A stretch of DNA of 44,482 bases from Octopus bimaculoides (GCF_001194135.2 NC_068998.1:10342731-10387212); one strand, 5' to 3'. Numbered from the stretch's first letter, positions 1-44,482 are shown. Made by a program: numbers and translations. Notes: a model not told the origin generated them from the letters alone.

Positions 1-74
1 AATAATATTAGGGATAATATATGTGACAGTGGATTTTCATCGATGAGTTCATAAACCTTGGTTCTTTTCCCTAA

Positions 75-114
<40 letters not shown>

Positions 115-321
115 GTATATACAATGTTCAGAAACTAAAAGGCAATCCAATTGTCTTCAAAAGCAAACAATATTATTTTGCCCAACTCTTTGATTATAAA
201 TGTTGCATATTTATTTACAGCCATTTAAAAAAAATTTTTTACATACATATATATTTGCTGAATATTTTCAATAAAATATCATTCAGTTTGTGTATTTGTA
301 AAATTCTTTTTCATCATACAG

Positions 322-411
322 AAAACGTTTGTCTTTGACTGCAACAAAGACACTTCTAAAGACGCATGCAATCAAACAACAACAACATAACTTACATAAG
401 ATGAATGCCAG
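322..411 (+). CDS. ITSN: Putative 90-nt symmetric (phase 2-2) intersectin linker exon, KRLSLTATKTLLKTHAIKQQQHNLHKMNA(S)
   Basis: Acceptor ttctttttcatcatacag| and donor CAG|gtattt. Only the phase-2 frame is open, and it joins in frame (AG+C=Ser) to the exon at 1919. I recognise no homology in the peptide. Confidence 0.5.
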
Positions 412-1654
412 GTATTTGTTGTATTGAATTCTAACACAAGGTCCTCTGTTGCAGTAACACAATAACACTATTACTACTACTATTTATTATTACTATCTAC
501 CAGCTAAACACTTCACTATTAATGCTGTTTCTTATACCAACTTACACATTTTTTTCCTGTTTTTGTTCATTTCTAAGTAAACCTTTCTTTCTTTTCTTTC
601 TTTCTTTCTTTTTTCTCCTTCTTGTTCATATGGTTCTTGGGTCTAACACTGCTTTCTGAAATAAATTAATAAATTCATCAGCCACATAGTGAAACCCCAT
701 TGGTTTTGTAATGCATTTTTCTGTGCAAATTTATTGGCAGCATAGTTTAAATATATATTGGTCTTTGAGAGTGGAATTATTTCATATGTAATTTTCTCTT
801 TGCAACTGGATTTATTTCAAATATATTGGTGTTTAGAGACTGGAATCATTTCAAATATTATTTCTCTTCTTGTTCTTGGTTATTCTTGGTGATATCACAT
901 CTGGCAATTTCTTAATATAAAATAATATAAGATATTGTAAGCAACAATTTGAGATAAATGTGCCTATTTCTCTTCCTTTTATCAAATTGGTTCTTATGAT
1001 ATCTAATGTCATTTTACATTGAAATCTGAGCTGACAATTGGTGCGTATTTCATTAACATGTCACCTTAAATGCTTTTTCTTATCAATTCTTTATTTATTT
1101 CAAAATATTTTTATTTTTCTTGGCTTATTTTCTAATCGTAATTTGCATGAGTTCAAGCTGTAGCAAACGGCTTTTCATATTTGAAATTTAAAAAAAATCA
1201 TTTTCGTTTTGTTTGAATAAAGTATTTTTCAAATCAGTTTTTAAAAATTTGAAAAAAAAAAAATTATTAAAAAATATATATTTTTTTTATGAAAGTGCTT
1301 GTTTGTATTCCTGAAATTGGCAAAATGAGAATTATAGCAGCTGGGAATGGGTGATATTGGTATACATAAAATGTCTTTCTTACATGCTCAGGATAACATA
1401 TTCTCTATAAATGATATGATTCTGGTCTTCAAATCCAGCAGGTTGGTTTATATCTCCACTCAAAAGATAAAATATGTATCAGAATCGAAAACCAGATATC
1501 AAATAGGTGTAGGTAGAATTGTGTCATCTAGATTTTTAATTTGTAACCATACGGTTCCAGGTTAAACAAACCAACACTGGTTGCTGAACAGTGAAGGAAC
1601 AAGCATAAAGTCACATGCACACACACGTATGGTGTTTTCATCTGGCACACGTTT

Positions 1655-1760
1655 CTCCAAGACATTGGTCACTCCATGAAGACACTTGTCCAAGGTGCCA
1701 TACAGTAGGGACAGAAATTGAATGCATGTGGCTGCACAATGAACTCCTTAAAAACACAAC
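1655..1760 (-). mobile_element. SINE family B head, decayed
   Basis: gacacttgtccaaggtgcca..cagtagggac is the reverse complement of the family head. Confidence 0.55.
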
Positions 1761-1918
1761 CTTGTTTGCTAATAAAGAACCTCTAAAATGAAATAAACGG
1801 AGAAAGAATTACAACTTCTTTCCTATTTCTGTGCCTTTTATATACTTACAGACTCTCATGAGGATCTTTCTTTTCTTTTCTTATTTCTTAATTTTTTTTT
1901 CTTGTTTTCTTTTGTTAG

Positions 1919-2007
1919 CTCACAAAATGAAATGGCCATTACAGAAGGCTCTACAGTGGAAGAAAACAAGTCAACTACTTCAGCAGAAAAGAAAGCTGAT
2001 ATGCCTG
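1919..2007 (+). CDS. ITSN: Intersectin linker exon upstream of SH3C (SQNEMAITEGSTVEENKSTTSAEKKADMP)
   Basis: Long polypyrimidine tract ending tttgttag| and donor CTG|gtagat. Ends in phase 1 (G), which joins TT at 2322 to give Val in frame with SH3C. Confidence 0.72.
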
Positions 2008-2014
2008 GTAGATA

Positions 2015-2295
2015 TAAATATATACCTATCTATATACCTGTCCATCCACCCATTCATCCTTTCATTAATCCACCTACCTCATCCATCCATGCACCCTTCT
2101 GTCCCTCCATTATCCTATCTACCTATCCATCTACCCATTCATCCACCCATTTGTCCATCCAGTCTTCTATCTACCTACCCATCCCCTCTGTCCATCTACC
2201 CATCTGTTCATTCATCTATCCATCCATCCATCCACCTTTTCACCCACATCTTATCTCTCTACCTTCCAGCCAACCAATCAATCAATCAATCAAAC
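2015..2295. repeat. Degenerate (CCAT/TCTA/CAAT)n tetranucleotide tract filling the 314-nt intron
   Basis: Direct reading. It accounts for the His/Pro/Ser/Ile-rich ORFs at 1831-2343. Confidence 0.9.
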
Positions 2296-2321
2296 ATCTA
2301 TTCTGTGTCTATTTCTTCCAG

Positions 2322-2491
2322 TTCAATATGTAGCGATGTATAATTACGTTTCTGATGAACCCTGTGATTTAACCTTTAACCAAGGAGATGTGATTACTGT
2401 TGTGGCAATGGAAGGTGACTGGTGGACTGGTACTATTGGCGATCGATCTGGAATATTTCCTGCTAACTATGTGAAGAAAATGGAAGTTCAG
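2322..2491 (+). CDS. ITSN: Intersectin SH3C exon ([57 protein letters not shown])
   Basis: Acceptor ttcttccag|, donor CAG|gtaagc. Complete SH3 motifs (AMY-Y, DLTF-GD, DWW-G, G-FP-NYV). Closely resembles vertebrate ITSN1 SH3C ([35 protein letters not shown]). Confidence 0.96.
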
Positions 2492-5400
2492 GTAAGCCCT
2501 GTTCCTTTCACTCTCTTCTTTTGATTTTTTATAAACTGGAATAAATATGAAACTGATGAATGTAGTAACAAGGATTTGCTTGGGTTATGCACAAGGCTAA
2601 GTCTTGTAAGAGAGAAATGTTTGTATGTGTATGTGTTCATATATATATGTGTATGTATATGTGTATGTATATGTGTAATATATGTGTGTATATGTAAATA
2701 TGTGTAATATATATGTGTGGGTATATGCACACAAACAAAGGTGGGTGGCAGAAACACTTTGTGGTCTTTAGATATCTTATGAGTTCAGATTCTGATTAGG
2801 TTCCCTTCAATTTTTTCATCCCTAAAAAAAAAAAATGGACTGCCCTATCTTACTGGATGTTACCAGACTCCTCCCCTGCCCTAGGTTCAGTGAAGAAGGA
2901 CCACTCATCCAAGCACTGCATGTGTGCAGGTTTATAGCTACAACTCAATGGTTACCTCCACACATTGTTTCTCTGCTCTCTCATTGCTGCAGGACTTTGG
3001 AAAGAAAAGAGACATTAAATGTACAACACAGAGACCTGAGTGGGAAAGTAGTATGGTGGGAAAGCCTTGGCACAAAGACAGTTTCATTCTCTTCGTCTCG
3101 GAAATCAGGGTTCACTGGCATGAAGATCTTCACAAATGGTGGCCTTTCTGGCTGCAGGGGTTGCTGGCCAATAGATTGGATAAATCCTTTTCATTGACCA
3201 CTTTTGTAACTCCAGCTCTGGATTTCTTCTCTGGGTTAATTCCCATAATCTTTCACAAAGTTGGATGTAGCTGCAAGGCAGCAGAGGTTTTATACCAGAG
3301 TTTTCCTTCTCCATCTTACATTCACTAAAAAGATAAATATATCATGGAAGCAATATCCGAAAAAGAACAAAAAAAAAAACAAACATTTGTACAGACATAA
3401 AAACAGAAAATTAGGAACAGATTCTTGTAGACTTAATGTTATTTAGTTAATAACTTTCATTCATATAAATTTTATGACCAGTTATCACATTGTTGACAAA
3501 TATGAATTAGTTGTTAATGAAGTTTTATGATGGTATTAAATTGTTAATGTGTGGTACCATGAATGTGTGGTACCATGTCATCAACCCTGATCAGGACCTG
3601 TTATCAAAGGTGCTCTGGCTGTAGCCATCCAGTCCTATCTGACTTATGCTATAATGGGAAAATGGATGTAAAATATGATGGTGATGATGATGATCTAGGG
3701 TTACATTATCCAGTGTATCCTTACTATCCAGTAGAATGTAATTTGAGGAAGATTTGGCTGCTATTTCTAACTGGCCAAGCAACTACATGGGAACCTTCCT
3801 CCTTGATTCTTTAAGTGTGTAGTTATTTGTTTAGCCCTAGGTCACTTCTGATTGAGTACACTTATAATCGAAAGTGTTCTCTCTCTGACCATTTCATTCC
3901 TTTTGTATATCTGGGACTAGATAATCCTAAGTATCCTTCCTTCATTATTTTTTCCCCTTGGAATGTTAGGGTGTGATTTCAAGCAAATTGTTGCTCGTTT
4001 TGGTCGGTCAACTACCTGAATAGACACAACTTTGAGATTGATTCTTTTGGTTGTTTTGAGACTTAAGGATAAATTACTCAGTTCTTTCAGACAGCTTGAC
4101 AATCTCAGCCATTCTTAGTTGATAGTATAAACTGAAGGTAGCAGTGTTTAAAATCGTTTAGTCATTCATCTTATCAGTGGTCCAAGATTTTAAGCCATAA
4201 CGAGAAACAAATTGCTCTTGTTAAATTATTAGTTTGAAATCAGAATGATTGTTGATGATATAAAAGCAACATGGGTCTTTGTTTTCTTTTGTTTTTTTCT
4301 AAGTAAGGAATGAAAGAGTACATAAGTGTGAGGGGAAATTATTGTACATTGTATGTGAGAAAGAAGGGATGCAAAAGCACTTGGATTTGCGAGATATTTA
4401 CTGAGTAAAGATGTTTGATATGGAATTTGAAAAGCTGGAGGTCACAGTGTTCATACTGGAAAACTGGGGGGTCTCCAAAAATCTTCTTTAATGTTTTTCA
4501 AAGATACGAAAATGACAGAATTTGATAATGTGGTGCCTAAAGAGCATGCTTGCTGCATAGTAGCAATGAAATTCTTTCAACTGTTAAGTCTTTGAGTAAC
4601 ATTCTGATTGTGATGTGCTTTGCCATTTGTTTCGCGACTTCTCTGTGAGCTTCAAGCCTAAACAAATAATCTCAGTCAGTTTTGCTGCCTTGACCATGCT
4701 AAAACGGAAACTATGTTGAATCTTTGTGATCTTTGTTTTGTATGTATTATGTTTTTTTTTTTTTTGTTATTTTGTTTTTGTATCTTACAATTAATTTTCA
4801 AACATGTGATATTTGAATCTCTAAGTTAATTTTAAATTGCTTACCTGTATGTGCGTGCGTGTGCGCATGCATATATGTGTGTGTGTGTGTGTGTATGTGG
4901 AAATATCTATGCATGTGTGTTGTGTATGTCTATATGTGTTTATAAGTATGTGTGCATATTCACATGTATATGTGTACATGTACACATATATATGCATACA
5001 TATACACATGTATATATACACATACATATGTTTTTATATACACACACACATATATATGTGTGTATATTCACAGATAAATATATGTATAATTTAAGTGTGA
5101 TTTGCACATTTTCTTTTTGTGTCAATTTTATTATTACTATTGTAGTGCTTTGATTATATATTTTTTTAAAATTAATGTTCATTATCAGCCACCTTTCGTT
5201 AAGTTTAGTCCTTGTTACATAATTTAAGTGTAAGTTGTAAATTATATATTATATGTTATGCTTGTTCTTTGCACTTGATATTTCTTATGATGTTTTGGTA
5301 CATTATAAAGTGTATTGATTTAAACCTCACCTGTTTTTTTTTTTTTCGTTTTGTTTTCTCTCTAGTAAGGTGTACCTCTTGTATATGTAATGTGGTTTCA

Positions 5401-5714
5401 AAGTTTAGTTCAGTATTATCCCATCTCACCCTCTGTTAACCTTTGGTTTAATAATCATTGTAGCTGTTTAGCTTAAGGAGCAGAACATTAAATTATTATT
5501 CCCCCAAAATGAGAGGTGTATTGTCTGTTGACTAATATCTGATTACATTCTTCCGAAAGCTATTTATTAAATTTTGACTTATGTATGTATCATGGGTCCG
5601 AGAAAGTTACGGAATGTTGCACAGGCTCTCAGCTCTAAATACACTACTTGTGAAAGCAGAAGCAGCTGTAAGCTAATGGAGGTGATTACACGACTCCTGT
5701 TTTTTATCATTCAT

Positions 5715-5763
<49 letters not shown>

Positions 5764-6921
5764 TTTCTAACATTGTAAAACACAGTGGGTTTTGTTCTGA
5801 AGATATAAGACAATGATATTGAGCGCAAGGTGTTTGGGAGCATAACAAGCAAAACTAAACAAAGTGTGCCTAGGGGTTCGAGGCGTTGGGTTTATGTTCT
5901 AAAGATTCTGGGTTCCAATCTTGAATCAGACAGCATATTGTCTCCTTTGTTTTGTGTTGCTTCGGTTTACTCAGCTGAATATGAGTACCAACTGAGTGCT
6001 TGTGTAGCTTTCTCTCTTTCAAATTGTTAGATCGTTAATGTTCTGCTCAATCAAAATTTGCAAGGTCTGTGAGGGTGCCTATGTCTGTTCATGAATACAT
6101 AGACACTGGAAACAATTAGTAAATGCCTTGTACATGATTCCCAGGTTTAACTCATTTCTGAGTGATAGCTATGATATATTTTTTTTATTTTTTTTTTTTT
6201 ATTTGACACATTTGGTGGAGGAAGAGAATATTAGCAAAATTTCAGAAATTTTCTTTTTTCATCTTGAATGTATATTTGAGACTTTGTCATTACCCATGCA
6301 AACGAAAAACAGAACTTAATTCACAATCTTTCACATCAAAATTTAAGTTGGAAGGTTGGTAATAAAAACATGAAGGACAGGAACAGAGGATTTCAAGTGT
6401 TGTCAAGACAAATAGTATTGTAACAAATCTAATGGCTAGATATGAATTAAAAGGATTTAATGAAACAAAATTCTAATTGTCTCCTTTCAATATATCAGCA
6501 TTTATTAGACAATAATAGTTTACTTAAATACATATTCAGATTTGTAAATAATTCACTAATTCATAGACGTTACGAATCTAAAACATCAATATTCTTTGGA
6601 AACCTTTAAATGACTTTTGTGACAGATTTGTAAAATGCTGAATGTTCCATTTCTCCATTGAATGTGTCATTTGAATAGCAGTAATTAATAAGAAGAGAGA
6701 GATTCCAACTACAGCATTGGAAGAAGGTGTCTATGTATGAACTTGGGAACTTTAGAGTGTTTTACAATATGCTGTATATGCGGGGTGCTGAACATTTAGT
6801 TACTATATTTGAGGATGGTGTGTTTTTTTAGTGATAAAATCATTATAAATGAAAGCGATTAAGGCTCAAATAAATATTCAATTCTTTCGTTGGTTTCAGT
6901 GTTTAAAAAATTTGTCATTCC

Positions 6922-7155
6922 TTAACCGTTTAGCATTCAAATTTTTCTGCCAAATATAATGCTTGTTTATTCAAATTATTTTGAAGAAACCATTACATTA
7001 TCTTGTAGCTTTGAACTTTCAGTGATATGGTTGTTCATTTTTAGAATGGCATAACATTGTAGGGTGGGTTTGCTAGGCCAGATCTGGCTGCTTTGAACAT
7101 CCAACAGGTAGAATGTTTGGGTCTGATATAGCTGATGTAAATACTAAAGGATTAA
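6922..7155. mobile_element. TTAA-bounded MITE family 1 (piggyBac-like), copy 1
   Basis: ttaaccgtttagcattc...aaatactaaaggattaa, 234 bp, collinear with copies at 10249, 33418 and 35755. Confidence 0.65.
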
Positions 7156-7730
7156 AACAGTGACTATTAATCCTTTGGAAACTACCCTGCCTGAAACTGC
7201 TTCTAATTATATGGTAGATGTTATCCATTTTAAAGAGCTTATTTATTGTCAGTCTTAAATTGAAACGTTCTACTGTAATTTTGTTTAATCTATTTTTTTT
7301 GTTCAAAACACTAGATTAATAACAATAATAGAAAAATAATAATAGACTAAGTTAAATCTCTTTAAATTACTGATTATTTCAAAATTAATTGCAACATATA
7401 AGTAGTGTATTGAGTTCATTAGAAAATATTTTAAAGAAATTCATTGTCAAACAGAATACAATCTTTTTTTTTTTTTTTTTGAGATTGAAAACTAAAAATG
7501 CAACTCAGGACTGAAACAAAGGCATTTAGATCTGTCTTTTCCCTTCTTCCTTACTTCAACATCACTACTAATAAGATAGTCTGCATAGTATTCCATGTGT
7601 GTGTGTTTGTGTATGTATACATACAAACACATACATACATGTGTGTATATATGTATATACACACATGCACATATATATACATGTGCGTGTGTATGTGTAT
7701 ATATTATATGTATGTATGTATGTATATAGA

Positions 7731-7941
7731 CGAAGATGTGCTGAAATGTTCCTGGCTTTAGGGGTTTCATGAAAGACTTGGTTGGAGGCTTAACCTCCTG
7801 AGTTCTTTTACAGAGCTTAGTAAAACTGAAAGACCACTGCAAGAAGTCTGTGAATCTGGGAGGGAAAATATATTGAATAAAAACCATAATTAACTGATCC
7901 TCCTGTATTTTTACCCGAAGTTGGGAACTTTCCAGCATACC

Positions 7942-7945
<4 letters not shown>
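7731..7945 (+). mobile_element. Internally deleted mariner-type MITE
   Basis: Imperfect ~28-bp TIRs (cgaagatgtgctgaaatgttcctggctt / gaagttgggaactttccagcataccctca) with TA on the right. The interior encodes a decayed mariner C-terminus LKDHCKKSVNLGGKYIE*. Confidence 0.7.
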
Positions 7946-7983
<38 letters not shown>

Positions 7984-8079
7984 NNNNNNNNNNNNNNNNN
8001 NNNNNNNNNNNNNNNNNNNNNNNNNNNNNNNNNNNNNNNNNNNNNNNNNNNNNNNNNNNNNNNNNNNNNNNNNNNNNNN

Positions 8080-8168
<89 letters not shown>

Positions 8169-8492
8169 TACATATATATATACACATACATACATATATA
8201 TACACACACATATATATATATATACACACGTACATACATATATGTGCATATATATAGATTTTAGTGTGTGTGTGTATATATATCCCATCTAACAATGAAT
8301 TCTGTCCCTCTACATAAAGCTTATTATTGTAGCTCGTTCCCTAACTAGTTAGTCGCACATTTTGACCTCTCTTCTCCCACATCTGTTGTCAGCCATGGCA
8401 ATTTCTTCCATTTTTTTTTTTTTTTTTTCATTTTTTTTTTTGTACTGGGCTGTTCTCCATTTACTAAGTTTGCTGTTTTTGTGATATAATAG

Positions 8493-8658
8493 GAAGATTT
8501 CGGAGGTGTCCTAGAGACTGTTGCGACCACAAGTATCATGCCTGAATTGGCTGTGGCCCCGGCTGGGGATAGTACAACCAATGAGAAAGCCACTGTGATT
8601 GATGACCAAAATGACCTCTCTGTGCAACAGTCACAAACTCCACCCGTTGTTGATGATG
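8493..8658 (+). CDS. ITSN: Putative alternative intersectin SH3C-SH3D linker exon (EDFGGVLETVATTSIMPELAVAPAGDSTTNEKATVIDDQNDLSVQQSQTPPVVDD), phase 0-1, GC donor
   Basis: GC-richer coding-like island in AT-rich intron. Acceptor gctgtttttgtgatataatag|. Only the phase-0 frame is open, matching the SH3C donor. Best donor is ATG|gcatgt (GC-AG type), whose terminal G joins AA at 20301 to give the conserved Glu. Confidence 0.55.
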
Positions 8659-9081
8659 GCATGTTGTCTGTGTGTACCTTAACTTACTCTCTCTGCAACT
8701 ACTAATAATCTTTCTCCTACTCTACCCCTTTTGCTTTCTCACTTGCTCTCCCCGTCTCCCTTATGGATGCTTTCCTCCTCTTACTAATTCATCTTAGACC
8801 TTTTGTCAATGTTACCCTTGCTGTTTACAGTTTTGCTTATTGATGACATCATCATCGTCGTCATAATCATCGTCATCATCATCATCATCAACATCAGTAG
8901 CTGAATGATTTACAGTACACCTTGTCTTTCATCTCTCTCTCTCTCTCTGGGAGTTGATTAGTCAAGAACTGGGGTTGATGGTTTAAGCTAAATCTCTCCC
9001 CTCAAAATTGCTGGCCTTTTTCTAAATCGGAATCCATTACTATTATTATTATTATTATTGCTATTGTTGTTATTGTTATTG

Positions 9082-9290
9082 AAGGCAAAAATCCTCTGGG
9101 ACTTTGACTTCCAGACAGGCAAAGTTTTAGAACACCAATGGCTGGATATAGTATCCTTTAAGAGTGCCTAATAACTGTTATGGTAGTGCCTGGAGATCAA
9201 CATATTGTCATGAAAGAAAGAGAAAAGGTTGACAAATATGGAGATCTGAAAATTGAGATTACCAAGATGTAGTCGATGTCATTGACAAGC
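9082..9290 (+). mobile_element. Decayed RLE-type (R4/Dong-like) non-LTR retrotransposon endonuclease fragment
   Basis: Translates, with one frameshift, as KAKILWDFDFQTGKVLEHQWLDIVSFK/CLITVMVVPGDQHIVMKEREKVDKYGDLKIEITKM*. This matches the ILWD..QTD..LEH.RPDI..D..VP.D....KE.EK..KY.DL..E pattern. Confidence 0.75.
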
Positions 9291-9837
9291 TCCATTCCTG
9301 CCACACTCCAGGCCTTGTACCTATTGTGGAAAGGATTGTTATCATTTATTTCTTGTAGTTTTACATTCTTAGTTTGAATCCCATCAAGGATAACTTTGCC
9401 CTTTATTCTTTCTGAGTCACTTAAAGTAGGTACCAGTTGAGCACTGGTGTCGAATAATCCATGAGATCTTATCCCCAAAGTTTCAGGTCTTATGCCTATA
9501 GTAGAAAGAATTATTATTGTTACTATTATTATTGTAAGCTAGAGTTTTTATAGAAATGTATCAGAAATAATGCATTTCTCATAGCTCACCTTCAACAGTT
9601 CTATGGCAGATGTTCTTGACCATTCAAGCTTTCAGTTCCTTGGTGGTGTCTGTCTTAATGCTACCTTTGGTATTCTGTCCTGGCCATCTGAGCCATTGGT
9701 ATTTAATTTCAAAGACCATACAATTGAACCAAGTGTGTAGCATCACCCCTCATTTAATAGTTTGTTGTGCTGGAAAATGCAGCAGATTTTTCTCGGGCAT
9801 TTATTGTGGGAACCCTTTTTCAAATGTTCTTGATCTA

Positions 9838-10030
9838 GTGGTTTGAGTATTGCACTCCTGGATGTAAGATTGTAGTTTCAGTTCCTAGACTGGACAATGG
9901 AGTGTGTTCTTGAGCAGAGCACTTCATCTCATGTCGTTCCAATTCACTCAGCTGTAATTGAGCTCCAGCAACAGTTGAGAAGTTAACCTTCCAATGGACT
10001 AGCATCTCTTTCAGGAGGTAGTGTTGTTAC
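9838..10030 (+). mobile_element. SINE family C, decayed
   Basis: ctagtggtttgagtattgcactc..gtaagattgtagtttcagttcctagac..gtgttcttgagcagagcacttc. Confidence 0.65.
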
Positions 10031-10248
10031 ATATACTGGGTTAAGCCCCAGTTTTCTCATCCCTAGGTCTTGTGATTGATATTAGTCTAAGTCACATATT
10101 TGACTTGATGTATCTGGGCCTGGATAAAAAAAACAACAAAACAAAAATTAGCGTACTAATTTAGTTCAATACTATGCCTGCTCCCCTTTAAAAAGGAAAA
10201 AAAAATTTCTTTTTTGCCTGTTTCTGCTTATTCTGCCTGAATATTAAC

Positions 10249-10482
10249 TTAACCCTTTAACATTCAGATTCCTCTTACTCTGTCGCATGTAATGTTTATT
10301 CATTCACATCGTTTTGAATTAATCATGCATTAACTTGTAGCCATGAGATTTCAATGATGTGATTATTTATTATTAGAATGATGTTGTAGGATAGGTATGA
10401 GAGGCTGGATCTAGTCGCTTCACATATGAATCAAGTTGAATATTTGGGCCGGATATGACCAGTTTAAATTTTAATGGGTTAA
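10249..10482. mobile_element. TTAA-bounded MITE family 1, copy 2
   Basis: ttaaccctttaacattc...tttaaattttaatgggttaa, 234 bp, TTAA-CCC / GGG-TTAA ends. Confidence 0.7.
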
Positions 10483-10994
10483 AAATGCAAATTTCTTTGG
10501 AATTTTCAGCCTCTCAGACTATTAGACTATGAGTATGTATTTCTTTTCATCAAACAAGTGGAACATTGCTGAAGCTATTGATAGATCCATCTTATATAAA
10601 TTTCAATATTTCTCTCAGACACTGCAATATGAAGAACCTGGTGTTAAAACTCCATATACATATGCTTCAGAATGAAACATTACTTGAGTACAGAGCAGTT
10701 ATAAGGAATTGGGATGACAATGGAATAAACAATTGCTATGAACTTCATTAACTTACATGTATATACTTGTATTACATGTATATACATAAATATAAATGTT
10801 TTCCTAAATAAATTGCATTTCATGTTTGAAGCTCTGATGAAACTATAGGGCGATATTCAAGCATCCAGCTATGAGTGCATTGCATCTTATAGTAGAAACA
10901 ACTGTAAGCTAATGGAGTTCATAACATATTTATTTATTCCTTTGTCATCCCATACATACATACATACATACATACAAACAAACAAACAATGGCT

Positions 10995-11322
10995 TCTGTG
11001 GGGGAACTGATCAAAGGCTAACGATCTGTTGGAGGACAGAGGAAAAGAAACAAAAATCAAGTTGCTACCACCCTGTGGAAATGCACAATTCCTCCTATAG
11101 ATCTGGTGACTCTTGCTGTGGATCAAAAGAAATGGCAAACCATCTGTCATCAAACTTGTGAAACTGTCAAGACAAGGCATCATCAATGGCTCAGTGAGCA
11201 TGAAATGAGCTGTGGATGCTGCTAGATCACCTCCAATGCCCAGCTCATCAGTTCCTTGTCCAACCTGTGGAAAACTCTGCAATTTCGTTTTTGGTCTTCA
11301 CACACATTAGTATGTTCACTAA
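10995..11322 (+). mobile_element. Decayed RTE-clade LINE 3' fragment with terminal C2H2-like finger
   Basis: LWGELIKG*RSVGGQRKRNKNQ..LAVDQKKWQ, then frameshifted VPCPTCGKLCNFVFGLHTH*YVH*. Matches the RTE C-terminal GEL..G.R..GGQ.KR motif and the CP.CG..C...GL.SH.R.H finger. Confidence 0.75.
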
Positions 11323-11571
11323 CTGTGTTTGGCACCAACTTGAAGGGATGTTGGTGTCCTCAGAGCTAAGCACCTCTAAGCTAGCCAAAATAGCTATATA
11401 TATATATATATATATATATATNNNNNNNNNNATATATATATATATATATATTGGTTTATTCTGTTTTTCCATGCTGACATGGGTTGAGCAAGCCTGGTCA
11501 CCACACTTTCACCACTTGTCATGGTGCTTTGTCATCTTTGTTTTATTTCTAGATGACAATATTATGCATGT

Positions 11572-11614
<43 letters not shown>

Positions 11615-12321
11615 CAGAATGGTGAAATGATGGTCATACTATACATAGACATAGTAAAGGATGTGATGGTTGCAATTCAATTTTGAATAGTGCCATCCCT
11701 TGATGGCTCTCTCTCAAAAGCAGCTTGGACGTGACTTTTCGGTCCTGCTGGGGATCCGTACCATTTTGCACTGTTAAAGATGTGGTAATGAAGAGCACCT
11801 CCTGCAACAGGCGTTCAGAAAACTTACCACTCTTGCTGATACATATTTTTATTCCATCATGGAATTTTACATTGAGTGTTTTACCTCCTTTGGTTATGGC
11901 CATGCATAATATGTAATACATAATAATAAGAGATACATACCTATATATATATATATATATACATGAAGTTGTTATATATGTTTTGAATAATGAATTTCAA
12001 AATCTCTGACTTGCCAAACATTTTGTTTGATGAAGTTTATTCATGATAAGCTGGTCATTCTCATTCTCCGCTCTTTCCCTTTCAGAACCAATTTCCTTTT
12101 TCTCCCCCCCCCCCCACCTCCATGTGCTGTACTTATCATTTTTATCTCTTTCTCTCTCTCTCTCTCTCTCTCTGCTCCCCTTATCTTATTCTTACCTTTT
12201 CAGCCTGTTTGTTATTTCTCCAGTCCATCCTGCTGTCTATCCTACCCACTTCTGCCTCCCTATATTTTATTTTATTTTATTGTTTCATTTATTAGATGTG
12301 GCTTTTGTTGTTGGATATTTT

Positions 12322-12799
12322 TTTTTGATTTATATATAAAAAAAAAATTGTTTTTTCTTTTTTTTTTGCATGATTTATTTTTATTTTTGCCTGTCTTTCA
12401 TTTGCTTTTGTTACCATTTTTGAATAGTTAAGTTTTTTTTTTTTTTACATCTTAAATTATTACTTTTTTTTTTTTTGCAACTGATGATTTTTTTAACCAA
12501 GATAAAAATATAATGGTTATGGCACTGGATGGCAGAATTGGTAATGTCATTGAATNNNNNNNNNNTTTTTGATTTATATATAAAAAAAAAATTGTTTTTT
12601 CTTTTTTTTTTGCATGATTTATTTTTATTTTTGCCTGTCTTTCATTTGCTTTTGTTACCATTTTTGAATAGTTAAGTTTTTTTTTTTTTTACATCTTAAA
12701 TTATTACTTTTTTTTTTTTTGCAACTGATGATTTTTTTAACCAAGATAAAAATATAATGGTTATGGCACTGGATGGCAGAATTGGTAATGTCATTGAAT
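12322..12799. other. 234-bp direct duplication across a 10-N gap (probable scaffolding artefact)
   Basis: 12322-12555 and 12566-12799 are essentially identical apart from homopolymer lengths and are separated only by 10 N. Confidence 0.85.
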
Positions 12800-14020
12800 A
12801 AACTTATGTTAATTTGGTTACATATCTTCATATTCTGAGTTCAAATTTCGCAAAGGTTTAACTTTACTCTTCATGCTTCCAGTATTGATAAAATAAAGCA
12901 ATAATATGCAAGTGTTGAGTTCTAATAACATTTGAGAACACCCTTCTATATTTTTAATTCAGATCCTTTTGTGATCGAATTTACCATTCATCCTTCCATC
13001 ATCCTCAAAATAAAGTAATAGTGTACAAGCACAGGGGTTCAATGGTTTTTTTAATATCTCATTTTATCTTCAGAGTTTCAACCCATGCCAGTAGCCCAAC
13101 CCATGCCAACATGCAGCATAGACATTAACTGATAAGTTCAAATTATTCTGTGATTGACTTTACTTTGTATCTCTTCGAGGTCAATATTGTAAGCACTAGA
13201 GACCGAAATAACACGAGTGATAAATATTAAAGTTTCATTATGCAGTATTGCAAAAATGCAAAAAAAAAAGAACAACAACAATTCATCGTAATCAAACAGT
13301 ATACAGTGTGACTGCACAAAATACATGGTGTCACCGATAAGTTTCAGTAACAGACCATGATGGTTGACGTGTTAAGTTCTGAGTTTAAATTCCACTGAGG
13401 TTAAGTTTGTCTTTCATTTTTCTGGTGTTGATGAAATAAAGAATTAGTTAGGTACTGAGGTTAATATAACTGACTGCTCCCTCTCCTGCACAATTTCTAG
13501 TTTCATACCTTACCTACACAAGCTGTTGTTGCCAAGGGCTGTGGAGAGGCAGAGGTGTGGGTGGAGGGACACAATCAGTTGAATAGCAAGCAAAATACTC
13601 TAACATTTAGTTTCATCCCTGCTATATTCTGAGTTCAAATTCAGCTAAAGCTGACCTCTTTATGTTTCTGGGTGACAGGTATCAGTGAAATAAATGCTAA
13701 TCAAGAACTGGGATGGGAATATTTGATGTTAATGTTCTTTATTCTTCATGGAGAAATTTATGGCTCTGTTAGGAATCAGAAATCCTTCTCATTTTTGATT
13801 TTGTTGACTTTATTAATGTTTTTTTTTTATTGTTATTATCGTATATTATTTATTATTTAGCTTCTCTTCAGGAATGATATAGTTTACAAAGCTGGGGCAG
13901 AGATGACTTTTGAAAAACCTGCTGTAAAGGTTTCAGAAAAAATGAAAATACAATAATAATGAGATGATGATGATGATGATGATGATTATTATTATTGTTA
14001 TTATTATTATTATTATTATT

Positions 14021-14250
14021 GTGGCTGAATTGTTAGTGCACCAGACACAAACACTTAGCAGTATTCATCTGTCTTTATGTTCAAATTCCGCTGTGGTTGA
14101 CTTTACCTTTCGTCCTTTCAGGGTTGATGAAATAAGTACCAGCTGAGTACTGGGGTGCATATAATCATCTAGCCTTCTTCCTCCCCGTCCCCACCCCCAC
14201 AGAAAAGGTAAAGTTTCCAACCTTGTGACTATAAGTAGAAAGGATTATTA
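14021..14250 (+). mobile_element. tRNA-type SINE family A
   Basis: gctgaattgttag..ttcaaattcc..gactttacctttc.tccttt..aagtaccag..ctgggg..tagaaaggattatt. Further decayed copies lie near 13340-13700, 14401-14475, 9395-9530, 8960-9050 and 28680-28760. Confidence 0.7.
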
Positions 14251-16088
14251 TTATTATCATTATTGTGTGTTCTAACACAACATCCTACTTTAAGTGGTGT
14301 ATATTTCACCTTTGGGTGTTAATACTACCTCTGTTACTCTACAATTATAATTGTTATTATTTTATAATAATTATATAATTATCATTATTATAATTATTAA
14401 GGTGGCGAGCTGGAAGAATTGTTAGCTCACTGGACAAAAAGCTTCGTGGCATTTCTTTCGGCTTTTCATTCTCAGGCCATTTCTGATTGTCAATTATCAA
14501 AGTGGTTCCCCTGTTTTGTAAACTATACTATTCCAGAATAAGGGTGTTTATTTATTTCTTTATTTACTAATCAAACTTAGCTGGAAAGAGATTCTGAGCT
14601 TTTTTGCATGGCACTTTACTGACAATTAGAATCTACGTTAGTTCAATAAGCTCTCTCTATAAATTCTGTAGCAACTGATGGTTTGTATGTAAAAACAAAT
14701 ATCGCCTAATAATATTAATAATAATAATAATATTAACAGAACATAAAATTAAGATTTGGGTTTGATTTTTTTGAATATATACATTGCTTGTTTTATACTG
14801 CTTGTATATGTGTGTGCATACACTGGGCGTACCATGCATTTGGGAAAAAAAACAAAATGCAATGATAAACTTGACACCGAACAGTAAATGAAAAACAAAA
14901 GAAACACAAGATAGTGCTCAAAAATTTGTAAACATATTCAACTGGATACATCAAAGAGACAGGCCATTCAACAATACTGCCTTCATCCCTCAGGAATCCA
15001 TACAAGTGTCAGCAATGCCACATGCCATATCCATAAGGTAGTTCCCGATGAGTATTTGGCATTATAGGGCTTGTGCGTCTATGCACAAGCTGTAGATCAA
15101 GTGAACTAAGATTCCCTATAATGTTGAGTATCACATTATCACACAGTTCTCTCGGGTCTTTTGGGGCGGGGGGGCACAAACTGCCCTTGTATCATGTAAG
15201 ACTTGTATCTGACATCCTCGTGTGACACATGTCCATCTGTTTAGTTGACTCTGCCACCTTTGATCTGCTGCTTGCTGATGTCCTGAATTTCTTAGATGAA
15301 CTTGGTCATTGTGATGACACCAAACTACTGAAAAAGTTTTTGTTTTTCTTTATCAAGGATGGCATGTCCCTGCCAGAGGCTTCCACCTATTTCCAATTCC
15401 TGATCACAAATGACCCAGTCACATTCAGGAAGCTAGTGATCTCCAAGTTACTGTGGTTGGTGACCAAAGGCATAATACTTGACTTCCTTTGCATTTCCTC
15501 TGTCAAACTGCAATCTGTCATGTTGGTGCTGTTGATACATTTACATCTGAAGGAGTAACATTAAGCAATGTTGTCTAATATTTTTAGATCTCCTTCCATT
15601 TATAGTTTGTTTGCGAATATACACAAAAGCAGCAGTAACAACAACTACTACAAACATTAAGCCCTTTTTCCCTGCTAAAGGAGAGGTTAGCCAGTGGTCC
15701 ATACCACAGTCTTCTTATTGTATTCATTATGGTTCTCTTTTTGTGGCTATGTGATTTATGGCTGGATGTTCTTCTTGTCATTAACCCCTTTAGTCACCTC
15801 TTATAACATCATGCAGGGATACAGTGTGCCTATTCTAAATCTAGGATGCAAAGTGCCTATTCTTATCTAGGATACACTATCTGAAAAATCAACAGGATGG
15901 CCATAATTGAAATGCTTTTAGTCATATCATCAGCTCTTTCTCTTTTTGAGGCAATAATTTACACTTGGATGCCTTTGCTGTCTCTAACCCTTTTTGTCAC
16001 CTTTCGCAATAATATGCAAGGATACAGTGCAACAACTGTAAACCTGAGTACACATGAACACATACACATGCATGTGTTGTTTATATTC

Positions 16089-16168
<80 letters not shown>

Positions 16169-16249
16169 ATTGAAAAATTGGTTTGTATGTTCCATTCTCT
16201 TTTGGTTACTCAAAATATTTAATATTTGTACAAAACTCATACTGGTAAT

Positions 16250-16301
16250 CTTGTATTGCTTTCTTGTATTGCTTTCTTGTATTGCTTTCTTGTATTGCTT
16301 T
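16250..16301. repeat. 13-bp minisatellite cttgtattgcttt x4
   Basis: Four exact tandem copies. Confidence 0.95.
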
Positions 16302-17299
16302 TCTTTGTCTCTTTTGCTCTTCGTTAACAATACTCATCTGAAGTAGTTCATTACTCAATGAAACAACCACGTCAATCATTCATTCATTGTTTGCTTCAAG
16401 TTTTTCTTTTTGTTTTAATTTTGTTGTTACGTTTTTTTTTCTAGAAAGTTGGTAATTGCTGGTAGTTTAGCTGATTTAATTTGAAATACTTAGTGGAGTT
16501 TTATATTAAATAAATTGCTTAATTGCCAATATATTTTGGGGGTAATGAATTTTGTCATTTTGACTTTCAAAAAAAATTTTAAAAATAATAAATAAATAAA
16601 TAAATAATTAGTAAAAATTCTAATGAAAGTGTTTTAAATGACATTGTTTTGAATTTTGAAATTAAAATACGAAATTTAGGTAAATAAAAAAAATTTAAGA
16701 ATTGAAATATAATGTACAGAAATAAATATATCTTTACACACACGCACACACACACACATCTTCTCCGTGACTTACAACCATCCACTCTTACAACCACATA
16801 AAATAAACGTAGTTTTTACAAACATATTCAAGATGCTGTGCATTGTTATCGTAAGATACATGAGGAAAAAAAGACAAAAAAACTATTCCAACAAACCTTA
16901 CCATGTTCCTGAAAGAACCATCTATTTCAATCCAAGAACATGACTGTGAAGATTAAAAATCTATTTTCAGTTGCTCTTTTTTTCACAGGAACATTTTTTT
17001 TTATTGTATGTATGTGGAATTTCATTTGTATTAATTTTTACGTTAATTTTAGCTTGTATTTTTGTATATAGTACAGTAGAGTACATATTGTGTATTTTTC
17101 ACATTATGTACAATAATTATGGATTAAATTTTTGTGGTTTATACTTTTATAACCCGTTTGAATGAAAATAGTGTTGAAAAATATAAATCCGACATACGAC
17201 CAGAACAACTCACGACCTGTCAGTTGGAATTGACCTTGGTCATGAGTCGAGGACAAGGTGTATACATAATATATATATACACATATATATAATCTCTGA

Positions 17300-17585
17300 C
17301 ACTCATACACTCATAACTAGTTCGTCAATTATGATGAGGGTTCCAGTGAAATTAACATGCGAGTGGCTGAGCACTCCACAAACAAACACAGATCTTAGGG
17401 AGATTCAGTGTGACACAGAATGTGACGAGGCTGGCCCTTTTGAATTACTGGTACAACTCAGGTACAGCTGAGTGGACCGGAGCAATGTGAAACAGTGTCT
17501 TGGTCAAGGACACACTGCACCACTATGAATTGAACTCGTGACATTATGATTGTGACCCAAATATCCTAACCACTAAGCCATGTGC
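17300..17585 (-). mobile_element. SINE family C, reverse orientation
   Basis: cagctgagtggac.ggagcaatgtgaaa..gtgtcttg.tcaaggacac..cctaaccactaagcca is the reverse complement of the family C head. Confidence 0.7.
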
Positions 17586-17764
17586 CTTCAGACATATACA
17601 CAATGCATAGTTTTCATCAAGCATCATGTAGAAATATTGAAACTACAATTCTTTATCATATGCCAATCAACATTTGTCATTATCAATCTGCCAACACACT
17701 CACATGTATAAAGTTTGTATACTTTTCATTATGCATGACATTTATAAACACGGAAACTATATAA

Positions 17765-17817
17765 ATCTCTCTCTTTCTCTCTCTCTCTTTCTCTCTCTCT
17801 CTTTCTCTCTCTCTCTT

Positions 17818-17898
<81 letters not shown>
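17765..17898. repeat. (CT)n microsatellite
   Basis: Direct reading. Confidence 0.95.
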
Positions 17899-17901
<3 letters not shown>

Positions 17902-18000
17902 GTAAGAAGTTTGCTTCCTAACCACATGGTTCCAGCTTCACTCCCACTTGTGAGTGGATTTGGTAGCAGGAAACTGAAAGAAGCCCATCAAATATTTGTG
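17897..18000 (+). mobile_element. SINE family B head after a (CT)n tract
   Basis: ctgtggtaagaagtttgcttcctaaccacatggttcc..ggaaactgaaagaagccc. Confidence 0.7.
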
Positions 18001-18007
18001 TGAATGC

Positions 18008-18250
18008 AAGTGGCCTAATGTTTCAGCTGTTGCAGTCATGATCGCAACGTCATGGTTTTGATTCCCAGATTGGGTGATACACTGTGCTCTTGAGCAAAAC
18101 ACTTCATTTCACATTACTCTGCTGTTACTTCAGCATCTGATTTGATGGAGAGAATGAGCTAACACACAGCACAAACATTCGATTGCTATAAACAAATCAT
18201 CTGCACAGGTTGTTTCAGCAAGAAGTTACAGAACACTCATCCGTTGTCTC
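18008..18250 (+). mobile_element. SINE family C-related copy with a different 3' part
   Basis: Head and tgtgctcttgagcaaaacacttcatttc block shared with family C. Confidence 0.55.
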
Positions 18251-18462
18251 TGTTAGATTACACAAAATAAATACACATACACACGCATATATCACATAGG
18301 CATATATACATATGTGTGTATATATATATATATAAAATCAGTTACATAAGAAAATGCGTAACATAAATGAAGGAAACTGAAGCATTAGTTTGCTAGTCTA
18401 ACTAGAAAGTACTGATTAACTAACAGAATGATAACAACTTAATGATGATGATAATAATAATA

Positions 18463-18493
<31 letters not shown>

Positions 18494-18733
18494 TAATAAT
18501 AATTATCTGACTCCAACTGGAAACTGTATATAATTAACAAAAACTAAATGTATAAATATAATTAAATTCTATCAGTTGGTATTTGCATTTGTTTTGTATT
18601 ATTTTTTGGCTTTTCTTTATGGATTTTTTAAATTAAATTATTGTTACTTTTTATAAGAACGCTTTCTTATATAAACTGAATCCTTTGACTAACATATATA
18701 ATTTTTTTTTTTTAAATTTTGTTTTCTTTTTAG

Positions 18734-18761
18734 ACCGGACAGAAACCGAGTAAGAAGCCAG
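18734..18761 (+). CDS. ITSN: 28-nt intersectin microexon (TGQKPSKKP + G of Glu)
   Basis: Acceptor ttttgttttctttttag|, donor CAG|gtgggt. Phase 0-1 links SH3C to SH3D and restores the KKPEIA motif that precedes ITSN SH3D. Confidence 0.88.
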
Positions 18762-18904
18762 GTGGGTCTCTCTTTGTTTAATCAAACACTGTAGAATATT
18801 TTTATCTTATTCTTTTCAAATTTCTCTTACGAATATTTGGGTATTTTTCTCTATTAACAATGTTGAAATAATTAGAGCATGTAGTAATTTGAAAGTCTAA
18901 TTCT

Positions 18905-18943
<39 letters not shown>

Positions 18944-18974
18944 ATGTATATATGTGTGTATGCACACAAACACA

Positions 18975-19205
18975 TATCTTTGTGTCTGTGTTTTTCCCTC
19001 ACCACCACTTGATAACCGGTGTTGATGTGTTTATGTCCTGGTAACTTAGCAGTTCGGCAAAAGAGACCGATAGAATAAGTACTGGGCTTAACAAAAAAAC
19101 AAGTACTGGGGTTGATTCATTCAATTAAAACAAATTGTCCGAGGTGGTGCCCCAGCATGGCCGCAGTCTAATGACTGAAACAGGCAAAAGGTGAACGATA
19201 AAAGA
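18975..19205 (+). mobile_element. SINE family B, 3' half
   Basis: Collinear with 24047-24300. Confidence 0.75.
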
Positions 19206-20300
19206 TATTTCACTGATGCTGACTGGAATCACCAATGATCATAAATATTTATTCAAAGAGTCAAAGAATGGGAGAGGAACAATCTAAAGGGACTTTCAGG
19301 GTTATGCTGGAAAGCGCAGCTAAACTGTATAATATTATTCTAGGAGGAAGTGTATTTGGGTAAACAGTGAAATGTTTTAACACTGGATAATAAATTAAAG
19401 TCATGTAAGAAGATAAAAGGAGGTCAAATCATAAAGTAGGTTGAAATTAGTGAAAGCAACTGTACCGTAAAGAAGATATTGGGAAGTATGAAAACAGACT
19501 AAAAAATAACACACCTCAAAAGATTGCTGGTTTTCTTGGTGTTTTTTTTTCCACAGAGTTTCTTTACCTGTACATATTACACATACACACACGTGTATAT
19601 CCAATTACATGATTGGCTTTCACTTAGTTTTCGTCTACCAGTCAGATGCATTCACAAGGCATTTCCCCCACTTAATGGTCCTCGCCTCTTCTAATGATTA
19701 AATGCTGTGGCTGGTGCATTACTGAGCCAGAATCAGCAATTCTAACCTCCAATTCAGCTTCTTGCTTTTCGTCACTTATGAAACTAAGAAAAAATCTTTT
19801 TAAAGCAATAAAAACATTTGACTGCTGTTTCCAACAAGTCAAGCAACCATGTAGAGGTTAAAAAAACCATATGATTCAACATTTTATGCAAAAATGTGAA
19901 TTTGAAGAATTATTCAACCTCTTTTATAATATATTTTGTAATATAGAACTAAAGTATTAAAATGTATGCATATTAATGTGTGTATATTCATAAATAATTA
20001 TATACCCACATATATAATTATGCAGGCATATTCATAAACACATCTATTTATACACATTTCTCTTTTTCTTGATACACACACACACACGTATATATGTACA
20101 CAAATGCACATCTGTTTGTCTATCTACACACATGCACACACATTTGTCTATACACACACATTTGTCTATACATATACACAGTTATATACCTATATGTGTG
20201 TGTGTGTTCCTTGTAATCATCAAAGCTATATTTTTTCTTGCTAATTTTTTTTTCCACCCTTCACCTGAATAATTATCAGTTTACTTGTCTTCAATTTCAG

Positions 20301-20422
20301 AAATTGCTTCCGTAATTGCCAGTTATACTGCGACTGGCCCTGAGCAACTGTCCCTGCAGCCAGGCCAGTTGATACAGGTGCGCAAGAAGAGTCAAAGTGG
20401 CTGGTGGGAAGGTGAATTGCAG
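20301..20422 (+). CDS. ITSN: Intersectin SH3D, first half ([41 protein letters not shown])
   Basis: Acceptor tcaatttcag|, donor CAG|gtaaga. Near-identical to ITSN1 SH3D ([41 protein letters not shown]). Confidence 0.97.
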
Positions 20423-20834
20423 GTAAGACAATAGTTATATTTGAAGCATTAGCAGATTGAGAGTCGGTGAATGGCCTAGTGTAAAGTGGTTGGCATTGGG
20501 AAGGACATCCAGCCATAGAAACTATGCCAAAGAAGGCAGTGAAGCTTGGCGCACACCTTGGCTTGCCAGCTCCTATCAAACTGTTCAGCCCAGGGCTTTG
20601 TGGAGAATGGTCATGAAATGGTGCTGATAACACTATGTAATTGAGATACTGGAAGAGATGTGTTGTAGTCTTCTTGTTTAATCCATGTTAGTTTAGAAGA
20701 AGAGAAAATAAATGAATTTAAAATACATGCTAAACATAGTGATGCTGCTGTTACTGTTAATTAGCCCCAAATTAACTCTGGTCCAGCAGACCTCTAACCA
20801 AAGGCTCACTCTCCCAGTGCTGTTTCCTTTCATT

Positions 20835-21120
20835 TACTTCTGGAACATCCTTTGGATGAGACGGCAAGACAGACTTGCAAACAAAGCCTTGTGAAAAAAT
20901 GGTGAATCAGCTACCTATTGAAACCCAGATCAAGAAGACACCCAAGGGGAACTTTTGCTTCCAACATTACAAGGTAAGCTCTCTAATGGATACTCCAAGG
21001 GAGATGGAAGCATGACAGACCAAAAGTAATATGGTGAAGGTCCATTGAAACTGAAGCACTGGCAGATGGTGACAGTGAGGGACAACTGCAATGGACTGTC
21101 AGAGATTGAGATCGAGTGTT
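20835..21120 (+). mobile_element. Decayed RTE-clade LINE 3' fragment
   Basis: Frameshifted NILWMRRQDRLANKAL*/MVNQLPIETQIKK/NITR*AL*WILQGRWKHDRPKVIW*RSIE resembles RTE RILRI.W.D.ISN..LW..NQLP.E.EI.KR..ITRQAL.WNP.G.RKRGRPK.TW.R. Confidence 0.6.
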
Positions 21121-21426
21121 TACTCCACATAGACTCAAAGGATTTATCAACATTCACCTGTGTGTGTCCTTCCTTTTTTTGTAAGATGGTGAGATGTGAT
21201 TTGAGGAGGTTGGGCTGCTACTTTTAACAGGTCAAGCAACAGTGTAGACACTTCTTCAGTGTGTGGCTGAAAGGGTACAGGGGCAATAATAATGACCACC
21301 AGTGAAAGATATTCAGGAAGAAAGTATGGAAATAAGAAGGTAGACTTAATGTATGTATTTACCGACATTTTCATTGCTAAATGCTTTTAATAAATTTCTT
21401 TCTGCTTTTTTGTTCTCTTTTTACAG

Positions 21427-21555
21427 GCCCGCGGTCAAAAAAGAAAGATGGGTTGGTTTCCTGCAAATTATGTGAAACTGCTTGGCTCCTCTAGTGCACG
21501 ATCAACTCCTGATCACCATCAAGGGATGTCTCCTAGCCCTCAGCTGCAGACCATG
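21427..21555 (+). CDS. ITSN: Intersectin SH3D second half plus linker ([43 protein letters not shown])
   Basis: Acceptor ttctcttttttacag|, donor ATG|gtatgc. Matches [23 protein letters not shown]. 129 nt, phase 0-0. Confidence 0.95.
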
Positions 21556-21984
21556 GTATGCTATAGCATAACATGTCATTTCTTGATAATACTTTGTTGA
21601 TCTATTTGCAGTTTTGTTATGTCTGCATGGAACATTATCCTTTTTTAAAATCATGTCTAATGTATTAGAATTTGGGGATCATTTTTTTTCTCCATTGTTT
21701 AGAATTTTTATCAAAGTTTCTTGCACGAAATTTTCTCTGCTGCCTGTCATATTTTCCTGGATCTGTTGATATCAAACGGAAGTTAAAAGCACAAACAGAA
21801 GATCATCTTTGTAAATACTGTTTAAAATGTTTATGTCAGTATTCATTACAAAATACATGGCCTAACATTCTGTGAAAAGCTTCCCTGGGAAGTTCACATT
21901 CAAATTTGCCTCTGAAGGTTGAATTTCCACTTAATGACTGGCAGACACTTTGGCCAACAATAGCTGTTAACCCTCACTAAGTAT

Positions 21985-22022
<38 letters not shown>

Positions 22023-22672
22023 TGCAGCTCTAGTAGCCGGAAAAGATTCCAATCAAGAATTGAAATGTTCATTTGTAGCTGTTTCCTGTTTTTCTGTCCA
22101 TGAACAAATTAAGTTGATACATTGTTTACATTCATTGTAACATGTGGTGTTGACTTACAAATCTATACTTATTCTCTGTAGTACATTATAGCAATTAACT
22201 GAAACACTAGTATGAGGCAGTCTTTGGCCCATCGGATCCTGTCAAATCATTCATCTCAAAACAATACTAAATTCAGACGCAAACTTTCACCTTCCGTAGT
22301 TATTGTTCTAACTATCATATGAAATATCTACTGGATAAACAGACACACTGATATAGTGGAACACTGAAAATTCAGTTAAGTCACCATGTGACCATCCTCA
22401 ACTAATGAAGTGGTTTGAACCACGTTCTCTCTATAAAAGCAAGCAATTTTTAGAGCAATGACCTGAAAAGACAGTTTGTGACACACTTTTGGAAACCAGT
22501 TGTGAACCCAGTTAAATGCATGTGTATGTGTGAATGAGTAAAATATTCGAATGTTTACATTCGAAATAAGATGTTACTATTGTTAATATTATCTGTGGTG
22601 AATATTTTTAATTGATAATTTTAACAGTGGTAACACAGGCGGTTCATAAGTTTAATAGCATTATATAGCCAT

Positions 22673-22707
<35 letters not shown>

Positions 22708-22910
22708 CTTTATTTAAAAGCAGCAGAAATATAACAAAAAAAACCGTTACTCTGAGTTTCCCGTTCATCGGACAGTTTTGTTAGAGTAACGTTTTTTTTT
22801 GTTTTTTTGTTATATTTCTGCTGCTTTTAAATAAAGCATATTACTCTACTTCTGGTATTTGAGTACTCTTTTTTCCACCTTGTTGCACATTTCATGTGCT
22901 TACTCCGGTA
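22708..22910 (-). mobile_element. Inverted-repeat element, possibly a Penelope-like pLTR or retrozyme remnant
   Basis: Arms 22708-22753 and 22783-22836 include a 35-bp perfect inverted repeat plus a 9-bp inner stem. It encloses the hammerhead-like motif and is flanked by (TA)n tracts. Confidence 0.45.
22740..22779 (-). ncRNA. Minimal type I hammerhead-ribozyme-like motif
   Basis: Minus strand reads AAAACUGU-CCGAUGA-ACGG-GAAA-CUCAGAG-UA-ACGGUUUU: 8-bp stem I (one G-U pair), core with U4-to-C change, collapsed stem II, palindromic stem III ACUC(A)GAGU, and a GUA cleavage triplet. Confidence 0.5.
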
Positions 22911-22940
22911 TATATATATATATATATATANNNNNNNNNN

Positions 22941-22994
<54 letters not shown>

Positions 22995-23109
22995 GTGTGT
23001 GTTTGTGTGCATGAGAGTATATAATAAAATTTAAATAATCTTCATATATTCTATGTCCATTTTTGAATTTCTTCTGTGCTACAATTTGTTTGTTTTAGTA
23101 ACAGTTCAT

Positions 23110-23551
23110 TCATATCATCGTCATAGTTTAACGTCTGCTTTCCATGCTAGCATGGGTTGGACGATTTGACTGAGGACTGGTGAACCAGATGGCTGCACCA
23201 GGCTCCAATCTGATCTGGCAGAGTTTCTACAGCTGGATGCCCTTCCTAACGCCAACCACTCCGAGAGTGTAGTGGGTGCTTTTACGTGCCACCGGCATGA
23301 GGGCCAGTCAGGCGGTACTGGCAATGGCCACGCTCAAATGGTGATTTTTACGTGCCACCTGCACAGGAGCCACTCCAGTGGCACTGGCAATGACCTCGTT
23401 CGAATGTTTTTTTGTGCCACCAGCACAAGTGCCAGTAAGGCAATGCTGGTAACGATTACGCTCAAATGGGGCTTTTCATGTGTCACTGGCACGGGAGCCA
23501 GACGGCTGCTCTAGCAATGATCAAGCTCGGATGGTGCGGTTAGTTTGTTAT
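23110..23551 (-). mobile_element. Interspersed repeat with (GAT)n tail (SINE/LINE 3' end), with internal tandem ttttacgtgccacc units
   Basis: gtttaacgtctgctttccatgctagcatgggttggacg..; reverse complement of 26169-26310. Confidence 0.8.
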
Positions 23552-24046
23552 NNNNNNNNNNNNNNNNNNNNNNNNNNNNNNNNNNNNNNNNNNNNNNNNN
23601 NNNNNNNNNNNNNNNNNNNNNNNNNNNNNNNNNNNNNNNNNNNNNNNNNNNNNNNNNNNNNNNNNNNNNNNNNNNNNNNNNNNNNNNNNNNNNNNNNNNN
23701 NNNNNNNNNNNNNNNNNNNNNNNNNNNNNNNNNNNNNNNNNNNNNNNNNNNNNNNNNNNNNNNNNNNNNNNNNNNNNNNNNNNNNNNNNNNNNNNNNNNN
23801 NNNNNNNNNNNNNNNNNNNNNNNNNNNNNNNNNNNNNNNNNNNNNNNNNNNNNNNNNNNNNNNNNNNNNNNNNNNNNNNNNNNNNNNNNNNNNNNNNNNN
23901 NNNNNNNNNNNNNNNNNNNNNNNNNNNNNNNNNNNNNNNNNNNNNNNNNNNNNNNNNNNNNNNNNNNNNNNNNNNNNNNNNNNNNNNNNNNNNNNNNNNN
24001 NNNNNNNNNNNNNNNNNNNNNNNNNNNNNNNNNNNNNNNNNNNNNN

Positions 24047-24087
<41 letters not shown>

Positions 24088-24300
24088 ATGTTTGTGTGTC
24101 TGTGTTTGTCCCCCCCCCCCAACATCGCTTGACAACCGATGCTGGTGTGTTTACGTCCTGTCACTTAGCGGTTCAGCAAGAGACGAATAGAATAAGTACT
24201 AGGCTTACAAAGAATAAGTCCTGGGGTCAATTCGCTCGACTAAAGGCGGCGCTCCAGAATGGCTGCAGTCAAATGACTGAAACAAATAAACGAATAAAGA
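24047..24300 (+). mobile_element. SINE family B, 3' half (5' half probably in the gap)
   Basis: aacatcgcttgacaaccgatgctggtgtg..gaataagtactaggcttac..gactgaaacaa. Confidence 0.8.
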
Positions 24301-25212
24301 AAATATCTGTTGCAACACAGATTTCACTTCAGGAATCTTGCAAAACAAATTCATAAACGTAACTAAGGGAGATAATTCTTTAAATAGCGTGATCCTGCAT
24401 ACACTGTAACTGAGGTCAAAATGACAACGAGGGATGAAAGATTTTTGCTCGTAAGTCTGCTGGTTCAGGCTTGACATAATGCTTAAAAATAATTGGTATT
24501 AGTATAAGTCAAAGAGGGAGCCTCTACAAAGCATTACCCTTCTCTCTTTTGAGCCTTTGTTAACCGTATATTTCAAATAATATATTATGTGAACATTTTC
24601 AAGTGCCAATTGGGTTTTTTTCTTTGTATATACACAGACATGTACTTTTTCTGCAGGCTAAGAGTTACATTTTTTTTTTCATATGAAAACAGTTTTGCAA
24701 GATTTCTATGTAGACACTTTAAACTTTTTCTCCTTTCTCTCTCTCTCTTTATTGCTAAACTACTAATGCTTTGTGCAGAAAAAGATAAAACAAGAAAAGA
24801 TGGAAAAAAACTGTAATAAATTTCCACCTATAAGAAAACTTGGGCTTCATAAAATGTTTAGTTAATACACCTTAGTTTATGTTATGCTGATGATTTCTAT
24901 AAAGAATGAAATAGTGCTTTAGATGATTACCACAGACTAAAAATGTTAAGAACTTCATAATAAATAAGCAAAAAGAAAAAAAAATATTAAATATATGTAT
25001 TCAATGCTATACTTCTCTTTCCTAAATTTCAAATTCTAACTTCTATTACTGCTAAATATTATGAAGAAATGATTATCTCCCTTATATTAATTGTCCACTA
25101 AGGGATGCCATACACCTTATATTACTATTAGACAAATATGTATTTATTTTAGCAACATCAAATTTGTTTCAGTGCATCATTGTACTATGGTGTGTATGCG
25201 TGTGTCTGTGTG

Positions 25213-25259
<47 letters not shown>

Positions 25260-25292
25260 CGTTAAACGACGACGATGATGATGATATATATA

Positions 25293-25443
25293 CAGGGTTG
25301 GCCAAAAGTCAGCTGACAGTAAATCAATACCATTTATTTTCAAGATTTATTTGATTAACAACTGAATGAATTTGATAAAAGCATCTAAATATGAAACATC
25401 ATAAAAATTGTTCAAACTGAAGTGCTTCTTGAGTGACATATTT
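25293..25443. mobile_element. Tc1/mariner-like element end running into an assembly gap
   Basis: TA followed by CAGGGTTGGCCAAAAGTC, a typical Tc1/mariner terminus. The other end is not visible. Confidence 0.5.
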
Positions 25444-26168
25444 NNNNNNNNNNNNNNNNNNNNNNNNNNNNNNNNNNNNNNNNNNNNNNNNNNNNNNNNN
25501 NNNNNNNNNNNNNNNNNNNNNNNNNNNNNNNNNNNNNNNNNNNNNNNNNNNNNNNNNNNNNNNNNNNNNNNNNNNNNNNNNNNNNNNNNNNNNNNNNNNN
25601 NNNNNNNNNNNNNNNNNNNNNNNNNNNNNNNNNNNNNNNNNNNNNNNNNNNNNNNNNNNNNNNNNNNNNNNNNNNNNNNNNNNNNNNNNNNNNNNNNNNN
25701 NNNNNNNNNNNNNNNNNNNNNNNNNNNNNNNNNNNNNNNNNNNNNNNNNNNNNNNNNNNNNNNNNNNNNNNNNNNNNNNNNNNNNNNNNNNNNNNNNNNN
25801 NNNNNNNNNNNNNNNNNNNNNNNNNNNNNNNNNNNNNNNNNNNNNNNNNNNNNNNNNNNNNNNNNNNNNNNNNNNNNNNNNNNNNNNNNNNNNNNNNNNN
25901 NNNNNNNNNNNNNNNNNNNNNNNNNNNNNNNNNNNNNNNNNNNNNNNNNNNNNNNNNNNNNNNNNNNNNNNNNNNNNNNNNNNNNNNNNNNNNNNNNNNN
26001 NNNNNNNNNNNNNNNNNNNNNNNNNNNNNNNNNNNNNNNNNNNNNNNNNNNNNNNNNNNNNNNNNNNNNNNNNNNNNNNNNNNNNNNNNNNNNNNNNNNN
26101 NNNNNNNNNNNNNNNNNNNNNNNNNNNNNNNNNNNNNNNNNNNNNNNNNNNNNNNNNNNNNNNNNNNN

Positions 26169-26315
26169 GGAAGGGCATCCAGCTGTAGAAAGTCTGCCAA
26201 ATTAGATTGGAGCCTGGTGTTGCCATCCGGTTTCACCAGTCCTCAGTCAAATCGTCCAACCCATGCTAGCATGGAAAGCGGACATTAAACGATGATGATG
26301 ATGATGATGATGATA
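26169..26315 (+). mobile_element. Same (GAT)n-tailed repeat, 3' end
   Basis: ggaagggcatccagctgtagaa..cccatgctagcatggaaagcggacattaaacgatgatgatg. Confidence 0.8.
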
Positions 26316-26406
26316 TATACTGTATGATGTAAATTAACGAATAAACTGTGGAATGTCTTATGTCAATTCTTTCATTTCTCTTTCTCTCTCCGTGCTTCTT
26401 TTTCAG

Positions 26407-26580
26407 TTGAACAAGTTACTTGTATGTACCCTTATACAGCTCAGAATTCCGATGAGCTGACATTCCAGAAAGATGATGTGATCAATGTTATCAACAAAGA
26501 TGACCCCGATTGGTGGAAAGGCGACCTAAATGGAATGATTGGTGTATTTCCATCCAACTACGTCGCTGTCGCTAACTCTT
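26407..26580 (+). CDS. ITSN: Intersectin SH3E exon ([58 protein letters not shown])
   Basis: Acceptor cttcttttttcag|, donor CTT|gtaagt. Matches ITSN1 SH3E (MYDYTAQNDDELAF..INVLNKEDPDWWKGEVNG.VGLFPSNYV). 174 nt, phase 1-1. Confidence 0.96.
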
Positions 26581-26960
26581 GTAAGTGAAACCTTTCTTCT
26601 TCCTCTTTTGGTGTCTGGTGCTTGGGTACCATTTCTAATATGACCCCTTAGTTATTTGTGCTACACACTCCACCTAAGCTTTGATAGAATTATTTTGTAG
26701 CTCCCGTAAAACTTCTAACACTCTTCTTTGTGGTCTGCCTCTCAGACAACCAAAAGGACCCTTTTTGTCCTTATACAAAATAACAAAAAAACATTATGTA
26801 AAAAAGGAGCTTCTATTTTCATTCATTAATTATAATAGCCTTTATGAGTGGTAGACCTAATATGCTACCTTGTTTAACATCATCAGTACCTGATCCTTGG
26901 GAAGTATTCAAACCAGACCCACTTTTTTCAGTCCCTGCTCTGCCTATATATTTCTTTCAG

Positions 26961-26989
26961 ATGTTCACGATGGGCGTCAGCTGCATTAA
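26961..26989 (+). CDS. ITSN: Probable terminal coding exon of short intersectin isoform (YVHDGRQLH*)
   Basis: Acceptor tatatttctttcag|. T(26580)+AT gives Tyr, then 8 codons and TAA at 26987-26989. UTR-like AT-rich sequence follows. Confidence 0.6.
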
Positions 26990-27193
26990 TCTCATTAATT
27001 AGAGATGGTCTGCAAAGGACAAGAACACTGCCCTATCCCTTCTCCCTCTCCCTCTCTCCGAAATTGTAACACAAAGATATTGTTTACTCAGTTTAGATGA
27101 ATTAATGTCATTGATGATGTATGCTACTATGTGATTGCAACGATACATAGTGTTTGCAATATAGAGAATTTTGTTGCAATATCCATATACATA

Positions 27194-27234
<41 letters not shown>

Positions 27235-27713
27235 NNNNNNNNNNNNNNNNNNNNNNNNNNNNNNNNNNNNNNNNNNNNNNNNNNNNNNNNNNNNNNNNNN
27301 NNNNNNNNNNNNNNNNNNNNNNNNNNNNNNNNNNNNNNNNNNNNNNNNNNNNNNNNNNNNNNNNNNNNNNNNNNNNNNNNNNNNNNNNNNNNNNNNNNNN
27401 NNNNNNNNNNNNNNNNNNNNNNNNNNNNNNNNNNNNNNNNNNNNNNNNNNNNNNNNNNNNNNNNNNNNNNNNNNNNNNNNNNNNNNNNNNNNNNNNNNNN
27501 NNNNNNNNNNNNNNNNNNNNNNNNNNNNNNNNNNNNNNNNNNNNNNNNNNNNNNNNNNNNNNNNNNNNNNNNNNNNNNNNNNNNNNNNNNNNNNNNNNNN
27601 NNNNNNNNNNNNNNNNNNNNNNNNNNNNNNNNNNNNNNNNNNNNNNNNNNNNNNNNNNNNNNNNNNNNNNNNNNNNNNNNNNNNNNNNNNNNNNNNNNNN
27701 NNNNNNNNNNNNN

Positions 27714-27750
<37 letters not shown>

Positions 27751-28250
27751 AGTTATCTCCCTTGTCGAACATTAACATCACATGACAGGAAATTTGGGAG
27801 GATATAAATGGCTGTCTCCTGAAATGCATGGGATGTGTCTCTGCCATGATGTTGCCACTGAGATTATCTGACAAGTAACCTAATCCACAACAAGGCTTTT
27901 AATTTCATTTTCTTGACCTTGGTCTTGAACCATTTTCTTTCATTTACATTGCTACTGGTCTTATAGATATCACTCATTCCCATTTGCTCTTTCTGCTGCT
28001 CCGTCTCCTCTACATAGAACAATTTGAAGCAAAGATCTTTTCCCTCATAATAATCTAGATTTAAGCTTCAACTTTTGCTAATTGGTGTTTTTCTAAGCCA
28101 GTTTCTTGAGAAATATTTCAAATGGTACTCAGACAACTAGCTTGGTGAATTTTGCTCTCTATTTTTATTACTTTTATAACTATTGTAATATTTTATTATT
28201 TTCTATTACCCTCCCTTTTTTCTTTTCATTGCTTTGAAATATTTTTTTAA

Positions 28251-28256
28251 AATAAA
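28251..28256 (+). promoter_or_regulatory. Candidate polyadenylation signal AATAAA for the short isoform
   Basis: First AATAAA I found in readable sequence downstream of the 26989 stop, followed by a GT/T-rich tract. AATAAA is common by chance in such AT-rich DNA, and a gap intervenes. Confidence 0.25.
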
Positions 28257-28899
28257 TTTTGTTGGTTTCTTTAATTTATTATTTCTTTTGAAAAATTATT
28301 TTTCTACTTCTGAGTAATATGTATACAAAAATAATTTTCTGTTAAGAAAAAAAAAAGTGAAACAATTTTGGCAAGACAATGTCAAATCTTTGAATTGTGT
28401 GGGTCTTCAATTTTCTAACCAATCCCAGGAATTAGTGGGTATCTTTATTGGGTTTGCACCACCAATCTGGAATATAAGAATAGCAAAAACTGTTGTTTAT
28501 TTAATCTGTTGTTGTTCATTATAACAAATAGTTTGACATTTAAAAAATTTTTATTTCAATGTATTTAGAACACAAATGCCAGTTTTTTTTATAGTTTAGT
28601 TGGTTCCAAATACAAATTCTGCCAAAATGACTGCCTTTGCCTTTCATTCTGTCTAGACTATAATAATAATAATAATTTCAAATTTTGGCACAAGGTCATC
28701 AGTTTTAGGGGAGGAGGTAAGTTGGTCAATTCAGTACCAGTGCTCAACTGCTTTTTATGTACTTATTTTTTATCAATGTCCAAAAGGTTAGAAGGCAACA
28801 TTGCCCTTGGTGGAATTTGAACTCAGAATGCAATGAGCTGGAAGAAATGCTACTAAGCATTTTCTCCAATTCACTAACAATTCTAACTGCTTGCATTAC

Positions 28900-28963
<64 letters not shown>
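28900..28963. repeat. (TAT)n microsatellite
   Basis: Direct reading, adjacent to a gap. Confidence 0.95.
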
Positions 28964-30981
28964 GCAAGCTAAAGNNNNNNNNNNNNNNNNNNNNNNNNNN
29001 NNNNNNNNNNNNNNNNNNNNNNNNNNNNNNNNNNNNNNNNNNNNNNNNNNNNNNNNNNNNNNNNNNNNNNNNNNNNNNNNNNNNNNNNNNNNNNNNNNNN
29101 NNNNNNNNNNNNNNNNNNNNNNNNNNNNNNNNNNNNNNNNNNNNNNNNNNNNNNNNNNNNNNNNNNNNNNNNNNNNNNNNNNNNNNNNNNNNNNNNNNNN
29201 NNNNNNNNNNNNNNNNNNNNNNNNNNNNNNNNNNNNNNNNNNNNNNNNNNNNNNNNNNNNNNNNNNNNNNNNNNNNNNNNNNNNNNNNNNNNNNNNNNNN
29301 NNNNNNNNNNNNNNNNNNNNNNNNNNNNNNNNNNNNNNNNNNNNNNNNNNNNNNNNNNNNNNNNNNNNNNNNNNNNNNNNNNNNNNNNNNNNNNNNNNNN
29401 NNNNNNNNNNNNNNNNNNNNNNNNNNNNNNNNNNNNNNNNNNNNNNNNNNNNNNNNNNNNNNNNNNNNNNNNNNNNNNNNNNNNNNNNNNNNNNNNNNNN
29501 NNNNNNNNNNNNNNNNNNNNNNNNNNNNNNNNNNNNNNNNNNNNNNNNNNNNNNNNNNNNNNNNNNNNNNNNNNNNNNNNNNNNNNNNNNNNNNNNNNNN
29601 NNNNNNNNNNNNNNNNNNNNNNNNNNNNNNNNNNNNNNNNNNNNNNNNNNNNNNNNNNNNNNNNNNNNNNNNNNNNNNNNNNNNNNNNNNNNNNNNNNNN
29701 NNNNNNNNNNNNNNNNNNNNNNNNNNNNNNNNNNNNNNNNNNNNNNNNNNNNNNNNNNNNNNNNNNNAAAGGAATTATGGCAATGCCCCAGTATGCCCTC
29801 AACCAGATTTCTGAAACCAGTTGAGGGACAAAAACTAGTAAAACCTGTTTTGGCTCCATATTCAGTTTAATTCAGCAGAGGGTTGATGTTTAGCCCTGGG
29901 TCAACCTTGATTGAGCAGACCTATGATCAAAGGCTATGACCATCATGTTTACAAATTAGACTTAATGCATCTGTAACTACATCATTGATTGTGTCCTTCT
30001 CTAAGACATTTGGAATGAGTGTGGTATGATTTGAGGGAGATTTGACTGTTATTTTGAGCTTTCTTTCTTTTGGCTTGAGTGTTATTCATTTTTTTTTTTT
30101 TGTTTCCATTGGTCATCAAGAAAGGCATGGATGTCATAAACAGTAATATGCCTCTATCTGTAGATGGGAGTCTCTGCCCCCATGCTTAAATAAGTAATCA
30201 AACCTATGAAATCCAGTAAAGGTACAGTCATATAAGCATTTGATCTGATTAGAAATAGTAGTTGAATCTTACTTCGAATTACATAGACTCCCCATTGTGA
30301 AAAGACATAGATACAGTGGATATAATGTAGTCCTTGATCTGTGATGCCTGAGAGAAGGACAGGATGGTCACTGCTAGAATGTAGTCAGATATAGGCCTGG
30401 TATCAATCAGGGTTGACTGTTGACCTGGTGCTAAATAACAACAAGGGGTTATGAATACACCTTTTTTTTTTTTTTCCTTTTTGGTACTTGAGAGGTAAAC
30501 TAAATTAAAAAGCAAAACTGTTTTAAGCGTGTCCCAGTTCAGATACACCTGTAAATGTAATTAGCCTGGTACATATTTAAAAGAAATAAAATATAGAAAA
30601 CAACAACAATAACAAAAATGAGAGTGAGTGAGAGAGAGAGAGAGAGAGAGAGAAATCAAAACAAAAGAAAAACATTGGTGATGAAAAATACAAAGGAAAG
30701 ACAAAGATTTATAAATAGAATTGTAAAAGTTTTATTTGATCAATCTACACTTATTTTTATTAATTTTTTTTTTTATTATTTAATTATGTTTTATCATTGA
30801 TCTGTTTTATTTATCTATTTGTTCTGGTGTTTGATTCCCTGCTCCCAATCCAAATATATTAAGCCATACCTTTGGATCCTACTCGTTTGTTAACGAACAT
30901 ACCTTCATGTGTATGTCATCTTTGTGGGTGTATCTCTGTTTGTGTAAATATATATATATATGTGTGTGTGTATGTATATGT

Positions 30982-31012
<31 letters not shown>

Positions 31013-31821
31013 TTCTAAGGAATTCGAAAGATGAAATTGCAAAAAATAGTAGTTGTTAGTTTGTTCTCTTTGTGCGTGTGTGCATGTATAAGGCAATCGA
31101 CTGGAAGAATTCATGTTCAGAATGGGAAATTGTGTAGATAGTTCTTTACAATATATTTTTGTTTCTTCTCTGATACTCAAAGTTTCCTGTTGGCAGAGAT
31201 CTGNNNNNNNNNNNNNNNNNNNNNNNNNNNNNNNNNNNNNNNNNNNNNNNNNNNNNNNNNNNNNNNNNNNNNNNNNNNNNNNNNNNNNNNNNNNNNNNNN
31301 NNNNNNNNNNNNNNNNNNNNNNNNNNNNNNNNNNNNNNNNNNNNNNNNNNNNNNNNNNNNNNNNNNNNNNNNNNNNNNNNNNNNNNNNNNNNNNNNNNNN
31401 NNNNNNNNNNNNNNNNNNNNNNNNNNNNNNNNNNNNNNNNNNNNNNNNNNNNNNNNNNNNNNNNNNNNNNNNNNNNNNNNNNNNNNNNNNNNNNNNNNNN
31501 NNNNNNNNNNNNNNNNNNNNNNNNNNNNNNNNNNNNNNNNNNNNNNNNNNNNNNNNNNNNNNNNNNNNNNNNNNNNNNNNNNNNNNNNNNNNNNNNNNNN
31601 NNNNNNNNNNNNNNNNNNNNNNNNNNNNNNNNNNNNNNNNNNNNNNNNNNNNNNNNNNNNNNNNNNNNNNNNNNNNNNNNNNNNNNNNNNNNNNNNNNNN
31701 NNNNNNNNNNNNNNNNNNNNNNNNNNNNNNNNNNNNNNNNNNNNNNNNNNNNNNNNNNNNNNNNNNNNTATATATATATATATATATATATAGTGTGTAT
31801 TCACAATGATAGAGACAAAGG

Positions 31822-31861
<40 letters not shown>

Positions 31862-31899
31862 TTTGCACATACATACACATACTAATATATGGCAACAAC

Positions 31900-32330
31900 A
31901 ATACACCAATACTGATAATTCTGATTGAAGCACCAAACATTTCTGAATTTGTTCCTACACTGTGACTCCTCATTTCTTTGTCCTTGGGGTTATCCCTCCA
32001 ACAGATTTCATTATATAGTGTCCTAGCTATATCATGTCTCATTGATAGACAATACTGTGATGACATTTTCGGACAACTGCTTATGATGTGGGTGATATCC
32101 TGGGTGTTAACTCCACAAAGTTTGTATCAGTTGTCACATTTTACTGCTTTTCTTGCATCTCTGTCCCATTTGTGCACCAAGTATTTGGTTGATATTTCCT
32201 GTTCCTGGATTGCAAATGCATCCCGTTCAAAGTGGGAGGTAGTAATCCAGCTATTGGTCCATGAGAGACTGCTTTGATGATCAATGTTACTATCGTCTAC
32301 TACCATATCCATACAGAGTCTTCTGCTTCT
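31900..32330 (-). mobile_element. Decayed RLE-type (R4/Dong-like) non-LTR fragment, post-RT zinc knuckle region
   Basis: Minus frame: FAIQEQEISTKYL..CDN*YKLCGVNTQDITHIISSCPKMSSQYCLSMRHDIARTLYNEIC. This is the AIQ.Q motif, a damaged CCHC knuckle and the RHD motif. Confidence 0.8.
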
Positions 32331-33296
32331 GTAACTTTACATTTTTCTAGATTGAGTATTGGTCCTAAGCAACCAATTTCTTTACTTCTGGGAAGAAGAG
32401 GTTGATATTTGGTCTTTTCTTTTTCTTCTGGGAAGAAGAGGTTGATATTCGTCTGATCTTTGTCCTTACAAGGAAATGTAATTTTTTTTTTTTGTTTTGC
32501 ATATTTTACAATATTTCATAATTAAACTTTAATATTTAGCACTCATGTTATTTGAATATCCTCGAAACTATGTGAAAGATACAGAATAAAATATTTTCTC
32601 AAATAATGAAGATGTACCACCGATGGTGCATATGGCACTTGTGTGAAGTTTGCAATGAACCACCGGCAGTGCATGTGGTGGTTAACATGTTAATTAACTC
32701 AAGCAAGACGTTGTTGTTGAATGCTTGTTATTAACTGAAATAACAGTGAAGATGATGTTTATTTTTTGTTTTTTCGATACCAAAACTAATAACTCCTTGT
32801 CTTGTAACCCCTCATCTCCGTGAACCTCGATCACTGATGAGTCTAACCATACTAATTATTTTGTCTGTTTTTTTTTTTTCTAATTGATCTCGTTAATTAG
32901 CAAGACTTTGTTCTAAATTAAAACTTGTGACTAAAACAAAACTATTAATGAAAATCACACAGTAACGTATGTGAATTCTGTCATTGAATAATGACTATAC
33001 AAACGTGTGTGTGTGTGTATTTGCGTTTGGGTATATGTATGTATACACACACAAACATGTGCTTGTGGATATGAATGTGTGTGTGTGTATTTATAGTTAT
33101 TTACAATTGTGTGTGTGTGTGTATATGTACATTTATTTTATATTGCAGTTTATAAAACCTAGTGTCTTTGTGTCCAAGGGGCCAATCATTGTGATAAGGG
33201 AGTATCTGTACCATCTGTTGAACAAATGTTAACAGGGTTGTTTGTTAGCAGCGCAGCACTTTTATTGGTTCCTTTCTTGATGTTACATTCACACAC

Positions 33297-33337
<41 letters not shown>

Positions 33338-33417
33338 TATGTTTTTTTCTTAAGCTTTGTTCTTATCAACATCAATTGTATGCTGTTTACGCTATAAAAA
33401 TATGAAATAAATCCTTT

Positions 33418-33645
33418 TTAAACCCATAGCATTCAGATTACTTCATCAAATGCAATGCTTGTTCATTCACATTGTTTTGAATTAATCACACATTAGCTCA
33501 TAGCTTCAAAATTTTGATGATTTGATTGTTTATATTTAGTATGACATTGTAAGGTAGGTGTGAGAGGCTGGATTTGGCCAGTGTAAACATAAAACAGGTA
33601 AAATATTTCAGCTGGATATGGCCAATTTAAATCTTAAAAGATTAA
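33418..33645. mobile_element. TTAA-bounded MITE family 1, copy 3
   Basis: Same internal sequence (ttcacattgttttgaattaatc...gtaggtgtgagaggctggat...), with degenerate ends. Confidence 0.65.
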
Positions 33646-34529
33646 TGGTGAACAGAACTTGAAGTAGATAAACTGTGTGTGTGTATACATTTGTGTGTGT
33701 GCAGAGACACACACATATGGGTCAAAGAATGTATGTTGAAGAAAAATTGGCTGAAAACTATCTTGGTCAGAAAAAAAAAAAAAAGTGGCATGTTCATTGA
33801 TATTTTTGTTTCTTTCAAAGAAATAGGTTAAAAAAAAAAGACAATGATTTATTGATATTGGAATCAACTGTTACAATGATTTAAAGTATTAAAATTCCGA
33901 AATTGTTGGAGTGTAAATCAGAGTTGACAGATTACAAATTATGTACACAACTTGGCATCAAGCTTAGGAAGTAATTTGAGACAAGCGTATAGTATTAACA
34001 TTCAGTAGTATTCCTTACTGTTTCCAGATTGCATCTCCATGACAGAGAAATAGTTTGATGAAATTTTATTTAACAATAAGAACATTCTGTATTGTGACAA
34101 ATTGTTTCGTAACTTAAAAGCATGTAACTAATTTGTATTATTATATTTAGTTAATTAAATAAATTACTTATATGCCTGTATTAATGGAAAATGCAAAAAA
34201 GTCCTTCAGAATAATGCAGGATTTAAGCTACGTCCTCAAGTGAAAGAAAATCTTTGTTAAAAATTCTGCATCGTTTTGAAGGATTTTTTGCGCTTTGCAT
34301 TAACGCAGACATGTAAGTAATTCATTTATTATCAAATTTAATTATATAAATTATTTTAAGTTACAGAACATGATTTTGTATGTGTGTGTGTATATATGTG
34401 TATATATACACACATACATATAAAATCATGTTCTGTAACTTAAAATAATTATATATATATATGTATTTATATATGTGTATGTATGTATATGTATATGTGT
34501 GTGTATGTATATATACGTGTGTATGTATG

Positions 34530-34617
<88 letters not shown>

Positions 34618-35330
34618 ATGATATCATCTACCACACACTGAAGTAGCTGAGAGATGTAACTTATTGAAGAGAATATCTAGAAGTTATGGAAGTCATTCTC
34701 CAAGATTACCTATAAATGACTAGATTCATTAAGAAATGTTAAATCACTCCATTACATTCTTCATCAAAATATATCATTTTTAATAAGCTTGTCATATCAT
34801 TCTTTCATTCTACTTGGTACTGCTGTTGTGATGCAGTTTTTATTGTTGTTCTTGTGCTTAATTTGTTCTGTTTAATAATGGCAATTTTGGTTATTAAATA
34901 GCAATTATGGAAGCCGGTGTACTGTTTATGAAGTGAAGTTTTATTGAACTTAGCAGAATCGAGGGCTATTAAATAGATAAAGACGATTAAGCATTTCATG
35001 TATAATTACTAATTTGCTTGATTATTTATTTATTTATTTAATTATCAGTCTGAAGCGTTTAATGTGATTCTAAGTATTGTGATTTTTAAGAATTAATTTG
35101 CAAGACTTAAGGTTATCATTTTCAAAATTCTGCGACATGTTATAGCTTGAAATTTGTCTCTTTGAGAATTCATTTCTTCAGATTGAGAATTTACACTCTT
35201 CATAATTTTTGTTAGAATGTCATTATGCTTAATGGTTAATGAATGCTAGTTATCAAAAACCTGTCGACTGTGTTGCCTGTCTTGTTTTATGTAGTTCTGT
35301 AATTCATGTGGTTTTATATGCCATATGTAG

Positions 35331-35585
35331 AGGCATGTGGCTTAGTGGTCAGGGTGTTGAGCTCATAATTGTAAGATTGTGGTTTCAATTCCTGGACTGA
35401 GCGATGCAGTGTGTTCTTGGGCAAAACACTTCATTTAATGATGCTCTAGTTCACTCAGCTGGCAAAAATTATTAATCCTGCGACAGACTGGAGTCCCATC
35501 CAGGTATGGGAATTTATTCGCCATGGAAAGCAGGAAACCAGCCCTTGTGAGTCAATGAGACTCAAGAAGGTAACCTTTATGTTAC
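35331..35585 (+). mobile_element. tRNA-type SINE family C, copy 1
   Basis: ggcttagtggtcagggtgttg..ggtttcaattcctggac (A/B-box-like), then gtgttcttgggcaaaacacttc. Confidence 0.75.
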
Positions 35586-35605
35586 TTTTACTGTATGCCA
35601 TATGT

Positions 35606-35735
35606 GGAGGTACATTGCTTAGTGGCTAGGGTGTTGGACTCATGATCGTAAGATCATGGTTTCAATTCCTGGACCAGACAGTGTATTGTGTTCTTGTGCA
35701 AAATACTTATTTCATGTTGTTCCAGTTCACTCAAG
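35606..35735 (+). mobile_element. SINE family C, copy 2 (5' part)
   Basis: Collinear with 35331-35460. Confidence 0.72.
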
Positions 35736-35754
35736 TGTCAAATATATCACTTCT

Positions 35755-35939
35755 TTATTCACATTGTTTTGAATTAATCATGCATTATCTTGTAGCTTTG
35801 AAACTCCAGTGATCTGATTGTTTATGTTTAGAATGACATTGTATGGTAGGTGTGAGAGGTTGGATCTAACCAGTTTGCATGTAAAACTGGCTAGAATATT
35901 TTGGGCCAGATATGACCGGTTTAAATGCTAAAAGGTTAA
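35755..35939. mobile_element. TTAA-bounded MITE family 1, copy 4 (left end missing)
   Basis: Right end tttaaatgctaaaaggttaa is intact. The left end is replaced by an adjacent SINE. Confidence 0.65.
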
Positions 35940-36245
35940 AGTGGCGTTCGTGGTAATTCCATTGTGTTTTGTCTACTATTTAAAACTAAAATTAAAGTTC
36001 CCTTTCAATGGATGTGTCTTCATCCCCTCTCTCTTCAGCCCCTCTCTCTTCAGCCCCTCTCTCTTTATAGTTTTTCTTCTTTATACACACACATACATAT
36101 GCACACGCACCACAATATGTTTTTTTTTTTCTTAACTGGTTCTTCAATTCTGCTGGCTCTTATAAAAGTTTCAAGTTTCTGCATGGAGTAGATAAGAATT
36201 AGTATGTTTTTTTCTGGATTGGAGTGGTCCTTAATCCTTCTGATA

Positions 36246-36458
36246 TTAACCCTGAGACCAGCCCTGGTTCTAAGATAAAAACTTCCTGTTTTAAAGTGAT
36301 CTAGATTTAAAAACCTTTCATATAAATTTCATAATTTAAGTTTCAAACACTAGCTTAATAACGACAGTTATTTTTACTAAATTCTTCGTCATCATTTTCA
36401 AAATTAATTGAAAGAAGGGCAGTGTATTTCCATAGAGATATAGTAATGAAATGGTTAA
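36246..36458. mobile_element. TTAA-bounded MITE family 2, copy 1
   Basis: ttaaccctgagacc...aatgaaatggttaa, collinear with 40012-40232. Confidence 0.55.

Positions 36459-44482: not shown

What the first reader, a model, noticed from the sequence alone, without database searches (positions are those of the whole stretch)
8493..18761. Probable mutually exclusive SH3C-SH3D linker exons enforced by frame (166-nt GC-donor exon versus 28-nt microexon)
Both 8493-8658 and 18734-18761 are phase 0-1 and end in G, which completes GAA (Glu) with the SH3D exon at 20301. Either one alone keeps the frame, giving a 55-aa acidic Thr/Val/Pro-rich spacer or a 9-aa basic TGQKPSKKP linker. Including both reads GAC CGG ACA GAA ACC GAG TAA, a stop at 18751-18753. 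This would switch both the length and the charge of the SH3C-SH3D linker. I do not recognise the long exon from vertebrate ITSN, so it may be lineage-specific (inference).
Basis: partly seen in the sequence, partly recalled or inferred. Interest (0 to 1): 0.7.

Follow-up and report, generated by a model that had tools for sequence, protein, structure and literature searches.

The report
Variable linker exon in intersectin gene
Between two protein-binding (SH3) domains of an intersectin gene lies a probably genuine extra exon for a floppy acidic spacer, but relatives suggest it is simply added in front of a conserved 28-base microexon rather than swapped for it, so it is an ordinary kind of splice variation.

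Summary
The arithmetic of the finding is correct. Exons 8493-8658 (166 nt, GC donor) and 18734-18761 (28 nt) each keep the SH3C-SH3D frame alone, and together they give TAA at 18751-53. The assembly gaps are harmless intronic artefacts.

The long exon looks real. Its frame-specific coding signal beats 99.9% of intronic windows and beats the confirmed SH3 exons. Five other invertebrate intersectin loci carry an acidic or Ser/Thr/Pro-rich coding-like ORF in the same intron.

Mutual exclusivity is not supported.
- It rests on one weak GC donor (ATG|gcatgt).
- A GT donor 11 nt downstream (8670) gives a 177-nt phase 0-0 exon that reads in frame into the microexon.
- Four of the five relatives' exons have only phase-0 donors where coding ends; the fifth also has a phase-1 GT.
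- The microexon (28-34 nt, "..KKP") is conserved or fused to SH3D in relatives.
- 36 of 39 intersectin proteins keep a basic K/R-K/R-x motif before SH3D.
- Two isoform pairs show a cassette insert upstream of a retained motif.

Best reading: a weakly spliced cassette linker exon used together with a constitutive microexon (about 0.5). The swap is about 0.13. No transcript data were reachable, and RNA-seq or RT-PCR would settle it.

The parts
2322..2491 (+). SH3C exon of the intersectin gene (phase 1 in, phase 0 out; donor CAG|gtaagc)
   Evidence: 84% identical to the SH3C exon ORF of another cephalopod-like genome (L004)
8411..8441 (+). T-run (polypyrimidine) upstream of the long exon's acceptor
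   Evidence: (TRF)
8462..8468 (+). TACTAAG branch-point-like heptamer, 25 nt upstream of the acceptor AG (8491-8492)
   Evidence: read directly from the sequence, function inferred
8493..8669 (+). Long linker exon, preferred boundaries (177 nt, phase 0-0, 59 aa EDFGG...VVDDGMLS, net charge -10); weak GT donor TCT|gtgtgt at 8670-8671
   Evidence: coding signal; frame check; donor scores; phase 0-0 counterparts in L009, L012, L014, L015, L016
8493..8658 (+).
   Evidence: cumulative coding signal peaks at 8657
18734..18761 (+). 28-nt microexon TGQKPSKKP+G (phase 0-1), strong sites (py tract 0.8, CAG|gtgggt 7.4 bits); conserved, probably constitutive
   Evidence: counterparts of 28-34 nt in L012, L015, L016 and fused to SH3D in L009, L010, L014
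18751..18753 (+). TAA reached only if the 166-nt version is joined to the microexon
20301..20422 (+). First SH3D exon (phase 1 in: G|AA ATT = E-I; donor CAG|gtaaga); the phase-1 intron before it is ancient
   Evidence: the same intron position is seen in vertebrate and many invertebrate genomic ORFs
21427..21555 (+). Second SH3D exon (phase 0-0, ATG|gtatgc)
11422..11431 (.). Assembly gap inside an (AT)n microsatellite, intronic
12322..12799 (.). Assembly gap 12556-12565 flanked by two 100% identical 234-nt copies (unmerged overlap), intronic
7984..8079 (.). 96-N assembly gap inside an (AT)n/(AC)n microsatellite, 400 nt upstream of the long exon; not named in the finding

Best explanation
The window holds the SH3C-SH3E part of an intersectin (ITSN) gene of a cephalopod-like mollusc. 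The intron after the SH3C exon contains a genuine, fast-evolving exon that encodes an acidic, Thr/Val/Ala/Pro-rich and presumably disordered spacer.

This exon is the local version of a variable linker exon found at the same intron position in other invertebrate intersectin genes. It most likely works as a phase 0-0 cassette:
- acceptor at 8493;
- weak GT donor at 8670, giving 177 nt and 59 aa;
- spliced onward to the conserved, constitutive 28-nt microexon 18734-18761 (TGQKPSKKP), then to SH3D.

Inclusion lengthens the SH3C-SH3D tether from 9 to 68 residues and adds about 10 negative charges. It keeps the conserved basic K-K-P motif directly in front of SH3D. Skipping gives the short linker.

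Shown: the frames, the coding signal, the positional counterparts and their phases, and the conservation of the motif.
Inferred: which donor is used, that the exon is alternative rather than constitutive, and any functional effect.
For: 1. Coding signal in exactly the proposed frame.
- Frame excess is 30.5 bits, the top 0.09% of intronic windows and above the confirmed exons.
- Periodicity chi-square is 33, beaten only by microsatellites.
- First-position G is 0.48 and second-position G is 0.09, like the SH3C and SH3E exons.
- The peptide has no Cys, Trp, Tyr, His or Arg, whereas other chance candidates are hydrophobic or Cys-rich junk.

2. The acceptor is good: a T-run, TACTAAG 25 nt upstream, and a TAG acceptor.

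3. The body is unique in the window, is not a tandem repeat, and has no Pfam hit.

4. Same-position exons in five other loci, each with a phase-0 GT donor at or near the end of coding-like sequence:
- L009: 99 nt.
- L012: 279 nt, CAG|gtgcct.
- L014: ends GAT|gtaaga at 15203.
- L015: 897 nt, GGT|gtaaga exactly at the coding-signal peak.
- L016: 192 or 135 nt, with composition almost identical to the octopus exon.

5. The microexon is conserved. It is 28 nt in L012 and 34 nt in L015 and L016, always phase 0-1. It is fused to SH3D in L009, L010 and L014.

6. 36 of 39 intersectin proteins have [KR][KR]x immediately before SH3D, whatever the linker length (13-141 aa).

7. Two isoform pairs insert a cassette upstream of the retained motif: crayfish P0002/P0133 and P0123/P0128.

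8. The open reading frames P0131 and P0042 carry a long Thr/Ala/Pro linker together with KKPE.

9. A+L177+M+D is open.
Against: - The GT donor at 8670 is poor: TCT|gtgtgt, flank score -1.9 bits, against 7-8 for the gene's strong donors. The GC site at 8659 has better flanks, 2.95 bits.
- The cumulative coding signal peaks at 8657, just before the GC, although the next four codons are neutral.
- The counterpart exons in the other loci are my own predictions without transcript support. They show no significant sequence similarity to the octopus exon, so homology is positional and compositional only.
- The taxa of those loci are unknown.
- No transcript from this or a close species could be retrieved.
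Confidence: 0.5

Rival explanations
1. The long exon uses the GC donor at 8659 (166 nt, phase 0-1) and is spliced directly to SH3D, skipping the microexon. Either exon alone is productive, and co-inclusion gives a premature TAA and decay. The linker would switch between a 9-aa basic form and a 55-aa acidic form that lacks KKP.
For: - The frame arithmetic is exact.
- The GC site has the best flank score of any donor at the exon's 3' end (2.95 bits). That is similar to the confirmed ATG|gtatgc donor of the second SH3D exon at 2.2 bits.
- The coding signal peaks at 8657.
- The final G restores the conserved Glu.
Against: - GC donors are about 1% of donors and normally have near-perfect flanks (established knowledge). 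This one mismatches at -2 and +4.
- Four of the five positional counterparts in other genomes are clearly phase 0-0 and cannot bypass the KKP exon in frame. L016 is ambiguous.
- The swap would delete a motif present in 36 of 39 intersectins.
- Both observed isoform pairs retain the motif.
- The microexon has strong splice sites, and no mechanism for skipping it selectively is visible. Only microsatellite complementarity was found.
- The two exons are not homologous and differ six-fold in length, unlike classical mutually exclusive pairs.
Confidence: 0.13
2. 8493-8658 is not an exon. It would be a chance GC-rich open frame in a 17.8-kb intron, and only the microexon links SH3C to SH3D.
For: - ORF plus splice-like sites of this quality are expected by chance. 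There are 5 on the reverse strand of the same intron.
- Both candidate donors are weak.
- There is no homologue in 1.84 billion representative proteins.
- A GC-rich interspersed repeat in the window reaches a similar raw coding score.
- The minus strand is also open over 105 codons.
Against: - The frame-specific signal is in the top 0.09% and higher than in the real exons. The minus-strand frames score about 18-25 bits worse.
- The peptide composition is typical of disordered linkers.
- Coding-like ORFs of the same character lie at the same intron position in five other genomes.
Confidence: 0.15
3. The exon is real but is used in another way. The options are:
(a) a frame-shifting 'poison' exon (166 nt plus microexon) that sends transcripts to decay;
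(b) an alternative last exon whose frame runs on to TAA 8703-8705 and truncates the protein after SH3C;
(c) the 166-nt exon is followed by an undetected 3n+2 exon before the microexon.
For: (a) The stop at 18751-53 exists.
(b) The frame stays open for 15 more codons, and truncated ITSN1 isoforms are known in vertebrates (PMC3645719).
(c) One candidate exists, 13523-13554 (32 nt, donor 4.9 bits).
Against: (a) A strong frame-specific coding signal over the whole exon would be unnecessary for a poison exon.
(b) There is no AATAAA or ATTAAA within 1.5 kb downstream. The extra 15 codons look like junk (Cys/Tyr/Leu), and the coding signal falls there.
(c) The single candidate has no coding-like character. 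No further coding signal lies in 8700-18700 apart from microsatellites. The two gaps there do not hide sequence.
Confidence: 0.12

Closest known systems
Alternative cassette inserts in the SH3C-SH3D linker of other invertebrate intersectins (crayfish Cherax quadricarinatus OTU49_003355: P0002 versus P0133; unnamed JGI organism: P0123 versus P0128)
   Same: Same protein and same linker. An extra Ser/Thr/Ala-rich segment of 22-23 aa is present or absent, upstream of a retained basic K-K-x motif. This is what the preferred model predicts for the octopus exon.
   Different: The inserts are shorter and unrelated in sequence. These are predicted proteins, not verified transcripts, and their exon structure was not examined.
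Known alternative splicing of vertebrate ITSN1 (neuron-specific 15-nt microexon 20 in SH3A; skipping of exons 25-26 removing SH3C; truncated isoforms), review PMC3645719
   Same: Same gene family. Microexons and splice variation in the SH3 region tune partner binding.
   Different: No variant of the SH3C-SH3D linker is listed there. The vertebrate linker ([21 protein letters not shown]) is short, and the KKP part is not a separate microexon. The octopus microexon is 28 nt (not 3n), so it cannot be a simple on/off microexon.
Mutually exclusive exons enforced by reading frame and nonsense-mediated decay (e.g. FGFR2 IIIb/IIIc; own knowledge: Jones et al. 2001 J Biol Chem; Smith 2005 Cell; Pohl et al. 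2013 Biosystems)
   Same: With the GC donor, both exons are 3n+1. Double inclusion and double skipping then both shift the frame.
   Different: Classical pairs are tandem duplicates of similar length and sequence, and the arrangement is conserved. Here the exons are 166 and 28 nt, unrelated, and relatives have a 3n exon instead.
GC-AG introns (U2-type, about 1% of metazoan introns; own knowledge: Thanaraj and Clark 2001 Nucleic Acids Res)
   Same: GC at +1/+2 with G at -1, A at +3, G at +5 and T at +6. GC donors are enriched among alternative donors.
   Different: Typical GC donors have near-consensus AG|GCAAGT. This one has T at -2 and T at +4.
Appendage-binding inter-SH3 linker of vertebrate ITSN1 (AP-2 binds the SH3A-SH3B linker; own knowledge: Pechstein et al. 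2010 PNAS)
   Same: A disordered linker between SH3 domains that carries function. The counterpart exons in L014 and L015 carry 4-5 DPF/NPF motifs.
   Different: The octopus exon has no DPF, NPF, FxDxF or WxxF motif. It lies in a different linker.

Membership tests
Intersectin (ITSN) gene, SH3C-SH3E region | Successive SH3 domains whose sequences match intersectin SH3C, SH3D and SH3E in order | tested here: met
   - tblastn with a remembered human ITSN1 segment places SH3C at 2324-2476, SH3D at 20300-20428 and 21421-21510, and SH3E at 26394-26576.
- Database hits are named intersectin by their sources (P0003, P0004, P0116, P0120).
- The hits carry Pfam SH3_1/SH3_2/SH3_9.
Intersectin (ITSN) gene, SH3C-SH3E region | Conserved phase-1 intron immediately before the E-I-A start of SH3D | tested here: met
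   The window has G|AA ATT at 20301. The same boundary is seen in dozens of genomic ORFs from vertebrates (..SCFP|EIAQ) and invertebrates (..MFV|EIAS).
Intersectin (ITSN) gene, SH3C-SH3E region | EH domains, coiled coil, SH3A/B, and DH-PH-C2 in the long isoform | not tested
   These lie outside the window, or were not found downstream of 26580 with the remembered query.
Mutually exclusive exon pair enforced by frame/NMD | Each exon alone keeps the frame; both together, or neither, break it | tested here: met
   This holds only with the GC donor at 8659. With the GT donor at 8670 the pair is in frame together.
Mutually exclusive exon pair enforced by frame/NMD | Both exons have credible splice sites at the required boundaries | tested here: inconclusive
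   The microexon sites are strong. The long exon's acceptor is good, and its GC donor has a 2.95-bit flank with mismatches at -2 and +4.
Mutually exclusive exon pair enforced by frame/NMD | Mature transcripts contain one or the other, never both | not testable with these tools
   No transcript of this or a close species was retrievable.
Mutually exclusive exon pair enforced by frame/NMD | Arrangement conserved in relatives (same phase class for both exons) | tested here: not met
   - Counterpart exons are phase 0-0 in L009, L012, L014 and L015. L016 has phase-0 and phase-1 donors of similar weak score.
- The KKP segment is fused to SH3D in L009, L010 and L014, where a swap is impossible.
Mutually exclusive exon pair enforced by frame/NMD | Exons are homologous and of similar length (classical tandem-duplicate type) | tested here: not met
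   The exons are 166 and 28 nt, and the peptides are unrelated.
GC-AG intron | GC at intron positions +1/+2 and AG at the 3' end | tested here: met
   GC at 8659-8660. AG acceptors lie at 18732-33 and 20299-300.
GC-AG intron | Near-consensus flanks (AG|GCAAGT) that compensate for the C | tested here: inconclusive
   ATG|gcatgt matches at -1, +3, +5 and +6 and mismatches at -2 and +4. This was scored with an approximate PWM from general knowledge, not a cephalopod model.
Phase 0-0 cassette exon encoding a variable SH3C-SH3D linker insert | Lies in the phase-0 intron directly after the SH3C exon, upstream of the KKP segment | tested here: met
   Window. Same position in L009, L012, L014, L015 and L016.
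Phase 0-0 cassette exon encoding a variable SH3C-SH3D linker insert | Frame-specific coding signal and a disordered-linker composition | tested here: met
   -.
- D+E is 0.20, S+T is 0.20 and K+R is 0.02, almost identical to L016 (0.20, 0.22, 0.03).
Phase 0-0 cassette exon encoding a variable SH3C-SH3D linker insert | Length a multiple of three with a usable donor at a codon boundary | tested here: inconclusive
   - The only codon-boundary donor at the 3' end is GT 8670 (TCT|gtgtgt, -1.9 bits).
- The counterparts also have weak donors, from -1.2 to 2.75 bits.
Phase 0-0 cassette exon encoding a variable SH3C-SH3D linker insert | Sequence homology to the counterpart exons | tested here: not met
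   BLASTP E = 0.38 against L009 and no alignment against P0042. tblastn of the peptide finds nothing in the loci searched (L001, L004, L009-L012). The relationship is positional and compositional only.

The most novel reading that the evidence does not exclude
Both donors are used. The GT donor would give a long linker that keeps KKP. The GC donor would give a frame-locked swap that produces an intersectin isoform without the deeply conserved basic motif in front of SH3D. That would be a pair of non-homologous, unequal exons made mutually exclusive purely by reading frame, evolved in cephalopods from an ordinary cassette by an 11-nt shift of the donor.
Probability: 0.1. Interest if true: 0.5.

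Novelty: new member of a known kind. Interest (0 to 1): 0.3.

Why it matters
Intersectin scaffolds endocytosis at synapses, and its SH3 domains bind dynamin, synaptojanin, N-WASP and Sos.

If the exon is used, it lengthens and acidifies the tether between SH3C and SH3D. That could change how the two domains engage multivalent partners.

The broader point is modest. The intron after SH3C seems to host a fast-evolving, weakly spliced linker exon in several invertebrate lineages. In two of them the exon carries DPF/NPF endocytic motifs. A 28-34-nt KKP microexon is conserved beside it.

For the scan, the useful lesson is about method. A frame-arithmetic argument built on a GC donor should be checked against a nearby canonical donor and against the phase of the exon in relatives.

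Tried and rejected
1. Word-indexed search of 5.8 billion proteins with the 55-aa peptide plus flanks gave no hit.
- I judge this uninformative. Proteins sharing more than 10 words with the flanks were not even collected.
- The window's own species is absent from the collection. The best SH3C exon ORF is 83% identical, and the SH3D exon is 87% identical at DNA level with no intron alignment.

2. Full HMMER search of the peptide against 1.84 billion representatives gave 0 hits. The exon sequence is therefore lineage-specific, or too short and divergent to detect.

3. I tried to recover cephalopod transcripts with a 106-aa query and then a 5-row alignment. Only proteins up to about 2.4 times the query length are returned. 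No transcript from a close relative appeared.

4. The Logan contigs of the nearest cephalopod-like species (L001-L008) are only 1.2-1.9 kb long and do not reach the linker exon.

5. L013 and L010 did not contain the relevant intron part.

6. The alternative-last-exon idea failed: there is no poly(A) signal within 1.5 kb.

7. The bridging 3n+2 exon idea gave only one unconvincing candidate.

8. A search for an RNA looping or docking structure that could skip the microexon found only microsatellite complementarity.

9. Repeat or transposon origin of the exon was checked. It is unique in the window, not tandem, and has no Pfam hit.

10. A U12-type 5' splice site at GTACCTTAA (8674) was rejected by eye. 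It lacks the T of the RTATCCTT consensus.

11. Accession look-ups in papers to name the source taxa gave nothing.

Full report
**1. Observation**

I read the four places named in the finding and recomputed lengths, phases and translations.
- The SH3C exon is 2322-2491 and ends CAG|gtaagc in phase 0.
- The long candidate, 8493-8658, is 166 nt. Its acceptor AG (8491-92) is part of an in-frame TAG, so the open frame begins exactly at the acceptor. The next two bases are GC (8659-60).
- The microexon, 18734-18761, is 28 nt with a strong pyrimidine tract and donor CAG|gtgggt.
- The first SH3D exon starts AA ATT at 20301.
- SH3C+long+SH3D and SH3C+micro+SH3D are open. SH3C+long+micro+SH3D stops at TAA 18751-53. 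SH3C+SH3D is out of frame.

**2. Gaps, tested first**

- Gap 12556-65 is flanked by two 100% identical 234-nt copies (12322-12555 and 12566-12799). This is an unmerged contig overlap, so nothing is missing.
- Gap 11422-31 lies inside an (AT)n microsatellite.
- A third gap of 96 N (7984-8079), not listed in the finding, lies in an (AT)n/(AC)n microsatellite 400 nt upstream of the long exon.
- All three are intronic. None interrupts an exon or affects a frame.

**3. Is the long exon more than chance?**

Taken alone, an AG, an open frame of at least 90 nt and a GT or GC with flanks as good as this one are not unusual.
- With thresholds set at the candidate's own values, the reverse strand of the same intron gives 5 such candidates. 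The whole minus strand gives 11.
- The other plus-strand candidates translate to hydrophobic or Cys-rich junk, or to an interspersed repeat.

What sets 8493-8658 apart is its coding signal.
- Its three-base periodicity (chi-square 33) is exceeded only by trinucleotide microsatellites.
- I trained a codon-position composition model only on the four confirmed SH3 exons. The proposed frame beats the other two frames by 30.5 bits. That is the top 0.09% of 10,546 intronic windows on both strands and higher than the SH3C and SH3E exons (24.3 and 23.8). The minus-strand frames score about 18-25 bits lower.
- The signal peaks at 8657, stays flat to 8669, then declines.
- The peptide has no Cys, Trp, Tyr, His or Arg and a net charge near -10.
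- The acceptor has a 31-nt T-run and a TACTAAG 25 nt upstream.
- The body is unique in the window, is not a tandem repeat and has no Pfam hit.

I put the probability that this is a real coding exon at about 0.85.

**4. The donor is the weak point**

- The GC site ATG|gcatgt has moderate flanks (2.95 bits on an approximate metazoan matrix). It mismatches at -2 and +4, which is unusual for GC donors, since they normally have near-consensus flanks (established knowledge).
- Eleven bases downstream lies the only codon-boundary donor at the 3' end, TCT|gtgtgt at 8670 (-1.9 bits). It is canonical but poor.
- With that donor the exon is 177 nt, phase 0-0, and adds GMLS. SH3C+177+micro+SH3D is open. 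The 177-nt exon joined directly to SH3D is not.
- The sequence therefore allows two readings: a swap (GC donor) or a plain cassette used with the microexon (GT donor).
- A rough likelihood comparison weighs the rarity of GC donors against the weakness of this GT. It favours the GT about three to one, which is not decisive.

**5. Relatives**

No transcript of this or a close species could be reached.
- The peptide has no relative among 1.84 billion representative proteins.
- The word-indexed searches were uninformative for reasons given under 'tried and rejected'.

The searches did return exon-level ORFs that served as handles to genomic loci of other invertebrates of unknown taxa. By SH3 similarity (66-84%) and shared motifs these are the nearest available relatives. 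In five of them the intron after SH3C holds a coding-like ORF of the same character.

| Locus | Counterpart exon | Donor |
|---|---|---|
| L009 | 936-1034, 99 nt, EGIPTDTTETANEGTDSFQEDFQPSGLRSPPPT | ACA\|gtatgg |
| L012 | 6229-6507, 279 nt, Pro/Thr/Ala/Glu-rich; signal in the top 1% of its locus | CAG\|gtgcct |
| L014 | ORF 13827-15311, ending at 15203; five DPF motifs | GAT\|gtaaga |
| L015 | 11364-12260, 897 nt; DPF/NPF motifs | GGT\|gtaaga, exactly at the peak of the coding signal |
| L016 | 11291-11482 or 11291-11425; composition almost identical to the octopus exon (D+E 0.20, S+T 0.22, K+R 0.03) | AAA\|gtaatg or GAC\|gtggga |

- In every one of these loci a phase-0 GT lies at or near the point where coding-like sequence ends. 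In four of them no phase-1 donor of positive score lies there. L016 also has a phase-1 GT of similar weak score.
- All these donors are weak (-1.2 to 2.75 bits), as expected for an alternatively used exon.

Downstream, the KKP segment is either a separate microexon of the same phase class as in the octopus, or is fused to the SH3D exon.
- Separate microexon: L012, 28 nt, PGSKLAKKP; L015 and L016, 34 nt.
- Fused to SH3D: L009, L010 and L014.

In those genomes the linker exon must therefore be read together with KKP. Bypassing KKP would shift the frame or is physically impossible.

**6. Protein-level evidence points the same way**

- Of 39 intersectin proteins in which both the end of SH3C and the start of SH3D are visible, 36 have [KR][KR]x directly before SH3D. 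This holds whether the linker is 13 or 141 residues.
- Two isoform pairs differ by a 22-23-aa insert upstream of the retained motif: crayfish P0002/P0133 and P0123/P0128.
- P0131 and P0042 show a long Thr/Ala/Pro-rich linker running into ..AKKPE in one reading frame. P0118 shows the short form.
- The phase-1 intron before E-I-A is ancient.
- The microexon has no UGC motif near its acceptor and has strong sites, so I take it to be constitutive (inference).

**7. Mechanism proposed**

The exon is the local, sequence-divergent version of a variable linker exon of invertebrate intersectins. It is most likely a weakly defined phase 0-0 cassette (8493-8669) that is included or skipped.

The 28-nt microexon is always used and supplies the conserved basic motif before SH3D. 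Inclusion changes the tether from 9 to 68 residues and adds about ten negative charges.

- Shown: the frames, the coding signal, the positional counterparts and their phases, and the conservation of the motif.
- Inferred: donor choice, alternative use, and function.

**8. Rivals**

- Swap through the GC donor: 0.13.
- Not an exon: 0.15.
- Other uses (poison exon, alternative last exon, hidden 3n+2 exon): 0.12 together. The second lacks a poly(A) signal. The third has one weak candidate and no coding signal.

**9. Comparison with what is known**

- Vertebrate ITSN1 has a neuronal microexon in SH3A, skipping of exons 25-26 that removes SH3C, and truncated isoforms (PMC3645719). No SH3C-SH3D linker variant is listed there.
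- Frame/NMD-enforced mutual exclusivity is a known mechanism (own knowledge). Its usual hallmarks, homologous exons and a conserved arrangement, were tested here and not met.

The finding is best filed as a new member of a known kind: an alternative cassette exon in a disordered inter-domain linker.

**10. Verdict**

Mutual exclusivity is not supported. Interest is modest (0.3). RNA-seq junctions or one RT-PCR would settle it.

Noticed in passing
window 21427-21555 and 26407-26580: The second SH3D exon ends in phase 0 (ATG|gtatgc), but the SH3E exon starts in phase 1 (ag|TT GAA). At least one 3n+1 exon must lie between them, possibly hidden in the gaps 22931-40, 23552-24046 or 25444-26168.
   Followed up: no
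L014 13827-15203; L015 11364-12260: Giant Ser/Thr/Pro/Asp-rich exons of about 300 to 450 codons lie at the same intron position as the octopus linker exon. They carry 4-5 DPF/NPF motifs of the AP-2 appendage / EH-domain binding type. This would put endocytic adaptor motifs between SH3C and SH3D.
   Followed up: partly
L010 10237-11400: The intron after the first SH3D exon holds a tandem array of more than ten degenerate copies of the exon's last codons (GWWEGELQ).
   Followed up: no
window 12322-12799: The 10-N gap is flanked by a perfect 234-nt duplication. The scaffold is about 244 nt too long here, an assembly artefact.
   Followed up: yes
window 23100-23550, 20457-20627, 26169-26290: Copies of one GC-rich interspersed repeat (core ..ccatgctagcatgg..) lie here. 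Its open frames reach raw coding scores like real exons and could mislead ORF-based exon calls.
   Followed up: partly
window 9036-9080 and 18440-18507: (ATT)n 380 nt downstream of the long exon is complementary to (AAT)n 230 nt upstream of the microexon. Pairing would bring those two exons together. Both are low-complexity repeats, so this is probably meaningless.
   Followed up: no
window 8345-8662, minus strand: A 105-codon ORF lies antisense to the long exon. Its frames score about 18-25 bits below the plus frame and it has no Pfam hit, so it is a by-product of the GC-rich coding stretch.
   Followed up: yes
window 8493-8505: GAG|gtgtcc at 8506 (0.5 bits) would make a 13-nt, 3n+1 mini-exon (EDFG+G) that is also in frame with SH3D. 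It is another arithmetic possibility without support.
   Followed up: no
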